Assembly: GCA_002269645.1 (NCBI GenBank)
Contig: NIVC01000598.1
Location: forward strand, 718,286-782,285
From: Macrostomum lignano
Taxonomy: Eukaryota
Length of the DNA stretch: 64,000 nt
Direction of reading: 5' to 3'
Shown: positions 1 to 64,000 of the stretch, piece after piece
Numbering within the stretch: position 1 is the first letter of the stretch
Layout: every line of letters starts with the position of its first letter
Program-made: the position numbers and the translations under genes
The notes under the pieces: generated by a model
What the model saw: only the letters and a program-made list of their open reading frames with translations
What the model was told of the DNA's origin: nothing
Databases searched by the model: none

Positions 1-468
1 AGTAATTGTAAAGGGGCTATGATGGTCATTGTTAGGGGGCTATGATAGTAATTGTAAAGGGGCTATGATGGTCATTGTAAAGGGGCTATGATAGTAATTG
101 TAAAGGGGCTATGATGGTCATTGTAAAGGGGCTATGATGGTCATTGTTAGGGGGCTATGATAGTAATTGTAAAGGGGCTATGATGGTCATTGTAAAGGGG
201 CTATGATAGTAATTGTAAAGGGGCTATGATAGTAATTGTAAAGGGGCTATGATGGTCATTGTTAGGGGGCTATGATAGTAATTGTAAAGGGGCTATGATG
301 GTCATTGTAAAGGGGCTATGATAGTAATTGTAAAGGGGCTATGATAGTAATTGTAAAGGGGCTATGATGGTCATTGTTAGGGGGCTATGATAGTAATTGT
401 AAAGGGGCTATGATAGTAATTGTAAAGGGCTATGATAGTAATTGTAAAGGGGCTATGATGGTCATTGT
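1..468. repeat. 23-bp minisatellite (ATTGTAAAGGGGCTATGATAGTA / ...GATGGTC), truncated by the window start
   Basis: Direct tandem copies with two alternating variants. Confidence 0.95.
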
Positions 469-1321
469 GAGTGAGCTATGAGGGTCCAATATAAAAGCTG
501 TTTAACTGATCGATAAAAACAAACAGTCCTAAAATCCAGAAATCCCTGTATTTGCAATCTAATTTTAATACAAAATCCTCAAACTCTTAAGCACAGTCTC
601 ATATTTTTCTTGAAAAATTTCTCAAAATCAGAAAAGAGAAAATAGCCTAAGCAGTTTGAGAAGAGCATATTGAAATTGAGAAACTGTGTGGTTATTAGGT
701 ATATTTATGGTGCCAAATAGGCTTCAGGGCTGCGCTAAGGATGGGAGGAACTTGAGAACTTGACCAGCCATAGCTGCCATTGCGTCACACTTTCCTTTCC
801 TTGGGACAAGTGGGCTTGGGAGGAGGGAAAGCGTATCCCATTTTTCTTTTATTCAGGGGGATTTTGAAAGCGAGAGGAGATGAATACAAGGGGCAGGAAG
901 GGCTCTTGCCTCCTCAGTCCAGAGCCTGGGCCTCCATGCAGCAAAGTCTAGAAGAGCAACAAGGTTTTCTGGATGGTGAGGAAGGGCTATGCTGCTATAC
1001 GATTGAGTCATCCGGCATCCAGGTGACAGGTGCGAGTGAAAGTGACTGACAAGCGTGAACAGTGCGATAGTGTGACTATTGTGTAAATTATATATTATAT
1101 GCTGTCAAGCCATTTTGGCCCAGCCGTCTTGTCACGCACACTTCCTGGGGGTGCTTGGGCACGAGCTGTTAAAAATAAATAAACTGCACTTAACTGAGGT
1201 GACTGCGCTAGGAATGACTGGGTGCTGGGGTGTCCGAAGGACTGCTTTCACAAAGTGGGTCACCAATACCTAAATATTAGGATGTCATCAATCAGCTATC
1301 CCAGGGTTTGCTTTGTCTTAA

Positions 1322-2428
<1,107 letters not shown>

Positions 2429-4591
2429 GGTAGGTAAGTAGATTCTCCTTTTTCGAACCTGGTCCAACACCTTTATTCGATCCACCCCGCGACAACCCCT
2501 CCCGCGCCCTCAGCAGCGCCTCCCCCGAGGCCAAACACACGGCACAAGTTTTTATTCTGTTTGCGCAGCGCCAACCGGGCGCTCGAACAGACCAGGCAAC
2601 AATCTCCGGGGTGGGTGGAGAAGCCGGTGAAAACTGCGGGCCGAGTTGAAATGAAAGCAGAGCCGAACTAGCTGGAAATCGCATCGACTGTTTATTTGCA
2701 ATCTCTGACTATCTGAAGAATTCAATCTGGCAGAAATTTCTCATTTCCACATTCGACTCGCAGAAACCAAGCGGACTTTCCCGTACAATAAGCTTCCCAT
2801 TTTGAAGAGTAGTTGGCCACCCTCAGGTCGAAGGTCTTAAGAAATCTTGCCTAGAAAACTATCGGAGAAGTTTTATCTGACACTCAACTGACGTCAAATG
2901 TCAATACTGTTGCTAAGGAGACAGATTTACTACTGTCAACTTTGGTATTGTTGTTACGCAATAAAATAAAAGTCAATTCAAAGTCTATGGAGCTTATCGG
3001 ATGAGGCGCAGACTCTGGAGATAATGAAACTTTGAAAAGATGAGCTTTCGAGACGAGAGATAAGAAGCCAGACTTGGAGCTCGGCAAATAATATATCTCG
3101 TCCTAGTTCTCAATTGCAGCAGCAGATATGAGGCGTCGGGAAGCTGGAACAAAATAAGTGAAATCGGAGTCGGAGAGTGGGGTGGGGGTTGGGTGTGGGG
3201 GCGGATAAAAATGACGAGTATGGAAGTTGACGCGAGCTGACAAGCCGTCACGGAACGCTGCCTCACTGAGCTCGGAACCCCCCCCCCTCTTTGTCGTACG
3301 CCCCGAATCCCTTGAAGGCTAAAAATCTACAAAACTGACTGCACTGCTGCCGACTCTCGGCATTTCCAACTCGCATTTGCTCGATTTTTCGAAGCCTTGG
3401 AATTCTTGAGACCGGAAAACTAGAGGTCCCTTTCCATTAATGGGGTATACTTCTAGGGCAGGTAAACCAGAGGTCCTTAGCCTTAATCGGGTCTACTTCC
3501 AGGCCAGGTATCTATAGAAGTCCCCACTCGGGGATTTCATGCCAGCTTTCCTCGGTAACATAAAAAACGGGATTTAATTCTTGTTTCACCCCGTTTCAGA
3601 AGAAGTCAAGTTCCAACGCCAGATTGCGGCGAGCCTTGGGCGGAATTGGAGTGCCGATGTTCTGCCCAGCAACCCGGCTAAAATCCTCACGTGCGGCATT
3701 CTGTTTATCTCGCTCCCATCATCGCTCTCTGGCAGTCATTTCCGCCTAACTACTGGGGCGCGTTTGAAAAACCGAGCATAATCGATTAAAGTACATCTAA
3801 TTTTTGAACATGGAAATTTAATTCAATTTTCAGCCTGCCTCTTCAATTTCTTGATAGTCTCAAATTGACTGGTTTACAGGTAAAAACCTTCCAGGTAGAA
3901 CTATCTACGAGCTCGTACTAGTGATTATTTTTGCTCTGTTGCAACAGCTGATTCACCCTTAATTGCGAACTCCGAGATGACCCTTTCCCCCAGATACTGG
4001 CCGATAAACAAAAGCTGCACAGCAAAGCTTCCCCCCCGTCATCATCATCATCAAGATGGCTGGGTGAATCAAAGATAGGTATCTACGGCCTCGGGTGGAA
4101 AGCAACGGTTTGCCCTCTTAAGTCCCAGATTGACACCAGGCTCAGGTTTCTTAGTCCATCGCATAGCCAGCACACGGCGCCCCTAAGGCTGCAAACACTT
4201 GTGGTCCGGGGCTCCAGTCCTTGCCAATTATCTCTCAGGTTTAGGAGAGAGGGAAAGTTTGACAGGGGCGACCCAGCCTCCTTGTTATCAGCTGGAACTT
4301 GAAGCGTCTTCACTGCTGCTTCCGGGTGAGGCGCAATCCATCTGGAAGGCTTCGCTGTCAGTGCTTGACAGCCAAGGCAGAGGTCGTGTGAACTTCAGTT
4401 CGTGTTTCTGGGGCCCAGTACGCTGCACTTGCAGACTTCATAAACGCCACTTTTATTGTTAATTCTGGAAGCTCGATCTTAAAAGTTATGCGTGGTTTTT
4501 TGTGTTTAGCATCTCAATTTCTGTAGACAATTGCTGTGTCATGGTGGCCAAGTTATTGGTTTCAACTGTATGCGTTGGTGTGTCACTGGGA

Positions 4592-4912
4592 GGGGGGCGT
4601 AGCCCAGTGGTCTAGAGCCCAGCGCTCTTGTGTACGAGCGGCCCAGGCTCGATTCCAAGTGCAGTCACATTAATTTGTGGTTGAATTGGAATCTCGGCTT
4701 GGCTCTGCTTGTGCAATTAACGGCCAAACCCCCCAAGGCACAGTGAAGTGTACATGCCTAACGATAAATAAGTTAGGGCCGCTGTGCACTCCTGTAAGAC
4801 TACTTGCGTATTCGCGGTTGTGTAACAATGCCGCCTAAAGTGCGCCAAGGTGCACACAGCCCCTGAATTTGTGGTCCTAATGCTTGGTTCGATGCATATG
4901 CACAGCATTTAT
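4592..4912 (+). mobile_element. tRNA-derived SINE, family A, copy 1
   Basis: Box A-like TAGCCCAGTGG and box B-like GGCTCGATTCC. The body (GGAATCTCGGCTTGGCTCTGCT...GTTAGGGCCGCTGT) is shared with 11917-12180. Confidence 0.75.
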
Positions 4913-5814
4913 ATAATCTGCCTTCAGTACGAGAAAATGGGACAATAAATTTTTTTCCTCAAGACAGATTTTGCAGACAATTACCTAGCTGACTAACTTC
5001 CTGCAATGTCCAGGTGTCAGATGCTTCAATTGGGGTTTTAAAAGCTTCATGCCTGCACGGAAGGAACTGCATTAGCGCCGAAAAAAAGAAACTTCCCACT
5101 GAACAGAATGTGAATCGCAATCCTATCACATCCCATCGTACCCCATGAGCAGATCGAAGTCACAGAAGACAATAGAACTGTCAATTCAGCCCTGCACCCT
5201 CCGATTGACTCATTCTCCCCATCGCGCCGTATCAGTTATCCCTCCTGCCTATTAAGGCTCAGGAAGTGGGCAATAATTCCCAGCAATGACCGGCATTAAT
5301 CTACGCTGGAGCAGTCAGCAGTCTTTGTTCCCTTCTATCTCATTATCTCCCAAGTTCTCAACTCAAAATTGCCAGTTCAGTTCTTTTGTCAGCTGGGGCT
5401 GAAGATGGAGCTGGCCTGGGCTATCTGCCGCCAGATGGAGGGGGGCAGCGGCCAAGTCACGTGACTTCAGACTGAGGCTGACTGACGTGCGACATAACAC
5501 GGGTTCACACTTCCTTCGCAGCCTCACCCACTCTCTCTCTCTCCTTCATCCCCACTCCCAGCTGGCAGGAGCCGATGATGGCCAAAGCGCCGGGGGTCAG
5601 TGGCGGCTGGCAGCAGCAATCCGCCCCCCAGCGGAAGCAAATAACTAGGCTAGTAAAAGAAGATGAAGAAGTGAAGCCGGAATAGGAGAAAAAGTTTAAA
5701 GTGGAATCGCATTTCCTGCGCGACTGGAACTCCACTGTCACTCTCGATTCAGACTGAATATAATTTTATCTGGCTGCGTCCATCGGTCTGCTTTGACAGT
5801 CGGGCCTTTTCACG

Positions 5815-6079
<265 letters not shown>

Positions 6080-7673
6080 GCATTAAAATAGACAAACACT
6101 AAGACATGAAAGCAGACAGACAGATCTACACAAAATAATCCTCCAACCCCAAGCACAACGCAAATACAGCCGAGATTTCTTAGAATCCCCTGGACCGGCC
6201 GGAGACGCGGGATTAGTGAGCTGCCCGTCAGAATAGCAGCAGACAAGCCCACAGAGAAGCCGCTGCTTCAGAGCCAAGCAGCGAATCCCTCACTCTCATC
6301 CCTGAGCCCAGGATTGAGGAGAACTCTCGCCCTCAGGGGGCCTATAATTTCAATTGAACTGATTGCCACAACCGATTAGTAGAGCACCGCTGTGGGGGGG
6401 GGCAGAATTGAGTGGGAGGAAGCGGGGGGAATGCTTGGGAGAGGAGAAAGGGAAAAACCGTTAGGGACCCGTCCAGTCGCGTCAACGACTGCCACACCCC
6501 CATCCGCTGCCGTCGTGACGTAACTGAGGGTGGGACAGCTGGGGCGAATGAAAACAGCTTTAGCCCCCGTTCCGTCATCCTCTCTCTCTCTCTTATAAGC
6601 TCTCTCTTAAGCTGTCCAGCCGCCATTTTGATGAATATTGGAGTTTGAGTCGGGTATTGGAGTTGAAAAAAAATAAATGAGACAGAATGATTTCATGCCA
6701 GAAACTGCTGTAAGATTTCTGAGAAAAGAGGTCCCCCTCTCCCGATGCCTCGGTGAAAATCGTGTGTCTTGCGGAGGGCGAAACCCAAAACTTTGACACC
6801 TCAGCTGACACTTCAGCTGGCAGGCTCCTCATCGTAACTTCTTATATAATCATCAATATTCGAAGGAGGGCTGCGGGTGTACTCATGCCCACGCTCACAC
6901 AGGGTTTACATCGGCCTTGGCTTTAGCAAGGAGTGCAGCTGCATGCGATGGGGGTCAAGCAAAACACAGAGGATTGGATCCCCTCCTATCTGGCGGCGGT
7001 TCTCGCTCTGGGAAATTTACAATCGGAAAAGTGAGCCAGTAAACTCAATCTCATCCGTGCATCTGAGCTGCTCAAACTGCATGAGCCAAGCGTCTTAAGC
7101 TCGACCTCTCGGATCGCAAACAAGTCTTTTCCCCGGAACCTAATCAGCCGCTGAGGAGCAAATACACGCCGGAGGATTGAGCCGCTCTAACTAAATTAGA
7201 CAGCCCCCCAGCAGACTGGAGCTCTTCACTGCTGCCAGAGACGAACTGCGCATAAACTGATCAGTTTAGCTGAACAGCCAATTCCTGGAAATCTGCACTC
7301 CGTTAGCTTGTGCCGGACCAAGGAGAAAAGTGCCTTACTTATTGATTGATATATTGATAGATAGGATATAAATTTATAGCTTAAAACCGGTTGTAGAAGC
7401 ATGTGTATTAAGCTTGATGAAGCCTATTTGAACGGCTGGGCCATGCAGACACTATGAGCACACAGCTTCCTTGCATCATTGATTTGGTTATGCCAATCCT
7501 TGGGCTAGTGGAGTATCATACAGCGGCTGTTTTGACGACCGATCCGTCCCAGCAGACGGAGGATTGAGAACATCGATTCTATTCCCGTCTGTCTGACACT
7601 CCTTGCTCCCATCTCTCATCTCATTGTGAGATTTGAGACTCGGGGACTTGGCACCTCTCTGACACTTAAACTA

Positions 7674-8080
7674 GCGCCTCTCTGACACCCAAATTGGCGC
7701 CTCTCTGGCACACCAATTGGCGTCTCTCTGACACCCGAATTGGCGCCTCTCTGACACCCGAATTGGCGCCTCTCTGACACACAAATTGGCGCCTTTCAGA
7801 CACCCGAATTGGCGCCTTTCAGACACCCGAATTGGCGCCTCTCTGACACCCGAATTGGCGCCTTTCAGACACCCGAATTGGCGCCTCTCTGACACCCGAA
7901 TTGGCGCCTTTCAGACACCCGAATTGGCGCCTCTCTGACACCCGAATTGGCGCCTTTCAGACACCCGAATTGGCGCCTCTCTGACACCCGAATTGGCGCC
8001 TTTCAGACACCCGAATTGGCGCCTCTCTGACACCCGAATTGGCGCCTTTTTGATACCCGAATTGGCGCCTATCTGATACC
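7674..8080. repeat. 23-bp minisatellite (GACACCCGAATTGGCGCCTCTCT)
   Basis: Direct tandem copies. Confidence 0.95.
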
Positions 8081-8761
8081 CTGAAAAGGCACCTTTTGCT
8101 GAAGCTCTAATCAGCCGCCCTAACCTGAACATAACGAGCTCGTCTGACACACCCAAACCAGTTAGTCCTTAATTATTTATGATAATTTATTACAAAGCCA
8201 ATACAACTTTGAGATGCTGCATTATCTATTTTTGCAATTTCTGACCTAAAAACTTTAGTCTCGCTTTCTTTCAATCCAAATGGTTTAAGAGTCCATGAAT
8301 AAAACCTTAGCAAAGGACTTCTCGCTAACACCGGACGGGTAGTTGTGGGGGGATAACAGCAAGAGAGAAGCAGGAGAGGTCGATTCGCTTTCAGATCCGC
8401 AAAACCCGAGCTGGAGCGGAATCGAAATGGGATTAAATCCCGCGCGCCGGACCTCTCCCTCTACTCCTCCCTCCCAAATTCCTCGAGATCCTTAATCTGC
8501 ATCTCACCTTCGGCGCAGTACGAACGAAGTCACTGGAGCAATGAATTGGAATTTGGAAATGGGAGAGGGAGAGGCGAGCAAATCAAAGTATGGGAAGACG
8601 GTTCCCCTTCCCAAACTGTCATAGAAGTGGGACAAAATGCCCCCGACACTGGCTAATCGTATTTTCGCACTCCCCAGCTAGCTGGCGGGTCCCGGAACCA
8701 TGAGGAATGTTTTGTGCAGCCTTCTCGTTGAAGTTTCTTGGCTTTTATTTGCTTTACAATT

Positions 8762-8867
<106 letters not shown>

Positions 8868-9045
8868 GAGTATTCAATCGATAAAGCAGATTTTAGATGG
8901 AGCGCATGTTCACGTTAATGTAGCCATTTTTGTAACAAATATTAAGTGCTGAGACGATGGGCGGACCTGCGGTACTTGGATTCTACTTGATGTAACTTAT
9001 ATTAAATGGGTTAAACAGTTGTGAGCACTGATCTTCATAATTCCC

Positions 9046-9390
9046 AAACTTGAACAATCCACAGACTTGCACAATCCACAAACTTGAACAATCCACAAAC
9101 TTGAACAATCCACAAACTTGAACAATCCACAAACTTGAACAATCCACAAACTTGAACAATCCACAAACTTGAACAATCCACAAACTTGAACAATCCACAA
9201 ACTTGAACAATCCACAAACTTGAACAATCCACAAACTTGAACAATCCACAAACTTGAACAATACACAAACTTGAACAATACACAAACCTAAAGAATCCAC
9301 AAACTTGAACAATCCACAAACTTGAACAATCCACAAACTTAAACAATCAACAAACTTGAACAATCCACAAGCTTGCACAGACTTAAACAA
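9046..9390. repeat. 17-bp minisatellite (CAAACTTGAACAATCCA)
   Basis: Direct tandem copies. Confidence 0.95.
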
Positions 9391-10002
9391 GCCTACCTAC
9401 AATAGTACAATTTAATTGACCGCACAGCAACTTTTTTCTTTGTTTGACAAAGAAATGACGGACATTGCAGCCGTGTCAGTTGCTAGGAGGGAAGCGAAAG
9501 TCAGTCGGAGAATGACATCCCGCAGAGAAAGGCATTCGCGATGCGATTTTCAATATAACGACTCTAGGTGTTCATCAGCAGGGATAAACGCTGTGGTTAG
9601 CGATGAGGGAGGAGGGGCAGCGAGATCGGAGACTGCATCGGCCGAGGGGTAAAGCAAAAAAAGATAAAGACAAAAAATGCCAACAAGGAAGGGGCCGCGC
9701 CTGAATGCGATGAGGACAAGCGGGCCAGCTGGGCAGTTGCTGAACTGATTTAAAGAGGGCAAAAGGCCCCCCCCCCAACCCACGCCCGAAGCGAAAGAAT
9801 CCGAATGGAAGCAGCGTTTGCTGTTGATTTGACAGACTGATGAGCTCCTCATATCTATTGAGATCTGCAGCTTTGATGCTGAGAGGGCACGCGATGGAGA
9901 CTTTTTTTCCCACGCGGGCGCCTCATCAGTGCGCTGGAAATCTGCCCCTTGCTGCTGCTTTACTAATGTTGAAGCTGCGAGCGGCAAAACTAACAATTTG
10001 AT

Positions 10003-10330
<328 letters not shown>

Positions 10331-11916
10331 AAGACACTTGGTTCTATTTTGACTGTCTCTCAAAGTTGGCGATAAAGCGGACCCCCCCCTCCCCAAGGGC
10401 AGTCAGCGGCGGCGGCAGTCAGCAGCTGTCCGGCGGTGTCCTCCCCCATCCTGCAGGCCCGAGCCTCGGCGGGGGTCAGCTGGACAGGCGTCGAGGCGTG
10501 AGTGATGGAATGGGAGGCGGCGGGTCAGCGCGATTGCGTCATCAGCAGTCCCAAGTGGCCGGAAGACGCAGCCCGAGCCCCCGAGTGAGTCTGTCGGGGA
10601 CGCGGCAACTGCTTTGGCCGACCGAGAGACAGAGAAGCCGACGGTTTATTAAAAGAAGCAAGTTGATCAGAAACTGCGAGGCCAACTGCTTCGAATGGGG
10701 TGGGAGAGGGTGGCGACCCGCGCCCTCAAGTTGTCGTCACCTGACGTCCAACATCCGAATCGAACTCCCGAAAAGAAGGCAAGATTGGAAAATCGGAATT
10801 AACCAAAAGAAGTGTGAATTCAGAGCTTTAAATTGGCTCAGTGTTGTTGTTTCATTTTTGACTCCAAATGGGAGGCGGCGCCCCGGATGGAAACTGCACG
10901 CGCTGGTTGCATAGAAACGCAAATAAGCAAGGATATGGTCAAGGGCGCGATGACTCATCTTAGCTGAAATTCAGAACCTTCCGGTTCTATGAACGGTGAA
11001 TCTTCGAGTTGGATTCCGAAGGCCTTGGAAATGAGTAGCAAACAAAAAGCGCCTCTCTAAGAATGAGTCTTCATTAACAAGAGCGATTTCTATACAAAGA
11101 TTTACCACAGAACAAAATATGATGTCCCGGATGCAACCTATAAGGGAATATCTGCATTTTCCAGTAAAATTTTCTGGCAGAAATTGAGTCCAGCCATTGA
11201 GAGCAGCGCAGCTGCAGCCTCTCTGCATTTTGAATGCTCAAAGTGAAACTTCAGAAACTGCACTGACACCCTGTCACGGGGGGGGGGGGCTTACGTAGGC
11301 GATGCAAATTTTCTTTTAGAAGCAACAGAGTTTTTTTATTCCCCCCCAGCTCAAAAGTTGCTGACACGAGAAGTCGAAAACGGAGGCTGAAGTGGGGGAT
11401 CCACCGGAGACCCACTTGTGTGGGAGAGAACTGCTGACTGCTAGCATGGCGACGAAGGAAAACGAAGTATTGCTGCTATGTGGCACAAGTTTTCGGGATG
11501 TGCTACGCTGCGACGCGCGCACACCATTTCCCAATTAAGAGCCAATTTTCGTAGCACCCGCTCTCTCGCAGTGCACTGGCACAGCCGGCAATCTTGCTGT
11601 ATAATCTAACTCAGTTGGCTCCGGCTTTTGTGCAGGCAAAACTTACAAACTCTCGCAACCGCTTCCCTGCTTGTTGCCGTGAAATCTGTTTTACATCACG
11701 GGCCAAGCAGCCTTGCTGACAGTGCAAGGATGCGCGATTAACGGCGCTAAAAGTTATCTAATACGATCGCAGTTTGGCCAAAATGATATTTCCTGTTGCC
11801 AAGAGGAAAAGAGAAATGGCGAGAAAAGAACCCAAATCATTAAACGTAGCTTATTTATCGTTTTTTAAAAAACCGTAGGGCATAAAATGATTTACAATAC
11901 ATATCGGTAATCAAAA

Positions 11917-12180
11917 GGGGGAGGGTGTAGCCTAGTTGGTCTAGTGAGGCGCTCTGATGCGCCAGCGGCCGAAGCTCGATTCTAAGTGCAGTCGCATTAA
12001 TTTAGGGATAAATTGGAATCTCGGCTTGGCTCTGCTCGTGAGATTAACGCCCTTGAGGACCAACCCCAAGTCACCTTGAAATGTACATGCCCAACGATAA
12101 ATAAAGTTAGGGCCGCTGTACACTCCCGTGTGAGTGTGTGCCTGTGCGTATGACTGCGTACGTATCCGCATGCTTGTGTG
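11917..12180 (+). mobile_element. tRNA-derived SINE, family A, copy 2
   Basis: TAGCCTAGTTGG and GCTCGATTCT boxes. Colinear similarity with 4592-4912. Confidence 0.75.
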
Positions 12181-13149
12181 CCTGCTCAGGGGAGTCGGGG
12201 CAGAATGGGCAAGTAATTCCTCTCGCGCTAAGGTAGTGCGCTAAGGTCAAACCAGTGCTGGCTAAAATTTATTGCATTCATATTTCTTGAAATTTAAATT
12301 AAATGTTTCAAGTTGCTTTTCTAAGAAATGAGATGTAGTGTTATAGTTGACTTATTTAATCTGTACTTGAAGCATACAAAAATCCATCTCACAGAGGCTG
12401 GGTCCCCTGCATTTTGCATTTTTCTGCCCCATCTCTCTAGCCTCTCTAGCCACGCGCTGACTTGCATTTCCTATGCACTCATAGTTTTCCTGACCGAGAG
12501 TCCCGAGCCCTGCCACTGCTTCAACCACAACCCCACCCAGTCGCTCATATTGGAGTCGGGAGCAGGGATACGCCCCTGCAACAGGATGGCTGTCACCACT
12601 CAGCTTTGGCACCTCCCGCTGTCAACCTGCCAATCCCGGGCTTCGATTGTCTGCCTGCCTGTCAAAGCTGGCCTTGCAATTCCTGTGGCTGTCTCCCGCC
12701 CCTCAGCTTGTAGTTTTCTAGTTCTTTTTTTTCCCAAAGCCAAACGATTGCAGCTGGGTCCAGGGGAAGGGCGGGCTGCAGCGCGTGATGGGAAATTAAA
12801 TTTCTAAAAAAATGATGTTGAAAGCGCAGAACGCGGGTTGCATGCTGGCAGTTTGGGATATGCTATTTGCGGTGCGGGGTGGTGGCTGGGGAGTGAAGAC
12901 AGGTGCCTAACATAATCATAATTATCAGACGAAAAACGAGGGGAGGGAGCTAGGGAAAAAGTGCTAGAAGGGTTGGGTTCCATTTTTGATGGGTAAATTG
13001 CCACTGCTGTTCCATTGTACGCATTGCCTAGAGTACAATTTTATAACTTATTTGACAAGTGAATATTTAACTGAAGAAGCTGAGAGAGAAATAAGGAGAG
13101 AGAAGGGAGAGAATAGAGAGATATAAGGGGAAGAGAGAGAAGGCAGAGA

Positions 13150-14546
13150 AATGGAGAGTAGGGAGAGAAGGGAGAGAAGGGAGAGAAGGGAGAGAAGGGA
13201 AATAAGGGAGAGTAGGGAGAGAAGGGAGAGAAGGGAGAGAAGGGAGATAAGGGAGAGTAGGGAGAGAAGGGAGAGAAGGGAGAGAAGGAAGAGAAGGGAG
13301 AGAAGGGAGAGAAGGAAGAGAAGGGAGAGAAGGGAGAGAAGGGAGATAAGGGAGAGTAGGGAGAGAAGGGAGAGAAGGGAGAGAAGGGAGATAAGGGAGA
13401 GTAGGGAGAGAAGGGAGAGAAGGGAGAGAAGGGAGATAAGGGAGAGTAGGGAGAGAAGGGAGAGAAGGGAGAGAAGGAAGAGAAGGGAGAGAAGGGAGAG
13501 AAGGGAGAGAAGGGAGAGAAGGGAGAGAAGGAAGAGAAGGAAGAGAAGGAAGAGAAGGGAGAGAAGGGAGAGAAGGGAGAGAAGGGAGAGAAGGGAGAGA
13601 AGGGAGAGAAGGGAGAGAAGGAAGAGAAGGGAGAGAAGGGAGAGAAGGGAGAGAAGGGAGAGAAGGGAGAGAAGGGAGAGAAGGGAGAGAAGGGAGAGAA
13701 GGGAGAGAAGGAAGAGAAGGGAGAGAAGGGAGAGAAGGGAGAGAAGGGAGAGAAGGGAGAGAAGGGAGAGAAGGGAGAGAAGGGAGAGAAGGGAGAGAAG
13801 GGAGAGAAGGGAGAGAAGGGAGAGAAGGGAGAGAAGGGAGAGAAGGAAGAGAAGGGAGAGAAGGGAGAGAAGGGAGAGAAGGGAGAGAAGGGAGAGAAGG
13901 GAGAGAAGGGAGAGAAGGGAGAGAAGGAAGAGAAGAAAGAGAAGGGAGAGAAGGGAGAGAAGGGAGAGAAGGGAGAGAAGGGAGAGAAGGGAGAGAAGGG
14001 AGAGAAGGGAGAGAAGGGAGAGAAGGGAGAGAAGGGAGAGTAGGGAGAGAAGGGAGAGAAGGGAGAGAAGGGAGAGAAGGAAGAGAAGGAAGAGAAGGGA
14101 GAGAAGGGAGAGAAGGGAGAGAAGGGAGAGAAGGAAGAGAAGAAAGAGAAGGGAGAGAAGGGAGAGAAGGGAGAGAAGGGAGAGAAGGGAGAGAAGGGAG
14201 AGAAGGGAGAGAAGGGAGAGAAGGGAGAGAAGGGAGAGAAGGGAGAGAAGGGAGAGTAGGGAGAGAAGGGAGAGAAGGGAGAGAAGGAAGAGAAGGGAGA
14301 GTAGGGAGAGAAGGGAGAGAAGGGAGAGAAGGGAGAGAAGGGAGAGAAGGGAGAGAAGGGAGAGAAGGGAGAGAAGGGAGAGAAGGGAGAGTAGGGAGAG
14401 AAGGGAGAGAAGGGAGAGAAGGAAGAGAAGGGAGAGTAGGGAGAGAAGGGAGAGAAGGGAGAGAAGGGAGAGAAGGGAGAGAAGGGAGAGAAGGGAGAGT
14501 AGGGAGAGAAGGGAGAGAAGGGAGAGAAGGAAGAGAAGGGAGAGAG
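13150..14546. repeat. 9-bp purine-rich satellite (GGGAGAGAA)n
   Basis: Direct sequence. Source of the ERR/SPF/LLS/PSL pseudo-ORFs. Confidence 0.98.
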
Positions 14547-17451
14547 GGGGAGAAGGAAAAGCCACAAGAACGCGGAGTCTTATTACACACAGTAGAAATC
14601 TAATTGATAGGCTCTGGCGGCACACCTGTAAACTGCTTAGCTAGTCAATATTGTGTCTGAGCACAGTAACACCCCTCGCCTTTGCGCCGCAAAATCTGTG
14701 TAGCCGAAGGCACATCAGGTTAGCTCCCACGACCCCCCCCAGCGGCCTCCCGCAGAGCCTGTAAAGCTGAACTGACAGCCCTGATTAATGACGCCTGGCA
14801 GGTAAGCAGCGCACCTCCTTTAGCTGCGCTGGCGGGCGGGAAAAGAAAGAAAGAAGAAAGGAGAGAGGATGAAGAATAAGGAGAAAAATAGCAAGAGGAA
14901 AACACAGGAGGAGCCTACGCGGCAGCTAGCCAGGATTGCGCGAAAACTCTTCACTCCTCAGAAGTGGGAAATTTTGCCGCCCCGTCTTTTCTCTGCTTTT
15001 TTATTTCTTTATTCTGCTTCTTCGTCTGGAACTCCGCGGCCGACAATTCGCGCTATTTTCCTAATAAATACGCGTGGCAAACTGCAACATTGGCGTAACT
15101 GCACCGAACTTTGGTAGCAGAGTTGCTAGGGTTGATGCAGTGGGCCGACGTCTGGTGTCTCTGAGTAGCCGGGCGGGTCTTAGGTTCAAAATAGCGATCT
15201 AGGAAGCCCCACAACCAAGGTGCCACGCGAATTACCAAGGCAAGGCCACAGCAGGTTCCTCCGAACACGGTTAAGAAGTGTGAACAGACAATATATCCCA
15301 AAGCCCACTGCAAACTACCTAATGAGTTACACGCTGTAAGAGTTACACGATACTATAGTTAATCCCAATACCTATCGAAGCGTGTCAGGCATTACTCCCC
15401 CATCGCTTTCCCAGTTTCCATGCGACTTTCTAGCAGTGCGAGATGCATTGGGCGGCCGAGATGATGGAAGGGACGGAGTGACTTGGCATAAATTGTTGCT
15501 CAATGATTACGCAATAGTTTGTTTAGATGGCAGTCCAGGCTGCTCTGCTAATGCTAGACTTGCTATACTTTGTCCAGCTAAAATTAGATGCATTTATACA
15601 GCAACGAGTCCTATGGGAAATAAAATGCTTGTCGCATTAGCTGAGCGACAGAGAAAGTTTCTGAAAATTTTAAAATTTTGTCAGCTGTGCGTGGTGCTTT
15701 TTAAAGGTTTAAGCTGACTGAGTCACTGGGAAGCTAGTAAACTACCTATAACACGCTTTGATTTCGAGTTGGCGAAGGCCTTTGAAAACGGCGAAAATAA
15801 TGAGCAGAGCCTCTTCTGAAGTTCTATGTGGCTTCACTATAAAAGCTGTCTGTTAAAGCTATCCATATCTCGTGCTGTGCTATTCCACCCATGGAACAAA
15901 TCAAAGTCGAAGCGAAGTTTTCGCTTGTCAACCAGATGAAGCCCGCTGATTTTCTGTGTACCAAAATCGATAAGGTTAGAAGAGACCCAGCCGTCTTGAG
16001 GTCGAAGTTGTGACGCAAGCGGGGAGTTGATGGGGCTTCGTTCGGTGGTAAAATTTGCATCGGATTTTAAGGTATCTGCGTGAGGCGACGGCACGATGAA
16101 GTGTGACACCGGAACGACCTGAAGTGCCATCTTGTGGAGCAGCCTATGTAGAATCTGATTTTGTAAGAACTGCGCATTTTTGCACAGCCATAGTAATTGA
16201 AAATCTTTCAGTCAGTTGCTCATCCGTCCAAAAATCAATAATTGGTTGGATTTGGCTGGATTAAGTCTGGGAATGATAGTGTTTTTTGTGGGATATATCC
16301 ATCTCCACGCAGAATGATAGAGAGGGACATTTTCTGCCTTTATAGATTGCCGCTCGTCACACTACCAGCCTCTGAATAGGATGAGGCATCGATTCCGTAT
16401 CAACCCAGAAACCTACTCTCTCTCTCCCTCTCTCGGGTTGCTCCTGGGGGGTCACTCTACTGCAGAGAGGCACGACACGCACCCAGTAGTGAGCCATTGC
16501 GGGGATTAATTCGCAATGTACTCAACCGAGCAGTCCTGATCATTGGTGCACAAAACAAGAAACTAATGTGGGTATATTTATATATGAGTATTTCTGTTTG
16601 TCTTTTCCATCAAATAGGTGAGTCCGGTGCGGTTATTTATAGGTAATTCACTGCGCACAGTGTCAGGACCCTGCATGGTCTACAAATTAATTACTTCCTG
16701 CTTCAGCTGGTCAACACACTTCCAGCTGCATTGAGTAACAAGGATACAAGCAGACGTATGCTTTATTTGCTTTTAAGGAGTTCCGACATCACTGATACTG
16801 ATACTCTAGCCATGCAAATTGCTAACCACAGCCAATTAGGTGTCTCGTCATTGTCTCATATGAGATTCCAAAATCTGCACACGGTGACCTTGGCTCACTG
16901 ACTCCGCCCCCCTCCCCCCGACGTCAGGGAAAGCTAAACATCGGATAAATTTATTAAATCTACAAAGTGGACAGGTAAAGAGGCGCTCCTTCATGATGTG
17001 TGCTCACCTGTCTTTTCAGGCTGAGCACACAACCTTAGCTCGGACTCAAGCCAAAGAGGGGAGGGATAAGAAAGTGAGACACTGAGCACATGTATGGGTA
17101 ATTAAGGAGTTGAAGACACGCATAAAATGAGAGGGACGGCGAGGCAGACAGAGAGAGTGGAAAGCAGATGCTTTAGGGAGGCTGCGGGCTAGGCCTGCTC
17201 AGATGGCTGTGATAAGCGGAAAAAGGGAAAATTAATTGCCCCTTCACCGCGACAACGTCCCAGAGCCAGAGCCAGTAAGGAACTGTCATGTTCCAGATTC
17301 TGACCGACCCTATTCGTGTTGCGTCTACTTTTAAAGGCCCCGAGAGTTTCGTCTTGCCGCCAATCTGACGCTGAGGGAAACGGACTCAGATTTTGAAAAA
17401 AGTTTTTATGCAATTTGGAGCGAGGAAGTTTGGACCGATTATTGGGGTAAT

Positions 17452-19105
17452 TTGAGGCGATTCTTGGGGTAATTTGGGGCGATTATTGGGGTAATTTGAG
17501 GCGATTCTTGGGGTAATTTGGGGCGATTATTGGGGTAATTTGAGGCGATTCTTGGGGTAATTTGGGGCGATTCTTGGGGTAATTTGGGGCGATTCTTGTA
17601 GTAACTTGGGGCGATTCTTGGGGTAACTTGGGGCGATTCTTGGGGTAATTTGAGGCGATTCTTGGGGTAATTTGGGGCGATTATTGGGGTAATTTGAGGC
17701 GATTCTTGGGTAATTTGGGGCGATTCTTGGGGTAATTTGGGGCGATTCTTGTAGTAACTTGGGGCGATTCTTGGGGTAACTTGGGGCGATTCTTGGGGTA
17801 ATTTGAGGCGATTCTTGGGGTAATTTGGGGCGATTATTGGGGTAATTTGAGGCGATTCTTGGGGTAATTTGGGGCGATTCTTGGGTAATTTGGGGCGATT
17901 CTTGTAGTAACTTGGGGCGATTCTTGGGGTAACTTGGGGCGATTCTTGGGGTAATTTGAGGCGATTCTTGGGGTAATTTGGGGCGATTCTTGGGGTAATT
18001 TGGGGCGATTCTTGTAGTAACTTGGGGCGATTCTTGGGGTAACTTGGGGCGATTCTTGGGGTAATTTGAGGCGATTCTTGGGGTAATTTGGGGCGATTCT
18101 TGTGGTAACTTAGGGCGATTCTTGGGGTAATTTGGGGCGATTCTTGGGGTAATTTGGGGCGATTCTTGGGGTAATTTGGGGCGATTCTTGTAGTAACTTG
18201 GGGCGATTCTTGGGGTAACTTGGGGCGATTCTTGGGGTAATTTGAGGCGATTCTTGGGGTAATTTGGGGCGATTATTGGGGTAATTTGAGGCGATTCTTG
18301 GGGTAATTTGGGGCGATTCTTGGGGTAATTTGGGGCGATTCTTGTAGTAACTTGGGGCGATTCTTGGGGTAACTTGGGGCGATTCTTGGGGTAATTTGAG
18401 GCGATTCTTGGGGTAATTTGGGGCGATTCTTGGGGTAATTTGGGGCGATTCTTGTAGTAACTTGGGGCGATTCTTGGGGTAACTTGGGGCGATTCTTGGG
18501 GTAATTTGAGGCGATTCTTGGGGTAATTTGGGGCGATTCTTGTGGTAACTTAGGGCGATTCTTGGGGTAATTTGGGGCGATTCTTGGGGTAATTTGGGGC
18601 GATTCTTGTAGTAACTTGGGGCGATTCTTGGGGTAACTTGGGGCGATTCTTGGGGTAATTTGAGGCGATTCTTGGGGTAATTTGGGGCGATTCTTGGGGT
18701 AATTTGGGGCGATTCTTGTAGTAACTTGGGGCGATTCTTGGGTAACTTGGGGCGATTCTTGGGGTAATTTGAGGCGATTCTTGGGGTAATTTGGGGCGAT
18801 TCTTGTGGTAACTTAGGGCGATTCTTGGGGTAATTTGAGGCGATTCTTGGGGTAATTTGGGGCGATTCTTGTGGTAACTTGGGGCGATTCTTGGGGTAAT
18901 TTGAGGCGATTCTTGGGGTAATTTGGGGCGATTCTTGTGGTAACTTAGGGCGATTCTTGGGGTAATTTGGGGCGATTCTTGTGGTAGCTTGGGGCGATTC
19001 TTGGGGTAATTTGAGGCGATTCTTGGGGCAATTTGGGGCGATTCTTGAGTTAATTTTAGGCGATTCTTGAGTTAATTTTAGGCGATTTTTGTGGTAATTT
19101 GAGGC
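17452..19105. repeat. 22-bp minisatellite (GGGCGATTCTTGGGGTAATTTG)
   Basis: Direct tandem copies with recurrent variants. Confidence 0.97.
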
Positions 19106-19782
19106 GGCTCCTGAGGTAACATTGAATGATTCTCATTAAAAAAACCAGCCATATTTTGTGAAATTTCAAGAAAATTCTTACGAGAATTGAAGCCAATCTC
19201 GAATACATGTACATGTAATGTTCCTCATTATTGAGTCAGAGCTACAGTTGCAGGCGGAGATTCTCAATGCTTTTTTTCATCGTTCCACAGATTTAAACTG
19301 TCGTTCTGAAAATGATTAAAAAATTGACTCACCATCATATTAGGAAGCGTGGTTTGACTCTTTGCTCAGTAGTTGTCAAGACGCCTGAACTCAAGACTGA
19401 TTCAACTTTGGTGGCTACACATTTTCAATGTGATGCTGATATGATGAAGAATCTGATGTGCACGGCAGCTAGAGACCTGTCAGTAGAGCGATCTAATAAA
19501 TACAAATAGCTGGGTGTCTGCCTGGACGGCGGGACTCGGTTATAAAACTTGCTAAAAATGAACCGAAGAGGGCGGCAAGCGCCAAGTCCATCTCCATCTC
19601 CGGATTGGCGGAGGCACCTGGCAACCAATGGGAAATCTCTATTAATAAATGCCTATAAATATCCGATAGGTACTACTTATTCAGTAAGTGTAATAAGTAG
19701 TATGTCTCACACTGGTGTTTGATGCGATTTAGAATTACACATTAGCCTGAATACTAAAAGTAGATTTGATTTTGTAGTGGTT

Positions 19783-21433
19783 TAAGACGACTCTTCAGGG
19801 TAGTTTGAGGCGACTCTTCAGAGTAGTTTGAGGCTAATCTTCAGGTTGGTTTGAGGCTAATCTTCAGGGTGGTTTGAGGCTAATCTTCAGGGTGGTTTGA
19901 GGCTAATCTTCAGGTTGGTTTGAGGCTAATCTTCAGGGTGGTTTGAGGCTAATCTTCAGGGTGGTTTGAGGCGAATCTTCAGGGTAGTTTGAGGCTAATC
20001 TTCAGGTTGGTTTGAGGCTAATCTTCAGGGTGGTTTGAGGCTAATCTTCAGGGTGGTTTGAGATGAATCTTCATGGTGATTTCAGGCGACTCTTCAGGGT
20101 AGTTTGAGGCGAATCTTCAGGGTAGTTTGAGGCGACTCTTCAGAGTAGTTTGAGGCGAATCTTCAGGTTGGTTTGAGGCTAATCTTCAGGGTGGTTTGAG
20201 GCTAATCTTCAGGTTGGTTTGAGGCTAATCTTCAGGGTGGTTTGAGGCTAATCTTCAGGTTGGTTTGAGGCTAATCTTCAGGGTGGTTTGAGGCTAATCT
20301 TCAGGGTGGTTTGAGATGAATCTTCATGGTGATTTCAGGCGACTCTTCAGGGTAGTTTGAGGCGAATCTTCAGGGTAGTTTGAGGCGACTCTTCAGAGTA
20401 GTTTGAGGCGAATCTTCAGGTTGGTTTGAGGCTAATCTTCAGGGTGGTTTGAGGCTAATCTTCAGGGTGGTTTGAGATGAATCTTCATGGTGATTTCAGG
20501 CGACTCTTCAGGGTTGTTTGAGGCGACTCTTCAGGGTAGTTTGAGGCGACTCTTCAGGGTAGTTTGAGGCTAATCTTCAGGGTGGTTTGAGATGAATCTT
20601 CATGGTGATTTCAGGCGACTCTTCAGGGTAGTTTGAGGCTAATCTTCAGGGTGGTTTGAGATGAATCTTCAGGGTGATTTCAGGCGACTCTTCAGGGTAG
20701 TTTGAGGCGAATCTTCAGGGTGGTTTGAGATGAATCTTCATGGTGATTTCAGGCGACTCTTCAGGGTAGTTTGGGGTGAATCTTCAGGGTGGTTTGAGGC
20801 GAATCTTCAGGGTGGTTTGAGGCTAATCTTCAGGTTGGTTTGAGGCTAATCTTCAGGGTGGTTTGAGGCTAATCTTCAGGGTGGTTTGAGATGAATCTTC
20901 ATGGTGATTTCAGGCGACTCTTCAGGGTAGTTTGAGGCGAATCTTCAGGGTGGTTTGAGGCGAATCTTGAGGGTGGTTTGAGATGAATCTTCATGGTGAT
21001 TTCAGGCGACTCTTCAGGGTAGTTTGAGGCGACTCTTCAGGGTAGTTTGAGGCGAATCTTCAGGGTGGTTTGAGATGAATCTTCATGGTGATTTCAGGCG
21101 ACTCTTCAGGGTAGTTTGAGGCGAATCTTCAGGGTGGTTTGAGATGAATCTTCATGGTGATTTCAGGCGACTCTTCAGGGTAGTTTGAGGCGAATCTTCA
21201 GGGTGGTTTGAGGCTAATCTTCAGGGTTTTTTGAGATGAATCTTCATGGTGATTTCAGGCGACACTTCAGGGTGGTTTGAGGCGAATCTTCATGGTGATT
21301 TCAGGCAACTCTTCAGGGTGGTTTGAGGCGACTCTTCAGGGTGATTTCAGGCGACACTTCAGGGTGGTTTGAGGCGAATCTTCATGGTGATTTCAGGCGA
21401 ATCTTCAGGGTGGTTTGAGGCTAATCTTCAGGG
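19783..21433. repeat. 23-bp minisatellite (GAGGCTAATCTTCAGGGTGGTTT)
   Basis: Direct tandem copies. Confidence 0.97.
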
Positions 21434-23017
21434 TAAAGAAGATAAAATCAAAGGAAAACAAAAGAAAAAAAATTAGGGAGTCAAAATTTCCCTAAAGGGA
21501 AATTTGGGAGTAGTAAATTTCCATGGAATTTAGTTTCAATAGCTCGTAGAAGATACCGACAAACCATTTTAGTATAGGTGGATGCATATACGAGCTATAT
21601 TTAAAACGCTTCTTCCATATTCCCACACGGGAGAATTTTCAACAGCCCTTCATTCACAACGGTATTTTTTCCTGAATCCAATCCATAGATATGCGACATC
21701 AGGTCTTTCCAGCCTCATCATCCTTCTCCTTGTCCTCATCCGAGACCCGGAATGCGCGATAATCAAAAGAGGCAGATGCAAGTGCCCGAATCGGCAAGTG
21801 CATTTTTCCATTCTTAAATAGCGATCGGGAGCCGGGGGATGCGGGGAAATGCAAGACCTCCTCCGCCTTCCCCTAACCAGATATAGGCGCCGGCAGGATG
21901 AAGCCCTTGAGTTTGAGTTGATGAGGCCCAGTGCAGCTATCAATCGGAAACTCTCGTCGCAAGCTAGAGGTGAGCGGGGCCGGGAACCCGTGGGAATCGA
22001 CAGGAGGCAACGACAAAGGAGAGGAAACGACAAAGGGGACGAGGAGACAACTGCAGCAGCAAGGGAACATAGGAACAAACGGGCACAAGGGCAATTTAAG
22101 CGAGCAAACGACCGATACCCTGCTTGCCATCGAGTTAACGATTTTGTCCGGAAAAAATGTTGAAATCAAGAGAGAAAGATAGGAATCCTCTTTAGACGAC
22201 GGCAAATGCGCACTTTTAATGAAGAATGGGACTGACAGGACTACAGGCTACACGACTCATTGGAGAAGCTTTGTGCTGTGCCATTTTTTATCCACCTGGA
22301 GGGGTAGTCCGTACGTCATTGTTTTTCCATTTACTTTTTCTCCAGCTTACTCGTACGTCAGTATAAGTCAGTATATAATGTTAGTTCCAATGATTTGATT
22401 AGCTGGAATTTTGTCATATAGACCAGTGCATTCAAGCCCCCCAGAAGCCAACTTGATTGCATCGTGTGCCTTGAGAGACTACGCCAGCCTATTCAGCTGT
22501 GTACTAACCGCGGCTAAATTTGCTTAACTTTCTGCGCTAGTACTGGGCTTAACGAAACATTCGCAGCTAATAAAGAAAAAAACCGTTAATAAGATGCGAT
22601 TATATACTAGTTCAGTGTCAGTGCATAATTATCAGTTCATATTTGAATTTCCACTCGTCAATATGAAAGTACATATTTATTTAGAATTGAATTAGGAACA
22701 CCGAACCAAATTTAATTATAATGGAGTAAAAACGGGTAACCAAAAATGAAAGTACGCACAATGTATTTTAGTACGCTTATAGATAATCTATTCTCTGAAT
22801 AAACGAACACAATGTTCTTTTTTGAATAAAAAAGCCGAGAAAAACCACAGGACAGTAGTTATAAACACTGGGTGGCTATGTACAGACACTAGCTATAATA
22901 GAGAATAACTTTAGCAAACAAATTGTACTTTTGCTAAGCCGATACAAAAGTTAACAAACTACGTACTTGTACTGGGAACATTATGCGAATTTGCGATTAA
23001 TAGTAGGCTTGCCATTG

Positions 23018-24907
23018 AGCCTGACTCTCTCCGCTCCCTCAGCCATTGAATCTGCCTCTCTCCGCCCCCTCAGCCATTGAATCTGCCTCTCTCCGCCCCC
23101 TCAGCCATTGAATCTGACTCTCTCCGCTCCCTCAGCCATTGAATCTGACTCTCTCTGCTCCCTCAGTCATTGAATCTGCCTCTCTCTGCTCCCTCAGTCA
23201 TTGAATCTGCCTCTCTCTGCTCCCTCAGTCATTGAATCTGCCTCTCTCTGCTCCCTCAGTCATTGAATCTGCCTCTCTCCGCTCCCTCAGCCATTGAATC
23301 TGACTCTCTCCGCTCCCTCAGCCATTGAATCTGCCTCTCTCCGCCCCCTCAGCCATTGAATCTGCCTCTCTCCGCTCCCTCAGCCATTGAATCTGACTCT
23401 CTCTGCTCCCTCAGTCATTGAATCTGCCTCTCTCTGCTCCCTCAGTCATTGAATCTGCCTCTCTCTGCTCCCTCAGTCATTGAATCTGCCTCTCTCTGCT
23501 CCCTCAGTCATTGAATCTGCCTCTCTCCGCTCCCTCAGTCATTGAATCTGACTCTCTCTGCTCCCTCAGTCATTGAATCTGCCTCCCTCCGCTCCCTCAG
23601 TCATTGAATCTGCCTCTCTCCGCTCCCTCAGTCATTGAATCTGCCTCTCTCCGCTCCCTCAGTCATTGAATCTGCCTCTCTCCGCTCCCTCAGTCATTGA
23701 ATCTGCCTCTCTCCTCTCCCTCAGTCATTGAATCTGCCTCTCTCCTCTCCCTCAGTCATTGAATCTGCCTCTCTCCGCTCCCTCAGTCATTGAATCTGCC
23801 TCTCTCCGCTCCCTCAGTCATTGAATCTGCCCCTCTCCGCTCCCTCAGTCATTGAATCTGACTCTCTCTGCTCCCTCAGTCATTGAATCTGCCTCTCTCC
23901 GCTCCCTCAGTCATTGAATCTGCCTCTCTCCCCTCCCTCAGTCATTGAATCTGCCTCTCTCCGCTCCCTCAGTCATTGAATCTGCCTCTCTCCGCTCCCT
24001 CAGTCATTGAATCTGCCTCTCTCTGCTCCCTCAGTCATTGAATCTGCCTCTCTCCGCTCCCTCAGTCATTGAATCTGCCTCTCTCCGCTCCCTCAGTCAT
24101 TGAATCTGCCTCTCTCCGCTCCCTCAGTCATTGAATCTGCCTCTCTCCGCTCCCTCAGTCATTGAATCTGCCTCTCTCCGCTCCCTCAGTCATTGAATCT
24201 GCCTCTCTCCGCTCCCTCAGTCATTGAATCTGCCTCTCTCCGCTCCCTCAGTCATTGAATCTGCCTCTCTCCGCTCCCTCAGTCATTGAATCTGCCTCTC
24301 TCCGCTCCCTCAGTCATTGAATCTGCCCCTCTCCGCTCCCTCAGTCATTGAATCTGACTCTCTCTGCTCCCTCAGTCATTGAATCTGCCTCTCTCCGCTC
24401 CCTCAGTCATTGAATCTGCCTCTCTCCCCTCCCTCAGTCATTGAATCTGCCTCTCTCCGCTCCCTCAGTCATTGAATCTGCCTCTCTCCGCTCCCTCAGT
24501 CATTGAATCTGCCTCTCTCCTCTCCCTCAGTCATTGAATCTGCCTCTCTCTGCTCCCTCAGTCATTGAATCTGCCTCTCTCCGCTCCCTCAGTCATTGAA
24601 TCTGCCTCTCTCCGCTCCCTCAGTCATTGAATCTGCCTCTCTCCGCTCCCTCAGTCATTGAATCTGCCTCTTTCCGCTCCCTCAGTCATTGAATCTGCCC
24701 CTCTCCGCTCCCTCAGTCATTGAATCTGCCTCTCTCCGCTCTCTGTCATTGAATCTGCCTCTCTCCGCTCTCAGTCATTGAATCTGCCTCTCTCCGCTTC
24801 CTCAGCCATTGAATCTGCCTCTCTCCGCTCTCAGTCATTGAATCTGCCTCTCTCCGCTCCCTCAGTCATTGAATCTGCCTCTCCGCTCCCTCAGTCATTG
24901 AATCTGC
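23018..24907. repeat. 31-bp minisatellite (CTCAGTCATTGAATCTGCCTCTCTCCGCTCC)
   Basis: Direct tandem copies, immediately downstream of VMA21. Confidence 0.97.
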
Positions 24908-24990
24908 TACGCATCGCCATACAAGGCAGCACATACATTTACTGAATAAATCAAGCACAGGTTACTAAGTACTGAATAATAAATAATTAT

Positions 24991-25404
24991 TTAGTCCTGT
25001 TTAGCAGCCGCATCGGGCACCTCTTTACCAGTGCCGCCCTCCCAGAAGGCGAAGAACACGAAACCGGCCAGGATGATGTGCACGGTAACCACGGCAACAA
25101 TGGCCGCGTAGATGTAGCTCTGACGCGGCGCGATAGACAGAAAGCCTAAATCAATTCGGAAATGCAAATACAATTTTTACTACTTTTAAGTAGGTAAAGA
25201 GTTTAAAAACGAAAAATTAAAATACCAACCTTCAAATAGAAGCGATTTAGTGATGAAGTACAGGGTAATAGGCAATACGATGAGCAGCAGGCTGAATGTG
25301 ATGAGCACTTTCGCTACTGTGCCCAGCTGCTGCTGCTGCTGACGAATCGCCTGCACGTCCGGCTGGAGGGCGCCGGGCCCGGCTGCTGCTAGTGGCTTCT
25401 GCAT
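24991..25404 (-). CDS. VMA21: V-ATPase assembly factor VMA21, 109 aa; exons 25404-25230 and 25145-24991
   Basis: Two hydrophobic helices (KVLITFSLLLIVLPITLYFITK and YAAIVAVVTVHIILAGFVFFAF), C-terminal KQD as in human VMA21, and an 84-bp GT-AG intron (GAAG/GTTGGT...TTTAG/GC) that preserves frame. Confidence 0.9.
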
Positions 25405-25473
25405 TGCGCTTAGGTAGGCTGGAATTGTGCAGCGGCGACTGCTGTGTAGCTGGGTGGGTGCAGAGGGCTGGGC

Positions 25474-25826
<353 letters not shown>

Positions 25827-26049
25827 TCAGTTTATTTTTATCTGGTAAAGCTGTTCATTAAGAACAAAGTACTATAGAAATAAATCAGAGATTTTTTATT
25901 AAAATGACATGATCAGAATAAAAATGGAATGCACAAGTTAACTATATCAAAGTTGAATCACAGTTTTATCAAAATTTGAGCAGATTATCTAAGAAAGTCA
26001 CTGAAAATCAAACATCACGCCCGCAGTAGATACTACTATCGCATAACTA

Positions 26050-27110
26050 CTAGTTATAGTGCAAATCGGCGGTTAGTTTTTGAAAAACCAACAAATCGCT
26101 AACCATAGCCGAGAAGAAATACTCCCTAGTGAGCTCGGGCTCCAGGCCGGCCGGTTTCGGATCGGCGGCGGCCAGAGCCGATTCAACTAGGTCAAGCAGC
26201 TGATCATCTGCGAGGTTGCCGCCCACGGTGGCGGATAGGAATCTAAATAGGCCGGCCCGCCGCACTCGACCAGTCTGGTGGGGGTCCAGCACGCGCCAGA
26301 GCAGGTCGCGTTTCTCCTGCACGCTGGCCTGGCTGGATAGCAGCCAGACTAACCTGACGAATCGGTCAACATCGAGGCGGCTGGTGGAGCCGGCGACGGC
26401 CTTGGCAGCGAGCGTAAGCAAACGATTGCCCTGCGGCAGATGGCGAGGGATATCAAGGGATGGTGACATAGTGAGATAGGACTTCAGTGAAGTCTCAAGA
26501 TTTCTCAGTGAAGAGATAGCATCTTGGGGTTAAGACACTATCTCTAGGGTGAGATAGAATCTTAGGGATGAGACAGGATCTATATGCGTGAGACAGGATC
26601 TATATGCGTGAGACAGGATCTTAAAGGTGAGACAGGATCTTAGGGTGACATAGGATTTTAGGTATGAGACAGGATCTTAGGAATAAGATAGAGTCTTAGG
26701 TATGAGACAGGATCTTAAAGTTTAGACAGGATCTTAGGGTGAGATAGGATCTTAGGTATGAGACAGGATCTTAGGAATGAGACAGGATATTCGGAATGAG
26801 ATAGGATCAGTATGAGTCAGTAAAAGGGGATCTCAAAATGAGCCATTAAGTATCTCAAGGGGAGTCAACAAAAGCATATCAGAGTGGAGACGGAATGCCA
26901 GACACCCAGCGAATACTTAAAGCGCACCTGCATTTCAGTGCATTTTCCAGCCAGATCTTCGTACCACACACCGGCAGTGTGGTTTCTGCTCCTATCCAAT
27001 TGGCGGTACTTGGCCAACACTTGGTTGACTTCCTCTTCCGTGTAGCTGCAGAACCGGCTGTAAGCCTGCAGCTGTTGAGGCGTTGCGCGAAACACGGAGT
27101 GACCTTCGGC
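26050..27110 (-). CDS. Divergent calcineurin-B-like EF-hand protein; exons 27110-26928 and 26430-26050; no in-frame ATG found
   Basis: The spliced translation AEGHSVF...CSYTEEEVNQVLAKYRQLD...EMQ/GNRLL...QEKRDLLWRVLDPHQTGRV...LFRFLSATVGGNLADDQLLDLV...FQKLTADLHYN* aligns by eye over the full length of calcineurin B (CSHFDADEIKRL...ELQQNPL...EQKLRFAFRIYD...MMVGNNLKDTQLQQIV...KKMVVDV). Splice sites are CAG/GTGCGC and CCGCAG/GGC, both phase 0. Confidence 0.8.
26470..26810. repeat. Degenerate minisatellite of about 20 bp (GAGACAGGATCTTAGG core), intronic
   Basis: Recurrent GAGACAGGATC motif inside the calcineurin-B-like intron. Confidence 0.8.
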
Positions 27111-27174
27111 CTGAAATTTGAATATTAAAATTTCTGCGATGCAAACATTGGAACTCAATCAATCTGTTCTTGAT

Positions 27175-27850
27175 GCTCTGCTGATTATCGAGAAAGGAAT
27201 TCCCATACTCTGCTGATTCTCAAGGGGGAATTCCCATGCTGTGCTGATTCTCAAGGGGGAATTCCCATACTGTGCTGATTCTCAAGGGGGAATTCCCCGC
27301 ATACTTTTCTAATTCTCAAGGGGGAATTCCCATACTCTGCTGATTCCCAAGGGGAATTCCGATACTTTTTTGATTCTCAAGGGAAAATTCACTTACTGTT
27401 GATTCTCAGGGGTATTCCTATACTTCTTAAAGGGGAATTCTCATACTCTGTTGATTCTCAAAGGGAAATTCAATTACTGTTGATTCTCAGGGGTATTCCC
27501 ATACTTTTTTTATTCTCAAGGGGGGAATTCCCCGCATACTTTTCTGATTCTCAAGGGGGAATTCCCATACTCTGCTGATCCCCAAGGGGGAATTCCGATA
27601 CTTTGTTGATTCTCAAGGGAAAATTCACTTACTGTTGATTCTCAGGGGTATTCCTATACTTTGTTTATTCTCAAGAGGGGAATTCCCCCCATACTTTGCT
27701 GATTCTCAAGGGGGAATTCTCATACTCGACTGATTCTCAGGGGCATTCACTTACTCTGTTGATTCTTAAGGGGGAATTAACTTACTGTTAATTCTCGGGG
27801 GGGGCGGGGTGAATTACCATACTCTTTTGATTATAAAAGGGAATTTCCAT
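27175..27850. repeat. Degenerate minisatellite of about 30 bp (CTGATTCTCAAGGGGGAATTCCCATACT core)
   Basis: Recurrent motif between COQ10 and the calcineurin-B-like gene. Confidence 0.85.
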
Positions 27851-28620
27851 ACTTTAAATAAACCCCCTCTATTGTGATACCTCTAAAGCCCCCACATAGA
27901 TTCCTACCCATTCCCAACCTATTTAGCTCAATGTAAGAAGAAACTCACAACCTTGTAACTTCCACGCGAACGACTCTATGTCGAAATTAAATAATTTTTT
28001 GTTTTATTACTACAAATAAAAGGCAGACACAAGCCCAGGACGCAGTGGTATGGGCAAGTAGGACACAAAACCCTGCATGTTTGCATCAAAGACGTGCTGC
28101 ACTGACTACACAATACACAAATTCACAATACAATAGTTGATTAGACAGCAATATAACCTTGTCTATCAATAAACGCATAAAGCATACAGGTCATTTCAAC
28201 TATTTATATTGTATCACAGGAGCTGTACAATTACTACAGCATATTAATAAAGAAATGATTGAGCAGCACCAGACTGAGCATCGGTGACAGTAAAGCTCAT
28301 GCCCGAGACGAAAGATAGTTGTAACTGTCTTTGAAATACGCCAATAGAACAGTTGATATGAAGTCAGCAAGACGAAGCCAGCAGTCATGCCTATTCCGGT
28401 GACCCCTGAGGATTTCAAAGTCGGGGCCGCTGTTAAGGCACACGCTAGCACACCCTGTGTGAGCGTGTGTCTGCGTACGTGCCTGTTTACAGCAAGTGCT
28501 CAGGAGTCAGTGGAACGGGCAGAATTGCCCCAGCCTGCGAATCTCTACTATTGTATATCATGTCGTCACTTCTTTTGAAAGAACAATTAACTTCCGATTC
28601 AGGCCAGATTGCCGATGCCA

Positions 28621-29262
28621 TCATCTCTTGTACACCAGAACAGTAGGCCGCTGCGGCCCTACACTCTCCGGCCCGTAACGCCGCCCGGCCTCGCGCAGGA
28701 ACGCAGACACCATGGCGGTGACCACCCGATCAAAGAACAGATCTGCTAAGGAGGTGTGCAAACTGCTTTGAAAAGCGAATTCAACGCCGAAATCGAGTAT
28801 GCAAGTGGCTGGCCGGCCACTCAAGCCGGGATGAAATCGCCAAGTTGTATCTAGGAGACGAAACAGATTTGCGTCTGTACAACGCGAATGAACAAGCTGA
28901 GGCCGGCAGCACGTGACTACGGAGCTGTAGCTCTGCTGCAACAAGGGCGGGAACCCGATGCTTAGCCGGCCAGTGAATTGTTCGCCTGGCCCGCTGACAC
29001 CGGCAGCGCCGGGTAGGCCAAAATTAGCAACATCAACAAGCTGACGGCGATCTTCAACTTGGCTACCTGTGCACCAGGGCACGAATCTGTGATAGTGCTC
29101 AACTCCGGACACTACCGCAAACATCTGCTCCCGACTGAAGCCGAGAAGGCGACGCTCAGCGTAGCGCATTGTAGCCACCGGAGTTGAAGTCGGCGATTTC
29201 ATTGAAGTTGACAAACTGCGACGCTGGCGCAGCAACAAAAGATTCGCCTTTATCTTGTTCAT
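28621..29262 (-). CDS. COQ10: Coenzyme Q-binding protein COQ10 homolog (START/SRPBCC fold), 213 aa, single coding exon
   Basis: Motifs YAERRLLGFSREQMFAVVSGVEHYHRFVPWC, IGFPP...YSSVVT, LFRLLDTTWRF and CILDFGVEFAFQSSLH...LFFDRVV. The Arg/Ser/Leu-rich N-terminus resembles a mitochondrial presequence. Confidence 0.93.
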   Translation of the reverse strand: MNKIKANLLLLRQRRSLSTSMKSPTSTPVATMRYAERRLLGFSREQMFAVVSGVEHYHRFVPWCTGSQVEDRRQLVDVANFGLPGAAGVSGPGEQFTGRLSIGFPPLLQQSYSSVVTCCRPQLVHSRCTDANLFRLLDTTWRFHPGLSGRPATCILDFGVEFAFQSSLHTSLADLFFDRVVTAMVSAFLREAGRRYGPESVGPQRPTVLVYKR

Positions 29263-29353
29263 CTTAATAGTCGACCTCTTGGGACCGCAGAGGAGGCCGG
29301 TAAAAAAGGTTAGGCAGCGACAGCAGTAGAGTGCTGAAAAAGGTTGCGTAGCT

Positions 29354-30212
29354 CAGGTGGAGAATATTAGCAGGTAGGAATGGGTCAGGTGGAGAATATT
29401 AGCAGGTAGGAATGGGTCAGGTGGAGAATATTAGCAGGTAGGAATGGGTCAGGTGGAGAATATTAGCAGGTAGGAATGGGTCAGGTAGAGAATATTAGCA
29501 GGTAGGAATGGGTCAGGTAGAGAACATTAGCAGGTAGGAATGGGTCAGGTGGAGAATATTAGCAGGTAGGAATGGGTCAGGTGGAGAATATTAGCAGGTA
29601 GGAATGGGTCAGGTGGAGAATATTAGCAGGTAGGAATGGGTCAGGTGGAGAATATTAGCAGGTAGGAATGGGTCAGGTAGAGAATATTAGCAGGTAGGAA
29701 TGGGTCAGGTGGAGAATATTAGCAGGTAGGAATGGGTCAGGTGGAGAATATTAGCAGGTAGGAATGGGTCAGGTGGAGAATATTAGCAGGTAGGAATGGG
29801 TCAGGTGGAGAATATTAGCAGGTAGGAATGGGTCAGGTGGAGAATATTAGCAGGTGGGAATGGGTCAGGTAGAGAATATTAGCAGGTAGGAATGGGTCAG
29901 GTGGAGAATATTAGCAGGTAGGAATGGGTCAGGTAGAGAATATTAGCAGGTAGGAATGGGTCAGGTGGAGAATATTAGCAGGTAGGAATGGGTCAGGTGG
30001 AGAATATTAGCAGGTAGGAATGGGTCAGGTGGAGAATATTAGCAGGTAGGAATGGGTCAGGTGGAGAATATTAGCAGGTAGGAATGGGTCAGGTGGAGAA
30101 TATTAGCAGGTAGGAATGGGTCAGGTGGAGAATATTAGCAGGTAGGAATGGGTCAGGTGGAGAATATTAGCAGGTAGGAATGGGTCAGGTAGAGAATTAT
30201 AGCAGGTGGGAA
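29354..30212. repeat. 32-bp minisatellite (CAGGTGGAGAATATTAGCAGGTAGGAATGGGT)
   Basis: Highly homogeneous tandem copies between RPL39 and COQ10. Confidence 0.98.
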
Positions 30213-30428
30213 TGGATTAATCCCAGTCTAATTAAGAGCACATCCTTCTTACAGTAAGCAGCTGTGCCTAGAAAAAAGAAATAAGAGAAAACCGAAATTC
30301 CAAATAAGATTCCGTCAACAATAAATTTTTTATTTGCTTCAAACAGACTTAAGCAAAATGTCAGCAGCCAGCTCAAACGATTCCACATATGCTACATCAA
30401 TCTGACGTCACGAAACAATCAATCCATA

Positions 30429-30584
30429 TTACAACCTCAGCTTAGTACGGCGCCAGTGCCGCCTTTTGGCATTGTACCGCACCGTGTTGCCATTGCGCAT
30501 GCGAACCCATTGCGGCACTGGCCGATTCACCTTCTGCTTTCGGGCCAGCTTAGTTTTCATGCGGAAAGTCTTGTGCGACGGCAT
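30429..30584 (-). CDS. RPL39: 60S ribosomal protein L39 (eL39), 51 aa, intronless CDS; absent from the ORF track because it is under 60 aa
   Basis: Manual translation: [57 protein letters not shown] on the minus strand at 30329-30334 and a TTTCAG acceptor 26 nt upstream of the ATG. Confidence 0.96.
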
Positions 30585-31802
30585 GTTGCTTTAGTAATTG
30601 ATAATCTGAGCTGAAATCTTTTTGATTTACTGATAATTAGCAGGATGGAACTCCATTTAAAAAATTAACAGATTGTACTTTGAAACAATAATGATTAAAA
30701 TGCAGGTCATGTACTTTTAATGACACCTGAGAAACATTTAGGCTTTCTTTTTGTCAGTTTTACAGTATTTTCTGCCTGTATTTGTTAAATTAAATTCCTG
30801 TAATGAACAAAACTGCCTTAGGTATGAAAGCCTATCACTCTCTGTCACCATATGAGATCCAGGCGTAACTTATGGACCTTTAGCTAGCGCCATGCTTTGA
30901 AACAGCTAGAAGTAAAGCACCATGCGATTGAAAGCTATTTTGTATCCCACTTGCCTTGACTTCATAGAGCTCCATAAACTGCACTGCAGCAGCTATGCAA
31001 GCAAAACAAGACCTACTATTGCTGTATTGTTACTGACATGGCACACTTAATTGTTACTGCCATCTTCTTCTAGATAGCACACTATGACCTAACATTTGCC
31101 TAATGTGGCTGCATGCTGTAAGTACTAGTTTGGGCTTTCTGGAGTTAATTTGCCTAATGCAAACTTTGAGTAATTAAAATATGGAATTCCACTGTAGGTA
31201 CGGATATGGCTATGGGAAGTTATGGATATTGAGGTTTTGGGCCAAGCATATGGATATAGTTATGGAAACATACTTCCCATATCTAGTTCCTGTATCTAGT
31301 AATACCACTCTTGAAAGACCATTGGAGCTGTTGATTTGATGGGGTTAGGGTAGTAGAAATAAATGAATGTTGCCAGTTTCAAATTCTCTGGAATTTAGGA
31401 CTCAAGCATCAACATAGATAGCCAATGCCATGTCCACATTATGGTTGAGTAAAAGGAGCTGGAGTTGATAGTTAAGATGAATGTTTTCACATTTTAAGGG
31501 GAGCTCTGATGCCACATGCACATTGTGGTTGGGTGGTGAGGGGTAGGGGCTAATGTTAAGATGAATGTTTTCATTTTCAATGTGAAGGGAGCTCTTAAGT
31601 CCTTAGAATTTGGGATTCAAGCAACAAAAGACAGAAAATTTTGACACTACTACACACACATTGGGATTGGAGTATTTTAATAAAATATGAAATTGGTGTT
31701 TACTATATCTCTTTCTAGCTCCTTTCTTAGAGACACAGGTGTTCAATAAAAATCATATAAAGAAACATTCTACCAGAAGTAAACATATTTATATATTGTG
31801 AT

Positions 31803-31966
31803 ATTCATACAAGTGCAACCTTAGGAATCACTCAGCCATTTCTATTGGCAACACACACATGGCTGAGAGCAGTCATGTGACTACTATTCTATCTAATAGC
31901 GACTTATGTGTGTGTGTTGCCAATATAAACAGTTGAGTGAATTCCTAGGTTGTGCCCAAGCATGGT
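31803..31966. mobile_element. Short palindromic MITE-like element, copy 1
   Basis: Internal inverted repeats TTGGCAACACACACAT...ATGTGTGTGTGTTGCCAA and CAACCTTAGGAAT...ATTCCTAGGTTG. A reverse-complement copy lies at 41176-41348. Confidence 0.75.
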
Positions 31967-33402
31967 GATATTGAAAAAGCCTAATCTAACTCAATCACTT
32001 ACTCTTGAAAAAAATTTGTTTTTTTTCCTCCTTTGTTCCTAGAAATCTAAATAGACTGTCCAACCATTGTTGCTGCTGACAGGATTTTTAGCCTTTGACA
32101 TAAGCTTACCAATTGTAAAATACCTGAACAAGTTGTCCTACCTAGCCAATTTGTTCACATTCTGAAATTCCTAATAAACCACAAAGTGCATTAAGGATAT
32201 CTGAAACCAATACTGATAGAGCCTATTCAAATTGTATATGGTTTCTTTACTATTAACTGCTAGCATAATTATATTAGTGCATGCATTAGATATCTAGAAG
32301 CAGTGAACACTTTATTTATAATTATATAAAATCTTGTCTAAAATTCTATCTTAGGTGCCAGCCAGTTGCCTGGGATGTACTCATTATCTATAATCTAGCC
32401 TATAAAATAGGTAGCCATCTGCAAGCTTGTGTTGAGTGCATCATCAGCTGAATGTGTTAGACTAGCTGTGAATTCATTCTATGCTTATGGGCATTATACA
32501 AAATACCAAGTAGTTAATAAAGCACTTTTGTTTGCTAATTATATTTTTTTAACAACAATCCATCTAAAAAAACATCATTTTACAGTAATCAGCTAGAAAA
32601 CTTATTCTAAGAAATGCTTATAAAACTTTGATTCACTTGTGCATTGTGGCTCATGTTTAATTCTTATATACAAGGTGCAATAAATGATTGTCAAAAGTTG
32701 GGTACAATTTTGCATCTAAAGTAAAATATCAAGATTGATTTTTAGATTTAAGTTGCTATTGGCAACCATTTTCATCATTGCATCATTGTTAATTATTTGT
32801 AAATAAACTATTTTTATTTAATTTAGCTTTTTATAAGGCCTTTGCCACACATATATTAGGAAATCACTAAAGTAAAGTCACCCTCACTGACACTAAAGAC
32901 CTTAATATATAGGATCAGGCTAAGTATTGTAGGCCTACTACCTATACAATTTAATAGATTAATAATAATCAATGAGTTAGATAACTTAGGTCTACCTTTC
33001 TATACCTAGGTCTAATCTAGATCTAGTTAGGCTAATCAAACCTAGGTCTATCTATGATTGATTAAAGCTTTGAATCAAATATATTATATTTATTAACCAC
33101 TTAAATTTCAATACAAATAATAAAAAGTGCCTATTTTCATGTTATTATAATAAATCAAGTAACTATAAATATAATGAATAATAACAAACTGATATACAAG
33201 TAATTCCATTTTCTCATACTCTTTATATAATAATTGAAAGTACAAATTAGAAAGTATTATATTATTCATTATATATATATAATATATAAATATATATATA
33301 TATATAATGTCTAGATGCTTTTAAAGTAGAGTAGTAAAGCTCATTAAATTATTATTTTGCAAAAAGGGTTTATTATGCAATTTAAAAAGGTCATTTATTG
33401 AG

Positions 33403-33804
33403 GCAACACTAGCAAAGTTTTAGGACTGGGCATGCACTCAATTTTTTTGGTATGCAAATGTAATTATTCAATTTTTGTTTGGGCGTGCACTCAGCATTAT
33501 CTAGATATAGATTGTCATTTAGATTTTCTAATATTGAATTCAATATATACTAATTTGTTTAATGCTTACTATCCAAAGTATAATGCTGCTACTCAAAGGT
33601 AATGCTAGGCTTATTGATTAACAAATAAATTGGTTATAATTTTATATAAAATCTTAGATGCATTTTGTGCATATTTAAAAAAACTTGTATATTTTCATCA
33701 TCTAGATCATGCTGGGTGCACGCCTGAACAAAAATCAATAGTTGCAAGTGCATGCTGAAAAAAATTTGAGTGCACATGCATTCTTAAAACTCTGCCAGTG
33801 TTGC
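33403..33804. mobile_element. Degenerate foldback/MITE with inverted arms of about 105 bp
   Basis: 33403-33505 matches the reverse complement of 33701-33804 (GCAACACT.GCA.AGTTTTA...GCACTCAA.TTTTT...GGCGTGCAC.CAGCAT.ATCTAGA). Confidence 0.65.
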
Positions 33805-34406
33805 AGAGATGTTGCAGAGTGTTGGAGATTTCCGGCGTACCAAATGAGTTTTCCAAAAAATGGCATACCACTATTGGCGTACCACCGATTTGAAAAAGCA
33901 TTTGGCGTACCACCTTTGGCATACCACCAAGCTGAAGTTGAATTGGCGTACCACTTTTAGCGTACCATTGGCACCACCAGGCAAAAAAATTGTTGCCAGA
34001 GTAAAAACTTTTTGTAATTTTGCGTAAATTACGACATACAAGATACGACTACATCACACAACAATGTATTTTACGTAAAAAATTGCATATATTTTTTCCT
34101 GCATTGTATAACTTGATTAATCATTTTATAAATATATAAATAAATTAATAAAATAATTTAGCCTAGTATTATTGGTAAATAAATTTATGAGCGCTGATTA
34201 TATCTGTTATTTTTTAATAATTGTTAAAGTTTGTCTGCCATATTTTTACCATTTTCAAAGTCAAAATGTTTATTATTTCTTTCGTACTAACATTAACATA
34301 CAATTATATATCAATATATATTCTTTTGGCGTACCACTGGCATACCACTTGGGAATCCTTTTTCCTTCCGGCGTACCACATTACACCATCTGGACTATGG
34401 GGCACA

Positions 34407-35004
34407 CCATAGTCAGGAAGGTGGCAGAGTGTGCGCCGGAACAAATTTTGGCCTCTCCCAAAATTGTGCGCCGTGCGCCGACACAAAAACTCTCGTGTGC
34501 GCCGTTGTGCGCCCGCCACTACCTGCCTTGCGACAATAAAAGACCTTTTTTTGAGAAATTGAGATCGTTAAACCGAAAATAGAAATTTAAAAAATTTTTA
34601 ATTTAATTTCTAATTTCTAAAACAAAACAAACATAAAAAGTAAGCAAATGGCAAAAACAAAGGTAAAAAGGAAAAGGAAAATATTTTATTTTATTTTTTA
34701 TTTTTTGGTAGAATGCAGTGTTACATTAGACAGAACAGTGAATAGTGTACTGTAACAAGTAACGACTTACATCGTTACATGGGATCGCCACAAGGGTAAC
34801 GCTGCATGTGGCGCGGCGCCCGCCGCGCCGCGCCGCCATGCGCCGGTGTCCTCTGGTGTGCGCCGTTGTGCGCCGCTGTGCGCCAGTGCGCCGCTGTGCG
34901 CTGTTGTGGCGCGCCGCTGTGCGCCGTTGTGCGCCGTTGTGTGCCCAAAAAGGGCTTGTGTGCGCCGGAATTTTCCGACCAAACTGCCACCTTCCTGACT
35001 ATGG
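34407..35004. mobile_element. hAT-type non-autonomous element (MITE), 598 bp
   Basis: Perfect 21-bp TIR CCATAGTCAGGAAGGTGGCAG (34407-34427 / 34984-35004), 8-bp TSD GGGGCACA (34399-34406 / 35005-35012), and subterminal TGTGCGCCG repeats. Confidence 0.85.
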
Positions 35005-36506
35005 GGGGCACATATTGTTAATAAACAAGTATAATTTATAATTGTGTAGACTTTTTATAAGAAAGAATCTTATGACTTATATAATGAAAAAACTGGAAGT
35101 TATCATGATGTATTTGAAAATTTTTAGGAATTTTACTTGTGACACATAAACAAAGTTTTTGTATGCAAAATGCTATTGGCGTGGCATCCAAAAGGTCCTT
35201 TATTATAAAATTGCAAAAATGTTATTTATTAGGCCTATTGAAGGTTGAAGCTACAAACCCTAAGGTAAGGCCTAATATAGGCCTAACCCTAGGCTATGGG
35301 CTTAGAAAAGGCATTTGAAAAAAAATCTTCATTGACTAGGCCTACGCCTGGGTCTATGATATTTGAGTTAACTCACAATGGAATGGTTAAACTAGGGCCT
35401 AGATTGAAACTTAATACTTAATAGGGAAGGGATTAAGGCCTATGCCGCCTATAATATAAATGAAGAGCTATTCATACACTATCAAACCATTACACTCTCA
35501 TGAATAGCTGATTCAAGAAAAAAACCTTAAAACATTTTCAATTTCTAAGTTCTAATGTCTGATTGATCACATTGAAAATGTCAATAAAAACAGTCCAAAG
35601 ACAAAAAGAAAGAGAATTTAAATTGCCGTTTTTGTAAAGCGCATTGAATGATGCACTAGATGCCTTAGAGAAGAGCGGTAGAGTACATATTATCCCTTCT
35701 AGTCGATCACGGTAGGGTGGTAACAAACAACTTTGTAACTTGTAACTTGAACGCAATTCGATCGATCGGATATATAGATTATAGCTAGCTTGAACATTGT
35801 AATCGTATATTTAAATTTACACTGTTTCCAGTCTATTTTTAACACATGTTTTGCTTTTAATCCAAAAATGTGTGATTTAATCTACAAAACTTTCTGTAAC
35901 GTTCTAAAATTTTTTGACTGCAAACACCCTAAAAAGAGATAATAAAACGTCTGTTGCAGTAAAAAAGTATTTAAAAATGTGGCCCCCTAAAAGTGCACGG
36001 CCATCCGCCCGTCACGAGACCACGAGCTGTCACTATCGCCGACGCCAACTAAAGAGTTGGACGATACCGTGTCCGTGAGGCAGTTAACGTTGTTTAGTAT
36101 ACTATATATAGTTTAGTATACATTTACTGATTTAGTATGCCTACCGAGGCCGGTTTCCTGCAGTTCATTCGTCTGCCGACAGTTCGTCTGCTGAGTAGAC
36201 GAAACGCCCTTTCCTTCTAAAACTGTTCGTCTGCTGGGAAATGGGGTGGGGATGAGGAGTGGGGTGGGGACTAGGGAGCTGGGGGACTGGGGAGCTGCCT
36301 CTGTATGGACAACTTCTCTGTCCGTTAACATTTGTTATAATAAAGCGCTGCATGTATATGGGTCTTTCATCATTTTAACAAACTATTTTACAATATACAC
36401 CTAAAATGAGAAAGCTTAACTAAAAACAGTGGCATGGAACGGAAGCTGTTAAAAATTTGATAAAGAAAAAAACGGCGAATAGTTATTCTCATTCAAAATT
36501 TCTCTG

Positions 36507-36687
36507 ATGCAAGACATCTGTTGTCATTTGTAGAAAGTGTGTGAGCACTCGACAGCAAGCTTTGCAATGTGATGATTGCAGTCAATGGCAGCACCAAATA
36601 TGTGGTTCAGGCATAAGCCAAAAGGAGTATCGTCAGATTCTAGAAGACGACGCTTCATTTATCTGGATTTGCTCCCGCTGTAAATGA
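36507..36687 (+). pseudogene. PHD finger remnant with a 1-bp insertion
   Basis: MQDIC/VICRKCVSTRQQALQCDDCSQWQHQICGSGISQKEYRQILEDDASFIWICSRCK gives the C4-H-C3 pattern after removing one T near 36522. Confidence 0.75.
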
Positions 36688-36834
36688 GAAAAGTTATGCA
36701 AAGTAATTGATCACATTATAGTTTTTCAATCCCTTTTTAAGAAAAGGCATATGTATGCAGTGTATGTGTATGTCAGTGAAAAAATTGTCGAAATGAAATA
36801 CATGATACCAAACTTGGTAGGTGCCGACAGCCGC

Positions 36835-37892
36835 CGCCAATCTACCAGCAGTCCATGCACGCCGGTGCTGCCGCCGATCCAACCTGCAGCTGTCCACGCC
36901 GGTGCTGCCGCCGATCCACTTGCAGCTGTCCACGCCGGTGCTGCCGCCGATCCACCTGCAGCTGTCCACGCCGGTGCTGCCGCCGATCCAACCTGCAGCT
37001 GTCCACGCCGGTGCTGCCGCCGATCCACCTGCAGCTGTCCACGCCGGTGCTGCCGCCGATCCACCTGCAGCTGTCCACGCCGGTGCTGCCGCCGATCCAA
37101 CCTGCAGCTTTCCACGCCGGTGCTGCCGCCGATCCAACCTGCAGCTGTCCACGCCGGTGCTGCCGCCGATCCACCTGCAGCTGTCCACGCCGGTGCTGCC
37201 GCCGATCCAACCTGCAGCTGTCCACGCCGGTGCTGCCGCCGATCCAACCTGCAGCTGTCCACGCCGGTGCTGCCGCCGATCCAACCTGCAGCTGTCCACG
37301 CCGGTGCTGCCGCCGATCCACCTGCAGCTGTCCACGCCGGTGCTGCCGCCGATCCACCTGCAGCTGTCCACGCCGGTGCTGCCGCCGATCCACCTGCAGC
37401 TGTCCACGCCGGTGCTGCCGCCGATCCACCTGCAGCTGTCCACGCCGGTGCTGCCGCCGATCCACCTGCAGCTGTCCACGCCGCTGCTGCCGCCGATCCA
37501 CCTGCAGCTGTCCACGCCGGTGCTGCCGCCGATCCAACCTGCAGCTGTCCACGCCGGTGCTGCCGCCGATCCAACCTGCAGCTGTCCACGCCGGTGCTGC
37601 CGCCGATCCACCTGCAGCTGTCCACGCCGGTGCTGCCGCCGATCCAACCTGCAGCTTTCCACGCCGGTGCTGCCGCCGATCCACCTGCAGCTGTCCACGC
37701 CGGTGCTGCCGCCGATCCACCTGCAGCTGTCCACGCCGGTGCTGCCGCCGATCCAACCTGCAGCTTTCCACGCCGGTGCTGCCGCCGATCCACCTGCAGC
37801 TGTCCACGCCGGTGCTGCCGCCGATCCAACCTGCAGCTTTCCACGCCGGTGCTGCCGCCGATCCACCTGCAGCTGTCCACGCCGGTGCTGCC
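36835..37892. repeat. 36/37-bp GC-rich minisatellite (CCTGCAGCTGTCCACGCCGGTGCTGCCGCCGATCCA[A])
   Basis: Direct tandem copies. Source of the six overlapping long ORFs. Confidence 0.97.
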
Positions 37893-37899
37893 GCGGATC

Positions 37900-38365
37900 G
37901 AAATTACGATGGACTACAGGATCCGACGCCACTCGTTGAAGTGCAGCTTGAGTCGCAGCAAGAACATTTTGAGCTGAAACGCGGTATTAGTAAACGCGGT
38001 GGTGATCTCCTTGTATCCTCGTTTGGATATCTTCTAGGGCGGAACGGAGGCAAAGCTGGCTGCAATTATTGGAAGTGCATCGTCCGCAATGAAGACTTGA
38101 AGTGCAATGGCTCAGTGAGGCAGACTGCTGATGGTGTTTTCCATGTGAGCCGGCCACACAGATCTGTCATGCTGACAAAGCAGCTGGAATTAAGAGAGAT
38201 GCATTGGGAAGTAAAAAACGAGGCGAAGCGATGCCGATTCGAGCCAGCAGCAGAAATAGCTGAAGGTGCTTTGATTGCCGACTCTCTGCGCGATGATTTT
38301 TAGGAGTAAATCCTCAAACTGCTGAGCAGCTGGCCAGAAATGCGAATAGATTTCGAGCTGGAAGT
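37900..38365 (+). pseudogene. FLYWCH zinc-finger / MULE transposase N-terminal remnant
   Basis: SKRGGDLLVSSFGYLL...NYWKCIVRNEDLKCNGSVRQ...RPH, then EVKNEAKRCRFEPAAEIAE and, after a frameshift, LARNANRFR. Confidence 0.7.
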
Positions 38366-38372
38366 TTTTCTT

Positions 38373-39299
38373 TCACCCAGCCACTCACCCACTTAATTCA
38401 CTTTCACCCAGCCACTCACCCACTTAATTCACTTTCACCCAGCCACTCACCCACTTAATTCACTTTCACCCAGCCACTCACCCACTCAATTCACTTTCAC
38501 CCAGCCACTCACACACTTAATTCACTGATCTCACCCAGCCACTCACCCACTCAATTCACTTTCACCCAGCCACTCACCCACTTAATTCACTTTCACCCAG
38601 CCACTCAATTCACTTTCTCTCCAATCTCTACTCTCAGCTCACTCTCAGCCTCTCTCCAATCTCCACTCTCAGCCTCTCTCCACTCTCAGCCTCTCTCCAC
38701 TCTCAGCCTCTCTCCAATCTCCACTCTCAGCCTCTCTCCACTCTCAGCCTCTCTCCAATCTCAGCCTCTCTCCAATCTCCACTCTCAGCCTCTCTCCACT
38801 CTCAGCCTCTCTCCACTCTCAGCCTCTCTCCACTCTCAGCCTCTCTCCACTCTCAGCCTCTCTCCACTCTCAGCCTCTCTCCACTCTCAGCCTCTCTCCA
38901 ATCTCCACTCTCAGCCTCTCTCCAATCTCCACTCTCAGCCTCTCTCCAATCTCCACTCTCAGCCTCTCTCCAATCTCCACTCTCAGCCTCTCTCCAATCT
39001 CCACTCTCAGCTCACTCTCAGCCTCTCTCGGCCACTCTCAGCCTCTCCATCAATCTCCACTCTCAGCTCACTCTCAGTCTCTCTCCACTGTCAGCCTCTC
39101 TCCGATCTCCACTCTCAGCTCACTCTCCTCTCATCTCTCCTCTCCCCTCTTCTCATCTCCTCTCTCTCCTTTCATCTCCTCACCTCTCTCCTCTAATCTT
39201 CCCTCCACTCCTCTCTCCCCTTTCTTCTCTCCTCTCTTCTCTCTCTAGCTCATCTTCTCACTCATCTGAGAGAGAGAGAGAAAGAGAGAGAGAGAGATC

Positions 39300-39332
<33 letters not shown>

Positions 39333-39470
39333 TGAGTGAGTGAGTGAGTGAGTGAGTGAGTGAGTGAGTGAGTGAGTGAGTGAGTGAGTGAGTGAGTGAG
39401 TGAGTTAGTGTGAGTGAGTGAGTGAGAGAGGGAGAGAATAAGTGAGAGTGTGAATAAATGAGAGAGTGAA
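38373..39470. repeat. Compound array: 31-bp CACCCAGCCACTCACCCACTTAATTCACTTT, about 17-bp CTCTCAGCCTCTCTCCA, then (GA)n/(GT)n/(GAGT)n
   Basis: Direct sequence. Confidence 0.92.
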
Positions 39471-41175
39471 TGAATGAGATTTTGAGAGTTTGAGCGAGTG
39501 AGAGAGTGTGAGAGCGTGGGATAGTTTAATCCGTCGAACCCTAGCTCGCACACAGCTCCCCCCACTTCGATCATTCTTCAACTCAAGTCTGCCGCGGCAT
39601 AGCTAAGTTGCGTCACTCGCAAAGATTGAGAGACTTTACCTGCACTCTCGGAATCTTCTGTGATGACGAATTTTCAATGTTGCTGAATATATTGAATCTA
39701 ATTTACAAGCTAAGTCATTATAGTGAGTTATTTACGTGCTACGTACGTAGTTATCGCTATACAAACCCTAGCAATAGGCTAAAAGTTGGAACTGAAAAAG
39801 ATTACAGAAAAAGATAACGATATGTGACTTTTGAGGTGAGCTGTTTTAAATAGATTTTTATCACAATACAAGCCAGTCAGTTATTTAGCCCAGGTATTTA
39901 TGACTTTCAATCGTATCAGCTGTAGGCCAAAATTGAAAAAGTTACTCCAATGGTTGGCTAATTGTGTGTAACGATTGAAAATGCAAATCCTTGCATTTGA
40001 TGAACGATGAACTTGCATTTCGTTCTATGCACGGATGACATATTTTGAAGATTCATTTTGAAAAGACCAATCCGTCCCTACAGAAATTTAACAAAGTTAA
40101 TAAAGAGGTTGTGGGTTGGGCAGCTCCCCACCCCACTCCACATCGCCCGGCCCCACCCCCATTTCCCGGCAGACGAACAGTTTTAAAAAGAGAAAACTTT
40201 TCGTCTGCTCATCAGACGAACTATCAGCAGACGAAACAACTTGCACCTGCACCCCCTAGGCCTAGGCCTAGTCTAGAGAGGAACACAATATAAGAACCCA
40301 GTTAAGAAGGAACACAAGCGAAGCAATAGCCTCCCTTATTCCATATTGGAAAAAGTTACTAGCTAAATATTGAATAGCTATCCAGCGCATTTTCAAAATG
40401 ACCCTGTAGCATACATGGCAGGTTTTTTTGTAAGGTTGACTGGCCTATGTATTATTAGAGACTGACCCCTTGGGATATGTTTGCTTGATGCTTAACAGGT
40501 ATCTGCATTTTGCATAATTTTTAGAATTAGGGCTATGATCCTATATATTTAGTTATTCTTGAGAATAGCCTTGAAACATTGTATCAATATGACAATATTT
40601 CAATAAATAGGCCTACAAAGAAACATATTGATAAAAGCTAATAAGCTGGGTAGAGTAGGCCCTAAAGATAGGTTTAGGCCTATAGGAGCTATTGCTCAAA
40701 TCAAGGCATGGATATATGATAAAACCTTAAGTAGGTAGAGTAGAGTATTATTTTGTGGATCAATATTTTAAAGATTTTGTATAAAAAACATATCAGAACT
40801 TAATGCATAGACATAGAAATCAGATAAAGTTGCTCGCTTTGTAAATAATAAGAATAAAAAGCCAACTATCAACATTTGTTATATTTGTAAGTTGACAAAT
40901 TTTGTAGGCCTTCTTTGATGCAATGCATTTAAAAAAATCTTTTTTTTTGCCTCACACAAATATTTATTATTGTTAGCCTCAGCTTTTTGTTTGTTCTAAT
41001 AAAATAAACCTGAAGATACACCACGGAGTGCAAAATGCATCAACTTAAAAATGTTGATAGTTGGTTTTTTATTCTTATAGACATAGAACATTTGATGTTT
41101 ACCAAGCGAAATGCATATTAAAAAGTTCTCGAAAGAATAATATTTTCTAGAATGTAGGCATTAAAGTAAATAAGC

Positions 41176-41348
41176 CATGCTTGGGCACAACCTTGGAATC
41201 ACTCGGCCATTTCTATTGGCAACACACACATGTAAGTCGCTATTGGACAGAATAGTAGTCATGTGACTGCTCTCAGCCAATAGTGACTTACATGTGTGTG
41301 TTGCCAATAGAAACAGCCAAGTAAATCCCAAGGTTGCGCACGTATGAA
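41176..41348. mobile_element. Short palindromic MITE-like element, copy 2 (inverted relative to 31803-31966)
   Basis: Same TTGGCAACACACACAT inverted repeats. The internal segment and the CCATGCTTGGGCACAACC flank are reverse-complementary to copy 1. Confidence 0.75.
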
Positions 41349-41899
41349 GAAAGCCATTGCATATAAGAGAATAAAAAGGGCACAATACATAGGTTTAAGC
41401 CATTTTAATGAAAAGTCATTTTGGCAAAATATATTTTAGTGGAAAGTCATTTTGGCAAAAAGCTTTAGCAAATATTTATAATTTATTGGTTTTTATTATA
41501 AATTTTGAGTATTAACTTTTTAAAGCTGAATAAAGTATATTTTTAATTTTTTATTTGTATTACAAATGTATATAGTTTGTCTATCCCTAATAATAAGTGA
41601 TAATACTATATTGTTCTAGCTCTTTTGGTTCTATTAATTATTTAGTCTCTAGATCTATTCCTTTTCTTAAAATCTTTCTTGTTTAAATCAATATGTAAGT
41701 GGCAAAATTCTATATTTAATTAAGTCTAGAAAGTTATAGCATTTCCTAGGACCAAAGATGTTTAGTAATAGACTCTTAATCTATTGACACATTCATAGGG
41801 GCCTAGTTTCTTTATCTTAATGCCTCTCAGCTAATGCCTAATTCCTAGTGCCAAATCTCTGCCTCCATGGATTTAATCTCCCTACCTAAGTTTATACAA

Positions 41900-42325
41900 A
41901 TTTGTTATTCCTTATTCTAAGTTTTCACAACTTTGGTATTCCCTTTTCTGATTCTTTACAACCTTAGTATTCCCTATTCTGAGTATTACAACTTTGGAAG
42001 GCCTATTCTCTATTCTCAGTCTTCATGATTTCAAAATTCCCTATTCTGAGTCTTCATGATTTTGAAATTCCCTATTCTGAGTCTTGATGATTTCAAAATT
42101 CCTTATTCTAAGTCTTCATGATTTTGAAATTCCCTTTTATGAGTGAGTCTTGATGATTTCGAAATTCCCTATTCTGAGTCTTCATGATTTTGAAATTCCA
42201 TATTCTGAGTCTTCATGATTTCAAAATTCCCTATTCTGAGTCTTCATGACTTTGAAATTCCCTATTCTGAGTCTTCATGATTTTGAAATTCCCTGTTTTG
42301 AGTTTTTATGACTTTGGTATTCCCT
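41900..42325. repeat. 31-bp minisatellite (TTCATGATTTTGAAATTCCCTATTCTGAGTC)
   Basis: Tandem copies directly upstream of the RRM-Tudor gene. Confidence 0.9.
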
Positions 42326-42420
42326 AGAAAAAAACTAACAAGGTAAGCTTTTAGCAGAAATTGTCTTAAAGCTAAAAAGCATATTAATGGAAAGTATCGT
42401 TAATGAATTTTCAGCTAAGA

Positions 42421-45400
42421 ATGAGTTTTTACTCACTCTACTTAGCGGGGATGCCCAGCTACTATGCAGAGGTAATTACTAACTAGAACTTCTTCACTTT
42501 AACTGTTATGCTTCAATATTGCTCTAACCATTAAAAATGCAACCTCTATAGGGGAGAATATGGAGCATGTTTGAGACCTGCGGACCTGTGGAATCAGTTT
42601 TCATTAAACAGCACTTCGACAATGGCACTCTGCAAGGCTTTGTGAACATGCGCGATTGGTCTGGAGCAGAGCAGGCTGTCAATCAGTTCAATGGCTATGC
42701 TGTCGAGCCCAATGTTAAACTAACTGTACGGCACAAGACTAATCGAAATAGTTATAATCAGCGCAATAATAACACGGCAAACCGTAGTTCGAATGATAGT
42801 CTTAGCCAACCAGCTAGATCGTCGATTGCTTCCAACGACAGTTTGCCAATTTTGCCACTGTTGTCGTCTCTGCCGGCACCTACCGCTGGTGCCGCCGCCG
42901 CTGTGCCACCGCCGCCACAACCGTTGCATAACAATGTTCCCTGCAGTTCGCCGCCCGCTGCTGTGTAAGCTGGCAGCGGGAGTATAGGAGCGGGTGTGAG
43001 AAGGGAGCGAAGGTCATAGAAGGAGCGGGTGTGAGAAGTCAGCGAAGGTCATAGAAGGAGCGGGTGTGAGAAGGGAGCGAAGGTCATAGAAGGAGCGGGT
43101 GTGAGAAGTCAGCGAAGGTCATAGAAGGAGCGGGTGTGAGAAGTGAGCGAAGGTCATAGAAGCAGCGGGTGTGAGAAGTGAGCGAAGGTCATAGAAGCAG
43201 CGGGTGTGAGAAGTGAGCGAAGGTCATAGAAGGAGCGGGTGTGAGAAGGGAGCGAAGGTCAAAGAAGCAGCGGGTGTGAGGAGGGAGCGAAGATCATAGA
43301 AGGAGCGGGTGTGAGAAGTGAGCGAAGGTCATAGAAGGAGCGGGTGTGAGAAGTCAGCGAAGGTCATAGAAGGAGCGGGTGTGAGAAGTCAGCGAAGGTC
43401 ATAGAAGGAGCGGGTGTGAGAAGTGAGCGAAGATCATAGAAGGAGCGGGTGTGAGAAGTGAGCGAAGGTTATAGAAGGAGCGGGTGTGAGAAGTGAGCGA
43501 AGGTCATAGAAGGAGTGGGTGTGAGAAGTCAGCGAAGGTCATAGAAGCAGCGGGTGTGAGAAGTGAGCGAAGGTCATAGAAGGAGCGGGTGTGAGAAGGG
43601 AGCGAAGGTCAAAGAAGCTGCGGGTGTGAGGAGGGAGCGAAGGTCAAAGAAGCAGCGGGTGTGAGGAGGGAGCGAAGGTCAAAGAAGCAGCGGGTGTGAG
43701 GAGGGAGCGAAGGTCATAGAGGGAGCGAAGGTCATAGAAGGAGCAGGTGTGAGAAGGGAGCGAAGGTCATAGAAGCAGCGGGTGTGAGGAGGGAGCGAAG
43801 ATCATAGCAGCGGGTGTAGGCCATAAGGGGTGGAGGCCTTACGTCACTGCCTGTAACCGCAATGCTAAAAATTTCAGGCGCAGGCGGTTAGACTGGCTGA
43901 GGCTGGACCAAACGGCCATGCTAAGTATTTATTTGGACGCTAAGCAGTTTCGCAGTGCAGCCAAATTCTGGGTTAGCGCACTCCCGCCTAGTAACCCGGG
44001 CGAGCCGGATTTTCAGACCGAACTGGACTCGTGGGCGTCTAATCCGGCATCGAAAATATCTGCATCGGTTGCCAGGGACAACGTTGGTACTAGCGGCGGC
44101 CTGATAGCATGCATCGATGGTTTGGCTTGCCGAGTTCAACTCATTGAGTCGCTCAGCGTCAATCTGTTTCGGGCATTTCTAGTCGACATTGGCGTCGAAA
44201 GGCGGGTAGAGGCAGCGGAATTGAGGTCGCTGCCAGCTAGTCTGGCCGTGCCACCGTGCCGGGCCTTGCAAGTGAGAATTTATAGTTGCTATGGTAACTG
44301 AGGCTGCTTGTGGGAATGAAATTAATATAACGATTTTTTAAGGGTTGGGATTTTTTGAGAATATGAAATTGGAAGGAGATTTAAAGATTTGTGGTTGATT
44401 AGGGTATTTGAGGATCTGGGATTTGGAGATCTAGGATTGATTAGAGGATTTTGGGATCTGGGATTGATTAGGGGATTTGAGGATTTGGGATTGACTAGGG
44501 GATTAGAGGATCTGTGATTGGTTGAAGAATTTGAGGATCTGGGATTGATTAGGGGATTTTGGGATCTGGGATTGATTAGGGGATTTTGGGATCTGGGATT
44601 GATTAGGGGATTTTGGGATCTGGGATTGATTAGGGGATTTTGGGATCTGGGATTGATTAAGGCATCATTGGAGGATCTGGGATTGATAATGGGTTTTGAG
44701 GATGTGTGTAATAGCTCGTAAATCTCTTAATCTCACCGGTTCGCCCTCCCCCCCCCCCATGACAGGTGTCATTCCGTGGCCTGAAGGATGACGATCCTGG
44801 CTTGGCCGATGCCACAGCCCAGCTGCTCCGGCTTGCCGAACTGCACAATGGCTTATTAACTATTCGTCGCTGCGGCAAAAGTCGCGCCTGCGACGGATTC
44901 ATGCTTATCCCTGTGGACGTGCTCGAGGCCGATCAGGAATCCCCATCTGTCACTGGCAAATCTCTGCAGCCCACGCCGTCGATTCAGGCATCAAAGGCGC
45001 CGACTCAGGCGCCGACTCAGGCACCGACTCACTCACAGACTCAGGCACCGACTCACTCACAGACTCAGGCACCGAATCAGCAACCGACTCAGGCACCGAC
45101 TCACTCACAGACTCAGGCACCGACTCAGGCACCGAATCAGCAACCGACTCAGGCACCGAATCAGGCACCGACTCGAGCACCGAGTCAGACACCGAATCGG
45201 GCACCGAATCGGGCACCGACTCAGGCACCGAATCAGACACCGACTCGAGCGCCGACCCAGGCACCGAAACAGCAACCGACTCGAGCACCGAATCAGGCAC
45301 CGAGTCGAGCTTCTATGGCGTTGAAAGCTTCAAATTCGCTGACTACTGCAGAGTTGCTGCGAATAACTGGCCAATCAAAGCTCTTAGCCAGCCTGCCGGG

Positions 45401-46360
45401 CGCTTTTGATGGTCAGCTGTGCGGGATAACAACTAATAGGCGGCTGTTACACGTGACCGAAATTGGGCCCGCTGGGCAGTCTAAAGTGCAACAGCTGGAA
45501 GGTTTGTGAGGTCTTTCGGTGTGCTTTATTTAGTAAGTAGTATTAGTGGTAGTAGTAGTAGTAGTAGTGGTAGCAGTACTTATTAACTACTAGTACGAGT
45601 AGAAATAAGAGAAGTAGTTGCAGTTACAGTAGCAGGTGATAGTGTAGTTGTGGCACTGGAGACATGGATGCGACAGCCCCCATAAAATGGGGCCCATTAG
45701 GTCGATTTATTAAATATTAAAAGCGCTCATTACTTAATTTTTTATTTACACTATGGTAAATAATCTTCCCTTCCTACCTATCAGTAGTCAATCGGTCTCG
45801 CTATAATTTGTTTATTACTTTAAATAATTCCAGACCGGCTATCCCGTGTCAAGCTGCCGCAGTCGAGCCGTTTGACTCAACTGCCGCAGGCCGGCACCCC
45901 CCTGCTGTTGCAGTCTTCTAAAACCGGCCGCCTGTTGCGCGGCGTCTGTCTGGAAGGCGCCATTGTTTACCTGCCGGATCGCGGCGACACCTTGGCCCTA
46001 GACTGCACTAACCGGTTTGTCCCGTTCGACATGTCGACCGCTGCTGCTGCTGCTGCTGCTAATGACGGCATCGACTTCGCCTCGCTGCCGCCTCTCGTCG
46101 TGCCAGTCCGTCTGGCTCAGGTTATGGACAGCGCCGAGCTCTGGTCCGAGGCGGCGATCGGCTGTTTGAAAGACGCATTTATTGACACTCCACTGGAGGT
46201 GTTTGTGGCGCCGGCCGCTTCGGCTTCCACTGCGGCGGATCCTGACGGGATCAGGCGAGTCAATTTTCGTTTGAAGTCTGGACAGCGGCCTCACCTGGAC
46301 GGGGTGATGTGCTCCGATTTGCTAGTGTCCCGGAGACTGGCTAAGCCGCTTGTAGTATGA
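42421..46360 (+). CDS. RRM plus extended-Tudor domain protein, about 706 aa; exons 42421-42471, 42552-42964, 43878-44271, 44766-45501, 45834-46360
   Basis: RNP2 LYLAGM and RNP1-like QGFVNM. Tudor-SN-like segments FRAFLVDIG...ELRSLPASLAVPPCRALQVSFRGL and VYLPDRGD...FASLPPLVVPVRLA...WSEAAIGCLKDAFIDTPLEVFV. All four introns are GT-AG with matching phases (0, 2, 0, 1). The total of 2121 nt equals 707 codons. Confidence 0.8.
42984..43818. repeat. 35-bp intronic minisatellite (GGAGCGGGTGTGAGAAGGGAGCGAAGGTCATAGAA)
   Basis: Direct tandem copies in intron 2. Confidence 0.95.
44395..44703. repeat. 27-bp intronic minisatellite (GGGATTGATTAGGGGATTTTGGGATCT)
   Basis: Direct tandem copies in intron 3. 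Confidence 0.9.
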
Positions 46361-46384
46361 TGGAGAATGTTTGCTGTGGGGTGC

Positions 46385-46865
46385 CGTCTAAGAATCCTGA
46401 CCCCGCATGACCTGTGTCTGAGAATCCTGACCCCACATGACCTGTGTCTGAGAATCCTGACCCCACATGACCTGTGTCTAAGAATCCTGACCCCACATGA
46501 CCTGTGTCTGAGAATCCTGACCCCACATGACCTGTGTCTGAGAATCCTGACCCCACATGACCTGTGTCTGAGAATCCTGACCCCACATGACCTGTGTCTG
46601 AGAATCCTGACCCCACATGACCTGTGTCTAAGAATCCTGACCCCACATGACCTGTGTCTGAGAATCCTGACCCCACATGACCTGTGTCTGAGAATCCTGA
46701 CCCCACATGACCTGTGTCTGAGAATCCTGACCCCACATGACCTGTGTCTGAGAATCCTGACCCCACATGACCTGTGTCTGAGAATCCTGACCCCACATGA
46801 CCTGTGTCTAAGAATCCTGACCCCACATGACCTGTGTCTGAGAATCCTGACCCCACATGACCTCT
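46385..46865. repeat. 30-bp minisatellite (AGAATCCTGACCCCACATGACCTGTGTCTG)
   Basis: Direct tandem copies just after the RRM-Tudor stop codon. Confidence 0.97.
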
Positions 46866-47396
46866 GTAAGTCCCGGTCCCAACACGGCCTCTGTGTGAGG
46901 CCTGACCCATGGGAAAACCCATGTTTGAATGGCGTAAATTTTTTGTTTGTTTTTGTTAAGCATTTTTAAAATTGTCTAAACAGTTACTGTATCCACTATT
47001 GACTTGAACTGTTACTGGCTTTGTCTTTACTAGGTACAGCATTTTCTGATTGAAAAAACTATTTTGGCCAAGTCTAAGAATTGCTCCCATAGTTATTGTG
47101 TACTTGTAGCTTGTAGTCTTTTCTGCTTAGTCAATGCCCCTTAAGCTCTATTGTGTATGTATTTATTTCTAAATTGTATTGAACAATGATTTACTTCAAG
47201 TAAAAAAGTTTTTAAGCATCCACTATCTAGCATTCTGTTTAGTACAACTTTTAGACAATGACAAGCAATTTTTTCACGACAATGCTTTTAATTCAAGTAG
47301 TTTTTTAACACAGTTACATGTACTTACCCACATATTTACCTACCCTGTTGGTGTAAAGTTAAGCGTCATATTTATCATCGATGGTAAATCCATCTA

Positions 47397-47487
47397 GAAT
47401 CTAATCACGCTTCTATCAATTAGCAACAGATCTACTCATGGATCTAATCACGCATCTATCAATTAGCAACAGATCTACTTATGGATC
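47397..47487. repeat. 43-bp satellite, left remnant (about 2 units)
   Basis: Same unit as 49233-51195. Confidence 0.9.
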
Positions 47488-49232
47488 TGTAGTGTACGCC
47501 CAGTCTATGCCTTTACTCTTCTGTGATGAATAACTATGGCCCTCTCGACCAACGTGCACTGACTTGTCCCTCAACTATTGCGTAACATTGTAGCCGCACG
47601 TCGGCAGTGATACTATATAGTAGCTCAAATATACGGTCCATGAGACCATGATTTTCTCAGCACACAAGCGCACTACAATGGCGTCGCAAGCAAGCCTACC
47701 CATACCGGCCACATTGAACTTGCGCGAGGAGCCCCATGCGGCACATACGAAGTGGAGCAAGTGGCTGGCTCAGTTCCAGCTGTTCGCCGCGGCTGCTGAC
47801 ATCTCTGACAAGAAGCGACTTCGCCAACTCCTATACATAGCGGGCGAGGACCTGCAGGCCGTTGCAGCCGGACTCGCCGACACCGATGATGACGTCGACA
47901 AGCTAATCAAGGCTCTCAATGAGCACTTCACCAGCCAGCTCAACCTGCCCTTCACCCGCTACCAGTTCCGGCTGTGCACCCAGCAGACCGGAGAGTCCCT
48001 GGACGACTGGCTGCGGCGGCTCAACAACACCGCGGACTGTTGCAAATTCGAAGGCCTCCGGGACTCGCTGATCCGCGACCAGCTGATCGCCGGCTGCAGC
48101 TCCGAGAAGCTCCGCAGGAAGCTGCTGGCCATGGACAACGTGGACCTGGGCCAGGCGGTCCGGGTGGCCAGGGCCATGGAGGCAGCGGAGGCGCAGGCCA
48201 GCCTCATGGAGACCAGCGCAGTGACCGTGCAGCGGTTGCGGAAGCGCGAGTCCAGCCCGCCAGGGCAGCCGCAGAGATCAGCCACTCAGACAGTCGATCG
48301 CACGCAGCCAAAGTGCATCCGCTGCGGCAACTTCGGCCACCGCAGCTGCAGCGCAGCGGTAGGCAAGACCTGCAACCGATGCGGCAAGCCGAATCACCTC
48401 GCCAAGGCCTGTCTGTCCCGGCCGGAGGACGTGCGAGCTCTGCGGGTCGGCAGCGACAGTTCGGGCGAAGAGGACGACGTCTTCTGCCTGACCGTGATGG
48501 CCTCCGACACGAACGCAACAGCGGCTCTTGCCACGGTGCTGGTAGAAGCGACTCCAGTGCAGGTGCTGGTGGACAGCGGAGCCGACTGTAACATCCTCAC
48601 CGAGGCAGCCTGGCGAGAGCTCCCGGGACCCCCAGGCCTGCAGCCGACGACAAAGAAGATTTTTTCATTTCAATCAGCTAAACCTCTGCGCACTGTGGGA
48701 GCCTGCAGCCTGCAGGTTTCGGTTGGCTCAATGGTCCGGCGCGCCAGCTTCATCATCGTCCCAGGGACCGGCACCAGCGTGCTCGGCCGTGCAACCTCGA
48801 CATCTCTGCAGCTGCTGAGTCTGGGGACGCAGGACCGCGCACCGGCCAGAGAGACAACAAGTCTGAGCGATTCTCTAAACGCGCAACCAGTCCAGGACAA
48901 CGTACTGCTGCAGCAGCTCAACTCTGTCAAGTCTGCACCGGAAGGCCCGACCATCAAGAGCGTCCGCGATGCCACAGCTGGGGACCCGGCTCTGACCTTC
49001 GTCATGCAGGCGTTGGCAACTGGCGCTCCGGCGCTACAGACCAGGCCGGCAGCTTCCACTCGCTCAAGGGGGAGCTTCAGGTGCGTGACGGCGTGCTGCT
49101 CAGGGGCAACAAAATCGTTGTACCCGCAGCGCTTCAGCAGCAGACCGTCAGTTGGGCCCACCAGGGTCAATTTGGCAGGAGGAAGGCCATCGACCGGCTG
49201 CGGGGGAAATTCTGGTGGCCTGGCATGGCGCG
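47488..49232 (+). mobile_element. Ty3/gypsy-type LTR retroelement, RT/RNase H-less and 3'-truncated
   Basis: Putative 190-bp 5' LTR 47488-47677 bounded by TGTAGTG...CACTACA, then a PBS-like TGGCG. Gag with two CCHC-like knuckles (CIRCGNFGHRSC, CNRCGKPNHLAKAC), protease VLVDSGADCNIL, and, after a frameshift, integrase zinc-binding segment ELQVRDGVLLRGNKIVVP...AHQGQFG...FWWPGM. Confidence 0.88.
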
Positions 49233-49240
49233 GCAGTTAG
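47678..49240 (+). CDS. Gag-protease polyprotein running into the pre-integrase linker (retroelement ORF)
   Basis: ORF from ATG 47678 (MASQASLP...). No YxDD reverse-transcriptase motif is present. Confidence 0.8.
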   Translation: MASQASLPIPATLNLREEPHAAHTKWSKWLAQFQLFAAAADISDKKRLRQLLYIAGEDLQAVAAGLADTDDDVDKLIKALNEHFTSQLNLPFTRYQFRLCTQQTGESLDDWLRRLNNTADCCKFEGLRDSLIRDQLIAGCSSEKLRRKLLAMDNVDLGQAVRVARAMEAAEAQASLMETSAVTVQRLRKRESSPPGQPQRSATQTVDRTQPKCIRCGNFGHRSCSAAVGKTCNRCGKPNHLAKACLSRPEDVRALRVGSDSSGEEDDVFCLTVMASDTNATAALATVLVEATPVQVLVDSGADCNILTEAAWRELPGPPGLQPTTKKIFSFQSAKPLRTVGACSLQVSVGSMVRRASFIIVPGTGTSVLGRATSTSLQLLSLGTQDRAPARETTSLSDSLNAQPVQDNVLLQQLNSVKSAPEGPTIKSVRDATAGDPALTFVMQALATGAPALQTRPAASTRSRGSFRCVTACCSGATKSLYPQRFSSRPSVGPTRVNLAGGRPSTGCGGNSGGLAWRGS

Positions 49241-51195
49241 CAACAGATCTACTCGTGGATCTAATCACGCTTCTATCAGTTAGCAACAGATCTACTCGTG
49301 GATCTAATCACGCTTCTATCAGTTAGCAACAGATCTACTCGTGGATCTAATCACGCTTCTATCAGTTAGCAACAGATCTACTCGTGGATCTAATCACGCT
49401 TCTATCAATTAGCAACAGATCTACTCATGGATCTAATCACGCTTCTATCAGTTAGCAACAGATCTACTCGTGGATCTAATCACGCTTCTATCAATTAGCA
49501 ACAGATCTACTCGTGGATCTAATCACGCTTCTATCAATTAGCAACAGATCTACTCGTGGATCTAATCACGCATCTATCAATTAGCAACAGATCTACTCGT
49601 GGATCTAATCACGCTTCTATCAGTTAGCAACAGATCTACCCGTGGATCTAATCACGCATCGCTTCTATCAGTTAGCAACAGATCTACTCGTGGATCTAAT
49701 CACGCTTCTATCAATTAGCAACAGATCTACTCGTGGATCTAATCACGCTTCTATCAGTTAGCAACAGATCTACCGTGGATCTAATCACGCATCGCTTCTA
49801 TCAGTTAGCAACAGATCTACTCGTGGATCTAATCACGCTTCTATCAATTAGCAACAGATCTACTCGTGGATCTAATCACGCATCGCTTCTATCAGTTAGC
49901 AACAGATCTACTCGTGGATCTAATCACGCATCTATCAGTTAGCAACAGATCTACTCGTGGATCTAATCACGCATCGCTTCTATCAGTTAGCAACAGATCT
50001 ACTCGTGGATCTGATCACGCTTCTATCAGTTAGCAACAGATCTACTCGTGGATCTAATCACGCATCTATCAGTTAGCAACAGATCTACTCGTGGATCTAA
50101 TCACGCATCTATCAGTTAGCAACAGATCTACTCGTGGATCTAATCACGCATCGCTTCTATCAGTTAGCAACAGATCTACTCGTGGATCTAATCACGCATC
50201 TATCAGTTAGCAACAGATCTACTCGTGGATCTAATCACGCATCGCTTCTATCAGTTAGCAACAGATCTACTCGTGGATCTAATCACGCTTCTATCAGTTA
50301 GCAACAGATCTACTCGTGGATCTAATCACGCATCTATCAGTTAGCAACAGATCTACTCGTGGATCTAATCACGCTTCTATCAATTAGCAACAGATCTACT
50401 CGTGGATCTAATTACGCATCTATCAGTTAGCAACAGATCTACTCGTGGATCTAATCACGCTTCTATCAATTAGCAACAGATCTACTCGTGGATCTAATCA
50501 CGCTTCTATCAGTTAGCAACAGATCTACCCGTGGATCTAATCACGCATCGCTTCTATCAGTTAGCAACAGATCTACTCGTGAATCTAATCACGCTTCTAT
50601 CAATTAGCAACAGATCTACTCGTGGATCTAATCACGCTTCTATCAGTTAGCAACAGATCTACTCGTGGATCTAATCACGCTTCTATCAGTTAGCAACAGA
50701 TCTACTCGTGGATCTCATCACGCTTCTATCAGTTAGCAACAGATCTACTCGTGGATCTAATCACGCAACTATCAGTTAGCAACAGATCTACTCGTGGATC
50801 TAATCACGCATCGCTTCTATCAGTTAGCAACAGATCTACTCGTGGATCTAATCACGCTTCTATCAGTTAGCAACAGATCTACTCGTGGATCTAATCACGC
50901 TTCTATCAGTTAGCAACAGATCTACTCGTGGATCTCATCACGCTTCTATCAGTTAGCAACAGATCTACTCGTGGATCTAATCACGCAACTATCAGTTAGC
51001 AACAGATCTACTCGTGGATCTAATCACGCATCGCTTCTATCAGTTAGCAACAGATCTACTCGTGGATCTAATCACGCTTCTATCAGTTAGCAACAGATCT
51101 ACTCGTGGATCTAATCACGCTTCTATCAGTTAGCAACAGATCTACTCATGGATCTAATCACGCATCGCTTCTATCAGTTAGCAACAGATCTACAT
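49233..51195. repeat. 43-bp satellite (GCAACAGATCTACTCGTGGATCTAATCACGCTTCTATCAGTTA), about 2 kb
   Basis: Direct tandem copies with a 46-bp variant (CACGCATCGCTTC). Confidence 0.98.
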
Positions 51196-51764
51196 TAGAT
51201 AGGTGTCGCATAACCTCACTAGAGGGGATTAGCGAGTGTCTCTGTGTTTGTTACTTTAAAAGCCCCTGTTCTTGTTAGTCCCTTAACAGCTGTGCCTAAT
51301 CTCACTCTCTGCACTTAACCGCAGTCTTATATATCCTACAAGTATATAGCAACGAGATTCTGAATAAGTTTTAGATATATGCTGATGAAGTTCATATTTC
51401 CGAGTGCAGGCAACCAGTTGGGGCGGGGGGGGTTGTTGGGAAATGATTTAGTGTCCCTGGAGCCTTTGGCTTTCAGTTTTCATAATCATAATTTGGGGGT
51501 AGCAAATACTTTTTATGTGTATGAGGCAGATCGATCAGAGAGGGTATTTTGAACTTTCATTTAAAATGCCTTCTAATTATTTTTTATGGCTGCCACTTTG
51601 GCTTTGATATGGTTATAATCTCTTTAGAGCTTAAATTTTTGAGTTTCGATTTACATTAATATTCATATTTATCTAGATATGCAATGCGAACGGAAATAGT
51701 TGATGCGGCCACGCCTGTGAGATTAATAATAGTAGATGTGCTTTTAAAAGACTTAGGGCAGCTG

Positions 51765-52487
51765 AACTCATTTTCCACATCTTAAAACAATTGTAGTTGG
51801 GACTCATTTTGCACATCTCAAAACTGATGGGACTCATTTCCACATCTCAAAACTGATGGGACTTATTTCCACATCTCAAAACTGATGGGACTCATTTCCA
51901 CATCTCAAAACTGATGGGACTCATTTCCACATCTCAAAACTGATGGGACTCATTTCCACATCTCAAAACTAATGGGACTCATTTCCACATCTCAAAACTG
52001 ATGGGACTCATTTCCACACCTCAAAACTGATGGAACTCATTTCCACATCTCAAAACTAATGGGACTCATTTCCACATCTCAAAACTGATGGGACTCATTT
52101 CCACATCTCAAAACTGATGGGACTCATTTCCACATCTCAAAACTGATGGGACTCATTTCCACATCTCAAAACTGATGGGACTCATTTCCACATCTCAAAA
52201 CTGATGGGACTCATTTCCACATCTCAAAACTGACATGACTCATTTCCACATCTCAAAACTGATGGGACTCATTTCCACATCTCAAAACTGATGGGACTCA
52301 TTTCCACATCTCAAAACTAATGGAACTCATTTCCACATCTCAAAACTGATGGGACTCATTTCCACATCTCAAAACTATTGTAGTTGGGACTCATTTTCCA
52401 CTCAAAACTTATTGACTCATTTTCCACTCAAAACTTATTGACTCATTTTCCACGTCTCAAAACTGACGGGACTCATTTTCCACGTCT
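51765..52487. repeat. 29-bp minisatellite (CATTTCCACATCTCAAAACTGATGGGACT)
   Basis: Direct tandem copies. Confidence 0.96.
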
Positions 52488-52500
52488 AGAATCTCAAGAG

Positions 52501-52814
52501 GGTTGTAGCCCAGTGGTTAGAGCGTCAGACTCACTACTTGAAGGTCTCGAAGGTTCGATTCCCGATCCTACTTGTAACAATTTGTGTCCTTGAGCAAGAC
52601 ACTTTACTCTGCATTGCTTCAGTTCACCCAGCTGTAAAATGGGTGCCAGCATTAGCTGGGGTAATTGAGGCTGTGTGTGGCGACCCCCCAGTCCTTGGAC
52701 TGAACAGCCGTACGCAGCCTTCAGATGCGCCGCGCAATAGTTGCGGCTGAGCTGTGGGTTGCTGATCTGCACATTAGGGTAGGTGTATTAAATTTATGCC
52801 ATTATTATTATTAT
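52501..52814 (+). mobile_element. tRNA-derived SINE with a CORE-like central domain and (ATT)n tail
   Basis: Box A TAGCCCAGTGG, box B GGTTCGATTCC, a TGTGTCCTTGAGCAAGACACTTTAC...CTGTAAAATGGG segment resembling the MIR CORE domain, and an ATTATTATT tail. Confidence 0.8.
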
Positions 52815-55800
52815 CAAAACGCCAAGTGATTCCCCATCTCAAAACAAGGTGGACTCCATTTTCGATTTCGATTCTTTTTCATGATCTAGCCTTATCTTTG
52901 GAGTTGTTTTTGTACAAATGAAAGCTCGTTTCGTATAATTTTTGTACTTTTAGGTGCCGATAAATTTAAAACTGGATGAGAAACATCTGCTAATGGAAAA
53001 AGCACAAACCTTGTGCGCTCAATACAGCATGGAGGGATTGTTATTGCAATCTTATCTGTGCTGTGCGGCTAAGTGAATCTTTGGACTGACTTGCCCAGAT
53101 GCATTAGCTAAAAAATGCAAGGTATAGGAGGGACACCTGTATGAGGAATTATTTACAATTCTAACAAAAAACGAGGCGTTTTTGGCACGAAAATTTCCGG
53201 CTGCTGTGTAAATTTCAGACTTTTTGTAGATTTTTATACAAATTGTCACGGCCAAAACCAGTGAAACATGGAGTAGGCTGCTGGGCGCTCACAGTGCATG
53301 CATTGTTGGACGAGTTTAGTCGAGCTAACTGTATGGCTCTCGGACAAAAAATTGCTGCCAAACTAGTCTTTTAGAGATATTTTCCTCACAACCAGATGCT
53401 GCAGATCTGCATGTGAATATTTCCCTTACGAAATCTGATACTCTTACTCCATCAGGGCCTGCATGCAGCGGTAATGTTTCTTCATCTAATTTTAGTAGCT
53501 CGGGCACGCTATGGCTCTGCATCTCTTGATTGACAGGCAGACTGTCTGTCAATGCCGACCATGTTTTAGTGGAATTATATATATCGCAATAGCTTTACCA
53601 AATTGCTTGTTTCATACACGGAAGCCTAAAACTTCGGTTTGCCGAGGTAGAGCATGCAGCACCGAGAGGTCACTGTGTGGACTCAAATTTATACTCAAAT
53701 CCTGCAGCTGATGATATGATGAAGCCTTAATTAATTTTTGTTATCAAAATGAAATACGAGTGTATTGCCGCATCGTAGATGACCCTCTGCTCTCTGCCTT
53801 ATTATTTACCTTTAGATTTGCCGAATATATTGAATATTGTAAACTAGAAGGCGAGGTTTAAGCTACTCTTAGTCCGAGAAAGCCAAGCGAGAAATTTAAT
53901 ATTTGATACTGCGATGCATGAAATGCCCAAGTGCACGCAAGAGAGAAACTGATGCCATTTACATCAATCAGTCCATCCCTAAATTGAAGGTTGAAAGATG
54001 ATTTTTAAAACGCAGAATTAACTGGGCGACGAGGCCTCAGACAGGTTCGTCCAGGTCTGCCGCGGATCATCAGGACTGTTGGCTAGCGTAAAAGCGGCTT
54101 GAAGTTGATCTCTTCCAAGTTAAAGTGATTCCTCTGGCCATGCAGCCTTCGTGCTCTTCTGTGTTCAACAGCCCTTGTAACGGCTTCTAGTTGCTATAAG
54201 ACGAGACTTCACCTGCTGATGCCAAGTAGTTTCGGGAGGCGCCGAGAGAGCTGACTTCAGCCAGCCACTTCGCACTCCCCCGTTGTCCACCGAAACTGCC
54301 CGCCCTTTCAAGTCGCCTGATGAAGCGGATTTGCAATATGCTGGAAAATCGTGGGACGAATCGCCGGTGAAACCCAGCTCGATAAACATCTTTGGCGCAA
54401 CCAGACATTCAGAGGTGATGCTGCTCCGGTATAACATGAAGTGGCTAAAGACAAGCGAGATATTTGATATTATACTCTTACTTCTTTGCCAATAATTACT
54501 GCCTGATTATCCAAGTTAGTCATGAAATACTGCCAGTAATTGAGCCTGCTCAGAGCTACCGGTAGGCAGGACTGGCTTTATTATACAAAACATCCAAAAA
54601 TGAATTATGCTCGTATTGTGCCAGTGCCGGGCCTCACTAGCAAATCGCTCAATAATCCATCATCTTGACACTAGTCGAAGACCCAGTTTACGGTGAAATT
54701 GGCATTGCAGTTAACTCTGCGAAGGTGAGTCACTTTTACTACAGCTTCAAATGGTACTGCATGCTCAACTGAAAATACGACTTGGAAATTTTTCATCCAG
54801 AATTAAAGCGCACCCCGTCACAAATTAGATTAGCAAACCATAAACTGGCCTGCGACTCAAGGACTGCGAGACCAAAGATCCCTTACGAGAACAGGACCTG
54901 CTCAAAGTTCCATGCGGGGGTAGAAAGTGAAGTTCACTTTCTGTTTTAAGTGTTGCCGATCTGAGGATAGCTCATGAATTAATAAATCTTCATTAAAACT
55001 TTCTAAAACCGCGATTAACGATATACGCCATTATAGTTAATTTTTTTGTATACAACTACGAGTAGTATCGCTGCACACTTTAAGTTTGTATATTTTTTTA
55101 AGACGGTCGAAAGTTGCTGGGATCTTGTTTTGGTCAGCGAATTAATTGAATGAGTTTTAAATAATGCGTATCGAAAATGGGTAAGGAAAAAGTAGTAAGT
55201 TGACACGTTTTAAAGATGTTGCTGAATAATGAATATGTAATTAATAAGATTATTAAGGCTGTAGAAAATTTTATCCTGAAAGCCTCTCATGACAACTACT
55301 AATCTGTTACAGGAGCGTCTCCAGTGCATCGTCTGAAGACGTTACCCTGACAAGTTTTGAAACTGCCGATGAAGAAGCGAACTTCCTGTACGTCGAAGAA
55401 TGAAGCAATTGCTTGAGGTCAGCGTGAACCCCGTGACAGAATTTCCCTGTATGAGTTCGATTTTTTGGCTTCAGAATTCAAAAAATTTTTTTAAGTAAAT
55501 TGGCTGCAAAAAGTTAGCTACAGTTAAAAATGAGACGTCACTTCTCATGCTTGATCCGAAGCTTTCCAGCTGAGTAGAGTCCCATGCGGCCACATTAATC
55601 CACGGCTCTTACAAAAAATTTGCTACTAGTCTCATTGTTGTCGAATTAGGCGTCAAAAAGCTTTGATTGACAAGCCCGGGATGTCCCTCTCTCTGATGCT
55701 TATGCGATTTATAAACTTATAAAAGTCCGACAGCAAAAATCACTGAGTGAGGATGCATGGGCTGTCCGGACTCCACTCTAATCGCCAATCAGGAAGGAAG

Positions 55801-56483
55801 CAGCTAGAGCTTTGGAACAGACCACTCTTGAACGCCAGCTAATACATGTAGCTTGTTATTCGCGAGTGTAGGACAATTACTTTTAGTGTCTGTTGTGTGT
55901 GTGTGCGTGAGCGCGCATGCACACGAAACTCTCGCCGTCTATGGCCAGTTGGCAAAAGGTTGCCAATTACGAGTACAATTACCAGCCTTCCGATCTACTA
56001 TTGGAGGACGATATTTTTAGGGAATAAATGCACACAAAAAGAGAGAAAGGGATGGAGATAGCAAGAGCACAGCTTTCGGTTGGCTGGCCATCCAACCAGC
56101 CTCGAGCGCGCCCCAACCCGCTGTGGCCAGAAATGGTCGACGATTTGTTCAACCTTAAAAGGCAATCACGCTTTTTCCCTTGTAGCGTTTGCTCTCGCAC
56201 CAGGCATTTGAATAACTAGCTCGTATTATAATTGTTTAGATCCGTAAGTTTCTTGAGGTATCTTAGGCATATTTAAGTGTCTTGAGGACTTGAGCGCCTG
56301 CTTTTGAAGAACCAGGTACATTTTAAGTCGCTTTTCAGTGATGTTATTTTTTGCTGGTATCGAAAGAATTGGCATGTAACTCCTTGTCACTTTATCGCCC
56401 TCACTTAGGTACAAGCGCGTGTCCAATACTGTGTGCGAACTTGCATCGAACTACCGCCTTGAGATGTCAAACCGAAGCCGCTG

Positions 56484-57049
56484 ATGCAGCTTGCGCTTCT
56501 CGCGCTGCTCTTCTGTTCAACTGCCATTGTTCAAGCCGAGTCTGAGATCGGTAGGTCTAAGCTCTCGTGCGTTGTGCCAATCTGACAGGCCTTAGAATCT
56601 ATTCCAGCTCTTCGATGCTAATTTGACAAAGACGTCTTAATCGCTGATTTGTAATTGCAGACGATGACGACGTTGCGGATCTGTTGAGCACGGCTCGCGA
56701 CGGCTCAATGGAGGAGGACACGTTTTTGCCGAGTTCAACCGCCAAACGGGGTACTACATTCCGTTGGGGCAAGCGGCAAAGTGGTGTATTCCGTTGGGGA
56801 AAGCGGCCCAGTGGAGTATTCCGTTGGGGCAAGCGGCCCAGTGGAGTATTCCGTTGGGCAAGCGGCCCAGTGGAGTATTCCGTTGGGGTAAGGCCCAGTG
56901 GAGTATTCCGTTGGGGCAAGCGGCCCAGTGGAGTATTCCGTTGGGGCAAGCGGCCCAGTGGTGTATTCCGTTGGGGCAAGCGGCAAAGTGGAGTATTTCG
57001 TTGGGGCAAAAGGTCGCCAATACTGGATGGTGAGGTCGAGAATGACTGA
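56484..57049 (+). CDS. Secreted neuropeptide precursor (GTTFRWamide, pQSGVFRWamide, PSGVFRWamide), 151 aa; exons 56484-56550 and 56661-57049
   Basis: Signal peptide MQLALLALLFCSTAIVQA, phase-1 intron G/GTAGGT...TTGCAG/AC, an acidic spacer, repeated KR-peptide-GKR cassettes, and an acidic C-terminal tail. Confidence 0.88.
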
Positions 57050-58440
57050 ATTAACTCAGATAACACCTTTTTGCGAAGTTAAACTGTTAGAGTCTTATTG
57101 GCCGCTCTCTGTCAATCATCAATCAAATGTGACGAAAATATACTTTTATGCAGAGGTCTGTGCAGTCCCGACGGCTGTTTTAGTCGGTGCACATTAGTAA
57201 ACGCAGCTTGCATTCGTCGGTACAAATTAATTTTCTTGATCTTTACCGATAACAGCTTTTACCTCCAAGTTTAAAAGTGTGCAGTTAAGTTTTCCAGCTT
57301 TATTTAGTCTGCAATGCACAGCACTGATTTTCGCCAAGTTTTTTATGAGATACGGGCTATAACGTACGAAAATTTAGTATTTTTGAAGCCCATTGACAAA
57401 AAAATGCTGTGGGATGAAGACCCTGTCATCTCAAAGGCTTTCTCGCCAATTATCGGATCAATTAAGTGACGATTTGAAAAATACAATTTTTGAAGAAACG
57501 TTTAGCTTTGAAGCAATATTTTGAAGCCAGCGATTAGGAGAGAGTAATAGCCGAGCGAGATGTTGTATTTTAGTTGAGCTATCATTCATTCCTTTTAATT
57601 ATAGCGATGAGGCGTAACTGCGAGCGCAGATGAAAAAAAATGCACAAAGCTGAATAGGTAACTGAAAGCCAGGCAAAATTGACGGCAATTGATCTCTGCT
57701 TTTCTGTATGCAAATTTGCCTGTATGACGCACGCAACCGTTGAATAGAGGCTGCACGCCACAATCAGCCCCGCCGATCTAAATATTGAAGTATTATTTTA
57801 ATGTGGAGTCGACTGCAGGCACTGAGACTATTCAATCCTTGAAAGCCAGCTTCTGTTGTTCTGTTTCTATGAGGCATTAGCTGCTATTTTGCTGGAGAGA
57901 ATCGCTGGCTGTTGGCATGGTAAGTCCTGGAGGCGCTTTTTTGAACAAAACATTTGAAAAGCGAGCGAATTTCAATTTTTTAAACTATCTTTTCTAGCCT
58001 GGGCATGTGGAACTGAAACTGCTGGAAAATTTTCTATAGCTGAAATATGAAATCCCAGCTGATGGAGGATACGAGAGAGATTTGCAACAATCGGTTTTGA
58101 TTTCAGCTCGCAAGCATCAAGCGGAGAGTCCCGTGGGATATTCTTAAATAATCCGATCCCCCCTCAGAAAGCTTTGAGAAGCCGCTCGCTAAATGCCGTT
58201 GCGTTGCAGGAATAGTTGAAGTGTGCAAAAATGCTCGAGTATGCGGGCTGCATGGGCTTAATTCGAGGACAGGTTGAGTGCTTTGGAACTCTCGACCGAC
58301 TGTGAGACCACTCTGAGCTCAAATCGGGACACTTGCCAATGTAAACCCTGTTTATGTGTCAGGTAATCTACTTAACTATAGTTTCCGTGCTTGTATGGTC
58401 GCTCTCGCGACATGTCGCTCTCGTTGTTGAAGTGGTGCAA

Positions 58441-59760
58441 TACGAGGTGCGTCAGAAAAGTTCCAGGACTGTGCCTACAGCACAGCTTCTGTATGCACTA
58501 TCAATTTGCGACATATTGCAGGCTGTAGCAGCATATAACAGGAGCTCTGTCTGCAATTTCAGCTGATCATCAGTTTTGTGCCAATATGTGCTATTAGTAA
58601 CGTTCAGTAAGTTTTTAACAATCGTCGTGCCAATGAGCACCAAGCAACGAACCAATCTAAAGTTTTGGTCCGATTCAATAAACCGCCCTCGGAAGCACTT
58701 GCACTGTTGCAGCAAGTGTATGGAGTTAATGCTACGAGTATCTCGCTCCCGAGTTTTTGAGTGGCACAAACGATTTAAGGAGGGCGGGAGGAGGTCGAGG
58801 ACGACACAAGGAGTGGAAGACCTTCAATGTCAGATGTCAGAAGCATTATCTACATGGAGTTTCTGCGCCAAGGTCAAACCATCAATCAGCATGTGTACAA
58901 AGGGATCCTGCAGCAACTGCTTCCGTGCGAGACAAGAGACACGATTTGTGGGAAGCAACCTCGTGGTTCCTTCATCAGGACAATGAGCCAGCTCACAATG
59001 CTCCAAGTGTCAGGGAGTATCTCGCGAATAGGAATGTCACAGTGCTAGACCAGCTTCGATATTCTTCCAATCTAGCTCCGTGCGATTTTTTCCTATTTCC
59101 CAAGCTCAAGGAGGATGGAGGCCTGGCGCAGAAGAATGGACGAGTGCGTTCGGCTCCGTCCTGCAGGACGGAGGTCTATAAGGTCAGTCCTGCAGTCCGA
59201 GGCCCTACCGGACCGCCAGAGGGCGGCGCTGTTCCAGGCGGTGATCGAGACCGTCCTGTTATACAACGCCGAGACCTGGACGCTGACAGACTCGCTCGAA
59301 GCTCAAGTCGACGCGGCGCACGCTGGCCTGCTGCGCGCCACCTTCAAGATCGGCAACGAGCGAGTCACCAACACGGAGCTCTATCATCGCGCCGGCCTGG
59401 CCCGTCCTAGCGATCTGCTGCGCCGTCGGCGACTCCAGCTGGCAGGCCACGTCATCCGCGCCGAGGCCTACTGTCCGGAGCCGGTGCAGGAGGTGCTGCT
59501 ACTTACGTTGCAGGCACCCTACCGGCGGGGACAGGCGAGGACTCGGCGCTACGTCGACTGTCTGCTGGCTGACGCCGGCGCCCCGGACTCTGCCGGCGGT
59601 GCGGCCTTTGTTCGCGCCCAAGCTTCGAAGCGCGCCATCTGACGCTGCTTTTGCGAACTGGCAGCGTACTCTGTTGTTGTCGTTGTTGTTGTTCGGCTCC
59701 GGGAGAAGTACTTTGAAAGGGGCAGATTTGATTGAGATGTTTGATTTCTGATTTGCGAAT
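58441..59760 (+). mobile_element. Mariner-family remnant, internally deleted and interrupted by a LINE fragment
   Basis: Left end TACGAGGTGCGTCAGAAAAGTTCC. Frameshifted transposase pieces QRTNLKF, SRSRVFEWHKRFKEG, RSGRPS, EFLRQGQTINQ, WFLHQDNEPAH, YSSNLAPCDFFLFPKLK and ECVRL/REKYFE. Confidence 0.85.
59159..59690 (+). mobile_element. 5'-truncated RTE-like LINE 3' end
   Basis: LFQAVIETVLLYNAETWTLT...RRRRLQLAGHVIR (post-RT C-terminus), a (GTT)n tail, and 11-bp TSD GTTCGGCTCCG (59148-59158 / 59691-59701). Confidence 0.85.
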
Positions 59761-59959
59761 GAAGACACGCAAATTTAATCGGGAATCTCCAGCGAACCAA
59801 GTTTTGAGCAAATAAAAGACCTGCTGGACGATAATTCTGGCTTATATATTTCCCAGTTCATTGGGAGATCCAAAAGTAAGCGAATTAATGTGTAATGTGA
59901 ATTAATGTGTAGTCTCACAGTCTCAGAATTGAGTGATTGCTTTCTCGTTATGATCGGGC

Positions 59960-60420
59960 CCCAAGTCTTATTGCCTTACATGGCTGTTGGTCCCAGTGAT
60001 CCTTGCGGATGATGCGTTGCCTGATTTGGAGGTGCCCAATTCGGATCAGGGGGGGGGGTTTCTATCTTGGATATATTGGACTTGCAGTTTTGATCTGACG
60101 TCTTGTAAGTGCTTTCCATCTCACGAAGCGGCTCCATAATCTTGGAGCTCCATATGTGTCGGTAAATGCGGTCAAGTACACGCTGCAGTGCTTTGATCTC
60201 CGACCTGTTGAATGGGCGGATGTTGGCGTGTGGAGTTGTAGCACACTCTCGATGCATGCCTCTGAAGAGTTTACGAGTGGTGATCAGTCTCTCGAAAACT
60301 CCCACTTCCAGACCGCAAGCTTGGGAACAGAATTTAGTGATCACTTACTATTGCGGGCTCCTCTTATTTGTCGGGCAGGTCGGTAGAGCTCGTCTCCTCA
60401 ACGTAGTATTCCTCCGGAGT
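59960..60420 (-). mobile_element. Degenerate RTE-like LINE C-terminal fragment
   Basis: Frameshifted KLFEACIESVL / EIKALQRVLDRIYRHIW...PLREM / RIGH segments. Confidence 0.55.
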
Positions 60421-61249
60421 TCCCTTTCTTGAACTCTAAAGTCGGCCGAGTATGAGAGCGTAACAATTTAATCCGTCGACGTCAATGCATTCCACGAGTC
60501 CAGAAATCAGAATCAGAGATGCGCCCTAATAACAAAATCAACTCTATAACAATAACGAGGTCCTCAAGAAAGGGCGTCTTCTTCTAGAAATAACGGAATC
60601 GGAGTCGTGTGCCCCTATCGGTTACTCTAGGGTACCAAAATCAATCAGTTAATAATTGTCTAAGAGTATCGGAATCGGTCCGCAGATACTATCCAATCCC
60701 CTCAGGAATAGGGAGGCCTCAAATTCAATAACTCAATAAAATCAACTGATCAGTATCGGCCGGCAATAACACAGCTCTCAATAATCAAATAACAAAGACT
60801 CTGACAAAGGCTTACCTGCAATTGGCATTTGTCTCTCCCGGAGATGTGGCCTCATTTGGCTGCTCTGGCAAAGCCCAAGATCTTTTGAGGTCACTCCGAG
60901 TCTGAGATTTCAGCTCAAATTTTTCGCTTGTATTTATAGACAATTTAAGTCGACCTTTGAGCCCAAACCGGTTTTTTATGAGGTCAAGAAAGGAATTTTA
61001 TCATTTGACAGGTGGGGTTTTTGAATAGAAAAGAGTGAGACTTGGGTCGCATTCGGGTTAACATTTACCATATTTGGAAATAGATGCTGAAAACCGGTTT
61101 CTCGAACTATAGAATGATCACTCACTGTTTTTGTGATATTACTGATATTACTAAAAATAGAGTATGACGCATGCTATTTAAAATTATATTCGTAATTTTA
61201 TCTTACTACTTCTAGTAGTCTACAATGTTTGGAGATCTCTACACCACGA

Positions 61250-62590
<1,341 letters not shown>

Positions 62591-63511
62591 GTGCTCCTTG
62601 AATACCAGTTCGCTAAAAATGGTATCACGGGCTACATGTACTTATAAGTACTCGTAAAAGACGGCGACACGCACAAAACGTGCAATTTTTTTTGGAGGCT
62701 GATTATTCAATTTTATGCGGCCCGGCTCCAGAAACTCGCCAAAGTTTAGTTTTTTCACAGGGATGCACATAATTTAGTCCTCATTTATGTAAGATTTTCA
62801 ATGTATTGTTTACGCGATGCAGAAATCTTTGAAATTACGAGCGTAGTTTCATGCGTCGAAAACTACTAGTTTTGTCTGGTGAATTTTGATATGCGACATT
62901 TATGGCACAAAATGTAAAAGTGACTCTTCATTTTGATATAGCACTTACTTTAAATGATGCTTCGGTACAAGCTGTTCATTGTCACTGTGGAGCGGACATT
63001 TAACCTGTTTTCTAGAGTCAAAAGACGAACTTAGACAAAAAATTTCCAAAAAATAACTTGGAGTCTATAGGTATTCAATATTGTTTTTTTGATGTCGTTT
63101 TAATATTATAGGCTTTTTTGAAAATGTATGCAAAAGTATAGACAAAAGTGGCATCGATAGCAGGTAACAGTTTCAACCATGTCCTATCGAGGCTTGGTCA
63201 GTGAAACTAGAGAGAGAAATTCAGAGTCACTTTTATATACATTGTATCAACCTATACATTGAAAACTTACAAGTCTGAAAGAGAATCACCCTCATTCGCC
63301 TTCAAAATCACACCGATCATACATAAGAATCGCTCCAATTCTCCTAGAAAGTATTGTCCCAGTACGCCCGTATTGAGAAAATTGCTTAAGACTATGGGCA
63401 AAATTGCCAGCCCTGGGCTTGTACTGGATGTACGTGTAGCTCTTGTTGGAAGAATCCTTGGAGCAACTGCCAAGGGCGCCTTAAATAGGGTGTAAAACAA
63501 CAATGTAAAAC

Positions 63512-64000
63512 AACTTCACAATCGCCAAGCTTCACAATCCAAAAACGTCACAATCCTCAAGCTTCACAATCCTCAAGCTTCACAATCCCCGAACTTCACA
63601 ATCCCCAAGCTTCACAATCCTCAAGCTTCACAATCCCCAAGCTTCACAATCTCCAAGCTTCACAATCCTCAAGCTTCACAACCCTCAAGCTTCACAATCC
63701 CCGAACTTCACAATCCCCAAGCTTCACAATCCTCAAGCTTCACAATCCTCAAGCTTCACAATCTTCAAGCTTCACAATCCCCAAGCTTCACAATCCTAAA
63801 GCTTCACAATCCTCAAGCTTCACAATCCTCAAACTTCCCAATCCCCAAGCTTCACAATCCTCAAGCTTCACAATCCTCAAGCTTCACAATCCTCAAGCTT
63901 CACAATCCTCAAGCTTCGCAATCCCCAAGCTTCATAATCCCCAAGCTTCACAATCCTCAAGCTTCACAATCCCCAAGCTTCACAATCCTCAAGCTTCACA
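63512..64000. repeat. 16-bp minisatellite (AAGCTTCACAATCCTC), runs off the window end
   Basis: Direct tandem copies. Confidence 0.96.

What the first reader, a model, noticed from the sequence alone, without database searches (positions are those of the whole stretch)
26928..27158. Calcineurin-B-like gene with no start codon: initiator AUG may be donated by the spliced leader
Seen: the first homologous exon begins right after TTTCAG with GCC GAA GGT. No ATG occurs in frame upstream before the reading frame closes (the ORF-track start at 27158 is TTG inside the acceptor region). Adding one Met gives MAEGHSVF..., with an N-terminus close to the normal calcineurin B length. Established: flatworm spliced leaders end in AUG, which can act as the initiator. 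Inference: this protein can only be made after trans-splicing.
Basis: partly seen in the sequence, partly recalled or inferred. Interest (0 to 1): 0.8.

Follow-up and report, generated by a model that had tools for sequence, protein, structure and literature searches.

The report
Flatworm gene borrowing its start codon
A calcineurin-B-like gene of the flatworm Macrostomum lignano has no start codon of its own and most likely gets its AUG from the spliced leader added by trans-splicing, a mechanism already shown for dozens of schistosome genes, so this is a new example rather than a new mechanism.

Summary
On the minus strand, a 61-codon exon (27110-26928) starts right after TTTCAG. An in-frame TGA (27161-27159) closes the frame upstream, with no in-frame ATG between it and the exon. 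The first genomic in-frame ATG is codon 60.

The window is Macrostomum lignano (100% match to UniRef A0A1I8IBQ9 and GenBank PAA80097.1).

Evidence for a spliced-leader (SL) start codon:
- The published 35-nt M. lignano SL ends in ATG.
- Joined at TTTCAG|GCC, it gives a 188-aa ORF, MAEGHSVF....
- This is the only AG in phase between the stop and the start of homology, and the only one matching the published trans-splice motif [T/C]TNCAG.
- Exon 1 in this frame matches the N-terminus of a ~182-aa family (33 bits; best of 1000 shuffles 6.3).
- GenBank lists the protein as 5'-partial. It shares a transcriptional-unit prefix (Mlig000057) with the upstream COQ10-like gene, which implies it was cut out at an SL signal.

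Caveat: I saw no junction reads. The GenBank CDS starts 9 nt after the acceptor, next to an out-of-frame AAG|GT. However, the neighbouring gene's annotated starts vary by 2-8 nt, so this is weak evidence.

SL-donated AUGs have been known in flatworms since 2006. Verdict: a new member of a known kind, of modest interest.

The parts
27159..27161 (-). In-frame TGA that closes the reading frame upstream of exon 1
   Evidence: the upstream in-frame translation reads ...SRTD*LSSNVCIAEILIFKFQ, with no ATG
27111..27116 (-). TTTCAG, the proposed SL trans-splice acceptor (junction 27111|27110)
   Evidence: It matches the published M. lignano trans-splice motif [T/C]TNCAG (PMC8629364). It is the only AG in phase 0 between the stop and the start of homology. 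It is identical in all three paralogous copies.
26928..27110 (-). Exon 1, 61 codons (AEGHSVF...CTEMQ), with no ATG in any frame until its last 16 nt
   Evidence: frame 0 scores 33.3 bits against the family N-terminal HMM. The best of 1000 shuffles scores 6.3 bits, and the other two frames were not reported as hits.
27104..27105 (-). Alternative AG (CCGAAG|GTCAC) 7 nt downstream. It would put the SL AUG out of frame and give an unrelated 86-aa ORF.
   Evidence: The GenBank CDS start at CAC (27101) is compatible with a transcript starting at 27103.
26931..26933 (-). First genome-encoded in-frame ATG (codon 60). Starting here would give only a 128-aa truncated product.
26431..26927 (-). Intron of 497 nt (GTGCGC...CCGCAG) holding a 19-nt tandem array at 26513-26808
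   Evidence: The splice agrees with GenBank protein PAA80097.1.
26050..26430 (-). Exon 2, 126 codons plus the TAG stop
25895..25900 (-). AATAAA, the likely poly(A) signal of the gene
   Evidence: Read directly from the sequence; inference
27176..27801 (-). 31-nt tandem array (about 20 copies) in the outron between the COQ10-like gene and this gene
28621..29333 (-). Upstream COQ10-like gene of the same transcriptional unit. Its acceptor is TTTTCAG|, its exon starts at 29333, and it has its own ATG at 29262.
   Evidence: Pfam Polyketide_cyc; GenBank name Mlig000057g2 next to Mlig000057g3
24991..25418 (-). Downstream VMA21 gene. Its acceptor is TTCCAG|, its exon starts at 25418, and it has its own ATG at 25404.

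Best explanation
This is a two-exon M. lignano gene for a calcineurin-B-fold protein whose EF-hand loops are degenerate. It is a downstream gene of a polycistronic transcriptional unit on the minus strand, in the order RPL39, COQ10-like, this gene, VMA21. I propose that its pre-mRNA is trans-spliced at TTTCAG|GCC (27111|27110) to the 35-nt spliced leader. The last three bases of the leader, AUG, then sit directly in frame with GCC GAA GGT CAC... and act as the only available initiator. The product would be a 188-aa protein, MAEGHSVFRATPQQ....

Shown here:
- the gene structure
- the lack of a genomic start codon
- homology of exon 1 in this frame
- the phase and consensus of the acceptor
- the ATG end of the SL (from the literature)
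- the 5'-partial, cut-from-a-transcriptional-unit status in the RNA-seq-based annotation

Inferred:
- that the junction is exactly at 27110
- that ribosomes start at the SL AUG
- that Met is then removed from Met-Ala, and that the family's usual N-terminal Met-Gly (a typical myristoylation start) is absent here
For: - No in-frame ATG lies between the TGA (27161-27159) and codon 60.
- Exon 1 frame 0 matches the N-terminal part of the homologous family: 33.3 bits, against 6.3 bits for the best of 1000 shuffles. The aligned region is residues 10-53, so translation must begin within or before the first 9 codons.
- In the multiple alignment, the family's Met1-Gly2 aligns with Glu2-Gly3 of the exon. 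An SL Met would therefore lie only two residues upstream of the usual start.
- The organism is M. lignano. Its SL ends in ...TTGCATG, and the trans-splice acceptor motif is [T/C]TNCAG (PMC8629364).
- Of the six AGs between the stop and the start of homology, only 27112-27111 is in phase 0, and only it fits the motif.
- SL plus exon gives a 188-aa ORF from the first AUG of the mRNA.
- GenBank proteins PAA80097.1, PAA62708.1 and PAA65905.1 are '5' partial', with no upstream exon.
- The upstream COQ10-like gene is Mlig000057g2 and this gene is Mlig000057g3 on the same contig. In this annotation, genes sharing a prefix are cut from one transcriptional unit at SL and poly(A) signals (PMC5730564).
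- The three copies keep intact ORFs, with pN/pS about 0.16-0.48. The AlphaFold model is confident, with pLDDT 90.
- There is precedent: the SL AUG is required by more than 40 S. mansoni cDNAs (Cheng et al. 2006, via PMC9851317; also PMC5832876 and PMC12582326).
Against: - I could not retrieve any SL-containing read or cDNA for this gene. The cluster has no transcript-derived member, and look-ups failed.
- The GenBank CDS begins at CAC (27101), 9 nt after the acceptor. That fits a transcript starting at 27103, after AAG|GT, which would put the SL AUG out of frame.
- This argument is weakened by the COQ10-like neighbour. The annotated starts of its three near-identical copies lie 2, 5 and 8 nt after one acceptor position, with no AG in between, so these 5' ends are not base-exact.
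- The SL AUG context (U at -3, G at +4) is only moderate.
- The copies are about 97% identical around exon 1, so conservation says little.
- The selection signal rests on only 2-4 substitutions of each kind per pairwise comparison.
Confidence: 0.65

Rival explanations
1. Trans-splicing happens mainly at the downstream AAG|GTCAC site (27104|27103), as the GenBank 5' end might suggest. The SL AUG then opens an unrelated 86-codon frame. The calcineurin-B-like frame would be read only poorly, for example from Met60 by leaky scanning, giving a 128-aa truncated protein.
For: The annotated CDS starts at 27101, which is 0-2 nt after a transcript start at 27103 preceded by AG. For VMA21 and one COQ10-like copy, the annotated starts lie exactly 2 nt after their CAG acceptors.
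Against: - CCGAAG does not fit the [T/C]TNCAG motif and lies 7 nt behind a perfect TTTCAG. By established knowledge of 3' splice-site choice, the first AG after the pyrimidine tract is preferred, and CAG is preferred over AAG.
- Annotated 5' ends in this assembly wander by up to 8 nt with no AG to explain it.
- The first 59 codons are clearly homologous to the family N-terminus and remain open, so they must be translated.
Confidence: 0.12
2. An unannotated cis-spliced upstream exon, or an alternative promoter, supplies a normal ATG that is joined to the same acceptor.
For: The acceptor would serve cis-splicing equally well. One phase-0 candidate exists, ATG|GTAATT at 27820-27818 inside the 31-nt repeat array. 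It is present in all three copies and would give the same MAEGH... protein.
Against: - The RNA-seq-based annotation has no upstream exon. It leaves the ORF open to the transcript's 5' end in all three copies.
- The candidate donor is a variant repeat unit of only moderate strength (7 of 9 consensus positions). The other 22 candidates are weaker.
- The gene is annotated as cut from a polycistronic unit.
Confidence: 0.08
3. The locus is a decaying or non-translated copy. The start codon was lost, and the transcript is processed but makes no functional protein.
For: - There is no genomic ATG.
- All four EF-hand loops are degenerate (alignment), and no Pfam EF-hand hit was found.
- Identity to the nearest homologues is only about 30%.
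- No orthologue from another flatworm was found.
Against: - Three copies keep a 187-codon ORF with no frameshift or stop, and pN is below pS in each pair.
- The AlphaFold model is confident and compact.
- The homologous family has similarly degenerate loops, so degeneracy is a family trait and not decay.
Confidence: 0.08
4. Translation starts at a near-cognate codon in the exon (GUG at codon 6 or CUG at codon 13), or at the TTG at 27158 on RNA that has not been trans-spliced.
For: In-frame GTG (27095-27093) and CTG codons exist upstream of the homologous region.
Against: On a trans-spliced mRNA, an AUG lies upstream of these codons and would be met first. The TTG at 27158 lies in the outron, which trans-splicing removes. 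Nothing points specifically to non-AUG initiation.
Confidence: 0.05

Closest known systems
[quoted passage not shown]
   Same: The flatworm SL ends in AUG. The acceptor is in phase with the main ORF. There is no usable genomic ATG upstream of the conserved coding region.
   Different: The species is a free-living macrostomid, not a trematode, and the SL sequence and gene differ. Nothing here has been shown experimentally, whereas the schistosome cases rest on cDNAs. From my own recollection of that paper, which I could not read here, they also rest on translation assays.
slORFs: ORFs created by SL addition in nematodes, ascidians and euglenozoa (Song et al. 2023, PMC9851317)
   Same: The start codon comes from the leader and not from the gene.
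   Different: Many of those start at non-AUG NUG codons inside the SL and are extra ORFs. Here the SL AUG would start the gene's only full-length conserved ORF.
M. lignano operons and SL trans-splicing (Wudarski et al. 2017, PMC5730564; Ustyantsev & Berezikov 2021, PMC8629364)
   Same: The genes are on one strand, have TTNCAG acceptors, and are separated by repeat-filled spacers. The gene names share one transcriptional-unit prefix.
   Different: As far as I could find, those papers do not discuss the SL AUG as an initiator.
Calcineurin B (PPP3R1) and its structural relatives CHP1/2 and CIB2/3
   Same: The fold is the four-EF-hand type, with query-normalised TM about 0.65-0.72. Sequence similarity to calcineurin B is weak but significant, E 1.4e-6.
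   Different: None of the four loops keeps the canonical calcium-binding pattern. There is no Met-Gly start. Identity is about 20%. Binding to calcineurin A is untested.
Uncharacterised ~182-aa 'MGxxxS...' family annotated 'calcineurin subunit B-like' (Owenia A0A8J1Y7I9, Capitella R7VC60, Lingula XP_013421789.1, Asterias XP_071800638.1, Holothuria KAJ8027136.1)
   Same: These are the best full-length homologues, at 25-33% identity with E down to 2e-13. They share the length and the degenerate loops.
   Different: Nearly all of them encode their own Met-Gly start. The M. lignano gene has GAA where they have ATG, and it starts two codons earlier.

Membership tests
Flatworm mRNAs initiated at the spliced-leader AUG | The species' SL ends in AUG | tested here: met
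   The organism was identified as M. lignano. The published SL is CGGTCTCTTACTGCGAAGACTCAATTTATTGCATG (PMC8629364). No SL RNA gene lies in the window itself.
Flatworm mRNAs initiated at the spliced-leader AUG | The mRNA is SL trans-spliced at the 5' end of the coding exon | tested here: inconclusive
   Support is indirect. The GenBank gene is 5'-partial, has no upstream exon, and shares a transcriptional-unit prefix with the upstream gene. The acceptor fits the motif. No junction read was seen, and the annotated end is 7-9 nt inside the exon.
Flatworm mRNAs initiated at the spliced-leader AUG | The SL AUG is in frame with the main ORF, with no intervening stop | tested here: met
   SL plus exon from 27110 gives a 188-aa ORF. 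This holds only for that junction. The junction at 27103 gives an unrelated 86-aa ORF.
Flatworm mRNAs initiated at the spliced-leader AUG | No genomic in-frame AUG upstream of the conserved coding region | tested here: met
   The first in-frame ATG is codon 60. Homology starts by residue 10.
Flatworm mRNAs initiated at the spliced-leader AUG | Translation demonstrably starts at the SL AUG | not testable with these tools
   This needs Ribo-seq, N-terminal proteomics or a reporter assay.
Calcineurin B (regulatory subunit of protein phosphatase 2B) | Four canonical calcium-binding EF-hand loops | tested here: not met
   No Pfam EF-hand model reaches threshold. In the alignment to human calcineurin B, the loop equivalents, e.g. 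DPHQTGRVRRAG for EF3 and AGSTSRLDVDRF for EF2, lack the usual acidic ligands.
Calcineurin B (regulatory subunit of protein phosphatase 2B) | N-terminal Met-Gly (myristoylation site) | tested here: not met
   The predicted N-terminus is Met-Ala-Glu-Gly.
Calcineurin B (regulatory subunit of protein phosphatase 2B) | Calcineurin-B-type four-EF-hand fold | tested here: met
   The AlphaFold model has pLDDT 90.3. The top Foldseek hits are calcineurin B chains 6tz8_B, 5b8i_B and 4or9_B, with query-normalised TM 0.65-0.70.
Calcineurin B (regulatory subunit of protein phosphatase 2B) | Binds the calcineurin A B-binding helix | not tested
   No complex modelling or assay was done.
M. lignano operon (Ustyantsev & Berezikov 2021 criteria) | Adjacent same-strand genes, the downstream one trans-spliced, with a repeat-adjusted spacer under 1 kb | tested here: met
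   From the COQ10-like stop (28621) to the acceptor (27110) is 1510 nt, of which 626 nt are a tandem array. From this gene's stop (26050) to the VMA21 acceptor (25419) is about 630 nt, of which about 350 nt are (TCTA)n. Trans-splicing status is inferred from the annotation.

The most novel reading that the evidence does not exclude
In M. lignano, a member of an otherwise Met-Gly-initiated EF-hand family has lost its own start codon. It has become strictly dependent on operon-resolving SL trans-splicing for translation, and in the process it has swapped a likely myristoylated N-terminus for Met-Ala-Glu-Gly. If many of the thousands of '5' partial' proteins in the M. lignano annotation are of this kind, SL-donated initiation would be a general and so far unannotated feature of free-living flatworm proteomes.
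Probability: 0.45. Interest if true: 0.45.

Novelty: new member of a known kind. Interest (0 to 1): 0.3.

Why it matters
If correct, the GenBank and UniProt entries for this protein (PAA80097.1, PAA62708.1, PAA65905.1, A0A1I8IBQ9) are not truncated. They lack only the Met supplied by the leader, plus up to three further residues (Ala-Glu-Gly) in the GenBank entries.

The same fix may apply to other '5' partial' M. lignano genes. That matters for proteomics databases and for designing transgenes in this model organism. A transgene copied from genomic DNA without an added ATG would depend on trans-splicing in the right phase.

It also extends SL-AUG initiation from parasitic flatworms to an early-branching free-living one. 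That supports the idea that the conserved terminal AUG of flatworm leaders is functional. It does not reveal a new mechanism.

Tried and rejected
- **Transcript evidence.** I looked for transcript-derived proteins or contigs that would show the junction. The 90% cluster holds only UniRef and GenBank genome-derived entries.
- **Gene identifier.** A search for Mlig000057 in papers and supplements found nothing. Cheng et al. 2006 is not held in the library.
- **GenBank CDS start as the splice site.** I rejected this as precise evidence because the neighbouring gene's starts differ by 2, 5 and 8 nt among copies.
- **Paralogue comparison.** The copies are about 97% identical around exon 1 and identical at the acceptor, so the comparison is uninformative.
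- **SL RNA gene in the window.** None was found, allowing up to 3 mismatches.
- **Upstream cis exons.** Of 23 phase-0 ATG...GT candidates, none is convincing.
- **The WormBase/UniProt models starting IFKFQ or FKFQ.** I could not explain their 12-15 nt extension upstream of the acceptor by alignment of the SL. It remains unexplained and was not used as evidence.
- **Orthologues in other flatworms.** None was found in either protein search.

Full report
**What is there.** The feature lies on the minus strand.
- After TTTCAG (27116-27111), an exon begins GCC GAA GGT CAC TCC GTG... at 27110. It runs 61 codons to CAG|GTGCGC (26928|26927).
- A 497-nt intron follows. A second exon (26430-26050) adds 126 codons and a TAG stop.
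- Upstream in frame, the sequence reads TGA (27161-27159) followed by 16 codons without ATG. The ORF-list 'start' at 27158 is a TTG.
- The only nearby ATG (27148) is out of frame. The first in-frame genomic ATG is codon 60, at 26933-26931.

**Whose gene it is.**
- The joined protein is 100% identical to UniRef A0A1I8IBQ9 of the flatworm Macrostomum lignano.
- It is also identical, from His4 onward, to GenBank PAA80097.1, a '5' partial' protein of 184 aa.
- The window matches contig NIVC01000598.1 of assembly GCA_002269645.1. Two further near-identical copies lie on other contigs.

**What the protein is.**
- By sequence it is closest to calcineurin B among solved structures, at E 1.4e-6.
- An AlphaFold model built on 14 sequences is confident (pLDDT 90.3). 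Its best structural matches are calcineurin B, followed by calaxin, CIB2/3 and CHP1.
- No Pfam EF-hand model reaches threshold. The four loop equivalents lack the usual calcium ligands (alignment).
- Its nearest full-length relatives, at 25-33% identity, are an uncharacterised ~182-aa family found in annelids, a brachiopod, a mollusc, echinoderms and a hemichordate. Nearly all of these begin Met-Gly.
- I call it calcineurin-B-like by fold. I do not call it a calcineurin B orthologue.

**Exon 1 is coding in this frame.**
- An HMM of the family's N-terminal 64 alignment columns, built without the M. lignano sequence, scores the frame-0 translation of exon 1 at 33.3 bits.
- The best of 1000 shuffles scores 6.3 bits, and the other two frames were not reported as hits.
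- The aligned stretch is residues 10-53. Translation must therefore start within or before the first nine codons, where there is no ATG.
- In the multiple alignment, the family's Met1-Gly2 falls on Glu2-Gly3 of the exon.

**Where the start codon can come from.**
- The single published M. lignano spliced leader is CGGTCTCTTACTGCGAAGACTCAATTTATTGCATG. The enriched motif at trans-splice acceptors is [T/C]TNCAG (PMC8629364).
- TTTCAG fits that motif.
- Of the six AG dinucleotides between the in-frame stop and the start of homology, only this one is in phase 0.
- Joining the leader to 27110 puts its terminal AUG, the first AUG of the mRNA, in frame with a 188-aa ORF, MAEGHSVF....

**Evidence that the gene is trans-spliced.** The GenBank annotation of this assembly was built from RNA-seq. 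Transcriptional units were cut into genes at positions where SL-containing reads and poly(A) reads map (PMC5730564). Genes cut from one unit share a name prefix, as in Mlig030697.g1 and .g2 (Supplementary Fig. 5 legend).

On one contig, the upstream COQ10-like gene is Mlig000057g2 (PAA65904.1) and this gene is Mlig000057g3 (PAA65905.1). No upstream exon is annotated, and the ORF is left open to the transcript's 5' end. This is indirect but real support for a polycistronic precursor and an SL site at this exon.

The surroundings agree. RPL39, the COQ10-like gene, this gene and VMA21 lie on the same strand. The neighbours have TTNCAG acceptors just upstream of their coding regions. The spacers are filled with tandem arrays, as described for M. 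lignano operons.

**The main difficulty.** The GenBank CDS starts at CAC (27101), 9 nt after the acceptor. A transcript starting at 27103 would follow another AG (CCGAAG|GTCAC). From that junction the SL AUG reads an unrelated 86-codon frame.

I tested how exact these annotated ends are, using the COQ10-like neighbour. Its three copies have CDS starts 2, 5 and 8 nt after the same acceptor position, with no AG in between. The ends are therefore not base-exact, and the 9-nt offset does not decide the question.

On mechanistic grounds (established knowledge of 3' splice-site selection), an upstream CAG behind a pyrimidine run is preferred over a downstream AAG. The downstream site remains the chief rival, and only junction reads can settle it.

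**Other rivals.**
- *Upstream cis exon.* A scan of the 1.5 kb upstream found 23 phase-0 ATG...GT candidates. The best is ATG|GTAATT inside the repeat array at 27820-27818. None is annotated or convincing.
- *Pseudogene.* This reading is disfavoured. The three copies keep intact ORFs with pN below pS, although this rests on only 2-4 changes of each kind per comparison. The protein also folds confidently.
- *Near-cognate initiation.* This is possible in principle, but the SL AUG lies upstream of those codons.

[quoted passage not shown] The 2006 study by Cheng et al. found the SL AUG in frame in 28% of trans-spliced S. mansoni transcripts and required by more than 40 cDNAs (as summarised in PMC9851317). 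The present case is a further example in a free-living species. I found no paper that reports this for M. lignano or for this gene.

**Verdict.**
The exact junction and the use of the SL AUG are inferred, not shown.
- The mechanism is already known, so this is a new member of a known kind and of modest interest.
- The practical value lies in correcting '5' partial' annotations and in transgene design for this model animal.

Noticed in passing
window 24991-30584, minus strand: There is a four-gene same-strand cluster: RPL39 (30584-30429), COQ10-like (29333-28621), the calcineurin-B-like gene (27110-26050) and VMA21 (25418-24991). Each neighbouring gene has a TTNCAG acceptor just upstream of its coding region, so the cluster looks like an operon.
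   Followed up: partly
window 23013-24907, 25476-25826, 26513-26808, 27176-27801, 29353-30215: Every spacer of the cluster, and the intron, holds a short-period tandem array. The periods are 31 nt, 4 nt (TCTA)n, 19 nt, 31 nt and 32 nt. The whole 64-kb window has more than 20 such arrays.
   Followed up: partly
window 29333 and 25418 (exon starts), minus strand: With the M. lignano leader, the SL AUG would create an 8-codon upstream ORF on the COQ10-like mRNA and a 3-codon one on VMA21. Both genes have their own ATG. Only the calcineurin-B-like gene is open and in frame with the SL AUG.
   Followed up: partly
L003:3845-3865 (paralogous copy of the COQ10-like gene): In this copy the acceptor CAG reads CATG, so the AG is lost, yet a 5'-partial gene is still annotated there. 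This may be a dead acceptor or an assembly error.
   Followed up: no
L001:3777, L002:3811, L003:3865: The GenBank 5'-partial CDS starts of the three COQ10-like copies lie 8, 2 and 5 nt after the same acceptor position. Annotated 5' ends in this assembly are therefore not base-exact.
   Followed up: yes
window 26103-26104 (donor) and 25450-25451 (acceptor), minus strand: UniProt models A0A1I8FZR4 and A0A1I8FZ78 fuse the calcineurin-B-like protein to VMA21. The splice runs from inside the last exon to 45 nt upstream of the VMA21 ATG. It could be a real read-through isoform or a prediction artefact.
   Followed up: no
window 27122-27127, minus strand: The UniProt models of this gene begin IFKFQ or FKFQ, which is 12-15 nt upstream of the acceptor in what should be outron. 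I could not explain this by alignment of the leader sequence.
   Followed up: partly
window 47648-49240 (+) and 42567-42968 (+): A 530-aa ORF has a weak Pfam PNMA (gag-like) match at E 5e-6, and a 133-aa ORF has an RRM_1 match. They probably belong to a retroelement-derived gene and to an RNA-binding-protein exon.
   Followed up: no
proteins P0011-P0017, P0023 (Owenia, Holothuria, Capitella, Asterias, Solemya, Lingula, Saccoglossus): The closest relatives form an uncharacterised ~182-aa family, mostly starting Met-Gly, with degenerate EF-hand loops. They are variously labelled 'calcineurin subunit B-like' or 'CIB3-like'. No other flatworm member was found.
   Followed up: partly
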